Origin: Edaphobacter aggregans | Lineage (GTDB): Bacteria > Acidobacteriota > Terriglobia > Terriglobales > Acidobacteriaceae | Assembly (NCBI RefSeq): GCF_003945235.1 | Contig: NZ_RSDW01000001.1 | Span: 690,001 to 722,000 of the forward strand | Length of the DNA: 32,000 nt | Direction: 5' to 3' | In this document: piece after piece, positions 1 to 32,000 of the stretch | Layout of the letters: every line of letters starts with the position of its first letter | Position numbering within the stretch: position 1 is the stretch's first letter | Position numbers and translations under genes: made by a program | Notes under the pieces: generated by a model | Seen by the model: the letters and a program-made list of their open reading frames with translations, nothing else | The model's database searches: none | Told to the model about the DNA's origin: nothing

Positions 1-2
1 CA

Positions 3-545
3 AACAATCCCGTCATCCGCTTTCAGAATGTCAACGACATTGACATCGTCGCGGACGTGCCGGAAGGATTCATAGCCGCCGATATTCGCTCGTCCAACAT
101 TCAGCAGAGCGTCGCAGAACTCAGCACAGCGCCTGGGCGGCAGTTTCCAGTACACATCAAAGAGGTCGCACAGATAGCGGACCCGAGGACTCAGATCTTC
201 GAAGTTCGCTTTGCTCTGAAGGCTCCTCCTGGCATCACGGCGCTTCCCGGCATGACGGCCACCGTTACCATCACCACCCGAGGATCCAGAACTCCGGGCA
301 ACCTCCTTCTTGTGCCAGTCTCGGCCATCTCCAAGCAGGAAACTGGCGAGCAGGTGGTGTGGGTCCTTGGGTCAGATCAAACTGTCCATCGCCGACCGGT
401 AAAGATGGGCGCTCCTACTGGCGACAGGATTGAAATCTCTGGCGGGGTGCAACCGGGCGACCGCATCGTTGTGGCGGGAGCGTCATTCCTGCGCGAAGGC
501 ATGAAGGTTCGCGATCTGGGCGACGCGCTTGGAGGCGGCCAATAA
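3..545 (+). CDS. Efflux RND transporter periplasmic adaptor (membrane fusion protein), C-terminal part; gene starts upstream of the window
   Basis: The frame is open from base 3, with no stop before the track's GTG at 57. The translation (..NNPVIRFQNVNDIDIVADVPEGFIA..VWVLGSDQTVHRRPVKMGAPTGDRIEISGGVQPGDRIVVAGASFLREGMKV) looks like the beta-barrel and membrane-proximal domains of HlyD/AcrA-type adaptors. Its stop overlaps the pump ATG (TAATG at 543-547). Confidence 0.85.
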   Translation, partial: NNPVIRFQNVNDIDIVADVPEGFIAADIRSSNIQQSVAELSTAPGRQFPVHIKEVAQIADPRTQIFEVRFALKAPPGITALPGMTATVTITTRGSRTPGNLLLVPVSAISKQETGEQVVWVLGSDQTVHRRPVKMGAPTGDRIEISGGVQPGDRIVVAGASFLREGMKVRDLGDALGGGQ

Positions 546-3500
546 TGAGCCCAGGCGTCTACTCCGTCAAACATAGCAGGATTGTTTTCGCGTTGACGTT
601 TATCGTCATTGTGGGCGGGATCTTCGCATATCAAAATCTCGGGCGTCTGGAGGACCCGGAGTTCACGATCAAGCAAGCCCTGATCGTCACACCGTACCCG
701 GGGGGCTCCCCTCAGGAAGTGGCCCAGGAGATCACTAACCCCATTGAAAACGCCGTTCAGCAGATGGGCCAGGTTGACTACGTCGAATCGGAGTCCACGC
801 GCGGACGGTCATTGGTCCGGGTCCACATCAAAGATCAATACCACAAAGACAGAATCCCTCAGGTCTGGGACGAACTTCGTCGCAAGGTCAACGACGTCCA
901 ACCCAGATTGCCGCCTTCGGCGCGCGGCACATCGCAGGTAGTCGATGATTTCGGTGACGTTTACGGCATCTTTTTAGGGATCACTGGCAAAGGATTCTCG
1001 CAACCCGAGCTTCGTCGCTACGCAGATGCCGTCCGTCGCGAGTTGCAGTTGGTGGATGGCGTCGCCAAAGTCGATCTCTTTAGTGAGCAACAGGAGGTTG
1101 TCTTCCTCGAAATGTCGCGGTCGCGGCTGGCGCGGCTTGGCATGAATGAAAACCAGATCTATGCCCAGTTACAGGCGAGGAATGTCGTCGCAGACGGCGG
1201 ACGCGTGCGTGTAGGCGGCCAATATGTCGTGATCGATCCGACGGGCGGTTTCCGCTCGGCCGAGGACATGCTCAATTTAGTGATCGGAGCGGATACAACC
1301 GGCCGCCAACTCCTACTTCGAGATGTAGCGACGATCACACGTGGTTATGAAGATCCGCCGCGTCGCCTGTTCCGTTACGATAGCCAGCCAGCCATCGGTC
1401 TTGGCGTCTCCACAGTACCAGGCGGAAACGTAGTTACGATGGGTAAGGGCGTCCAGAAAAAACTCGATGAGATGGAACAAAACCGGCCCGTCGGCATCGA
1501 GATCCACCACGTCAACTTTCAGCCCGTCGCGGTCTCCGAAGCCACGAGAGCCTTCACTTTCAATCTGCTCAAGGCTGTCACTATTGTCTTTGTCGTGCTC
1601 CTGTTTGCGATGGGGCGCAAGGCCGGATTCATCATCGGCTTCGTGTTGTTTCTTACGATCATAGGGACTTTTCTGGTGATGAAAATCAAGGGAGGCCTCC
1701 TGCTTGAGCGTATCTCTCTTGGCGCTCTCATCATCGCGCTGTGCATGCTCACCGACAATGCGATTGTTATCACCGAAGGGCTCAAGGTCGGAATCGAAGC
1801 GGGCAAGGACAAGCTCGAAACAATTCACGATGTGGTGTCGCACAACCAGTGGCCGCTGTTCGGGGCGACAGCCATCGCAGTTTTGGCCTTTGCGGCCATC
1901 GGACTATCGGAGGATTCAGCCGGCGAGTTGCTTAGTTCCCTCTTTTGGGTCATATGCATCTCCTTGGCGCTGAGTTGGGTGGCGGCAATCACAGTCACTC
2001 CGCTGCTGGCTTACTTGTTTCTTAAGCCGAGCGCCGATGGGCATTCGGAAGAGCACGCACACGATGGCAAATTTTTCCAGATATACCGTCGCTTCCTGGT
2101 ATTCGCACTTCGTTTCCGGCTCATCGTGGTGGCAGCAACCGTTCTGCTCTTTCTCGCTGCGCTGTATGGCTTCACGAAAGTCGATCAAAGCTTCTTCCCG
2201 CCCGCGACCCGTCCGCAGTTCCTCGTGGACACCTTTTCGCCGTCCGGCACCTATATCCGCGTATCGGAACAATTTGCCGGCGAGGTCGAAAAATTCCTCC
2301 TGGCCCAGCCCGGCATCACCCACGTGTCAACGTTCGTCGGTGGCGGCGCTCTACGCTTTCTATTGGTGTACTCCACAGAACAGCCGAACACAGGTTATGT
2401 TCAGTTCCTGGTCGAGGTCGATGACTGGAGAAGGATTGACGGGTTGATTCCCAAGGTCCAAAGCTACCTGGAGCAGCATTATCCGAACGCGAACGTAAAC
2501 ACCAAGAAATTTATGCTTGGCCCCGGCAGCAGTGGACGTGTCCAGGTACGTTTCAGCGGACCCGATCCTGCAGTGCTGCGCGACCTTGCAGGTCAGACTC
2601 AAAACATCATCATCAACACTGGCAACTCGTTGGGTGTGCGCACCGACTGGCGTCAACCTGAAAAGGTGATCCGTCCGAAGGTGCTCGAACTCCAGGCGAA
2701 CCGCAACGGTCTCACCCGCGTCGACGTAGCGCAGGCCTTGGAATCTGGCTTTGCAGGACGTACGGTCGGCTTCTACCGTGAACCGCCCGGCTCCAGCGTG
2801 GGAGTATTTCCACAAGACGCAAGGCTGCTGCCGATTATCTCTCGCCCCCCTTTGGATGAGCGGAGCAACGTCAATGAGATTAACAACTTGCAAATCTGGA
2901 GCCCTGTCGCCAACAGGATGATCCCCATGAGCCAGGTTGTCTCGGGCACCGAGGTCACATGGGAAGACCCGATCATCATGCGCCGCGATCGCATGCCGAC
3001 CATTACCGTGTTTGCCGATGCGCGTACAGGTCTGCCAAGCGTATTGATGAACTCTGTGCAGCAAAAAATAGAGCAGATCAAATTGCCTCCCGGATATTCC
3101 ATGGAATGGGGCGGCGAGTACGAGGATTCCAACAGAGCCCGGACCAATCTTGCCAAACCGCTCCCGGCGGCATTGTTGGCCATGGCGTTTATCGTCGTAT
3201 GCATATTCAATTCCTTCCGTGCCATGGTAGTGGTCTGCGTCGCCGTGCCATTGGCGATCATCGGCGCCGTCGCCGGACTTCTCATAACCAACAATCCATT
3301 CGGCTTCATGTCTCTCTTGGGACTGCTCGCCCTGGGTGGCGAACAGATCAAAAACTCGATCGTCTTAGTCGAGGAGTTTTACATTCTGATGGATCGAGGG
3401 ATGGAACCATATCCAGCGATCCTGCAGGCGGGCGTAAACCGGTTGAGGCCGGTGTTACTGGTAGTCATTACAACGGTGCTTGGAATGATTCCGCTCCTAC

Positions 3501-3646
3501 TTGATCCATTTTTCGCAGGGATGGCGGCCGTCATCATGTTTGGACTGGCCTTTGCCGCTGTTCTGACCATGATCTTCGTCCCCGTGCTCTACGCCATCGT
3601 CTTTCGCGTCCCTGTTCCCGACCCGGAGAGAGCAGAGGCGCAGTGA
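545..3646 (+). CDS. Efflux RND transporter permease subunit (AcrB/HAE family)
   Basis: 1033-aa ORF with an N-terminal TM helix, large periplasmic loops and two TM bundles, as expected for RND pumps. It is translationally coupled to the adaptor and followed by an outer-membrane factor gene. Confidence 0.93.
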   Translation: MSPGVYSVKHSRIVFALTFIVIVGGIFAYQNLGRLEDPEFTIKQALIVTPYPGGSPQEVAQEITNPIENAVQQMGQVDYVESESTRGRSLVRVHIKDQYHKDRIPQVWDELRRKVNDVQPRLPPSARGTSQVVDDFGDVYGIFLGITGKGFSQPELRRYADAVRRELQLVDGVAKVDLFSEQQEVVFLEMSRSRLARLGMNENQIYAQLQARNVVADGGRVRVGGQYVVIDPTGGFRSAEDMLNLVIGADTTGRQLLLRDVATITRGYEDPPRRLFRYDSQPAIGLGVSTVPGGNVVTMGKGVQKKLDEMEQNRPVGIEIHHVNFQPVAVSEATRAFTFNLLKAVTIVFVVLLFAMGRKAGFIIGFVLFLTIIGTFLVMKIKGGLLLERISLGALIIALCMLTDNAIVITEGLKVGIEAGKDKLETIHDVVSHNQWPLFGATAIAVLAFAAIGLSEDSAGELLSSLFWVICISLALSWVAAITVTPLLAYLFLKPSADGHSEEHAHDGKFFQIYRRFLVFALRFRLIVVAATVLLFLAALYGFTKVDQSFFPPATRPQFLVDTFSPSGTYIRVSEQFAGEVEKFLLAQPGITHVSTFVGGGALRFLLVYSTEQPNTGYVQFLVEVDDWRRIDGLIPKVQSYLEQHYPNANVNTKKFMLGPGSSGRVQVRFSGPDPAVLRDLAGQTQNIIINTGNSLGVRTDWRQPEKVIRPKVLELQANRNGLTRVDVAQALESGFAGRTVGFYREPPGSSVGVFPQDARLLPIISRPPLDERSNVNEINNLQIWSPVANRMIPMSQVVSGTEVTWEDPIIMRRDRMPTITVFADARTGLPSVLMNSVQQKIEQIKLPPGYSMEWGGEYEDSNRARTNLAKPLPAALLAMAFIVVCIFNSFRAMVVVCVAVPLAIIGAVAGLLITNNPFGFMSLLGLLALGGEQIKNSIVLVEEFYILMDRGMEPYPAILQAGVNRLRPVLLVVITTVLGMIPLLLDPFFAGMAAVIMFGLAFAAVLTMIFVPVLYAIVFRVPVPDPERAEAQ

Positions 3647-3671
3647 CCAGTTCAGAGGAAGGATCCGACCC

Positions 3672-5243
3672 ATGAACAACAAAGGATCAAACTCGAGCGC
3701 AGAAACACCGCACAACGTTCGCCGTCCGATTTTTGCCTCTTCCGTCGGATTCGCGAAACGAAAAAGCTGCTGGCCCTTTAATCCTCGCCCAGCACTCGTC
3801 CTTCCCTTGTTCTTACTCCTGCCGGGTTGCGCCGTCGGCCCCAACTACAAGCGTCCTCCCGTAGCCGCCCCGACAGTCTTTCGAGGCCCCACCGAAACAG
3901 CACAGGCACAGCAGGCCTCCTTCGCCGACCTGCCGTGGTGGGATATCTTCCACGATGAGACTCTGACAGCACTCATCAAGACCGCGCTGGCCAACAACTA
4001 CGATCTTGCCGTTGCCGTTGCCCGCGTCGAACAGGCAAACCAGATTGTCGCCCAAGCCAGGTCGCAATACTTCCCCACTCTTGGCTATGCGATCTATCCA
4101 AGTTACGGCCACAATCAGTTCATCTATAGTCCTATCGCCCCACCCAGTGGAGCTCAAGGATTCCTGATGGCCATAGCCCGCGCATCATGGGAGCCCGATC
4201 TCTGGGGCCGTATCCGCCGCACGAATGAGGGCGCACGGGCCCAGCTTCTCGCGACCGAGGAAGCCCGCCGCGGAGTCATGCTGACCTTAGTCAGTAATGT
4301 CTCCCAAGCCTACTTCGAACTTCTTGGACTCCGCCTTCAGCTCGAGGTCGCCAACGAGTCCAAGCAGTCATTCACCACCACCCTCACACTCGTGACACAA
4401 CGTGTCCATGAAGGCCTCGGCAATGAACTGCAGACATCGCGCGCTGCAAGCGATCTGGCCAGCGCTTCCGGCAGCATACCGGAGCTCGAACGGCAAATTG
4501 CACTCAAGGAAAACCAGCTCAGTCTATTGATGGGCAAGGACCCCGGCCCGATCGACACGAAACCAAAATTCCTTGGCGAAATCCCACCCGAAGTCCCAGC
4601 AGGATTGCCCTCCACCCTGCTCGAGCGCCGACCCGACATACTCGCAGCCGAGGCAGCGATGAAGAATGCAAATGCCCAGATCGGCGTAGCGCAGGCAGCA
4701 TTCTTTCCAACCTTTGGCCTCTCGACATTCTTCGGTAAATTAAGCACGCCGCTGGAGCGGCTCTCCTCCAGTCAGACGAACGCCTGGAGCCTCGCCGCAA
4801 GTCTGTCAGGCCCCGTCTTTACTGCTGGCGCTATTACGGCTCAGAAACAACAGGCAATCGCTTCTTGGGAACAAACGAAGGCGCAATACAACCAAACCGC
4901 GTTGAGCGCTTTTCGTGATGTCTCCGACGCCCTCATCACCCGCGAGAAACTTGACGCCACCCGAGCCGAACAAGCCAAGGCCGTGCAATCGAACGAAGAT
5001 GCGGTTCGTCTTATGTCGCTGCGTTTCACAAACGGAAGGGTCAGCGGTCTCGATGTTCTCGAGTCCAAGCAGCGACTCTATTCCTCCCAGCTAGCCATTA
5101 GCCAGACCGAGATCAACCGCCGTCTCATCATCGTCCAGCTCTACAGAGCGTTGGGCGGAGGATGGAACCTGACCGACGCGCAATGGATGGCTGCCAACTC
5201 CCAGCCCAGTACGCAGAATCCGCCGCCAAGCACGAAACCGTAG
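3672..5243 (+). CDS. RND efflux outer-membrane factor lipoprotein, NodT family
   Basis: 523 aa with lipobox LLLPGC followed by AVGPNYKRP, the NodT hallmark. TolC-like repeats are present (LTLxxALxxAxxNNxDL). An SD (GAGGAAGGA) lies about 10 nt upstream. It is the third gene of the adaptor-pump-OMF operon. Confidence 0.92.
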   Translation: MNNKGSNSSAETPHNVRRPIFASSVGFAKRKSCWPFNPRPALVLPLFLLLPGCAVGPNYKRPPVAAPTVFRGPTETAQAQQASFADLPWWDIFHDETLTALIKTALANNYDLAVAVARVEQANQIVAQARSQYFPTLGYAIYPSYGHNQFIYSPIAPPSGAQGFLMAIARASWEPDLWGRIRRTNEGARAQLLATEEARRGVMLTLVSNVSQAYFELLGLRLQLEVANESKQSFTTTLTLVTQRVHEGLGNELQTSRAASDLASASGSIPELERQIALKENQLSLLMGKDPGPIDTKPKFLGEIPPEVPAGLPSTLLERRPDILAAEAAMKNANAQIGVAQAAFFPTFGLSTFFGKLSTPLERLSSSQTNAWSLAASLSGPVFTAGAITAQKQQAIASWEQTKAQYNQTALSAFRDVSDALITREKLDATRAEQAKAVQSNEDAVRLMSLRFTNGRVSGLDVLESKQRLYSSQLAISQTEINRRLIIVQLYRALGGGWNLTDAQWMAANSQPSTQNPPPSTKP

Positions 5244-5465
5244 AATGGCTATTTTTCTTTCAGCGTAAGCATGGGATTGCTCCTTTTGCGCTGATTCGAA
5301 CTGCCCTCGCTGGATCGGACACGTAGTCTTTTCCCAAGACTTCATCACTTCGTCAGCGTAGCTTCACCATTCATACATTTCAGGAGTAGTAGTCTGTCTA
5401 AGCTACTTTGAAGAAGACGTCGAATCTACGTCAGGGAACCATCAACTATTTGAAAAGGGGCGAAT

Positions 5466-6488
5466 ATGCAACTTGGAATGGTAGGCATGGGAAGGATGGG
5501 AGCGAATATGGTTCGTAGGCTGGTAACGCACGGCCACGAATGTGTCGTCTTCGATAGGTCTCCCAAAGTAGTCGAGGAGATGGCGAAAGAAAAGGGAATT
5601 GCTGGCTCCTCCTCGTTGCAGGATCTTGTAAACAAGTTGGCCAAACCACGCGCGATCTGGTTAATGATTCCGGCGGGAGTCGTCGAACAAACAATTGCGG
5701 AGATCGCTCCTCATCTCGAGCCAGACGACATCCTGATCGACGGTGGCAACTCCTACTACATTGACGATATCCGTCGTGCCAAAGTACTCGCTCCGAAAGG
5801 TATTCACTACATCGATGTAGGAACCAGCGGAGGCGTATGGGGATTGGAACGCGGCTACTGCATGATGATAGGCGGGCCAAAGGCTGCTATTGAGCATCTC
5901 GACCCTATCTTCAAAACAATCGCGCCAGGAATCGGAGATATCCCGCGCACTCCCGGTTTTGAAAAGATAGGTGGCACAGCAGAACTGGGCTATCTGCACT
6001 GTGGAGATAGCGGCGGCGGTCACTTCGTCAAGATGGTCCACAATGGTATCGAGTACGGCATGATGGCCGCGTATGCTGAGGGTCTGGCCGTATTGAAAGC
6101 CGCTGATATTGGCAAACAGACGGGCGAGATCGATGCCGAAACGACACCGCTCCGCGACCCCGAAAACTATCAATACGACTTCAACTTGACTGAGATCGCT
6201 GAAGTCTGGCGTCGAGGCAGTGTGATCGCTTCCTGGCTGTTGGACCTGACCGCAGCAGCACTCGCACAAGACCCTGCACTCACGAAATTTGGCGGTAGGG
6301 TGTCAGATTCCGGAGAAGGTCGTTGGACGATCAAAGCCGCGATCGATGAGGGCGTGCCGGCTCCAGTTCTCACTACAGCTCTCTACGAGAGATTCAGTTC
6401 TCGAGGACAAGCAGACTTCTCCGACAAACTTTTATCCGCGATGCGCTATGAGTTCGGTGGTCATCTTGAGAAGCCAGCCGCCAAGTAA
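5466..6488 (+). CDS. gnd: 6-phosphogluconate dehydrogenase (decarboxylating), short-type
   Basis: 340 aa with an N-terminal Rossmann motif MQLGMVGMGRMGANMVRRL, plus CGDSGGGHFVKMVHNGIEYGMM and GEGRWT motifs typical of short Gnd/YqeC-type 6PGDH. It sits directly upstream of zwf. Confidence 0.9.
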   Translation: MQLGMVGMGRMGANMVRRLVTHGHECVVFDRSPKVVEEMAKEKGIAGSSSLQDLVNKLAKPRAIWLMIPAGVVEQTIAEIAPHLEPDDILIDGGNSYYIDDIRRAKVLAPKGIHYIDVGTSGGVWGLERGYCMMIGGPKAAIEHLDPIFKTIAPGIGDIPRTPGFEKIGGTAELGYLHCGDSGGGHFVKMVHNGIEYGMMAAYAEGLAVLKAADIGKQTGEIDAETTPLRDPENYQYDFNLTEIAEVWRRGSVIASWLLDLTAAALAQDPALTKFGGRVSDSGEGRWTIKAAIDEGVPAPVLTTALYERFSSRGQADFSDKLLSAMRYEFGGHLEKPAAK

Positions 6489-6512
6489 CTTCGCAAGCAT
6501 GAAGGGAGAAAT

Positions 6513-7964
6513 ATGAGTCAACCGCATTCCGACGCGCTGGTCTTCTTTGGTGCTACCGGCGATCTTGCCTACAAGAAGATCTTTCCTGCGCTCCAATCGA
6601 TGATCAAGCGTGGCAATCTCAACGTCCCGGTCGTCGGCGTAGCAAAGGCCGGGTGGAATCTCGATCAGCTCAAGGCACGCGCCAAGGACAGCCTCGAACA
6701 GCACGGTGGCCTCGATCCCGCGGCATGGGCAAAGCTCAGTTCCCTGCTCCACTACGTCGACGGCGACTACTCCGACTCCGCCACCTTCACCGCAGTACGC
6801 AAGGAGCTTGGATCCGCCGAGAGACCCGCTCACTATCTTGCAATCCCGCCTTCGCTCTTTGAAAAGGTCGTGGAGCAGTTGGTGCTATCGGGCTCTGCCA
6901 AGGGAGCACGCATTATCGTCGAGAAGCCCTTCGGTCACGATCTTGCCTCCGCCCAGGAACTAAACCGGATCTTGCTCTCAGTGTTCCCGGAGTCATCGAT
7001 CTTTCGCATCGATCACTACCTTGCGAAGGCTCCCGTCCACAATATGGTGTCCTTTCGCTTCTCCAACTCCTTTCTGGAGCCGCTCTGGAACCGGGATTAC
7101 ATCGAGAGTGTGCAAATCACAATGGCGGAGAATTTCGGCGTGCAGGGCCGGGGCTCTTTTTACGATCAGACCGGTGCGATTCGCGACGTCGTTCAGAACC
7201 ATATCTTCCAGATCATGTGCAATCTTGCTATGGAGTGCCCTGCACGAAGCGACAGTGAGTCCATACGCGATGAAAAAGTTAAGGTGTTGAAGGCAATTCC
7301 GCCTGTGGACCCGAAGAACCTCATCCGTGGCCAGTTTCGCGGCTATCTGGAAGAAAAAGGTGTCGCACCGAACTCACAGGTGGAGACCTTTGCGGCCCTC
7401 CAGCTTGAGATCAAATCGTGGCGATGGGACGGTGTGCCGTTCTACATACGCGCGGGGAAGAACCTGCCGGTTACCTGCACGGAGGTAATGGCTCGCCTCC
7501 GCAAGCCACCCACGACCAATTTGACCGAGATCAACGTGCAACAGAACTACGTTCGTTTCCGCATCAGCCCGGAGATGACAGTAGCGATGGCGGTTTCAGT
7601 CGCCTCGCCCACTGGAGCCAGCCCACGAGAGGAGGTCGAGATGGTAGCCAGCCGCCACCCACGTCCTGAAGAGATGGAAGCATACGAGCGTGTCCTGAGC
7701 GATGCCATGGCAGGGGATGCCACGCTGTTCGCACGACAGGACTATGTCGAAGAAGCTTGGCGAATCGTCGATCCTGTCCTAAAGGCGTCAACCCCGATCT
7801 ACGTCTATGAGCCGCACACATGGGGACCGCAAGAGGTCGAACAGACCGTCGTCCCGACCGGAGGATGGGACGAGCCGCAAGCCGAAGAATTGGAGGACTT
7901 CCGGTTGGTCGGACAGTCTAAACAGCCTCCGATTGCTGAACCCCATGTACAGCCGTTGACATAA
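6513..7964 (+). CDS. zwf: Glucose-6-phosphate 1-dehydrogenase
   Basis: 483 aa carrying [16 protein letters not shown] (NADP site), EKPFGHDL and RIDHYLAK (the RIDHYLGK active-site motif). An SD (GAAGGGAG) lies upstream. Confidence 0.95.
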
Positions 7965-8007
7965 ACACTCGTCAGGCAGCTGGTTAAGGGATGATTTTGA
8001 CTTGTAT

Positions 8008-8808
8008 CTAAGCTTGTCTTCGAATTCCATCCTGAGCCAGCCAGGATGCGTTCGCTGCACCCCCCGGATTCCAGCGAAGATATCCAATCCCAGCCCATCC
8101 CTGATGTTGATCCTGGATCAATTCTTCCGACTCGTACTGAGGCTTAATCTCCGACCAGAAACGGTCGACCTCACAACCTGTCGACGGGGGATGTGCGGCA
8201 ATATCGTGGAAAGCGATCAGTCCGCCAGGGGCAACAAACCTGCTGTAAAACTCGAAATCCTGTTTCACATCCTGATAAGTATGCCCTCCATCAATGAACA
8301 GAAAATCGACTTGCCTTCCATTGAGAAGTTCGGCGGTTTTTTCCAGGATCGATTGACTGTGGGAGTCGCCACGGAGGAGATCTATGCGTTGCCGACCCCG
8401 TGCAAAAGAGCGATAGATCGGACTGCGCCATACGCCATAACCGTCGCCGAAGTTGCCAGCCGGCAGATCGATACTAATCAGATAGGAGTCTTCTGGAATA
8501 ACCCGGGTCCAGCAGAATAGGGTGCCACCTCTGGCCGTCCCGATTTCCAGCACAGTCTGAGGCTTCAGTTCCCGCACTACTTTCAGCAGTGACAGGAATT
8601 CCGAACGCACTTGGATTGTGTAAATGAATCCGTGGTAAGCGGAGTTCGTAAAATCCATCAGACTATCAAGATCTTCAAACGCCGGTTGTCCTTTGAGACC
8701 CCAGTACGCAGAGGTCGTTCCCATAAACTCGTTCGTTATTCGCTGTATCACAGGACCCACACCGTGCGTTTTCAGGACCCGTCTAGCTTTGTGTACGGTG
8801 AGCAACAT
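8008..8808 (-). CDS. Class I SAM-dependent methyltransferase (CmcI/Methyltransf_24-like)
   Basis: 266 aa with VLEIGTARGGTLFCW (SAM motif I), a DFLFIDGGHTY..DFEFY acidic loop and GGLIAFHDI. Convergent with zwf. Confidence 0.75.
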   Translation of the reverse strand: MLLTVHKARRVLKTHGVGPVIQRITNEFMGTTSAYWGLKGQPAFEDLDSLMDFTNSAYHGFIYTIQVRSEFLSLLKVVRELKPQTVLEIGTARGGTLFCWTRVIPEDSYLISIDLPAGNFGDGYGVWRSPIYRSFARGRQRIDLLRGDSHSQSILEKTAELLNGRQVDFLFIDGGHTYQDVKQDFEFYSRFVAPGGLIAFHDIAAHPPSTGCEVDRFWSEIKPQYESEELIQDQHQGWAGIGYLRWNPGGAANASWLAQDGIRRQA

Positions 8809-9200
8809 GATTGCCTAACCGTAGCCAGGCCGAACCGACGAAAAGGCCGTCCCGCTACTCAAAGTTGATTTCCAAACCTCAGCACGACATGGGAAGAATC
8901 AATTCTGTAGCGAACAAAACGATAAAATCGATAGAGTCTGGATTAATTCTACTTTTCACGAACGTATCACGTCAAGATAATTCCTGGAATTTGCCGTATT
9001 GACGCCGAGCCGCCGACTGTAGACATGTTGCGTCCACTGTCGGAGCAGAGCCAAAAAACGTATGCGTCATACTTCAGGTGAACGCAAACCATGAACACCC
9101 ATAGCTACACTCAGATGCGTTCCAAACGCAGAGCGAACACCAAGTCGTACAGATGGTTGCCTGTAAAGGGGGGAGTTATCGGTAGTATGTAAAACGATAG

Positions 9201-9238
9201 CCAAAACAATAGAACCCCACTCTCAGGCGGGGTTCTAT
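9201..9238 (-). terminator. Intrinsic terminator downstream of the tRNA
   Basis: 10-bp stem ATAGAACCCC (9209-9218) / GGGGTTCTAT (9229-9238) with a 10-nt loop. On the minus strand it is followed by TGTTTTGG. It starts 17 nt after the tRNA CCA end. Confidence 0.6.
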
Positions 9239-9254
9239 GGGGTGATTCCCTAAA

Positions 9255-9331
<77 letters not shown>

Positions 9332-9336
9332 CTTTG

Positions 9337-9365
9337 AATATACCGTGACTACGCCCTTCGGTCAA
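9337..9365 (-). promoter_or_regulatory. Sigma-70-like promoter for the initiator tRNA
   Basis: The minus strand reads TTGACC (9365-9360), a 17-nt spacer, then TATATT (9342-9337). The -10 element ends 6 nt before the tRNA 5' end. Confidence 0.5.
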
Positions 9366-9508
9366 TGGTTCGACAGCTGCATTGCCCGCATCCCCTTGCA
9401 TCGATAATCCATAGAGTTGGCCGTAACTTTTGCCAGAAAATGGAGTCTGCATAAATGTAGGAATTGCGCGGTGAAACCAACCATCGCGCAATGGGTCACG
9501 GAGGACCG

Positions 9509-10807
9509 ATGGAGAAGAGTACCAATCTCTCTACACTTTCAAGAGTGGCATCTTTTGCCGTTCTGCTTGTACTATCTAGCATTGCCTTTGCGCAGGCCCA
9601 ACCGGCGACTGTGCCTGATGCTCAGATCGAATCCAACGTTCTGAAGGCCTTGGCGAGTTCATCCACATTAGCCGATCAGTCCATCAGCACGACCACCGTG
9701 TACGGCACCGTCACGCTAAGCGGCACCGTTCGTGATGAGGCATCGCGAGACTTGGCAGAAAAGGTCGTCTCCACCACCGAGGGCGTGAAAAAAGTAGTCG
9801 ACGAGCTGACCATCGGAACGTCGGCTCCAGCAGCCGCTGGCGTCCCACAGCAGCCCGAGAACCCCGCCGACCAGGGCACGAACCCCAACCTCCAGTCCGA
9901 CGGCACTATGGCTCCCTCAGCGCCTCAGCAAACGCAGACTGCGCCGCCTCAACAGACACAGTCCGCGCCGCCTCAAAGCTATCCCAACGACTCCGCCCCG
10001 CCACAGGCGTCAGTGCAGCAGCAGCCCCCGCCACAGGCTCCCTATGGCCCCTATCGCCAACCATATGGGCGCCCATATGGACCACCACCCTCCGGTTACA
10101 ACCAGCCACAGCCCTATGCCTATCCCCAGCAGCAGCCAATGGTCGCACAGAGGGGCGGCGATGCGGTCATTGTTCCCGCTGGCACCGTGCTGCGCGTGCG
10201 TATCAACCAGGGCATGGACAGCCGTAAGACTGCTCCTGGAACCCCGTTCGATGGAATCGTCCTCAGCGATGTCATCGCCGGTGGATCGATCGCCATCCCG
10301 CGCGGTGCTACCGTCCAGGGCGTCGTGACCGACGTTCATGACGCAGGCCAGTTCAAGGGCCGCGGCGGGCTCTCCCTGCAACTCACGCAGGTAGCCTTGG
10401 GCGGCCAGGTTTACCCGCTCGTGTCGAGCCTCTGGTCGCAACAGGGCGCAGACAAGACGGGATCCACCGTCGGCAATACCGTCGGTCTCAGCGCAGTCGG
10501 CGCAATGATCGGCGCGATCGCTGGCGGCGGCGTCGGGGCAGCGGTCGGCGCTGGCGTCGGCGGAGTCGCTGGCCTTGGCGTCTCCTCGGCATCGCGGCAG
10601 GGAGAGGTGATGATACCTGCAGAAGCGATCCTGAGCTTTAGTCTCACCCAGCCAACAGAGTTGACCACTGTGTCCCAGGCCGAACTGAACCGTCTAGGTG
10701 CCGGCGTTCCGGTCGGAGGACAACCGGCCCAATTGCAACGGCGCTACCCACCACCGCCACCCCCGCCCTATTATTACGGACCGGCCTACTACTATCCGCG
10801 TTACTAA
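9509..10807 (+). CDS. BON domain-containing secreted protein with P/Q-rich linker and glycine-zipper segment
   Basis: The track ORF begins at a TTG (9464), but the ATG at 9509 has GGAGGA 4 nt upstream. Features in order: signal peptide (..LSSIAFAQA), a BON domain (IESNVLKALA..VYGTVTLSGTVRDEASRDLAEKVVSTTEGVKKVVDELTI), a P/Q/Y-rich low-complexity region, a glycine zipper (GAMIGAIAGGGVGAAVGAGVGGVAGLG) and a PPPPPPPYYYGPAYYYPRY tail. Confidence 0.8.
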   Translation: MEKSTNLSTLSRVASFAVLLVLSSIAFAQAQPATVPDAQIESNVLKALASSSTLADQSISTTTVYGTVTLSGTVRDEASRDLAEKVVSTTEGVKKVVDELTIGTSAPAAAGVPQQPENPADQGTNPNLQSDGTMAPSAPQQTQTAPPQQTQSAPPQSYPNDSAPPQASVQQQPPPQAPYGPYRQPYGRPYGPPPSGYNQPQPYAYPQQQPMVAQRGGDAVIVPAGTVLRVRINQGMDSRKTAPGTPFDGIVLSDVIAGGSIAIPRGATVQGVVTDVHDAGQFKGRGGLSLQLTQVALGGQVYPLVSSLWSQQGADKTGSTVGNTVGLSAVGAMIGAIAGGGVGAAVGAGVGGVAGLGVSSASRQGEVMIPAEAILSFSLTQPTELTTVSQAELNRLGAGVPVGGQPAQLQRRYPPPPPPPYYYGPAYYYPRY

Positions 10808-10854
10808 CGCTATTCGAAGGGAAGCAGTTGCAAAGCTGCTTCCCTTCCTTTATC

Positions 10855-11874
10855 TCAGCGCTCAAGCAACTTAAGAGCATTCTCCCTGTACACCTTCCGC
10901 AAAACCTCATCCGGCAAAAATATCCCATAAATATTCCACCGCCCTTGCCGCGAGGTATGTGATGGATACTCGAAATATTCGTCCGCTGTCTCGAAGAACC
11001 GATAGTGCAACCGATACATCTCGATCGTCGGTACAAGATCAGTACCAAACACGATCCGATCCGGATATCGCAGAAAGAACTCACGCGCCGTATACGGCTG
11101 CCGACCCAATTCTGGGGTCCGAGAGCTCATATCAACGCACACATTTGGATAGCTATCCAGCATCTTGCTCACGAAGGCCAGATCCTCGGGGCTCTCCCCC
11201 ATATGCGCCCCAACAAACGTCGTCCGCGGATGCCGTCCGAACACCACATTTCGCTGCTCCAGCAACTCTCGCTTGCCCACCGGACTTCCCTGAAATCCCC
11301 ACTCAGGATGCGCCGCTAGCTCCTCATACCTTTCATTCGCAGCATCGATCGGTCGAAAGAACGCAGCTGGATCTGCGGTATGGAACATCACCGGAAGCTT
11401 CCAGTCCGCGGCCTTCTCGAAGATCGGCGCAAAGCGCTCATCGTCGACGCTCAGCAGCTTGCCCTCAGCATCTCGTACGGTTAGTCCAAAATCCTTCCAG
11501 AACTTGATCCCACACACCCCATGCTCGACGAGCCGTTCCAGCCGATCCAGCGTAACAGCAACGAAATCATCGCGCTCAACCCCGGTCCAATCCATCCACC
11601 CCATCGTGGCAAACCGATCCTTATCAGCCATGTGAAACTTCCGGATCGATTCAAGGGCCGCGTCTCCAGTCAGCATTGTGATGTTCACAATCTTCTCGAC
11701 ACCGCACGCGTCCATAATGCGCAGCATCTCTGTAGGGTCCTGCGAATCAAGATGATTATGATAATCAATCACAGGAAACCGCGGCTTCTCGACCATATGC
11801 TCCGTCGTCCGCAACTCCGATACCGGATGAAAATCACTCAGGCGAAGATCCACCCTCGCCTCGGCGTTCATCAT
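10855..11874 (-). CDS. Amidohydrolase-family (TIM-barrel metal-dependent hydrolase) protein
   Basis: The motifs PVIDYHNHL (metal-binding HxH), FHTADP and VFGTDL fit the amidohydrolase_2 family. The start was moved to the tandem ATG ATG at 11874. The first 100 codons of the track ORF look non-proteinaceous and would overlap the divergent MFS start. Confidence 0.8.
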   Translation of the reverse strand: MMNAEARVDLRLSDFHPVSELRTTEHMVEKPRFPVIDYHNHLDSQDPTEMLRIMDACGVEKIVNITMLTGDAALESIRKFHMADKDRFATMGWMDWTGVERDDFVAVTLDRLERLVEHGVCGIKFWKDFGLTVRDAEGKLLSVDDERFAPIFEKAADWKLPVMFHTADPAAFFRPIDAANERYEELAAHPEWGFQGSPVGKRELLEQRNVVFGRHPRTTFVGAHMGESPEDLAFVSKMLDSYPNVCVDMSSRTPELGRQPYTAREFFLRYPDRIVFGTDLVPTIEMYRLHYRFFETADEYFEYPSHTSRQGRWNIYGIFLPDEVLRKVYRENALKLLER

Positions 11875-12121
11875 CGCTACAAACTTGTCTTTGATCTGCA
11901 CCTTGCGATCCAGTGTACTGCCCTCCACATCCCGCGATGCACTGCACAAACCAAGCTCCGACCTCCACCGAATGCCGATTCTCACAGACACATACGCTGT
12001 GGTATCGTGAGCGGATGGTTGGCCAGCCCAACCTTTCCCGAAGGAGCACCAGCAACGGAGAGCCCTATTTCCCGGTGAATCCATCCACCGCGTGATATAG
12101 AGTTGCAACTGTAATTTCCCT

Positions 12122-13936
12122 ATGGCCCATATCGTTTCGCACTCCGCGCCCTCGTCCGCTGTCCCCGACATCAAGCCCAGCTACAACCGTTTCCTTCTGC
12201 TCGTCGCCGGACTGGGCGGCCTCCTCTACGGAGTGGACGTAGGCATCATCGGCGGCGCGCTGCCCTATCTCGAAGCGACCTCGCACCTTAACGCCGGCCA
12301 GCTCTCTGTCATCGTCGCCGCCGTCCTTCTGGGTAGCGTCTTCTCGACACTCTTCGCCGGCCTGCTCGCCGACTGGATGGGCCGCAAGCCCCTGATGGTC
12401 CTCAGCGGCATTACCTTCGTCTTGAGCATCCCTGTCATAGCCCTCGCCCACGGCTACGGACCGCTCTTCTTCGGACGGCTCCTGCAGGGCATCAGCGGCG
12501 GCCTCATCGGAGTCGTTGTTCCTCTTTACCTTGCAGAGTGCCTCTCGGCGGCGCATCGCGGCAAAGGCACCGGCATCTTCCAGTGGCTGTTGACCTTGGG
12601 CATCGTCGCCGCAGCCATCATTGGCATCTATTACAGCTACCGCGTCGAAGCTGTCGGACGGATCTCCGACGCCGCCACTCTCTTCGCCTTCAAGGACCAG
12701 GCCTGGCGCCGCATCTTCTGGGTCTCGCTTCCACCCGGGCTCCTCTTCGTCCTCGGTAGCCTCTTTGTCTCCGAATCTCCGCGCTGGCTGCTTGCACGCG
12801 GCAAAAAAGACCTTGCCCACGCCGCGCTCCTTCGCTCCCGCTCAACGGAACAGGCCGACCTCGAACTGCGCGAGATGGAAGAGGCCGCCCTCGCAGCCAC
12901 ATCCTCCGGGAACTCGAGCGGGAAAGCTGTGAAGGATACCCTCCTTCGTCGCAAATACGTCATCCCCTTCATCCTGGCCTGCATCATCCTCTTCTGCAAC
13001 ACCGCGACCGGCATCAACTCCATCATTGGCTACAACACCAGCATCCTGCTGCAGAGCGGTCTCTCGGACATCCGCGCCCACTGGGGCTACGTCATCTTCA
13101 CCGTCATCAATTTCTTGATGACCCTGGTCGGCATGACGCTCGTCGATCGCAAGGGACGCAAATTTCTGCTGACCCTCGGTACCTCCGGAATCATCGTCTC
13201 CCTCATCACCGTAGCCCTGCTGTTCCGCACTACGGAGAAATTCAACATCGACTCCAGTGGCGCAGTTCAATCACTCGTTGCTCCCGACCAGACCCTGACC
13301 CTTCCCTTCGACGGAGCTCAGGCCCAGCGCCTCCTCGCCGCGCAGGGATACTCCGGCAGCGAGATCGACAGCAGTCGCGCCTCCCTTGCCGTCATCTACT
13401 CCTTCGGTGACTTCACCTGCGCCACCAGCTACGTCCGCTCAGACGACCGCGGCGCCGCTCCCATCCAGATCAACCGCGAGGGCTGCGTCCCAGCCAACAA
13501 AGTCGAAGCCATCTTCAAAAACCCCTTCGCCAATCTCGAAGCCGCGCGTACTGCGCCCCTCAAAATTGAGCGTGCGCTCATAGGCAGCGTCCCCAACTCA
13601 ACTCACGGTTGGCTCGTCGCCCTCGGCCTCTACTCCTTCATGGCCTTCTTCGCGATCGGCCCAGGCGTCTGTGTCTGGCTCGCCCTCTCAGAACTGATGC
13701 CCACACGCATCCGCTCGAACGGCATGAGCATCGCGCTCGTCATTAACCAAATCGTTTCAACCACGCTAGCCGGCATCTTCCTTCCCGTCGTCAGCAAGTA
13801 CGGTTATTCGACGATGTTCTTCCTCTTCGCGAGCTTCACGGTTATCTATCTGATCACCGCAGTCTTCTTCCTGCCCGAGACCAAGGGCAAGACCCTCGAA
13901 GAGATCGAGCTTCACTTTGAAGGGGCAGGGGTTTAG
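12122..13936 (+). CDS. MFS transporter, sugar porter family, with a large inserted periplasmic loop
   Basis: 604 aa with sugar-porter signatures GLLADWMGRKP, PESPRWL, VDRKGRK and PETKGKTLEEIE. About 128 extra residues lie between predicted TM9 and TM10. Confidence 0.88.
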   Translation: MAHIVSHSAPSSAVPDIKPSYNRFLLLVAGLGGLLYGVDVGIIGGALPYLEATSHLNAGQLSVIVAAVLLGSVFSTLFAGLLADWMGRKPLMVLSGITFVLSIPVIALAHGYGPLFFGRLLQGISGGLIGVVVPLYLAECLSAAHRGKGTGIFQWLLTLGIVAAAIIGIYYSYRVEAVGRISDAATLFAFKDQAWRRIFWVSLPPGLLFVLGSLFVSESPRWLLARGKKDLAHAALLRSRSTEQADLELREMEEAALAATSSGNSSGKAVKDTLLRRKYVIPFILACIILFCNTATGINSIIGYNTSILLQSGLSDIRAHWGYVIFTVINFLMTLVGMTLVDRKGRKFLLTLGTSGIIVSLITVALLFRTTEKFNIDSSGAVQSLVAPDQTLTLPFDGAQAQRLLAAQGYSGSEIDSSRASLAVIYSFGDFTCATSYVRSDDRGAAPIQINREGCVPANKVEAIFKNPFANLEAARTAPLKIERALIGSVPNSTHGWLVALGLYSFMAFFAIGPGVCVWLALSELMPTRIRSNGMSIALVINQIVSTTLAGIFLPVVSKYGYSTMFFLFASFTVIYLITAVFFLPETKGKTLEEIELHFEGAGV

Positions 13937-14071
13937 TTCGGAACGCTGCATCTCACCCACAGCGACGCGACAAAAGTCCTACTCCTACGCGGCTGCAAGC
14001 ATGAGCTCGTACAAGTCGGCTGATCCCGTGCCCGCAAAGCGTTGGGTCCCTCCTGCAGAGCCCGTCATGCT

Positions 14072-14101
14072 ACAAAAAGGAGCCAGGCATTGGCCTGGCT
14101 C
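14072..14101 (-). terminator. Intrinsic terminator of small-peptide gene copy 1
   Basis: 9-bp stem GAGCCAGGC (14080-14088) / GCCTGGCTC (14093-14101) with a 4-nt loop, followed on the minus strand by CTTTTTGT. A second hairpin (CCCGCTG 14113-14119 / CAGCGGG 14132-14138) lies between it and the stop codon. Confidence 0.7.
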
Positions 14102-14152
14102 TATGGGGAAATCCCGCTGCCTCATGAAGGACAGCGGGCACAACCTCCGACA

Positions 14153-14245
14153 CTAACGGGTTGATGAGAAGCGGAACTGATCGCGGATCTGAATGAGTGC
14201 GATAACGGCAAGAGCAACCATGGCGGGCGAAAACAATAGATACAT
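14153..14245 (-). CDS. Small hydrophobic membrane peptide, 30 aa (paralog 1); not in the ORF track
   Basis: The minus-strand translation is MYLLFSPAMVALAVIALIQIRDQFRFSSTR*. An SD (GAGGAG) lies 7 nt upstream of the ATG, and a dedicated terminator follows. It is 23/30 identical to the copy at 15467-15559, and most nucleotide differences are synonymous. Confidence 0.75.
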   Translation of the reverse strand: MYLLFSPAMVALAVIALIQIRDQFRFSSTR

Positions 14246-14303
14246 AGCAGTTCTCCTCTTTTGCGAAATGTGAAATGTAAGCTTGGTGTTTGTGATTCCC
14301 TGC

Positions 14304-14335
14304 TGCGGAGGAAACGGCAAATGCCAGCCTCCGCA
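14304..14335 (-). promoter_or_regulatory. Conserved hairpin upstream of small-peptide gene copy 1 (also 3' of the PEP-CTERM gene)
   Basis: 8-bp stem TGCGGAGG (14304-14311) / CCTCCGCA (14328-14335) with a 16-nt loop and no U-tract. Its proximal end is 58 nt upstream of the peptide ATG. A counterpart sits at the same distance in copy 2. Confidence 0.4.
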
Positions 14336-14356
14336 ACAGGCCTCAGTCGCAATTAC

Positions 14357-14977
14357 CTATGCGCGAACCAGTTTCCGGCGAACCACGCCCCCCAGACCCA
14401 CCAGTCCCGATCCCAACAACAGCAGGCTCGACGGCTCCGGCGTCGGTGCAAGCCCGATCATCTCCTGCGGAAGGCCCAACCCACGGCCATCAGCAATGTC
14501 GTTTCCGGTCGGGATATAGAAGTTGTAGTCGTCCAGGAACGAGCTCGTGTAGCCGCCGAACGAGTAAGCGTTGCTCACCAGGGTCGAGGCATACGAATCC
14601 GTGTTCGCACCATGGTCAAAGATGTACCAAAGTGCTTCCTGAACATCGGTGGCGTTGTAGGTATGACCATGACCATTCGAAACCCCAAGCATGCTGTAGA
14701 TGTAAGCCTCTTCCTCATACTTGAAGCCGGTTGAGCTCTTAGAGGAGTTCAGATAGGCATCGCCGTTCACGATGTTTACCTGCCAGGACTCTCCAACCTG
14801 GACCTCCCGCTGGTCATCGAGGCAAAACAGGCTCACTGGCGTCGTTCCATCGAGTTGCAACTGATACGGGCCAGTCTGTCCGGTCGCGGCTCCGACCATC
14901 TTCAGCGTGTCAGCCTTTGCTGAACCAGAGAACAACGCAAGACAGATAGCAGGCAAAAGATAAGCAATTTTCTTCAC
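14357..14977 (-). CDS. PEP-CTERM sorting domain-containing secreted protein
   Basis: The C-terminus PTPEPSSLLLLGSGLVGLGGVVRRKLVRA shows the PEP motif, a TM helix and a basic tail. The start was set to the GTG at 14977, which has AAGGAGAA 5 nt upstream. That gives the signal peptide VKKIAYLLPAICLALFSGSAKA. Confidence 0.85.
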   Translation of the reverse strand: MKKIAYLLPAICLALFSGSAKADTLKMVGAATGQTGPYQLQLDGTTPVSLFCLDDQREVQVGESWQVNIVNGDAYLNSSKSSTGFKYEEEAYIYSMLGVSNGHGHTYNATDVQEALWYIFDHGANTDSYASTLVSNAYSFGGYTSSFLDDYNFYIPTGNDIADGRGLGLPQEMIGLAPTPEPSSLLLLGSGLVGLGGVVRRKLVRA

Positions 14978-15408
14978 TTCGTTTCTCCTTGCTCGCCGTG
15001 CGAGCGTTTGTTCCAAAGTGTCCATTCATCTGGTCTGCTTTGCCGTCGTTGTAACCGCGGCCTCGACTCACCGATTGAACACTCTGCTTTCACGAACACA
15101 CGGCTTCGCGAAAGAATCCATAGTTCTGGCCACGCGTCCATTCAGAAGATTGGGCGCCACAGCCGCTTCCATTGCTTTGCTGGTGCACTATCCCTTATTG
15201 CAAGCAAGAGGCCATTCGCAAAATTTTGCATATTCGCAGAAGAAACGCCGTTTTCAGCTGGGCAGGACGTTCGGTGTACCAAAAAGCGACATCGTAGACA
15301 AAGCGATTGCCCTCCCCAGAGGCAAAAGTTTTCCCTCGCGTTTCCCCTGATAAGTATTTCGCTTCACACACTTACGGAACGAAGCCGAATCTCCAAACAA
15401 CTCGTACG

Positions 15409-15440
15409 CCAAAAAAAAGCCAGGCTAAAAAGCCTGGCTT
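15409..15440 (-). terminator. Intrinsic (potentially bidirectional) terminator of small-peptide gene copy 2
   Basis: 10-bp stem AAGCCAGGCT (15417-15426) / AGCCTGGCTT (15431-15440) with a 4-nt loop. The plus strand has an A8 run (15411-15418), which is a U8 tract on the minus strand, and TT follows on the plus strand. The stem sequence is homologous to the copy-1 terminator. Confidence 0.8.
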
Positions 15441-15466
15441 TTACAAACTTTAAAACTGACCGATCT

Positions 15467-15559
15467 TTAACGAGGAGACGAAAAGCGAAATTGATCCCGA
15501 AGCTGGATCAGAGCAATAACAGTGAGAGCAGCGAAGGCAGGCGTGAAAAATAGATACAT
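15467..15559 (-). CDS. Small hydrophobic membrane peptide, 30 aa (paralog 2); not in the ORF track
   Basis: The minus-strand translation is MYLFFTPAFAALTVIALIQLRDQFRFSSPR*. An SD (AAGGGGA) lies 6 nt upstream of the ATG, and a strong terminator follows 26 nt after the stop. Paralog of 14153-14245. Confidence 0.75.
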   Translation of the reverse strand: MYLFFTPAFAALTVIALIQLRDQFRFSSPR

Positions 15560-15615
15560 GGTGATTCCCCTTTGCGAAAAGATGAATGAACTTCAGTACT
15601 GCATTTGTTTCCCCA

Positions 15616-15645
15616 TTGCGAAGGAGTTGTACAACCCCGCCGCAA
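15616..15645 (-). promoter_or_regulatory. Conserved imperfect hairpin/palindrome upstream of small-peptide gene copy 2
   Basis: The plus strand reads TTGCGAAGGAGTTGTACAACCCCGCCGCAA. Outer arms TTGCG/CGCAA enclose the perfect palindrome GTTGTACAAC. The proximal end is 56 nt upstream of the ATG, matching the position of the copy-1 hairpin. Confidence 0.4.
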
Positions 15646-16076
15646 CAAGCTCTTCAGAATCTCGCCTTCCTCGAAAACACTCCGGGAAGACTCCCTTACT
15701 TGTTATCACGTAACCCGGCTCGTTTAAAGCCCAAGCATGGTAACCACTTTGATTACAAGCTGATACAGCATAGTTACCAGCAAATAAGCGGCCATTTGCG
15801 AATATGCAGATTTCAAGGGAGAATCGCTGTTTTTAGCCTGGAGAGTGACCCAACTATGCAAAACAAGTCGCATTTTGGGAAAACTATTATCTACTGCAAA
15901 ATGGCAAAGATTTTCCCACATGCAGCAACTTGCACGCACAACCCTGCGCCCACATACGCAAGAAAATGCAAGGCGGCTACTTCAGAAAGGCAATTAGGGG
16001 ATGCCGAAAAGTAGGTCCTTCAAGGGCCGCTGAAACCTCAGCGCAACGAAACATCGCCCGGGCTAAAGTCGAACCT

Positions 16077-17228
16077 TTAAACCGCAACCGTGAACGTATC
16101 CTCGCTCCGTGTCACCGCGCGATACATCGTGTCCCGCTCGAAAGGCTCTCGTCCAGCCTCTGTAATCAGCCGAACCAGATCCTTCCTTCGCATGCCCTGC
16201 GGGGTAGTCGCTCCCGCATCGTGATAGATCTTCTCCTCGACAACCGTGCCATCGATGTCATCAGCGCCGAACCGCAGCGAGATCTGCGCCATCTTTGGCG
16301 AGACCATCTGCCAATAGCTCTTGATGTGCGAAAAGTTATCCAGCATCAACCGGCCCACCGCAATCTGCTTCATATCGAGCATCCCGGTCGTCCGCGGAAT
16401 ATGCGCCAACGCCGTATTGTCCGGATGAAACGCCAGCGGAATAAATGTCTGGAATCCGCCTGTCTCATCCTGCACCGCCCGAAGCTTCAACAGATGGTCG
16501 ACGCGATCCTCATCGTTCTCGACGTGCCCGTAAAGCATCGTCGCATTCGACCGAAGCCCGATCTTGTGCGCCGTCCGAGCCGTATCCAACCATTCGCTAC
16601 CGTCGATCTTGTGGTCGCAGATGATATGCCGGATCCGGTCAGCAAAGATCTCCGCGCCGCCACCCGGCAACGAGTCCACGCCGGCCTCCTTCATCCGCTC
16701 CAGCGTCTGGGCAATCGTCATCTTGCCGCGTTTGGCCAAAAACGCCACCTCCACCATGGTGAACGCTTTGATATGTACCTTCGGAAACCGCTCCTTCAAC
16801 CCGCGCACCAAGTCCATGAAGTATTCGAAAGGAAGGTCAGGATGCAGTCCGCCGACAATATGAAACTCGGTCACCGCCTCCGAGTAGCCAGAGGCCGCAG
16901 TCTCCCACGCCTCCTCAAGAGCCATCGTATATGTCCCAGCCTCGCCCTTCTTCCGCCCAAACGCACACAACCTGCAAGACGCCACGCAGACGTTGGTCGG
17001 ATTGATATGCCGGTTCACATTGAAGTAAGCCGTGTTCCCATGCAGTCGTTCGCGCACGAGGTTCGCCAGCCAACCCACCGCCAGGATGTCTCCGCTGCGA
17101 TAGAGAGCCACGCCATCCTCAAAGCTGAGCCGCTCCCCTGCTTCCACCTTTGCCGCAATCGGCAAAAGCGCCTTGTCGTCTGTCTGGAAGGAGTGTCGTG
17201 GGCGCGTGCTCTTCGATTCAAAGCTCAT
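16077..17228 (-). CDS. mqnE: Radical SAM menaquinone-biosynthesis enzyme of the futalosine pathway (aminofutalosine synthase MqnE; MqnC not excluded)
   Basis: 383 aa with the radical-SAM cluster motif CVASCRLCAF (CxxxCxxC) preceded by YFNVNRHINPTNVC. It also carries GGGAEIF, SNATMLYGHVE and QDETGGFQTFIPLAFHPDNT, typical of the MqnE/MqnC/CofH family. The MqnE versus MqnC call rests on recalled motif differences only. Confidence 0.8.
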   Translation of the reverse strand: MSFESKSTRPRHSFQTDDKALLPIAAKVEAGERLSFEDGVALYRSGDILAVGWLANLVRERLHGNTAYFNVNRHINPTNVCVASCRLCAFGRKKGEAGTYTMALEEAWETAASGYSEAVTEFHIVGGLHPDLPFEYFMDLVRGLKERFPKVHIKAFTMVEVAFLAKRGKMTIAQTLERMKEAGVDSLPGGGAEIFADRIRHIICDHKIDGSEWLDTARTAHKIGLRSNATMLYGHVENDEDRVDHLLKLRAVQDETGGFQTFIPLAFHPDNTALAHIPRTTGMLDMKQIAVGRLMLDNFSHIKSYWQMVSPKMAQISLRFGADDIDGTVVEEKIYHDAGATTPQGMRRKDLVRLITEAGREPFERDTMYRAVTRSEDTFTVAV

Positions 17229-17267
17229 AGTACGATTCTATCCTCCGCGGCCATTCCCGTGAGACTC

Positions 17268-19325
17268 TCAATGCGCCGCCGCGTCTACCGAGTTCACCAT
17301 CTCCGGCTGAATGACGACACCATCAAATAGAGTCGCGCCCACCAGATGGTTCCCCATAGGCCGCACCAGTCGCAGATTCCAGCCCGTGTTCCAGTAGCTC
17401 ACCTGCTTGTCGGGTAAATGCGCCGAGAACACAAACGTCGTTGAGCTGTTGCCTGTAACCAGTACCCGTTCGCCGCGTTCGTCATAGAAGAGACTGTTCA
17501 CATCCCTAACGTAAAGGTTCTTCACCGACTGCCACGTCGCACCCTTGTCCTGCGAGTTATAGACACCCTCGCGGCCACCAATCCAGAGACCGCCAAAACC
17601 ATCTACCGCAACAGCGGCCGCCTGCGTTAGCTCTGTCGGAGGCTTCACCGGAGTCCAGGTCTGTCCGCCATCGGAGCTGACGACCGCGTTCCGTAAATTG
17701 GCCGCAAAGATCAGCGACTTCGCAGCTGAAACAAAGTACCACTCCTGCCCCTCCGGATTGTTAGCCAGCGTCCAACTCGTTCCCGCTGTCCCACTCTTCA
17801 ATAGTCCCGCAGAGGTCGCCGCGTACATCGTGTCGCCGTCACGCGCAAACGCAAAGACCGTCCCATCAAACACCTTCGCCGGCACAGTCTTTGCCGTCGT
17901 ACGACTCGCACCAACGCTGCTCGTCGCAGTCTTGCCTGCAGTACCTGTCTTCTTGCCAGCCGTCGTAGGTTTCTTTACCGGAGCGGCCGTTGCCGCTGCA
18001 CTCGTCACAGGCAACGCCAACGATACCTGATCCGCCTTACTCCAAAATTCACCCGTGAGCCGATATATCCCGTGCCGCGTACCTGCCAGTACCGTCCCAT
18101 CCGATGCCTGCCCCAGGCTGAAGACATCATGCTTCTCCAGTCCGTTGCTCTTCTGCGTCCACGTCAGGCCGCCGTTATCGCTGACAAATACTCCGCCCCA
18201 GGCCTTATCATTCACCACGCCAACATAAATTGTCGAAGGCTGTCGCGCATCCCCTACAGAGGACGTAATCTGTCTCGCCGAAAACCCATTGTTCGACGGC
18301 TGAAACGAATATCCGCCGTCATTGCTGACCAGCACGCCACCACGGTCAGTCGCCAGCATGACTCGATTCGAATCGGTAGGGTTCACATACACGTCATTGA
18401 CGATCAACTCCGGCCCCGACATACGCACCCACGTCTTCCCGGAATCCGCCGTCCGGTACAACCCTTCCGTCGTACCCGCGAACACGATATTCAAATTGGA
18501 CGGATCTTGCATCAATACCCTTGTTCGGCGTGCAGTATTGGGAATTCCTTGAATCTTGTGAAACATCGCAGCCGCGTTTTCACTCTTATAGATTCCCGAA
18601 CACGCGCTTGCGTAAACCACATTCGGATCCTTTGGATCCACAATGATCGAGAAGACGTCCGAATCGTCGATCAGACCTTCCTTGGCTCCAATGTTGGACC
18701 AATGCGCTCCGCCGTCCGAAGTCTTCCAGGGAAGATGCCACGTCCCCGCATAGATAATCTGCGGATCCTTCGGATCAATCGCAATGGATTCGACCTCGTG
18801 CAACTCCCGGCTGCCTTCAGGGCTAATCAACTGCCAGTGGATCCCACCGTCCGTCGAGCGATAGACGCCCTTCAGCGTACCCGCCACTACCGTCTTTGGA
18901 TCGGATGGCGCACTCGCAAGCGCACGGATGGATTGCCCTTTCAGCTCAGCCGAAGCATTCCATGTCACCCCTGCATCGTCACTGATGTACAGGCCGCCAT
19001 CGCTGCTGCTCAACACCCACGCGCCAACCAGAATGCGCCCCGGCGCCGCCGCATCGACGACGATCGAATCCAGCACCAGGTCATCGCGCTTCCCTACCCT
19101 GGCCAGCCGTTTCCAATCCGCGCCGCCGTTACGCGTTTCGTAGATCCATCCATTGGCCGTCCCCATATAGAGGTGCATCTTGTCGTGCGGATCGGCAGCG
19201 AACGCCCGTGCATCTCCCCCGTTTGGCCCAAAAGGCAACCAATCGGCCGCCTTTACCCGAAGGCAGGTAAGGGAAAGGATCAAGGCAAGAAGAGAGACTT
19301 TAAATCTATTGCGTTTATTCAACAT
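17268..19325 (-). CDS. Secreted BNR/Asp-box repeat beta-propeller protein (sialidase/Ycf48/GH74-like fold)
   Basis: About nine Asp-box motifs (SDDAGVTW, STDGGIHW, TSDGGAHW, TADSGKTW, SDNGGLTW, SSDGGQTW, SQDKGATW and others). The start was set to the ATG at 19325, giving the signal peptide MLNKRNRFKVSLLALILSLTCLRVKA. A T/A/K-rich linker lies between two propeller halves. Confidence 0.8.
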   Translation of the reverse strand: MLNKRNRFKVSLLALILSLTCLRVKAADWLPFGPNGGDARAFAADPHDKMHLYMGTANGWIYETRNGGADWKRLARVGKRDDLVLDSIVVDAAAPGRILVGAWVLSSSDGGLYISDDAGVTWNASAELKGQSIRALASAPSDPKTVVAGTLKGVYRSTDGGIHWQLISPEGSRELHEVESIAIDPKDPQIIYAGTWHLPWKTSDGGAHWSNIGAKEGLIDDSDVFSIIVDPKDPNVVYASACSGIYKSENAAAMFHKIQGIPNTARRTRVLMQDPSNLNIVFAGTTEGLYRTADSGKTWVRMSGPELIVNDVYVNPTDSNRVMLATDRGGVLVSNDGGYSFQPSNNGFSARQITSSVGDARQPSTIYVGVVNDKAWGGVFVSDNGGLTWTQKSNGLEKHDVFSLGQASDGTVLAGTRHGIYRLTGEFWSKADQVSLALPVTSAAATAAPVKKPTTAGKKTGTAGKTATSSVGASRTTAKTVPAKVFDGTVFAFARDGDTMYAATSAGLLKSGTAGTSWTLANNPEGQEWYFVSAAKSLIFAANLRNAVVSSDGGQTWTPVKPPTELTQAAAVAVDGFGGLWIGGREGVYNSQDKGATWQSVKNLYVRDVNSLFYDERGERVLVTGNSSTTFVFSAHLPDKQVSYWNTGWNLRLVRPMGNHLVGATLFDGVVIQPEMVNSVDAAAH

Positions 19326-19442
19326 ATCCGTCCGTCCGTAGCTTGGTTTAAGCATAAACCGAACGCAGCCGGTCGTCAGGAGCATTCAATAGAAAGGCTG
19401 ACTGGGAGATTCCCAGTCAGCCTTTGCCATTCACTGCAAGTT

Positions 19443-21065
19443 CTACTTACTTCTGTGGTGCCGGGCTGGTGCCGACCGAGGCACAGCCTTCACTGCGCTC
19501 TCATCCACAGCGGTTAGACCGGTCTGGTCAAGCGTTGCTCCGGTCGGGATCAGCGTCGAGTTCACAGTCTGACCGTCTTGCGAACCGGTGAAGACCGAGA
19601 TACGGCTTGCATCAACACCCTTCTCACCTACCAGGTAAGCCTTGGTATTGACTGCGCGTGCTGCTGCTGCCGCGCTGCCTGCCTTCTCGCTGCTGCTCGC
19701 GTTGCCGACGACGGCAAGCTTCGCATCAGACGACCGCTGCATGTTGAGGGCGATATCGTCAAGGCAAGCCTTGGCTTCGTTATCAACCCGGTTTGGCCGT
19801 CTCTTGTCACGATCAAACGTGATCGAGCAGAGGCTGGTCGTCGTCACCGCTGGCGGAGGCGTCGGCGCAATTACCGTAACGGTAGTTGTGCACGATGCAG
19901 ACTGGCCCTTGTCATCGACCGTGTTAGCAGTCACCGTAATGGTTCCGGGGGCCGCTCCTGTCGTATTCAGAGTCGCCGTTGAGGTATTGCCGCTGATCGA
20001 ACCAGCCGTTGCGCTGTAGCTGTACGTCAGAGGACGGTTCTGCGGGCTCACGCCGTTCGCGGTAATCGTCGAGGAATCCCCAGGAGATACCGTCGAAGGA
20101 TTCGCCGAGCAACCGATCGTTGGGGGCTGGAACGCCTGAATGGTGAATGGTGCCGAGCAGTCAGCGCTCTCACCGGGCCTGTTGCCCTCAGTCACGTGCC
20201 CCTTGGCGGTGTAGCTGCCAGGAGCCGCGTTCTTCGTGTCGATGTTGGCAACGTTGGAGGTTCCCGTAATCGTACCGCCATCCGTGGTCCAGCTATAGGT
20301 GGCAGTCCTCTTCGGGTTCAGATTCAACGCTGTTCCCGTAACCGTCAAAGGATCGCCAGGGAAAACCGTCGAAGGCGAGACCGAGCAGGTGAAAGTCACC
20401 GGCGGAGGCGGAGTGATGTGGCCGAAGTGCGTCACAATGCCGGTGCTCAACTCAGCGCCGTTCAGGTTCGCACGTCCACCTGTGATACCGGCCGTGGGAG
20501 GCGGCGTGAACGGCCCGAAGTTCGCGTGAATGTAACGGAAGTCCGCCTGGAACAAGCGCAGCGAGAAGCGATTGTCGTGCCATGGAATGTCATAATCCAT
20601 TCCGCCGCCAACATTCAGCGTCGGGCCCCACGTGCTGGGATTGTAGGAAACGTTCCGGGAGTTCGGCCCGTCGAGACTTGCTGCACCGGCACCCGCGTGG
20701 GCAAACAGCGTGAAATTCTGCATTGGCGCGCGGAAGATGGGACCACCCGAGATCGCGTACATATCATTGTTTCTGCCGCCCGGGTGCGCCGCGTAGATAA
20801 TCTCTCCACCGAAATACTTGTTGAAGTAATACGCTCCGCTGCCTATCGCGCCCACATCAATCGAAGAATAATTGATGCCGGCAGGCTTCAACTGTCCATG
20901 GGCTCCCCAGTAGGAATAGCCCGTGAACACATCGACCCGCGAAGGGTTGACGCCCAAGGGGGCGGCTGTGCTGGGAGTCTGAGCACCCAGACTCGCGACT
21001 CCAAGACTGACTGCACATGCAGCCAGTACGAACCGGCCAAAATGACGTAACGGGCTATAAACCAT
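19443..21065 (-). CDS. OmpA-family outer membrane protein: N-terminal beta-barrel, two Ig-like repeats, C-terminal OmpA domain
   Basis: The start was set to the ATG at 21065, which has GGAGGA 6 nt upstream. The signal peptide ends ..ASLGAQ. Alternating aromatic beta-strands follow, then two ~90-aa repeats (..C..PSTV.PGD..T.T...). An OmpA_C-like region follows (DNEAKACLDDIALNMQRSSDAKLAVVGNAS..AAARAVNTKAYLV). Confidence 0.8.
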   Translation of the reverse strand: MVYSPLRHFGRFVLAACAVSLGVASLGAQTPSTAAPLGVNPSRVDVFTGYSYWGAHGQLKPAGINYSSIDVGAIGSGAYYFNKYFGGEIIYAAHPGGRNNDMYAISGGPIFRAPMQNFTLFAHAGAGAASLDGPNSRNVSYNPSTWGPTLNVGGGMDYDIPWHDNRFSLRLFQADFRYIHANFGPFTPPPTAGITGGRANLNGAELSTGIVTHFGHITPPPPVTFTCSVSPSTVFPGDPLTVTGTALNLNPKRTATYSWTTDGGTITGTSNVANIDTKNAAPGSYTAKGHVTEGNRPGESADCSAPFTIQAFQPPTIGCSANPSTVSPGDSSTITANGVSPQNRPLTYSYSATAGSISGNTSTATLNTTGAAPGTITVTANTVDDKGQSASCTTTVTVIAPTPPPAVTTTSLCSITFDRDKRRPNRVDNEAKACLDDIALNMQRSSDAKLAVVGNASSSEKAGSAAAAARAVNTKAYLVGEKGVDASRISVFTGSQDGQTVNSTLIPTGATLDQTGLTAVDESAVKAVPRSAPARHHRSK

Positions 21066-21269
21066 TCGACTTCCTCCGCTCAAATTCTTCAAGTGTGGTG
21101 AGCTTCTAAAATTAGCTCGATATGTTGTTTCGATTCAGTAAAGCTTACCGCAGTTGCTAACCGTACCGGTAAAAAATTACTCTCTTGCAACTATATTTTC
21201 AATAGTTTACCCATGGGCCCGCTCAAACTGCACTGGGGAGAACCTTCCCAGTTACCAATGTCTCAAATC

Positions 21270-21887
21270 CTAATCAAGATTCAGCGTCTTTCGCAGCGTG
21301 CCGCGCTCGTGCTGAATCTTCTCCTGCAACAGCGTAATCGCGTACAAAAGCTGCTCCGGACGCGGTGGGCAGCCAGGGACATAAATATCAACAGGGATCA
21401 CCTGATTGACCCCCTGAAGCAACGCATAATTGTTGAAAACCCCACCCGAAGTCGCACATGCCCCCATCGAAATCACCCATTTCGGCTCAGGCATCTGCTC
21501 ATATAGCCTCCGGATCACCGGTGCCATCTTCTGCGAGACGCGCCCTGCAATAATCATCAAATCGCTCTGCCGGGGCGACGGGCGAAATACCTCTGCTCCA
21601 AACCGCGCAATATCGTATCGCGACCCACCCATCGACATCATCTCGATCGCGCAGCACGCCAGCCCAAACGTCATCGGCCAGATCGAGTTCTTCCTCACCC
21701 AGTTGATCGCCGCATCCATCGACGCCAGAACGATCCCCTCCGGTTGGTCATATCCCCAGCTAACCTCTCTCAGCTTCTCCCGGTTCTTGCCAAAACTGTC
21801 CAGGCTACCGAAGAGGTAGCGGTCATCCTTCTGCGGAACCGTCGTGGGACGGCCGTTGCTCGTCGTTTCGTCTGCAGCTGTAGTCAT
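21270..21887 (-). CDS. nuoB: NADH-quinone oxidoreductase subunit B (complex I 20-kDa/PSST subunit)
   Basis: 205 aa carrying [23 protein letters not shown] and [12 protein letters not shown], the four Cys ligands of cluster N2. No other nuo gene is adjacent in this window. Confidence 0.92.
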
Positions 21888-22003
21888 ATCACTAATATAA
21901 AACCGATTCCCCGCCGGAAAGCTAATTTCCAGTTTCGATCAGAAATAGTTTGGCCCGGGGACATGAATTTGGATGCGACTCCGCGCAATAGGTTGGCTGG
22001 CAG

Positions 22004-22714
22004 TTACATACAGCTCGACCGCTCCAGCCGAACGCCCTTATCTGGTCGAAACCCCACCGGAAGCTCCAGACTGATCCGGAACCGCATCCACGTCACCCGC
22101 CCTAGCGGCGTAACCTTACCGTCCGCAGGCTGTTCTATCCGGTGTGCCGTCGACCCGAAATGCGAAGCCACCGTAGCCGCCGCCTTCGCCTGATCCGCCA
22201 TTCCCGGAACCAGATGAGCGTCTAGTATCTCCAACCGACCTTGAGGCGCCTGGCTGACCCGCTCGGCTAACCTGCCCTTCACATCCTCCGACGGAATCGC
22301 GGACTTCCGGTACTCGCTATAAACCTCAGCCAATTGAGCGAAACTCCGCCCATCAGCCGCAAACCGGAACTCCCGCGGATTCCACCCCACTGCATCCTGT
22401 GCCCTAAAACTATAGTCCGTGCTAATCAACAATGGGCTAACCGACTGATAAGGTGGGGTAGCTAACTCCGCATAATCATGAGCAGGCCGCGGTCCCCCAG
22501 CCGGCAGCACCCGCAGAATCCACCCGGAAGCCAACGGCTCCAGCATCACCTCAAGCCCATTCCCAATCGGCCGCACAAACTCCTTACCGGCGCGAACCTC
22601 CCCCTCCAGCACCCCCCGAACGCAAGTCTTCCCTGATGGCCCCGCCGCCCACCCCACCCCGACACCCAGCACAACCACCCAGACCACCGCCACAACCCAA
22701 AACCTAACGCGCAT
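22004..22714 (-). CDS. Hypothetical secreted protein, translationally coupled to glnD
   Basis: The ATG at 22714 has GGAGGAGA immediately upstream and overlaps the last 11 nt of glnD. The N-terminus MRVRFWVVAVVWVVVLGVGVGWAAG is signal-peptide-like. I recognise no family. Confidence 0.6.
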   Translation of the reverse strand: MRVRFWVVAVVWVVVLGVGVGWAAGPSGKTCVRGVLEGEVRAGKEFVRPIGNGLEVMLEPLASGWILRVLPAGGPRPAHDYAELATPPYQSVSPLLISTDYSFRAQDAVGWNPREFRFAADGRSFAQLAEVYSEYRKSAIPSEDVKGRLAERVSQAPQGRLEILDAHLVPGMADQAKAAATVASHFGSTAHRIEQPADGKVTPLGRVTWMRFRISLELPVGFRPDKGVRLERSSCM

Positions 22715-25364
22715 TCTCCTCCATCGCCTCAATCAGTGCCCGCCCCAGAGCCTCTTGCTCATCTTTCTCCAGCTTCGCCCCATCCTTGGTCAGATAAAAC
22801 ACGTCGATCGCCATCTCCCCCTCGGTATCGATCAGCGCCACCTCGATATTGCATCCAAACCCGGCCAGTGTCAGACTCAACGCCCGAAGCAGCCCGGGAA
22901 CGTCCTGCGTCACCACCTCCACCAGCGTGCTGTGCGACGACGCCTCATCATCAAACTCGACCCGTGTCTCCACCACCACCTTCGGAGCCTTGCGCCGCCC
23001 CCGTTTCCGCCCACTCAATAGCTTCTCGACCGACACTGTCCCCGTCATCACATCGTGGACACTCTTCACAAACCCCACATGCTCCGAAGCATTCATCTCC
23101 AGCGTCCGGAAACTGTCCGTAAACCGGAAGCTATCCACTACCACCCCCTGCCGGTTCGAAAACGCATCCGCCGTGACGATGTTCATCCCCCACCCAGCCA
23201 GCGCACCCGACATGTTCGCGAACAGCAGCGCCCGATCCGGCGTCACCACCGTCAGCTCACTCACTGCTGGCGAGTACCGGAAATCCAGCTGCACCGCATC
23301 CTCCCCCAACCGCTGCGACATCTGGAAGTGAGTCCGCACTTGCTCCGGCGTACGCGTCCGCACATACCTCTCTGGAAACCCCTCAAGATACCCCGCCACC
23401 GCCGCCCGCTGTCCGGGCAGCAACGATGCCACCCGATGCACCAGCTCGCTCTCCGCCTGCGCTCCCACCCGCTCCTCATCCACGCTGCGATCCAGATGAT
23501 TCGCCGTCGCCATATACAGCCGCCACAGATTCTCCGCCTTCCAGGGCGTCAAGGCATCCGGATGCACTGCGTTAATGTCCGCATACGTAAACAGCGTCAG
23601 CATGCGAAGCATCTCAGGCGTCTGAACCTTGCCCGCAAACGCCCCCACCGTCTCGGCGTCGAAGATATCCCGCCGCAGCGCAGCCGACATCTCCAGATGG
23701 TTCGCAATCAGCCCCAACACCAATCCGCTCTCATACGAATCCAGCTCCAGCCGAGCCAGCACACTCTGCGTTAGCCGAACACTCTCCTGCGCATGACTGC
23801 CTGTCTCCCGCCCCTTACCCGTGTCATGCAGCAAAGCCGCCAGATACAGGAGCCCCGGATGAGGCAGCTCCCGCAACAAACCTCCGAACCGCGTCGACCA
23901 CTCCGCCTTCGCTCCCGTCTGCGCATCCTCCAGCGCATGCAGCGTATCGATCAACACAAACGTGTGCTCATCGACCGTGTACCGGTGGTAAGCATCGCGA
24001 ATCACCAGCGCATCGATCCCATGAAACTCCGGAATCAGCAGTTCCAGCACCCCCAGCGCATGCATCGAGCGCAGCGCCGCCCCCGCATGCCGCCCCGTCA
24101 GTATGGCCTCGAGCTTGTGCCACAGCGTCGGCCCCTCTTCCAGATCCGCCGACATCAACGGCAGAGCCTCCGAGATCCGCTCCTCGGCCTCCCTGCCCAG
24201 CGTGCACCCCGTCCGAGCCATCGCTGCAAATACCTGCAGCACGACATCCGGGTCGTTCGCAGGATCCTCACCCGCTGCCGTCACCACATCCAGCACCACC
24301 CGCCCCCGCTCCAGGCGAAAGCCCTGCTGCTCCGTCCCCTGCGGCTTCCGGTCACCCTTCAAACCCAGCAGCCTGGACGAGGCCTTCGCAACCGGCGCAG
24401 GAACCTCCTCCATCATCTGCTTCACCCTTTGCTCCACGCTCCGGGCATGCCTGAAGTAGATCCGCATCCAGTACGCCGCATCCACTTTCTTCGGGCGGCG
24501 TCCCACCAACCCGATCTCCCCCTCAGCCGCAGCATCTTGAGCCTTCCAGGCCAACGTATTGTCATCCCGCTCATGCCGATAGTGCAGAAAGCACCGCACC
24601 AGCCGCAGAAACTCCACCGCCTGCCGAAACTCCCGCCCTTCCTCTGCATCCCCATTCTTGGTCTCGACTCCAACCCCCTGCAGCCGAGCCAACCACCCAC
24701 ACACGTTCACATCGCGCAGCCCACCCGGACAGTCCTTGATATTCGGCTCCAGATGAAACAACGTATCCCCATACTTCGCATGACGAGCCCGCGTCAGCTC
24801 CATCAACCGCGCCACAATCGCCTTCTGATCCCGCTGCAACAGCTTCGGCACCACCTGCCCCGACAGCTTGTTGTACAGCTCCGTATCGCCCGTAAGCAGA
24901 CGATGATCCATCAGCGACAGGGCAAACTCAGCATTGTCCTCATCAAACTTCTCGCACTCCGCCAGCTTCCGTGTCGCTGGCGACACCCGTATCCCGCAGT
25001 CCCAAAGCTCCTGATTCACGCGCCGGATCGCGTCCTTCACATCCTTCTCAACCACCCGGCCATCCAGCAGAAACAGCAGGTCCACATCCGAGTAAGGAAA
25101 AAGCTCCCGCCGTCCATACCCACCCACCGCCAGCACTGCAATTCCGCTAGCCAGCCGTGCATCCTGCTCAATAACCTGCTGCCAAAGCCCACCAACCAGT
25201 TCGTCAAGCGCCCGAGCCCGAGCCGCAATCGTCACCGACCCCGACGCACCCGTCTCGAACGCGCCACGAATCTCCAGCATCATCCGCTGGTACTTCCCGC
25301 GCATCCCGCTACTTGTGGATTCGTTTACCTGCATCTGTCTCTTTGCTGTCGGAGCCTCCAGCAT
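22704..25364 (-). CDS. glnD: [Protein-PII] uridylyltransferase / uridylyl-removing enzyme
   Basis: 886 aa with a nucleotidyltransferase motif GGYGRRELFPYSDVDLLFL, an HD domain (LLHDTGKG) and two C-terminal ACT-like domains. The exact start is uncertain: 25364 or the ATG at 25334. Confidence 0.92.
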   Translation of the reverse strand: MLEAPTAKRQMQVNESTSSGMRGKYQRMMLEIRGAFETGASGSVTIAARARALDELVGGLWQQVIEQDARLASGIAVLAVGGYGRRELFPYSDVDLLFLLDGRVVEKDVKDAIRRVNQELWDCGIRVSPATRKLAECEKFDEDNAEFALSLMDHRLLTGDTELYNKLSGQVVPKLLQRDQKAIVARLMELTRARHAKYGDTLFHLEPNIKDCPGGLRDVNVCGWLARLQGVGVETKNGDAEEGREFRQAVEFLRLVRCFLHYRHERDDNTLAWKAQDAAAEGEIGLVGRRPKKVDAAYWMRIYFRHARSVEQRVKQMMEEVPAPVAKASSRLLGLKGDRKPQGTEQQGFRLERGRVVLDVVTAAGEDPANDPDVVLQVFAAMARTGCTLGREAEERISEALPLMSADLEEGPTLWHKLEAILTGRHAGAALRSMHALGVLELLIPEFHGIDALVIRDAYHRYTVDEHTFVLIDTLHALEDAQTGAKAEWSTRFGGLLRELPHPGLLYLAALLHDTGKGRETGSHAQESVRLTQSVLARLELDSYESGLVLGLIANHLEMSAALRRDIFDAETVGAFAGKVQTPEMLRMLTLFTYADINAVHPDALTPWKAENLWRLYMATANHLDRSVDEERVGAQAESELVHRVASLLPGQRAAVAGYLEGFPERYVRTRTPEQVRTHFQMSQRLGEDAVQLDFRYSPAVSELTVVTPDRALLFANMSGALAGWGMNIVTADAFSNRQGVVVDSFRFTDSFRTLEMNASEHVGFVKSVHDVMTGTVSVEKLLSGRKRGRRKAPKVVVETRVEFDDEASSHSTLVEVVTQDVPGLLRALSLTLAGFGCNIEVALIDTEGEMAIDVFYLTKDGAKLEKDEQEALGRALIEAMEENAR

Positions 25365-25501
25365 ACAACCAGCGGGGCACCTTGCTCGACTTAGTAGCAG
25401 GAGTTAGGGAGAATTTTCGAGAAGGGGGCAGAGTGCCTGTTGAAGAGAAGTAGCAATCAACAGAAGGTAAATGTAACAGAAGTTCTGAAAAGAGATTCAA
25501 C

Positions 25502-25546
25502 GCGGATATTCCCTCAGTAGCTAATAACTACCGAGAGAATATCCGC
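25502..25546 (-). terminator. Long imperfect hairpin between glnK and glnD (terminator/attenuator or processing site)
   Basis: Outer 10-bp stem GCGGATATTC (25502-25511) / GAATATCCGC (25537-25546) with further inner pairing (GTAG/CTAC, CTC/GAG). On the minus strand it is followed by a pyrimidine-rich stretch, GTTGAATCTCTTTTCAG. Confidence 0.4.
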
Positions 25547-25571
25547 CACAAGACTAACTTTGCGAACCGGC

Positions 25572-25916
<345 letters not shown>

Positions 25917-25955
25917 TTAGCCCTTCCTCATAGCTCGCAGCCTAACGCCCGTAGC

Positions 25956-27398
25956 TTAGTGCGCCCAATCGTACCCTTCTTCGCCGTGTTGCGACAGGTC
26001 CAGACCTTCGCGCTCATCTTCCTCACTCACCCTAAGGCCAATCGTCTTATCTACCACGAACAAAATCACCAATGTACCTACAATAGAAAGGCCCCACGCA
26101 ATCGCCACGCCACAGGCCTGATTCAGCACCTGATGCGCGTTGCCCTCAAGCAGTCCAGTCGCCTTCCCTGCCCCAAAGATCGGATTGATTGCGCTGTTGG
26201 CGAACACGCCCGTCAGCAACGCTCCCAGCGTCCCGCCCGCACCATGCACGCCAAACGCATCCAGCGAGTCGTCATACCCGAACCACGCCTTCACCTTCAC
26301 GACCATCAGATAACAGAACACACCGGCAAACAGCCCAATCCAAAGAGCCGAGATCGGCGTCACAAAACCAGCCGCCGGAGTAATCGCGACCAACCCGGCC
26401 ACCGCGCCCGAGATCGCTCCCAGCGCCGAAACCTTACCCTGCCGGATCCACTCCGCGCCGCTCCATCCAATCGTCGCCGCAGCCGCGCCAAAGTGCGTCG
26501 CCACGAAAGCCGAGGTCGCCAGCGTTCCAGCAGCAAGCGCCGACCCGGCATTGAACCCGAACCAGCCCACCCACAGCAAACAAGCCCCAATAAAGCTCAA
26601 TACCACCGAGTGCGGAGGCATCGGCACCTTCGGATACCCCAGCCTCTTGCCCAGATACAGCGCCGTCACCAGCGCCGACACACCCGAAGTCACATGCACA
26701 ACCGTCCCGCCCGCAAAGTCCAGGCAAGGAATCCGCCCACCCAGCGAAGCATTCAACAGTCCACCCTTGCCCCAGACCATGTGCGCCATAGGGCTGTACA
26801 CCATCAACGCCCACAGGATCATGAACACCAGCATCGCCGAAAACTTCATCCGTTCTGCAAACGCGCCCGTAATCAATGCCGGCGTAATAATCGCAAACAT
26901 CAGCTGATACACCATGAACGTCTGTAGCGGAATCGTCGCCGCATACTTCACATCCGGAGCCAGCCCCACTCCATGCAGCAGCACATTATGCAGCCCACCA
27001 ATAAACCAGCTACCCTCGCCAAACGCTAGCGAGTACGTCACCAGCGCCCACAGCACCGTAATCACGGCCATCATGGCGAAGGTCTGCATCATCGTTCCCA
27101 AAATGTTTTTCTTCCGTACCAATCCGCCGTAAAACAGCGCCAGCCCCGGCCCGCTCATCATCAGCACCAGCGCCGCCGAAACCAGCATCCACGCGTTGTC
27201 CCCGGAGGTCTGCGCCGCGGCAATCGCCGTAGCATTATCGGCAGCCTGCTTCTCCAGAGCCGCAATCCGGTCCGGCTGCGTCGCACCCGACTGAGGCGCA
27301 GTCGCCTGCGCCACCGCCACCGGTCCACTCACGACCGCTCCGCCAAAGATCAGCGCCAACACCAGAACCAGAAACACCTTCACTGCTGAAAAACGCAT
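25956..27398 (-). CDS. amtB: Ammonium transporter (Amt family)
   Basis: 480 aa with a signal peptide, 11 TM segments and Amt signatures DFAGGTVVHVTSG and FGVHGAGGTLGALLTG. Confidence 0.95.
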   Translation of the reverse strand: MRFSAVKVFLVLVLALIFGGAVVSGPVAVAQATAPQSGATQPDRIAALEKQAADNATAIAAAQTSGDNAWMLVSAALVLMMSGPGLALFYGGLVRKKNILGTMMQTFAMMAVITVLWALVTYSLAFGEGSWFIGGLHNVLLHGVGLAPDVKYAATIPLQTFMVYQLMFAIITPALITGAFAERMKFSAMLVFMILWALMVYSPMAHMVWGKGGLLNASLGGRIPCLDFAGGTVVHVTSGVSALVTALYLGKRLGYPKVPMPPHSVVLSFIGACLLWVGWFGFNAGSALAAGTLATSAFVATHFGAAAATIGWSGAEWIRQGKVSALGAISGAVAGLVAITPAAGFVTPISALWIGLFAGVFCYLMVVKVKAWFGYDDSLDAFGVHGAGGTLGALLTGVFANSAINPIFGAGKATGLLEGNAHQVLNQACGVAIAWGLSIVGTLVILFVVDKTIGLRVSEEDEREGLDLSQHGEEGYDWAH

Positions 27399-27630
27399 GG
27401 TTCAATCACCCGTTTCAAAGTTAGTAGTTATAAAAACTTGTAGGTAATGACAAAAAGAGAAGATACTTCGGCGATCCCGCAAACTCGCGGTCTACGACGA
27501 TTTGACTTCAGGAAAACGCGGGAGCGAGGCTTTACATACCCCGATGCGCTTAATCTACACAAGGTAGCGCACAACACAAAGCAAGAAATTAACATTCACT
27601 TCAAACCACACATGCGAAAGGCTCCCGCCC

Positions 27631-27987
27631 ATGTCCGCACCCACCCTCTATAGCTGGTCCGACGTCGAAACCGAACAGCTCAACCCCCTCCTCCAACGCC
27701 AGTTCGTCACCGGGGATCAGTCCATGTTCGCCCGCATCCTCCTCAAAAAGGGCTGCATCGTCCCCCGTCACTCCCACCCCAACGAGCAGATCACCTTTAT
27801 CATCGAAGGCGCCCTCCGCTTCGACTTCGACGATGGCACCTCCCACACAGTCCACGCTGGCGAAGTGCTCGTCATCCCTGCCGACGTCCCCCACTCCGCC
27901 ACCGCTATCGTCGATTGCGTCGACTTCGACGTCTTCACCCCACCCCGCCAGGACTGGATCAACAAAGACGACGCCTACCTCCGCTAA
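27631..27987 (+). CDS. Cupin domain-containing protein
   Basis: 118 aa with the cupin_2 motifs HSHPNEQITFIIEG and GEVLVIPADVPH. Divergent from amtB. Confidence 0.8.
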   Translation: MSAPTLYSWSDVETEQLNPLLQRQFVTGDQSMFARILLKKGCIVPRHSHPNEQITFIIEGALRFDFDDGTSHTVHAGEVLVIPADVPHSATAIVDCVDFDVFTPPRQDWINKDDAYLR

Positions 27988-28041
27988 AACAACCACTCCT
28001 CTAAATGAGCAGCGTTGAAAGTTGAAGTATTGTCATTCTGA

Positions 28042-28167
28042 GCGCAGCGAAGAACCCCCGCATTTTGCTCGCTGCGCCACAGCATCCCAGATCGTCACAA
28101 ATCCGGTTGCCCGATCTTCGCGACGGCTTCATCGTCGCTAAGATCGGGCATTCGTGCAAAGCACGAA
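28042..28167. repeat. Intergenic triple-hairpin element (REP/MITE-like) between convergent genes
   Basis: Three consecutive stem-loops. (1) GCGCAGCGA 28042-28050 / TCGCTGCGC 28069-28077. (2) TGCCCGATCTT 28108-28118 / AAGATCGGGCA 28140-28150, with an inner GCGACG/CGTCGC stem. (3) TTCGTGC 28151-28157 / GCACGAA 28161-28167. The leader TGTCATTCTGAGCGCAGCGAAGAA resembles a dispersed repeat I recall from soil-bacterial genomes. Confidence 0.5.
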
Positions 28168-28171
28168 CCGC

Positions 28172-28450
28172 CTACCCCCGCCCCAGCATCTCCCCCACGA
28201 TCCCTTCCCACTCCACCCTCAAATCCCCACGAGCCACCTCCCGTCCAGCCTGCCGATACCAATAAGCCGCATTCCCCAAATCCCCCTCCTTGCGATGCAG
28301 ATACGCATGCACCCACGCTCCATCCGCACCCGAAACATCCTGCGCAACCTCATGCGCTCGTTCCCAATCCCCCTTCGCATCCCACCAAAGCGCCAACAAA
28401 GCACCCTCAAACTTCCCGGCCGCCGCCTTCTCAAACTCCATCACAGTCAT
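28172..28450 (-). CDS. Conserved hypothetical protein (92 aa)
   Basis: A strong SD (AAGGAGGA) lies 6 nt upstream and overlaps the esterase stop codon. The sequence (..ALWWDAKGDWERAHEVAQD..GAWVHAYLHRKEGDLGNAAYWYRQAGR..) matches a widespread uncharacterised small-protein family, from memory. Confidence 0.7.
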   Translation of the reverse strand: MTVMEFEKAAAGKFEGALLALWWDAKGDWERAHEVAQDVSGADGAWVHAYLHRKEGDLGNAAYWYRQAGREVARGDLRVEWEGIVGEMLGRG

Positions 28451-28465
28451 CAGTCATCCTCCTTA

Positions 28466-29380
28466 TTACGCAGCGGCCATATACCCTCGCTCCCGCATCC
28501 ACTTCGCTACCAAATCCGGCCATACGCTCAATTGAGGATTCGCCGCCGCCAACCCCACCCCATGCGCCCCATGCTGAAAGATATGCATCTCCGCCGAAAC
28601 CCCAGCCTTCACCATCCCCTCATAAAACATCACGCTATTCATCACCGGAACCGTCTGATCATCCGTCGTCGAAAACAAAAACGTAGGAGGCGTGTCCGTC
28701 GTCACCCGAGTCTCAGCCGACAGCGACCGCACCAGTGCCGGATCAGGATCATCCCCTAACAAATTCTTCAGCGAACCATGATGCACATACGGCTCCATCA
28801 TCGTAATCACCGGATAAGCCAGCACCAGAAAGTCCGGCCGACTCCCCTGCCGCTCCACCACATCCGCTGAATCCGCCTTTCCCCAATCGAACTGCGTCCC
28901 CGCCGTAGCCGTCAGATGCCCGCCCGCAGAGAATCCCCACATCCCCACATGGTCCGCCGCAATCCCATACTCCGCCGCATGAGCCCGCACCATCCGGATG
29001 GCCCGCTGCGCATCCCACATCTCCACCGGATGGTGGTACTTCGGCCCCAGCCGATACTTCAACACAAACGCCGCCACCCCTCGAGCATTCAACCACTCCG
29101 CAAACGCGTACCCTTCCTTCTCCATCGCCAGATGCTGATATCCACCCCCCGGAGCCACCACCACCCCCGTCTTCGTCGCATTCACGCCCGCCGGTAAAAA
29201 CACCGTCAGCGTAGGCTTATCCTCATCCGCATCCCCCAAAGCCCCCGGAGCACCCGCAGGCCACAACAAAACCACCGGCTTCCCTGCAGGCGCTGGCGCC
29301 GTCCCAACAACCTCCTGCCCACGCACCACACCCACACCCAACACCGCCATCACCAAGCCACAAGCAATCCACATCCTCAT
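28466..29380 (-). CDS. Secreted alpha/beta hydrolase (esterase/lipase-like)
   Basis: It has the nucleophile elbow GFSAGGHL, an oxyanion region VVAPGGGY and a C-terminal HGAHG. The start was set to the ATG at 29380, which has AAGGAGGG 6 nt upstream (the track start at 29386 is a TTG). The signal peptide is MRMWIACGLVMAVLGVGVVRG. Confidence 0.8.
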   Translation of the reverse strand: MRMWIACGLVMAVLGVGVVRGQEVVGTAPAPAGKPVVLLWPAGAPGALGDADEDKPTLTVFLPAGVNATKTGVVVAPGGGYQHLAMEKEGYAFAEWLNARGVAAFVLKYRLGPKYHHPVEMWDAQRAIRMVRAHAAEYGIAADHVGMWGFSAGGHLTATAGTQFDWGKADSADVVERQGSRPDFLVLAYPVITMMEPYVHHGSLKNLLGDDPDPALVRSLSAETRVTTDTPPTFLFSTTDDQTVPVMNSVMFYEGMVKAGVSAEMHIFQHGAHGVGLAAANPQLSVWPDLVAKWMRERGYMAAA

Positions 29381-29525
29381 CCTCAACCCTCCTTGGCCAT
29401 ACTAAGACCTAGCCGCCAATAACGACCTCAATTCCCCCCTGAACAACTCCTTCGACTTCCCACCCCACATCTCGTACGCTTGCAAAAGTTCGACGAGCCA
29501 CGCATCACAGGAGTCTCCCCATTCC

Positions 29526-30125
29526 ATGAAGCACCTGGTCCAGAAGCAGCTAGCCCAATCCATCGCCACCATGCAGGCCACACTCGCCGATCTCCACATA
29601 GCCGACACTATCGCTACCATCGCCGAACTCACCGCCAACGCCATGCAAGCCGGCCGCAAGCTCCTCGTCGCCGGCAACGGAGGCTCTGCTGCCGACGCCC
29701 AGCATCTCGTCGCCGAGTTCGTCGTCCGCCTCGTCGGCAACCGCCCCGCCCTCCGCGCCATCGCCCTCACCACTGACTCCTCCATCCTCACCGCCTGCGG
29801 CAACGACTTCGGCTTCGACCAGATCTTCTCCCGCCAGATCGAATCCCTCGGCGCCCCCGGCGACGTCTTCCTCGGCATCTCCACCTCCGGCAACTCCCCC
29901 AACATCCTCCGCGCCCTCGAACAAGCCCGCGAGATGGACATCACCACCATCGGATTCACCGGCAACGGCGGCGGCCAGATGCGCGACCTCTGCGACTACA
30001 ACGTCATCATCCCCTCCGCCACCACCATGAACATCCAGGAGTGCCACCTCGCCCTCGAGCACATCTTCTGCATGCTCGTCGAGTGCCACTACTTCGCAGA
30101 AGTCTCCAGCTACGCCGCGAAATAG
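29526..30125 (+). CDS. gmhA: D-sedoheptulose-7-phosphate isomerase (SIS domain, GmhA/DiaA family)
   Basis: 199 aa with KLLVAGNGGSAADAQHLVAEF, ISTSGNSPNILRALEQAR, TIGFTGNGGG and QECHLALEH, characteristic of GmhA. Confidence 0.85.
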   Translation: MKHLVQKQLAQSIATMQATLADLHIADTIATIAELTANAMQAGRKLLVAGNGGSAADAQHLVAEFVVRLVGNRPALRAIALTTDSSILTACGNDFGFDQIFSRQIESLGAPGDVFLGISTSGNSPNILRALEQAREMDITTIGFTGNGGGQMRDLCDYNVIIPSATTMNIQECHLALEHIFCMLVECHYFAEVSSYAAK

Positions 30126-30193
30126 CTATTCCCTTCGAACAACGGCAGTCCGTCGCTTATATTCAATTCATCCGAATCTCAAGAGGTCTATCC

Positions 30194-31879
30194 ATGTTCT
30201 TGCCCTGGCGTAGTCATCGTTCATCGTTCGTCTTGCTAACGGTGGCAGCAATCTCAACCTCCTTTTCTCCCTTCACCATCGCGCAGGACAAGCCTGACGA
30301 GAAGCCCGTCTCCACCGCTTCCGCCGCCCCGGCTCACGCCGCCACCACACCCGACTCCATCACCGAAGGCACCGTCACCGTAGGGGGACAACCCATCGCC
30401 TACCGCGCCATCGCCGGCACCCTCACCGTCGGCGGCACCGACCCACAGGACGCCACCCTCGGCTTCGACGGCAAGCCGCTCCCCGACTCCGGCGTCAAGC
30501 TACCCGAGAAGGCAGAAGACGCCCCTCCGACCGCGCGCATGTTCTACGTCGCGTACCTCAAAAAGGATGCCCCCGCCGGCCAGCGCCCCATCACCTTCAT
30601 CTACAACGGAGGCCCCGGCTCACCCACCATGTGGCTGCACATGGGAACCTTCGGCCCCAAACGCATCGTCACCCCCGACACCCAGCACCAGGAAGGCGCC
30701 CCCTACTCCATCGTCAACAATGAGGACTCCCTGCTCGACGTCAGCGACGTAGTCTTCATCGACGCTCCCGGCACCGGCCTCAGCCGCACCTTCGGCAAGA
30801 ACAAGTCCGAGGCCTTCTACGGCGTCGACGCCGACGGCCACGCCTTCGAGCGCTTCATCCGCCGCTTCCTCTCCAAATACGACCGCTGGAACTCCCCCAA
30901 GTACCTCTTCGGCGAAAGCTACGGAACCCCACGCTCCGCCGTTCTGGCCGCTGATCTTCGCAGCGTCGATCTCAACGGCATCATCCTGCTCTCGCAGATC
31001 CTCAGCTTCGACAACAGCGTCGACGGCCCCACCGCGAACCCCGGGGTCGATCAGGCTTACGCGCTCGCACTTCCCACCTTCGCCGCCACGGCCTGGTATC
31101 ACCACAAACTGCCCAACCAGCCCCCAGCCCTCAAGCCCTTCCTCGCCGAAGTTGAAAAGTACGCCCTCGGTGACTACATGACCGCCCTGCTCCAGGGCAG
31201 CGACCTCACCGACGCCCAGCGTCAGGCCGTAGCCGAAAAGCTTCACAGCTACACCGGCCTCCCCGTCGACTACCTTCTCCGCGCCGACCTCCGCGTCACT
31301 GGCGGCGAATTCTCCAAAGAGCTCAAGCTCGACGAAGGCATGACCACTGGCCGTCTCGACTCCCGCTATCAGGGTCCCGACGCCGATCCCATGGGCGCAA
31401 CCTCCGGCTACGATCCCCAGAGCGACGCCATCACCTCCGCCTGGAACACCGCCATCAACCAGTACCTGCATGACGACCTCAAGTACGCCACCCAGGCGAC
31501 CTACCTCCTGTCCGGGCGCCAGGGCGGCGAGTTCTCCTGGAACATGACCCACACGCCCCCAGGCCGCGGCTTCGGTGGCGGCGGATCCGCACCCGGAACC
31601 GTCGAGACCGGCGCCAACGTCATGCCCGACCTCGCCTACCGCATGAAGATGAACCCGAAGATGAAGGTCATGCTAGCCGGCGGCTACTACGACCTTGCCA
31701 CTCCCTACTTCGAGGGCATCTACGAGATGCACCATCTCCCCATGCCCCGCGGACTGCAATCCAACATCAGCTATCACTACTACGAAGCCGGACACATGAT
31801 CTACGTCAGAGAGGACATCCTCAAACAGTTCCACACCGACGTAGCCGCCTTCATCAAATCCACCGAAAACGGCAAATAA
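30194..31879 (+). CDS. Secreted serine carboxypeptidase, peptidase family S10
   Basis: The start was set to the ATG at 30194, with AAGAGG 7 nt upstream. The upstream part of the track ORF overlaps gmhA. It has a signal peptide, NGGPGSPTMWLHMG, the catalytic-Ser motif GESYGT, and a C-terminal YEAGHMIY (catalytic His). Confidence 0.85.
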   Translation: MFLPWRSHRSSFVLLTVAAISTSFSPFTIAQDKPDEKPVSTASAAPAHAATTPDSITEGTVTVGGQPIAYRAIAGTLTVGGTDPQDATLGFDGKPLPDSGVKLPEKAEDAPPTARMFYVAYLKKDAPAGQRPITFIYNGGPGSPTMWLHMGTFGPKRIVTPDTQHQEGAPYSIVNNEDSLLDVSDVVFIDAPGTGLSRTFGKNKSEAFYGVDADGHAFERFIRRFLSKYDRWNSPKYLFGESYGTPRSAVLAADLRSVDLNGIILLSQILSFDNSVDGPTANPGVDQAYALALPTFAATAWYHHKLPNQPPALKPFLAEVEKYALGDYMTALLQGSDLTDAQRQAVAEKLHSYTGLPVDYLLRADLRVTGGEFSKELKLDEGMTTGRLDSRYQGPDADPMGATSGYDPQSDAITSAWNTAINQYLHDDLKYATQATYLLSGRQGGEFSWNMTHTPPGRGFGGGGSAPGTVETGANVMPDLAYRMKMNPKMKVMLAGGYYDLATPYFEGIYEMHHLPMPRGLQSNISYHYYEAGHMIYVREDILKQFHTDVAAFIKSTENGK

Positions 31880-31901
31880 ACCAACGCACCAGAAACACAG
31901 A

Positions 31902-31934
31902 GGCCGGGCACATCAAGTGTCCGGCCTTTTCATT
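31902..31934 (+). terminator. Intrinsic terminator after the S10 peptidase gene
   Basis: 10-bp stem GGCCGGGCAC (31902-31911) / GTGTCCGGCC (31917-31926, one G-U pair) with a 5-nt loop, followed by TTTTCATT. Confidence 0.7.
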
Positions 31935-32000
31935 CCTCCAAATCCCTCTTCAATCGCCCCAACAACTCCACCGAAGGCCGAGCGAACCGGCTGATCCACC

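Follow-up and report, generated by a model that had tools for sequence, protein, structure and literature searches.

Introduction

Although the Acidobacteriaceae are abundant in soil, hardly any of their regulation has been characterised by experiment, and annotation routinely overlooks small membrane proteins. Small inner-membrane regulators induced by two-component systems include MgrB (acting with PhoQ), PmrR (with LpxT) and SafA, while AcrZ is an accessory subunit. Another group of small proteins is formed by the type I toxins, such as Fst, Ldr, TisB, AapA and Ibs. In Proteobacteria, sigma-54 and activator motifs are found ahead of PEP-CTERM genes, forming the PrsK/PrsR/PrsT regulon, and a few additional sites lie ahead of genes which do not encode PEP-CTERM proteins (Haft et al. 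2006, PMC1569441). Motif 1 of this regulon has 17 nt, ends with TTTACA and is located approximately 63 nt upstream of the sigma-54 motif (PMC1569441).

The locus described here, in a 32-kb stretch of the Edaphobacter aggregans genome (hereafter the window, meaning the whole stretch of DNA analysed), contains two copies of a gene for a 30-residue protein. This protein resembles MgrB, PmrR, SafA and AcrZ in having fewer than 50 amino acids and one TM helix, in being encoded by a small unit with its own terminator, for which transcription under a signal-responsive activator is predicted, and in having conserved residues on one face, as expected for a specific partner. It has no sequence relationship with them, the likeness being one of functional class and not of a homologous family. 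Its promoter is of the sigma-54/enhancer type, whereas theirs are of the sigma-70 type with a response-regulator box, and its gene is tandemly duplicated, or triplicated in one relative (L024).

The proteobacterial PEP-CTERM regulon shares with this locus the -24/-12 element with an upstream activator motif, which is sometimes repeated, as well as long non-coding upstream regions and single-gene operons; here, one type of composite precedes a PEP-CTERM gene and the peptide gene alike. The two differ in that GGnAAAnnTTTnCC occurs twice here, 98 and 121 nt from the -24 element, in place of the TTTACA motif at approximately 63 nt, and in that this locus belongs to another phylum and has a 30-aa protein as its main target. 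Because the activator boxes differ from the proteobacterial motif 1, the label of PrsR regulon is unproven for this locus. For Acidobacteria, no published account of PEP-CTERM genes under sigma-54 control was found.

Results

Two ancient cassettes in tandem

Both cassettes are on the minus strand. The ORF of copy 1 (14153..14245, read 14245->14153) codes for 30 amino acids, MYLLFSPAMVALAVIALIQIRDQFRFSSTR, and that of copy 2 (15467..15559, read 15559->15467) also for 30 amino acids, MYLFFTPAFAALTVIALIQLRDQFRFSSPR. The proteins have 77 % identity and the DNA has 72 % identity over 104 nt. Synonymous sites are saturated between the copies (pS = 0.69), and since dS is ~1.8 the duplication is old. 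The order of elements described in the first-pass annotation (hairpin, GGGAA(T/A)CA, pre-SD block, SD, 30-codon ORF and terminator) is identical in both copies, and the leader blocks have been retained despite the synonymous saturation of the ORFs. The similarity of the two cassettes is neither a matter of chance nor merely recent; they represent old tandem paralogues of a small-protein gene that is conserved among the Acidobacteriaceae but has no name.

The hairpin of copy 2 had been placed about 430 nt from the nearest upstream gene, and the distance to the mqnE stop codon (16077) is indeed 432 nt. The suggestion that the duplicated unit of ~270 nt (stretches of 264 and 237 nt) represents the whole transcription unit did not hold, as the promoter and enhancer of copy 2 are situated 220-360 nt upstream of the ATG.

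A conserved family of 28-31-residue proteins

The mini-ORF is a genuine protein-coding gene under selection, as first proposed, with dN/dS values of 0.08-0.3. Between copy 1 and copy 2 dN/dS is 0.08 (12 synonymous vs 7 non-synonymous changes), and between orthologues 0 non-synonymous vs 5-6 synonymous changes are found in the ORF. In total 155 distinct peptides were gathered, 28-31 residues in length, with the pattern MYLLFxPAxxAxxVIGxIQLRDQF followed by a short polar tail. Residues M1, Y2, F5, P7, A11, I15, I18, R21, D22 and F24 are each conserved in at least 93 % of the 155 unique peptides, and the ATG, SD and reading frame are kept in all these variants, though their leaders cannot be aligned.

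The family comprises 64 clusters (50 % identity) at E < 1e-3, and a homologue search seeded by an alignment led by a 55-aa extended ORF yielded 174 proteins at E <= 0.01, every one of them named 'hypothetical'. Edaphobacter and Tunturiibacter were the only organism names among the relatives. Scans of the two peptides and 59 family members against Pfam, NCBIfam and PADLOC gave nothing meaningful; the best weak matches, to YldA-like (E = 0.019), TsoY (0.073) and Inovirus capsid (0.028) models, involved 1-3 members each and were rejected. A profile search of the PDB returned only a generic TM helix (E = 0.32) and no relative, and no literature on this peptide was found.

Residues 3-20 are hydrophobic, with a Kyte-Doolittle mean of 2.1-2.4, and the tail is basic. 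The product is predicted to be a single-pass inner-membrane protein, and on account of these two features its orientation is probably N-out/C-in. The conserved residues cluster on one face of the helix (conservation moment p ~0.003), which suggests a specific membrane partner.

The chromosomal position adjoining mqnE is conserved in many genomes. A functional tie to mqnE and menaquinone was considered and set aside, the peptide gene being separated from mqnE by 300-470 nt, with a promoter to itself, and occurring also away from mqnE. In L024 three ORFs are present in a single operon, with spacers of 50-70 nt and no terminators between them. Judged by its synteny, which is vertical, the protein is vertically inherited.

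Sigma-54-type promoters with paired upstream boxes

Copy 2 is preceded by a sigma-54-type -24/-12 element, P2 (15779..15794, minus strand, TGGCCGCTTATTTGCT), the end of which is 219 nt from the ATG. P2 has a predicted transcription start near 15768 and is conserved in the orthologues L001, L002, L003, L017 and L018. Its upstream activator site (15878..15916, minus strand) contains two palindrome-like boxes, GGAAAATCTTTGCC (15916-15903) and GATAATAGTTTTCC (15891-15878), which start 122 and 97 nt, respectively, upstream of the -24 T. The other composite promoter of the 32-kb window, P1 (15199..15214, minus strand, TGGCCTCTTGCTTGCA), has an activator site at 15300..15334 (minus strand) with the boxes GGAAAACTTTTGCC (15334-15321) and GGGCAATCGCTTTG (about 15313-15300), the distal one starting 120 nt upstream of the -24 T. 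The combination of a sigma-54 promoter with two boxes occurs exactly twice in the window, upstream of copy 2 and upstream of a PEP-CTERM gene. P1 and P2 align with each other, and P1 also with promoters of other loci; both have GG at -24 and GC at -12 with 10-nt spacing, in agreement with the consensus TGGCACG-N4-TTGCW.

A sense-strand TGGC-N7-TTGCA element was found in every family member with enough upstream DNA, although all loci come from one bacterial family and the conservation of the promoter may partly reflect shared ancestry. Sigma-54-like sites numbered 59 in the sense vs 5 in the antisense direction in 37.6 kb upstream of 86 units. Agreement with the sigma-54 consensus extends to positions which were not forced by the scan: 36/47 sites have C at position 4, 32/47 have the G and 41/47 the T, and A/T follows GC.

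In most family loci two GGnAAAnnTTTnCC palindromes are fixed ~98 and ~121 nt upstream of the -24 element, and these boxes occur at 8.1 hits per kb compared with a background of 0.96, an 8-fold enrichment. Enhancer-binding-protein sites typically lie about 80-150 bp from the promoter and are usually dyad-symmetric and paired, a pattern to which these boxes conform, and such a site is the putative assignment here. Fifty-six of the 90 units have a proximal composite promoter and another 16 are located behind a PEP-CTERM gene preceded by a composite; among the 90 units, all those with sufficient upstream DNA have a sigma-54 site. Under a strict definition 72 composites were counted in ~410 kb of fetched loci, and 68 of these stand ahead of a peptide or PEP-CTERM gene. 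Three of the remaining four belong to a truncated PEP-CTERM gene (L021), a probable PEP-CTERM gene cut by the contig end (L071) and a peptide missed by the pattern (L094), and the fourth is a reverse-strand match at a palindromic box (L007). On these sequence features the peptide genes appear to be sigma-54 dependent. None of the 96 sequences searched contains a bEBP gene (GAFTGA), and neither the window nor any fetched locus has one.

Linkage to PEP-CTERM genes

The gene preceding copy 1 (14357..15025, minus strand) encodes a PEP-CTERM protein, with Pfam PF07589 matching residues 194-217 of the 222-aa ORF. The longest ORF starts at the ATG at 15025; the GTG at 14977, after AAGGAGAAA, is the likely start codon, which would give the signal peptide VKKIAYLLPAICLALFSGSAKA. 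More than 20 loci have a homologue of this gene in the same place before the peptide gene, and the PEP-CTERM proteins adjoining peptide genes form one homologous family. In a second genomic context the peptide gene is followed by a different PEP-CTERM gene.

Copy 1 is situated 111 nt behind the PEP-CTERM gene, and no promoter of its own was detectable. Since that gene has the composite P1 ahead of it, the two genes are probably co-transcribed. An unrecognised copy 1 promoter in the 111-nt spacer could, however, provide separate transcription; in Tunturiibacter-type loci a TGGT-N7-TTGC site is found in the spacer between the PEP-CTERM and peptide genes.

Leaders, hairpins and terminators

The hairpin of copy 1 (14299..14340, minus strand; an inverted repeat with 13-nt arms, 92 % complementary) starts 17 nt beyond the stop codon of the PEP-CTERM gene, has a folding energy of -33.6 kcal/mol (z = -5.5) and has no U-tract. 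The leader hairpin of copy 2 (15616..15645, minus strand; inverted repeat, GTTGCGGCGGGGTTGTACAACTCCTTCGCAA) folds with -19.1 kcal/mol (z = -2.8). Their proximal ends are 54 nt (copy 1) and 57 nt (copy 2) from the ATG, in keeping with the similar distances first described. The conserved blocks of copy 1 (14251..14300, minus strand) are GGGAATCA (14300-14293) and then the pre-SD block TTACATTTCACATTTCGCAAAAGAGGAGAA (14280-14251), and those of copy 2 (15565..15613, minus strand) are GGGAAACA (15613-15606) and then GTTCATTCATCTTTTCGCAAAGGGGAA (15591-15565), the pre-SD block including the SD in both. GGGAA(T/A)CA, the TTTCGCAAA(A/G)G block and the SD align between the copies. GGGAA and the SD were considered as possible CsrA-type GGA sites, as a lead.

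The predicted 5' UTR of copy 2 (15560..15768, minus strand), with a 5' end inferred from the promoter position, is ~210 nt long and contains several conserved stem-loops and sequence blocks. Mean column identity among 5 orthologues is 81 %, with long invariant blocks, and the predicted stems include the leader hairpin. The last ~55 nt are nearly invariant among species which differ at ~30 % of ORF synonymous sites. As the first-pass annotation supposed, the leader is constrained: five lineages preserve the hairpin with inner stems that differ in sequence and a stem base that is conserved. Conservation of the hairpin in other genomes was found within the Edaphobacter-like clade but not beyond it; leaders are mildly structured family-wide (mean z = -1.1, 15 of 57 below -2) and cannot be aligned outside the clade.

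In the single-sequence MFE structure of the copy 2 leader GAGAUUC pairs with part of the SD, and the copy 1 fold leaves the SD unsequestered. In the consensus fold of the copy 2 orthologues GAGAUUC is paired elsewhere and the SD is open except for pairs to untranscribed promoter DNA. For sequestration of the SD by GAGAUUC one compensatory-looking change was seen, but the pairing is broken in L003 and absent from the consensus fold.

The terminator of copy 2 (15408..15442, minus strand) consists of AAAAGCCAGGCT-TTTT-AGCCTGGCTTTT (15442-15415) followed by T8, with 12-nt arms that are 100 % complementary. The 3' UTR of copy 1 (14072..14138, minus strand) has a first hairpin, CCCGCTGTCC...GGCAGCGGG (14138-14113), and then the intrinsic terminator identified by the terminator scan (14080..14101, minus strand, read 14101-14080), GAGCCAGGCCAATGCCTGGCTC with a T-run. 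The cassettes do carry their own terminators with the same stem, GCCAGGC/GCCTGGC in both, and the terminator is the sole feature common to the 3' UTRs of the two copies. In copy B of L002 and L003 the 3' UTR has only the first hairpin.

Discussion

The product of this duplicated small membrane-protein gene is probably, with moderate confidence, a signal-induced inner-membrane modulator in a PEP-CTERM-linked sigma-54 regulon. The reality of the gene, its family, the promoter and enhancer architecture, the PEP-CTERM linkage and the leader structure within the clade were computed. In the proposed mechanism, a bEBP would bind the two GGnAAAnnTTTnCC boxes ~100-145 nt upstream of the TGGC-N7-TTGCA promoter. 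Copy 2 would be monocistronic, with transcription from P2 through the ~210-nt structured 5' UTR and the ORF to its own terminator, whereas copy 1 would be co-transcribed from P1 behind the PEP-CTERM protein gene, and the strong U-less hairpin between the two may serve as a processing, stability or attenuation element. With the same enhancer and promoter at both genes, the peptide would belong to the sigma-54 regulon of the PEP-CTERM protein, itself presumed to be exosortase-sorted and located at the cell surface. The peptide most likely acts by packing its one conserved helix face onto a specific membrane partner in the manner of MgrB, PmrR and AcrZ-type proteins, a putative role suggested by the conservation pattern.

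It is possible, although rather unlikely, that the peptide instead serves the PEP-CTERM/exosortase pathway specifically, as a component or as a feedback element; it could, for instance, be an exosortase pseudo-substrate, given its xP-TM-basic layout, or bind the sensor kinase that drives the activator and so complete a feedback loop, much as MgrB acts on PhoQ. Its promoter and enhancer are identical in kind to those of the adjacent PEP-CTERM gene, it adjoins a PEP-CTERM gene in two independent contexts, and its proline, ~14 hydrophobic residues and Arg have a loose likeness to the sorting signal. However, none of the 59 family members matched the PEP-CTERM HMM at E <= 1, 56 of the 90 loci are without an adjacent PEP-CTERM gene, and no exosortase, kinase or activator gene is found nearby; adjacency is also weak evidence because PEP-CTERM genes are numerous in such genomes.

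The first-pass annotation had compared the cassettes with type I toxin-antitoxin loci, in which case a 30-aa membrane-damaging toxin would have its translation blocked by the structured leader together with a cis- or trans-encoded antisense RNA. Nothing was found in support of this layout, neither an antisense promoter nor a known sRNA. The peptide does share with Fst, Ldr, TisB, AapA and Ibs its small size (<60 aa), hydrophobicity and occurrence in several, here tandem, copies, together with a structured untranslated region; each cassette has its own terminator, and the pairing of GAGAUUC with part of the SD in the single copy 2 leader could be taken as translational control. Unlike for those toxins, an antitoxin RNA and antisense promoter were not found at the peptide loci: in silico, no sigma-70-like promoter (E. 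coli-type consensus) was present on either strand between 13800 and 16200, and antisense sigma-70-like sites numbered 1 vs 7.3 expected from shuffles in 54 non-redundant family loci. At the gathering threshold Rfam detected only a tRNA and no sRNA or antitoxin family, and a permissive scan gave only sub-threshold sRNA matches, far below the gathering score and all on the terminator. Read on the plus strand, the hairpins of the cassettes have no T-runs behind them. The terminator is all that the copies have in common in their 3' UTRs, the consensus fold leaves the SD open apart from pairs with untranscribed DNA, and copy 1 shows no sequestration. The strongly conserved, face-specific helix motif and the fixed synteny with mqnE argue for a vertically inherited protein with a specific partner, expression seems to be activator-dependent, as predicted from the promoter, and one relative (L024) has three ORFs in one operon. 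A type I toxin is thus highly improbable. The small membrane-protein regulator of the MgrB/PmrR/AcrZ kind, which had been named alongside the toxin, suits the data better, with its single TM helix, length below 50 aa and predicted regulated transcription.

A non-coding or regulatory function of the repeat (as an sRNA or attenuator leader), with an incidental ORF, is barely credible, for although the leader blocks are conserved above synonymous sites and sub-threshold Rfam sRNA matches cover the 3' end, those matches are far below the gathering score and on the terminator, the substitutions are protein-like both between the copies (12 synonymous vs 7 non-synonymous) and between orthologues (0 non-synonymous vs 5-6 synonymous), and the ATG, SD and frame persist in 155 variants across unalignable leaders.

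The present analysis defines a strongly conserved family of 28-31-aa proteins, a precise cis-regulatory module in which each of two activator boxes keeps a set distance from a sigma-54 promoter, and a link between this two-box module and PEP-CTERM surface-protein genes, and it removes a tempting but unsupported toxin-antitoxin annotation. Together, the module, the family and the PEP-CTERM link provide a handle on the cognate activator, and open to test which signal controls PEP-CTERM and exopolysaccharide-related functions in Acidobacteriota. More speculatively, and with considerable doubt, the peptide might be the core and most conserved output of an undescribed acidobacterial sigma-54 system with two GGnAAAnnTTTnCC boxes, physically modulating either exosortase-dependent PEP-CTERM sorting or the sensor of the regulon. 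If this were true, no small-protein regulator would have been connected with the PEP-CTERM/exosortase pathway before it.

Paralogous cassettes and the peptide family

Two minus-strand cassettes, copy 1 (14072-14335) and copy 2 (15409-15645), have the same order of elements in pairwise alignment: a hairpin starting (C)TGTTGCGG, a GGGAA(T/A)CA block, a CATT...TTTCGCAAA(A/G)G block, the Shine-Dalgarno (SD) sequence, an ORF of 30 codons and a terminator with the stem GCCAGGC/GCCTGGC. The ORF of copy 1 runs from the ATG at 14245 to the stop at 14153 (MYLLFSPAMVALAVIALIQIRDQFRFSSTR) and that of copy 2 from 15559 to 15467 (MYLFFTPAFAALTVIALIQLRDQFRFSSPR), with 77 % identity between the peptides; the DNA repeat covers 104 nt with 72 % identity. 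The hairpins correspond to inverted repeats I9 in copy 1 (14299-14311/14328-14340, minus strand; fold −33.6 kcal/mol, z = −5.5) and I5 in copy 2 (15616-15645, minus strand; −19.1 kcal/mol, z = −2.8). The copy 1 terminator was picked up by the terminator scan, and that of copy 2 is a perfect 12-nt inverted repeat (I8) followed by a T-run. Alignment, inverted repeats and terminators thus confirm the duplicated layout described in the first-pass annotation, at the coordinates given there; its proposal that the ~270-nt unit is a whole transcription unit does not hold, since sigma-54-type promoter composites sit farther upstream.

A profile of the two peptides matched 64 clusters (50 % identity) at E < 1e-3 among 1.8 billion representatives, and a wider search gave 174 proteins, every one called 'hypothetical' and lacking a Pfam domain, with Edaphobacter and Tunturiibacter as the only organism names. 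Genome and metagenome scans provided 95 loci. Pooled, loci and protein matches comprised 155 distinct peptides of 28-37 amino acids with the consensus MYLLFxPAxxALVVIGxIQLRDQF followed by 4-13 polar or basic residues, in which M1, Y2, F5, P7, A11, I15, I18, R21, D22 and F24 are 93-100 % conserved. No relatives were found in Pfam, NCBIfam, PADLOC or PDB. Over 24 codons the copies differ by 12 synonymous and 7 non-synonymous changes (dN/dS = 0.08, dS ~1.8), and orthologue pairs have dN/dS of 0-0.3, which shows an old duplication and purifying selection on the protein. The mini-ORF is a real conserved gene, and the cassettes are a long-standing pair of paralogues from a new family of small membrane proteins.

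Across the family, residues 3-20 are hydrophobic, with a hydropathy averaging 2.3, and the tail carries a net charge of +1 on average, which indicates a single-pass helix, probably oriented N-out/C-in. Most of the conservation lies on one helix face (P7, A11, V14, I15, I18, R21, D22), the conservation moment being matched by 52 of 20,000 permutations. This pattern would be expected when a helix packs against a specific partner, and the peptide may act as a membrane modulator binding such a partner.

Sigma-54-type promoters and putative activator boxes

Elements of the −24/−12 type occur on the minus strand upstream of copy 2 (P2, 15794-15779, TGGCCGCTTATTTGCT) and upstream of the PEP-CTERM gene preceding copy 1 (P1, 15214-15199, TGGCCTCTTGCTTGCA); TGGCC-N6-TTGC is matched nowhere else in the 32 kb. 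When 37.6 kb upstream of 86 units were scanned for sigma-54-type sites, defined as GG-N10-GC with 9 or more of 12 positions matching TGGCACG-N4-TTGCW, 59 sites were sense and 5 antisense, and the sigma-54 consensus was also followed at positions which the scan left unforced. Across the family, a palindrome-like box, GGnAAAnnTTTnCC, occurs twice, ~98 and ~121 nt upstream of the −24 T; it is 8-fold enriched over background and its position is tightly fixed, even where the remaining intergenic DNA is unalignable.

This composite of −24/−12 element and two boxes lies directly upstream of the peptide in 56 of 90 distinct units, and in 16 further units it precedes a PEP-CTERM gene directly upstream of the peptide. 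In the remaining units the upstream DNA is too short or shows a sigma-54 site alone; wherever it is long enough, a sigma-54 site is present. By the strict definition the ~410 kb of fetched loci contain 72 composites, of which 53 lie before a peptide gene and 15 before a PEP-CTERM gene. Of the other four, one is at a PEP-CTERM gene that is truncated (L021), one at a PEP-CTERM gene probably cut off by its contig (L071) and one at a peptide missed by the pattern (L094); the last is a reverse-strand match to a palindromic box (L007). The window itself contains exactly two composites. By established knowledge of sigma-54 systems, the anatomy of the composite is that of an enhancer-dependent promoter with paired activator sites. 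This regulatory architecture, shared between peptide and PEP-CTERM gene, is well supported; from it we infer dependence on RpoN and a sigma-54 activator (bEBP). No bEBP gene was found near any locus, in the window or among the fetched loci. A nitrogen-control cluster in the window (22704-27398, minus strand), with a glnD-like uridylyltransferase gene (22704-25364) and the ammonium transporter gene amtB (25956-27398), is unrelated to the boxes because no composite lies close by.

Locus architectures and PEP-CTERM linkage

Three architectures were found in the family: promoter-peptide (copy 2), promoter-PEP-CTERM-hairpin-peptide (copy 1), and promoter-PEP-CTERM-second TGGT-N7-TTGC site-peptide (Tunturiibacter type). 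In the last (L004:2895-2915; also L005, L006, L027, L050, L090), a second sigma-54-like element, TGGTC-N6-TTGCT, is located in the PEP-CTERM/peptide spacer ~102-111 nt before the ATG, a position taken by the hairpin in the window. Most loci are found a short way downstream of mqnE (TIGR03700), across a gap of 300-470 nt, and some elsewhere. At one locus (L024:362-845) a single sigma-54 promoter is followed by three tandem peptide paralogues with an SD apiece, parted by spacers of 50-70 nt and by no terminators: a tricistronic small-protein operon. Beside the cassettes, a sugar-porter MFS transporter of 604 amino acids is encoded at 12122-13936 (plus strand); the family model covers it in two separate parts, 23-372 and 495-596, implying that ~120 residues are inserted between its halves.

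The PEP-CTERM gene of the window, a 222-codon ORF with a PEP-CTERM motif (14357-15025, minus strand), likely starts at the GTG at 14977, after the SD AAGGAGAAA. Its predicted 5′ UTR of ~210 nt (15189-14978, minus strand) is similar in length to that of copy 2 and not alignable with it. In over 20 loci, three Tunturiibacter genomes among them, the gene directly before the peptide encodes a homologue of this protein (29-98 % identical). The PEP-CTERM gene is missing from the closest relatives (L001-L003, L017), which keep both peptide copies; there the P1 leader runs straight into the 3′ arm of the hairpin of copy 1 (L001:2840-3000, corresponding to window 15214-14290, minus strand). This junction suggests that these relatives lost ~0.8 kb or that the window lineage gained an insertion. 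At L021:~900-1175, the gene ahead of the peptide is cut down to a signal peptide joined to a PEP-CTERM anchor (73-119 codons); this PEP-CTERM gene is apparently a remnant left by an internal deletion, with its composite promoter kept.

In an unrelated genomic context (L012-L014), a different PEP-CTERM gene with its own TGGC-N7-TTGC element follows the peptide. At L012:4109-5223 this element (TGGCGCATAAGTTGC) is ~20 nt from the called start; a DsbA-like gene lies upstream, and genes for a UbiE-type methyltransferase and a radical SAM protein are nearby. For Proteobacteria, Haft et al. (PMC1569441) described PEP-CTERM genes preceded by sigma-54 motifs and an upstream activator motif; the upstream regions were long, and a small number of further sites stood before other genes. 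Motif 1 of that regulon differs from the boxes found here, so the present system is better seen as a counterpart in Acidobacteria than as an established PrsR regulon.

Leader and hairpin

The hairpin 50-60 nt before the ATG is kept in nine sequences from ~5 lineages of the Edaphobacter-like clade, in both paralogues. The stem base is conserved (CYTG-TGC...GCA-CARG), the inner stems vary in sequence and length, four pairs of the stem show double changes, and each version folds alone (z −2.3 to −5.5). Leaders across the family are only mildly structured (mean z = −1.1), and the hairpin is for this reason a clade-level feature; the conserved structured leader first proposed stands for that clade and not family-wide. 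The copy 1 hairpin, which lacks a U-tract, starts 17 nt past the stop codon of the PEP-CTERM gene; it may have a part in RNA processing, in stability or in partial attenuation. In copy 2 the 5′ UTR is constrained, since it has 81 % identity over five orthologues, with long invariant blocks, whereas 29-34 % of synonymous sites differ in the ORFs of orthologue pairs. The consensus fold of these orthologues predicts several stem-loops, in which the SD pairs with nothing but promoter DNA, a segment expected to lie outside the transcript. GGA occurs at two sites in each leader, in the GGGAA directly 3′ of the hairpin (14291-14300; 15605-15613) and in the SD ~40 nt farther on (14251-14258; 15565-15570), a spacing compatible with a CsrA-type translational repressor as a candidate lead.

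Assessment of the toxin-antitoxin reading

The duplicated unit had been likened to a type I toxin-antitoxin system, with hypothetical toxicity, a reading which now appears very improbable. Neither strand of 13800-16200 yielded a sigma-70-like promoter, antisense sigma-70-like sites numbered 1 against 7.3 in shuffles (54 non-redundant units, −110 to stop+150), no known sRNA family was matched, and the 3′ UTRs of the copies have the terminator alone in common. The three ORFs behind a single promoter in L024, the vertical synteny, the conservation specific to one helix face and the presumed activator-dependent transcription also argue against it. The repeat is real and functional, by a mechanism other than the one in that headline. 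The main value of the finding is a precise cis-regulatory module together with a conserved small protein, which opens PEP-CTERM-linked regulation in Acidobacteria to experiment.

Follow-up and report, generated by a model that had tools for sequence, protein, structure and literature searches.

Do two very short open reading frames (ORFs) on either side of a PEP-CTERM gene in the genome of Edaphobacter aggregans encode real proteins and, if so, what could such proteins do? The question arises in a window of 32,000 nucleotides, which is the whole stretch of DNA analysed and the one to which all coordinates refer, and for which a first-pass annotation had proposed two unannotated, paralogous genes for single-helix hydrophobic peptides. 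Both minus-strand ORFs (14245 to 14153 and 15559 to 15467) and their translations were recovered as described:

14153–14245, minus strand: pepA, a 30-codon gene encoding the peptide MYLLFSPAMVALAVIALIQIRDQFRFSSTR (GenBank RSL15122.1, EDE15_0599)
15467–15559, minus strand: pepB, a 30-codon gene encoding the peptide MYLFFTPAFAALTVIALIQLRDQFRFSSPR

The two peptides are identical at 23 of 30 residues, and the codon comparison was reproduced exactly, with 10 identical codons, 13 synonymous differences (plus TAG/TAA) and 7 replacements; codons 15–30 hold 10 silent changes and 2 replacements, again as claimed. The 25 nucleotide differences are distributed 5/1/19 over codon positions 1/2/3 (chi-square p = 2e-5), and the Nei-Gojobori method yielded a pS of 0.70, a pN of 0.12 and an omega of about 0.06. 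No further copy of the gene occurs in the 32-kb window. The description of both genes as unannotated proved right for pepB, the exact sequence of which is absent from a collection of 15 billion proteins, but wrong for pepA, which has been deposited as a 'hypothetical protein' of Edaphobacter aggregans; routine annotation picks up one paralog only, though both are equally well supported.

To what extent the reading frame itself is conserved can be judged from 59 related loci, namely 6 species-representative genomes (Acidobacteriaceae MAGs, Edaphobacter and Tunturiibacter), a number that reflects the scope of a genome scan based on narrow patterns, and 53 metagenome loci. These 59 loci comprise 52 distinct coding sequences and 37 distinct peptides of 28–31 aa; the family overall spans 28–33 aa and forms 64 clusters at E<=1e-3 in a library of 1.84 billion proteins. 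Its members follow the consensus MY[LIV][LF]FxP[AS]xxA[LV]xVI[GA]xI[QT][LI][RK][DE][QH]F, followed by a variable, mostly basic tail of 4–8 residues. At least two lineages (the window and loci L060–63) have duplicated the gene in tandem, and the site downstream of mqnE is syntenic in 28 loci whose silent sites are saturated.

ORFs this short, with conserved RNA hairpins immediately 5' and 3' of them, could in principle be products of chance, parts of a conserved RNA element or leader peptides acting in cis, and not protein genes. We consider this highly improbable. None of the 52 distinct coding sequences contains a frame break, the first 24 codons are free of indels, and variation is concentrated at third positions (column entropy of 0.47/0.23/1.22 by codon position). 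Selection is purifying throughout, with a mean pN/pS of 0.24 over the 52 sequences and omega values of about 0.06–0.24 across tests; orthologs of pepB differ by 7–8 silent and 0–2 replacement changes (pS 0.35–0.41, pN 0.00–0.03), and orthologs of pepA show a pS of 0.35–0.53 against a pN of 0.04–0.12. RNAalifold placed zero consensus base pairs within the coding sequence of 22 diverse members, and in a BLASTN comparison of pepA and pepB with 421-nt flanks, DNA similarity was bounded by the Shine-Dalgarno sequence (SD) on the 5' side and the stop codon on the 3' side. Moreover, each peptide ORF is followed by a terminator and then a convergent gene, so a leader peptide would have no downstream target. 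Frame conservation, codon-position bias and the lack of RNA structure in the coding sequence uphold the earlier proposal of selection on the peptide and, at the level of sequence, identify both ORFs as genuine predicted protein-coding genes with a reading frame under purifying selection.

Next to the genes lie the signals expected for translation and termination:

14251–14259, minus strand: SD of pepA, AGAGGAGAA, unpaired in the minimum free energy (MFE) fold
15565–15572, minus strand: SD of pepB, AAGGGGAA, identified from the sequence
14073–14138, minus strand: two hairpins 3' of pepA, the second of which (14101–14073) is a canonical intrinsic terminator according to a terminator scan
15409–15442, minus strand: intrinsic terminator of pepB, AAAAGCCAGGC-UUUUUA-GCCUGGCUUUUUUUU, from the predicted fold
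15611–15649, minus strand: conserved stem-loop in the 5' leader of pepB, present in MFE and centroid folds
14299–14340, minus strand: conserved 13-bp stem-loop without a U-run between the PEP-CTERM stop codon and pepA, from fold and covariation

Each copy thus has its own SD and a strong intrinsic terminator, a G+C-rich hairpin plus U-run, as had been stated. Both features extend to the family: a GGAG/GGAGG SD lies 6–9 nt 5' of the ATG in every locus, and nearly all members have, on their 3' side, a CCAGGC/GCCUGG hairpin and then a U-run. The consensus helix of the pepB leader includes six pairs with compensatory changes across 14 loci. In both MFE and centroid folds, computed from a presumed transcript 5' end, the SD of pepA is located in an open loop. 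Pairing of the 3' arm of the stem-loop with the SD was considered and dismissed, as inspection of the upstream sequences by eye revealed no conservation of it across loci.

The peptides themselves are predicted to consist of one N-terminal transmembrane (TM) helix and a basic tail, a layout proposed earlier and now supported by hydropathy (Kyte-Doolittle 19-residue mean of 1.9–2.2 at residues 2–20), by charge (+3/-1 in the C-side tail) and by AlphaFold2, which models a helix at residues 7–29 with a pLDDT of 82. Tails carry a net charge of +1 or +2 in 49 of 61 family members, and this positive charge predicts an Nout-Cin topology. Conservation across the family has its periodicity maximum at 100–110 degrees; M1 and P7 are invariant, and Y2, F5, A11, I15, I18, R21 and F24 are at least 90% conserved. 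The conserved residues hence map to a single face of the predicted helix, which, together with the invariant P7/RDQF, favours a specific contact over generic membrane insertion.

The first-pass annotation had recognized no named small-protein family, and searches of Pfam, NCBIfam, PHROGs, PADLOC and the PDB bore this out. Pfam-A and NCBIfam profiles, including KdpF, CydX, AcrZ and Hok-Gef, gave zero matches to either peptide at E<=1, and PHROGs and PADLOC gave none. In a PDB sequence-profile search there was no real match, the top one (E = 0.42) being to the 'supernumerary helix' of pMMO and due to a chance likeness of hydrophobic sequence. No matches were found by tblastn among GenBank phages and PLSDB plasmids, a search in which the low-complexity filter may hide the helix, and a word-indexed search of 5.8 billion proteins, for which the two peptides were joined because the minimum query is 40 aa, returned only two over-extended ORFs. 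Rfam at gathering thresholds matched the window once, at a tRNA located elsewhere in it, and at E<=1 yielded only sub-threshold, terminator-shaped matches. Literature searches by topic and by peptide string retrieved no paper on the family.

Clues to function came from the surrounding DNA, in particular from the gene between the two copies and the regions upstream of it and of pepB:

14357–15025, minus strand: PEP-CTERM protein gene, the longest ORF starting from ATG 15025; the true start is likely GTG 14977, which is preceded by AAGGAG
15779–15794, minus strand: sigma-54-type promoter of pepB, TGGCCGCTTATTTGCT (-24 GG / -12 GC), 235 nt 5' of the ATG
15877–15931, minus strand: enhancer (UAS) of the pepB promoter, AAGTTGCTGCATGT-GGGAAAATCTTTGCC-N12-ATAATAGTTTTCCC, from alignment
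15199–15214, minus strand: sigma-54-type promoter TGGCCTCTTGCTTGCA 5' of the PEP-CTERM gene, a motif match that probably serves pepA too
15297–15335, minus strand: enhancer of the PEP-CTERM/pepA promoter, GGGAAAACTTTTGCC-N8-GGGCAATCGCTTTGTC, from alignment

The pattern TGGC-N7-TTGCW matches twice in the 32-kb window on both strands, against 0.66 matches expected, and the two sites lie on the correct strand upstream of pepB and of the PEP-CTERM gene plus pepA. Both fit -24 GG/-12 GC with the canonical 10-nt separation (TGGCAC-N5-TTGCW). In orthologous pepB loci, the site is kept at -232 to -236, and all loci with an interposed PEP-CTERM gene have an equivalent site at -935 to -1130 from the peptide ATG. 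Overall, 55 of 67 peptide genes have a strict and 63 of 67 a relaxed (TGG[CT]) sigma-54-type site upstream; in the remaining four the upstream region is cut by contig ends. Farther upstream, the module order ATTGCA .. GGAAAAnnTTTGCC - N4-10 - GGGCAATnnTTTTGCC .. TTcTGCAca aligns across 21 promoter regions of different loci, and every clade has the GGAAAAnnTTTGCC-N4-10-GGGCAATnnTTTTGCC block at 80–125 nt upstream, within the distance of about 70–150 bp expected of a bEBP (enhancer-binding protein) site. The fetched sequence amounts to 852 kb, and every combination of sigma-54 site and UAS in it precedes a peptide unit; both elements are also present in distant chromosomal contexts (thioredoxin/GH88; BNR/MFS). 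Going by these motifs, the chromosomal copies are each preceded by a sigma-54-type promoter and by an enhancer that they have in common.

Upstream of pepA there is no further sigma-54-like or sigma-70-like site, and a promoter scan of 13800–16100 on both strands returned no promoter-like (sigma-70-like) site; with no other candidate before pepA, co-transcription with the PEP-CTERM gene appears probable. Two other modes of control were rejected. A sigma-70 or ECF promoter between the stem-loop and the SD is contradicted by the spacing of the candidate elements, which differs among loci by eye, as well as by the scan. LexA/SOS control is not indicated either: the spacing in the LexA-box consensus GTTC..GTTC is 7 nt, and the sole GTTC..GTTC pair seen by eye is spaced 11 nt and lies inside the PEP-CTERM coding sequence.

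That the gene between the copies encodes a PEP-CTERM protein was verified by profile searches (PF07589 at E = 6e-6; TIGR02595 above its cut-off), both of which match residues 194–218 at 22.9–26.5 bits. The neighbours of the peptide genes are mqnE, the PEP-CTERM gene and an MFS sugar porter. A reading of the peptide as the RiPP precursor of the upstream radical-SAM gene was discarded: the TIGR03700 score of 504 bits, where the cut-off is 435, marks that gene as a true MqnE, and the peptide is a TM helix that contains no Cys. Genes for an enhancer-binding protein (bEBP), a sensor kinase or an exosortase were found neither in the window nor in any fetched locus.

An orthologous PEP-CTERM gene lies directly upstream of the peptide gene in 25 loci, ending 96–151 nt before the peptide ATG in 24 of them and 273 nt before it in the other. 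This arrangement, the shared type of enhancer and sigma-54 promoter and the common gross layout of proline, hydrophobic helix and arginine raise the possibility that the peptide is a component or mimic of the PEP-CTERM/exosortase system, that is, a cargo-free 'xP[AS]-TM-basic' lookalike of the sorting signal that would occupy or tune the exosortase processing the co-expressed PEP-CTERM protein. We regard this as improbable, since neither peptide matches TIGR02595 or PF07589 at E<=1, both lack a PEP motif and a passenger domain, and their hydrophobic span after the proline is about four residues shorter. Furthermore, many lineages and all phage copies have the peptide without an adjacent PEP-CTERM gene, and loci L001–3 have lost the PEP-CTERM gene from its place between promoter and peptide but still have the peptide. 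Given such patchy adjacency, the link to the PEP-CTERM system rests mainly on the common promoter type.

The phage copies just mentioned come from at least three types of phage, in each of which they lie in an early-gene region. One (L069/L070/L066) encodes a Dda-like helicase (2e-98) and a DNA polymerase (4e-235), a second (L073) is an IMG/VR UViG, and the third is a Mu-like Terriglobales prophage whose early region contains the copy (L075). All phage copies score 35–47 bits against a profile built from chromosomal members only. The sigma-54 promoters and enhancer, the 5' stem-loop and these phage homologs are the main functional clues, and the first-pass annotation had missed them.

Short membrane peptides carried by phages invite comparison with toxins, and a toxin-like role is the main rival to the reading that we prefer. 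The peptide could damage membranes as a type I toxin-antitoxin-like product or be deployed under stress or by phages to arrest growth, much as TisB/DinQ/Fst or phage Kil are; its accumulation in the inner membrane would then collapse the proton-motive force or block division. Size (28–33 aa), the N-terminal TM helix with a charged tail, the stand-alone gene with its own terminator and the long structured 5' leader would all suit this idea, as they resemble TisB, DinQ, Fst/Ldr, ZorO and Hok, which also share tandem copies and prophage occurrence, and a harmful product would be a good reason for tight sigma-54 control. Phage carriage, including by a Mu-like element, and recurrent tandem duplication fit a toxin and a regulator equally well. 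In contrast to type I systems, no antisense RNA or other antitoxin candidate was found, with no promoter-like site in 13800–16100 on either strand and no Rfam family, although these consensus-based searches may miss a small RNA. The predicted fold leaves the SD of pepA accessible, unlike that of translation-inert toxin mRNAs; the gene is vertically inherited at a conserved syntenic chromosomal locus behind a sigma-54-type promoter; one-face constraint is strong, with P7/RDQF invariant; and PADLOC gave no match. Taken together, we judge a toxin unlikely, albeit worth keeping in view.

The most likely reading, instead, is that the products of pepA and pepB are inducible, cross the membrane once in an Nout-Cin orientation and, as part of a sigma-54 envelope programme, bind a partner in the membrane. 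Transcription would be silent until the cognate bEBP is activated. The promoter of pepB would then produce a transcript with some 200 nt of leader, and pepA would be the distal cistron of a PEP-CTERM-pepA transcript, reached by read-through of the conserved stem-loop lacking a U-run. After insertion, the conserved face of the helix, together with the RDQF motif at the membrane interface, may bind a conserved inner-membrane protein of the same sigma-54 envelope/exopolysaccharide (PEP-CTERM) programme and thereby modulate it; candidates are the sensor kinase feeding the bEBP, in an MgrB-like feedback, and the exosortase. The copies carried by phages would be expressed early, from phage promoters, to manipulate the same host target. 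Taken as a whole, mechanism included, the account of pepA and pepB as paralogous members of an unnamed family of ~30-aa single-pass inner-membrane peptides of Terriglobales (Acidobacteriota) and of phages, at least one of them a prophage of that order, is, on balance, probable.

Precedents exist for individual parts of this account. MgrB (the PhoQ feedback inhibitor), AcrZ (acting on AcrB), MgtS, KdpF and CydX are likewise shorter than 50 aa, span the membrane with one TM helix, have an SD of their own and are expressed as part of a specific regulon; they presumably act through helix-helix contact, a likeness supported here by one-face conservation. However, the present family shares no sequence similarity with them, is not flanked by kdp, cyd, acr or phoQ genes, occurs only in Terriglobales and in phages (one of which is demonstrably a Terriglobales prophage) and uses a sigma-54-type instead of a sigma-70 promoter. 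The genes of PspB and PspG, small integral membrane proteins of the phage-shock response, require sigma-54 and a bEBP of their own, and the proteins are linked to envelope status. The likeness is one of analogy: Psp proteins measure 70–120 aa and lack sequence similarity to the family, and no pspA or pspF lies near the peptide genes.

The promoter architecture has its closest counterpart in proteobacterial PEP-CTERM genes, which have a sigma-54 motif and an activator site upstream (Haft et al. 2006, PMC1569441), and RpoN dependence has been shown experimentally for the Aquincola gene pepA (PMC9850573). Such PrsK-PrsR-controlled genes share with our loci long non-coding upstream regions, the -24 GG/-12 GC motif, a conserved activator site roughly 60–90 nt further up, single-gene or very short units and the PEP-CTERM association (PMC1569441; PMC9850573). 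Their cis-element has been reported for Proteobacteria only and its motif 1 ends in TTTACA, whereas the enhancer described here is a TTTGCC..GGGCAA-type repeat in Acidobacteriota, and the constant target is the 30-aa peptide, with the PEP-CTERM gene being optional.

A bolder extension, which we think rather unlikely, holds that the peptide is the constant output of an undescribed Terriglobales sigma-54/enhancer regulon and a membrane feedback or effector subunit of a PEP-CTERM/exopolysaccharide surface programme, captured by several unrelated phages and expressed early to reprogramme the host envelope, for example against aggregation or superinfection. If this were true, a 30-aa host regulator would have become a recurrent phage weapon. 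Acidobacteriota are among the most abundant soil bacteria, and their small proteins and sigma-54 regulons are almost unstudied. The locus provides a well-supported, conserved family of 30-aa membrane peptides with a clear signature, together with a defined enhancer and sigma-54 promoter that can be used to find the remaining regulon and its activator, and a direct, testable link between this family, PEP-CTERM surface proteins and phage-host conflict.

Translation of the minus strand recovered both 30-codon reading frames that the first-pass annotation had proposed, on either side of a gene (14357..15025, minus strand) in which the PEP-CTERM domain was confirmed:

14245->14153, minus strand: pepA, MYLLFSPAMVALAVIALIQIRDQFRFSSTR
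15559->15467, minus strand: pepB, MYLFFTPAFAALTVIALIQLRDQFRFSSPR

Each frame carries a Shine-Dalgarno (SD) sequence and a hairpin/U-run terminator, as had been described, and the codon comparison was reproduced in full: 10 codons are identical, 13 differ only synonymously (plus TAG/TAA) and 7 are replacements; the last 16 codons account for 10 of the silent changes and 2 of the replacements. By codon position, the 25 nucleotide differences split 5/1/19 (chi-square p = 2e-5), and Nei-Gojobori estimates gave a pS of 0.70, a pN of 0.12 and an omega of ~0.06. BLASTN between the 421-nt regions containing the two copies confined the similarity to the interval from SD to stop codon, with no alignment of the flanks except the terminator stem, and tblastn of the window revealed no third copy. 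The description of both genes as unannotated held for pepB, whose exact sequence is absent from every public protein set searched, but not for pepA, which is deposited as a hypothetical protein of Edaphobacter aggregans (GenBank RSL15122.1, EDE15_0599; UniRef A0A428ME30).

Homologs came from three sources. A combined pattern and tblastn scan, with each species represented by a single genome, returned six loci (from Acidobacteriaceae MAGs, Edaphobacter sp. and Tunturiibacter); a metagenome scan returned 53; and a profile of both window peptides, searched against 1.84 billion cluster representatives, matched 64 clusters at E<=1e-3. Of these clusters, many are called at 28-33 aa and others with spurious N-terminal extensions; in five library members (P0017, P0027, P0041, P0047 and P0058) the called protein runs on past the conserved 24-residue core to 47-67 aa, which may reflect genuinely longer variants, read-through or frameshift artefacts. 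When every six-frame fragment from the fetched loci was searched with a profile, 67 copies were recovered (52 distinct coding sequences, 37 distinct peptides), all starting with M-Y and spanning 28-31 aa; the frame is kept across these homologs, gap-free over the first 24 codons. Column entropy at codon positions 1/2/3 was 0.47/0.23/1.22, and minimum changes were 26/11/52 (p = 5e-7). Orthologs of pepB showed 7-8 silent versus 0-2 replacement changes, and those of pepA a pS of 0.35-0.53 versus a pN of 0.04-0.12. RNA structure had been named as a possible cause of the conservation; RNAalifold predicted zero base pairs in 22 diverse coding regions. Given the codon-position signal, the ortholog substitution pattern and this lack of pairing, the coding status of both frames is as secure as comparative data allow. 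We regard pepA and pepB as almost certainly real genes, and a non-coding explanation as highly improbable.

Searches of Pfam, NCBIfam, PHROG, PADLOC and PDB sequences gave no match to the family, in agreement with the earlier impression that it has no name, and a literature search found no publication mentioning the peptide sequence. The consensus reads MY[LIV][LF]FxP[AS]xxA[LV]xVI[GA]xI[QT][LI][RK][DE][QH]F, to which a variable 4-8-residue tail is attached; M1 and P7 are invariant, conservation is 90% or higher at Y2, F5, A11, I15, I18, R21 and F24, and positions 6, 9, 10, 13 and 17 are unconstrained. The conservation profile has a spectral peak at 100-110 degrees, and one helical face is therefore constrained. 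Hydrophobic residues 2-20 (Kyte-Doolittle mean 1.9-2.2), together with a C-side charge of +3/-1 and a tail charge of +1 or +2 in 49/61 members, predict a single-pass Nout-Cin topology; AlphaFold2 places a helix at residues 7-29 (pLDDT 82).

The main new finding of the analysis concerns expression, which would depend on putative sigma-54-type promoters. A search of both strands of the 32-kb window for TGGC-N7-TTGCW (-24 GG, -12 GC) gave 2 matches versus 0.66 expected, both on the minus strand:

15794-15779, minus strand: sigma-54-type site, 235 nt upstream of pepB
15214-15199, minus strand: sigma-54-type site upstream of the PEP-CTERM gene

Across the family, 55/67 peptide genes have a strict match upstream, at -55 to -557 for solitary peptide genes and at -885 to -1130 for those with the PEP-CTERM gene in between. 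With TGGT allowed the count rises to 63/67, the upstream region of the other four being cut by a contig end. An enhancer-like block common to all clades lies 80-125 nt above the site, laid out as ATTGCA .. GGAAAAnnTTTGCC - N4-10 - GGGCAATnnTTTTGCC .. TTcTGCAca and followed by an A-rich stretch; distant chromosomal members are also preceded by a sigma-54 site and a TTTGCC..GGGCAA block. In the 852 kb fetched, sigma-54 sites combined with the enhancer occur only upstream of peptide units, and the phage copies lack this combination. From this arrangement we infer an enhancer-dependent promoter dedicated to pepB, whose transcript would begin with a leader of ~200 nt. No promoter-like site of pepA's own was found, and pepA would be read from the PEP-CTERM promoter. 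Control of both genes by sigma-54 and an enhancer-binding protein is a likely reading of these sites.

Loci of the Tunturiibacter-type clade (L004-L006, L017, L025, L032, L038 and L049-L052) show a further sigma-54-like motif, TGG[TC]-N7-TTGCT, after the PEP-CTERM stop and ~111-127 nt before the peptide ATG. This motif shares sequence with the 5' arm of a local hairpin, has no recognisable enhancer, the sequence above it being coding, and may be an internal promoter or a coincidence. At ~22704-27398 of the window (minus strand), a row of genes was assigned by reading the translations as an ammonium transporter, a P-II protein and a GlnD-like uridylyltransferase; genes of this type are typical targets of sigma-54/NtrC elsewhere, and no TGGC-N7-TTGCW site was found at this row. 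Sigma-54 motifs with an upstream activator site before PEP-CTERM genes, along with PrsK/PrsR/PrsT, have been described in Proteobacteria only (PMC1569441), and RpoN dependence of Aquincola pepA was shown experimentally (PMC9850573). Our literature search found no description of a comparable arrangement in Acidobacteriota.

Folds and cross-locus comparison further delimited RNA elements around both genes:

15649-15611, minus strand: conserved stem-loop without U-run, pepB leader
14340-14299, minus strand: conserved stem-loop without U-run, pepA leader
15442-15409, minus strand: conserved-stem terminator (hairpin and U-run), pepB
14101-14073, minus strand: conserved-stem terminator (hairpin and U-run), pepA

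The leader stem-loop shows compensatory changes in 6 pairs across 14 loci and may attenuate read-through or stabilise the RNA. The ~40 nt before the SD (TTgCATTTCAtcTTTCGCAAA) retain 80-95% identity in pepB orthologs, by eye above silent sites. Beyond the stop codon, most loci share a near-constant terminator stem (CCAGGC - loop - GCCTGG, or GTCAGGC/GCCTGAC), kept at varying distance from the stop codon across clades with saturated silent sites; this conservation exceeds what a generic terminator requires. The sole Rfam match in the window at gathering threshold is a tRNA gene (9258-9331, minus strand).

In Acidobacteriaceae, the peptide gene occupies a stable chromosomal site. Upstream on the same strand lies mqnE in 28 loci (aminofutalosine synthase, TIGR03700, 504 bits versus a cut-off of 435), and downstream are convergent transporter/LacI or GH42-like genes (GH42 read from sequence). 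Antisense to mqnE, a 466-aa Arg/His/Pro-rich frame (15930-17330, plus strand), with similar frames in other loci, resembles the shadow ORF of a G+C-rich gene more than a gene in its own right. In 25 loci the peptide gene follows an orthologous PEP-CTERM gene (~220 aa), whose end lies 96-151 nt from the peptide ATG in 24 cases and 273 nt from it in the remaining one. The window order pepB, PEP-CTERM, pepA recurs in L007, and L001-3 and L008-9 carry two peptide genes in tandem without a PEP-CTERM gene between the sigma-54 promoter and pepA. At L001:5826-6000 (versus window 15214-14246), the promoter region runs into the 3' arm of the intercistronic stem-loop; retention of both indicates a clean deletion of the PEP-CTERM gene with the peptide kept. 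Distant members occur in unrelated contexts (thioredoxin-like -> peptide <- GH88; BNR <-> peptide <- MFS/LacI), so the peptide is an autonomous unit. Its duplication is recurrent, since L060:4797-5047 (also L061-L063) holds an independent tandem pair of 30-codon family members, separated by 65 nt and preceded by a single sigma-54 site (TGGCACGTCAGCTGCT), with the thioredoxin-like gene upstream and GH88 convergent.

Phages also carry family peptides. On contigs that encode a Dda-like helicase (phrog_325, 2e-98) together with a DNA polymerase (phrog_405, 4e-235), the peptide sits in runs of small same-strand genes (first of the run in L069/L070); further copies are on a 79-kb IMG/VR genome of 41% G+C and in the early region of a Mu-like element whose transposase (phrog_310, 1e-85) is annotated in Terriglobales genomes and accompanied by a MuB-like protein (phrog_296, 1e-27). 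Against a profile derived from chromosomal copies only, all phage copies reach 35-47 bits (E<=8e-4 at Z = 1.8e9). Carriage by phages, together with small size, gene duplication and structured leaders, would fit a toxin-like peptide, the main rival reading; the SD, predicted to be accessible, the synteny, the sequence constraint and the lack of an antitoxin signal in the promoter and Rfam searches speak against it, and we consider it unlikely. That the peptides mimic a sorting signal is more doubtful still, and a non-coding origin likewise ranks below a toxin.

One-face conservation, the interfacial RDQF motif, the dedicated regulon and vertical inheritance lead us to a tentative proposal, held at somewhat short of even confidence, that the peptides act from within the membrane by binding a conserved inner-membrane protein. 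This partner would plausibly belong to the same envelope/PEP-CTERM programme, with MgrB-like feedback on a sensor kinase or an exosortase accessory function as candidate roles. Small single-pass membrane proteins are already known as a kind; new here are an unnamed peptide family with a clear signature, its unusual promoter class and its phage relatives.
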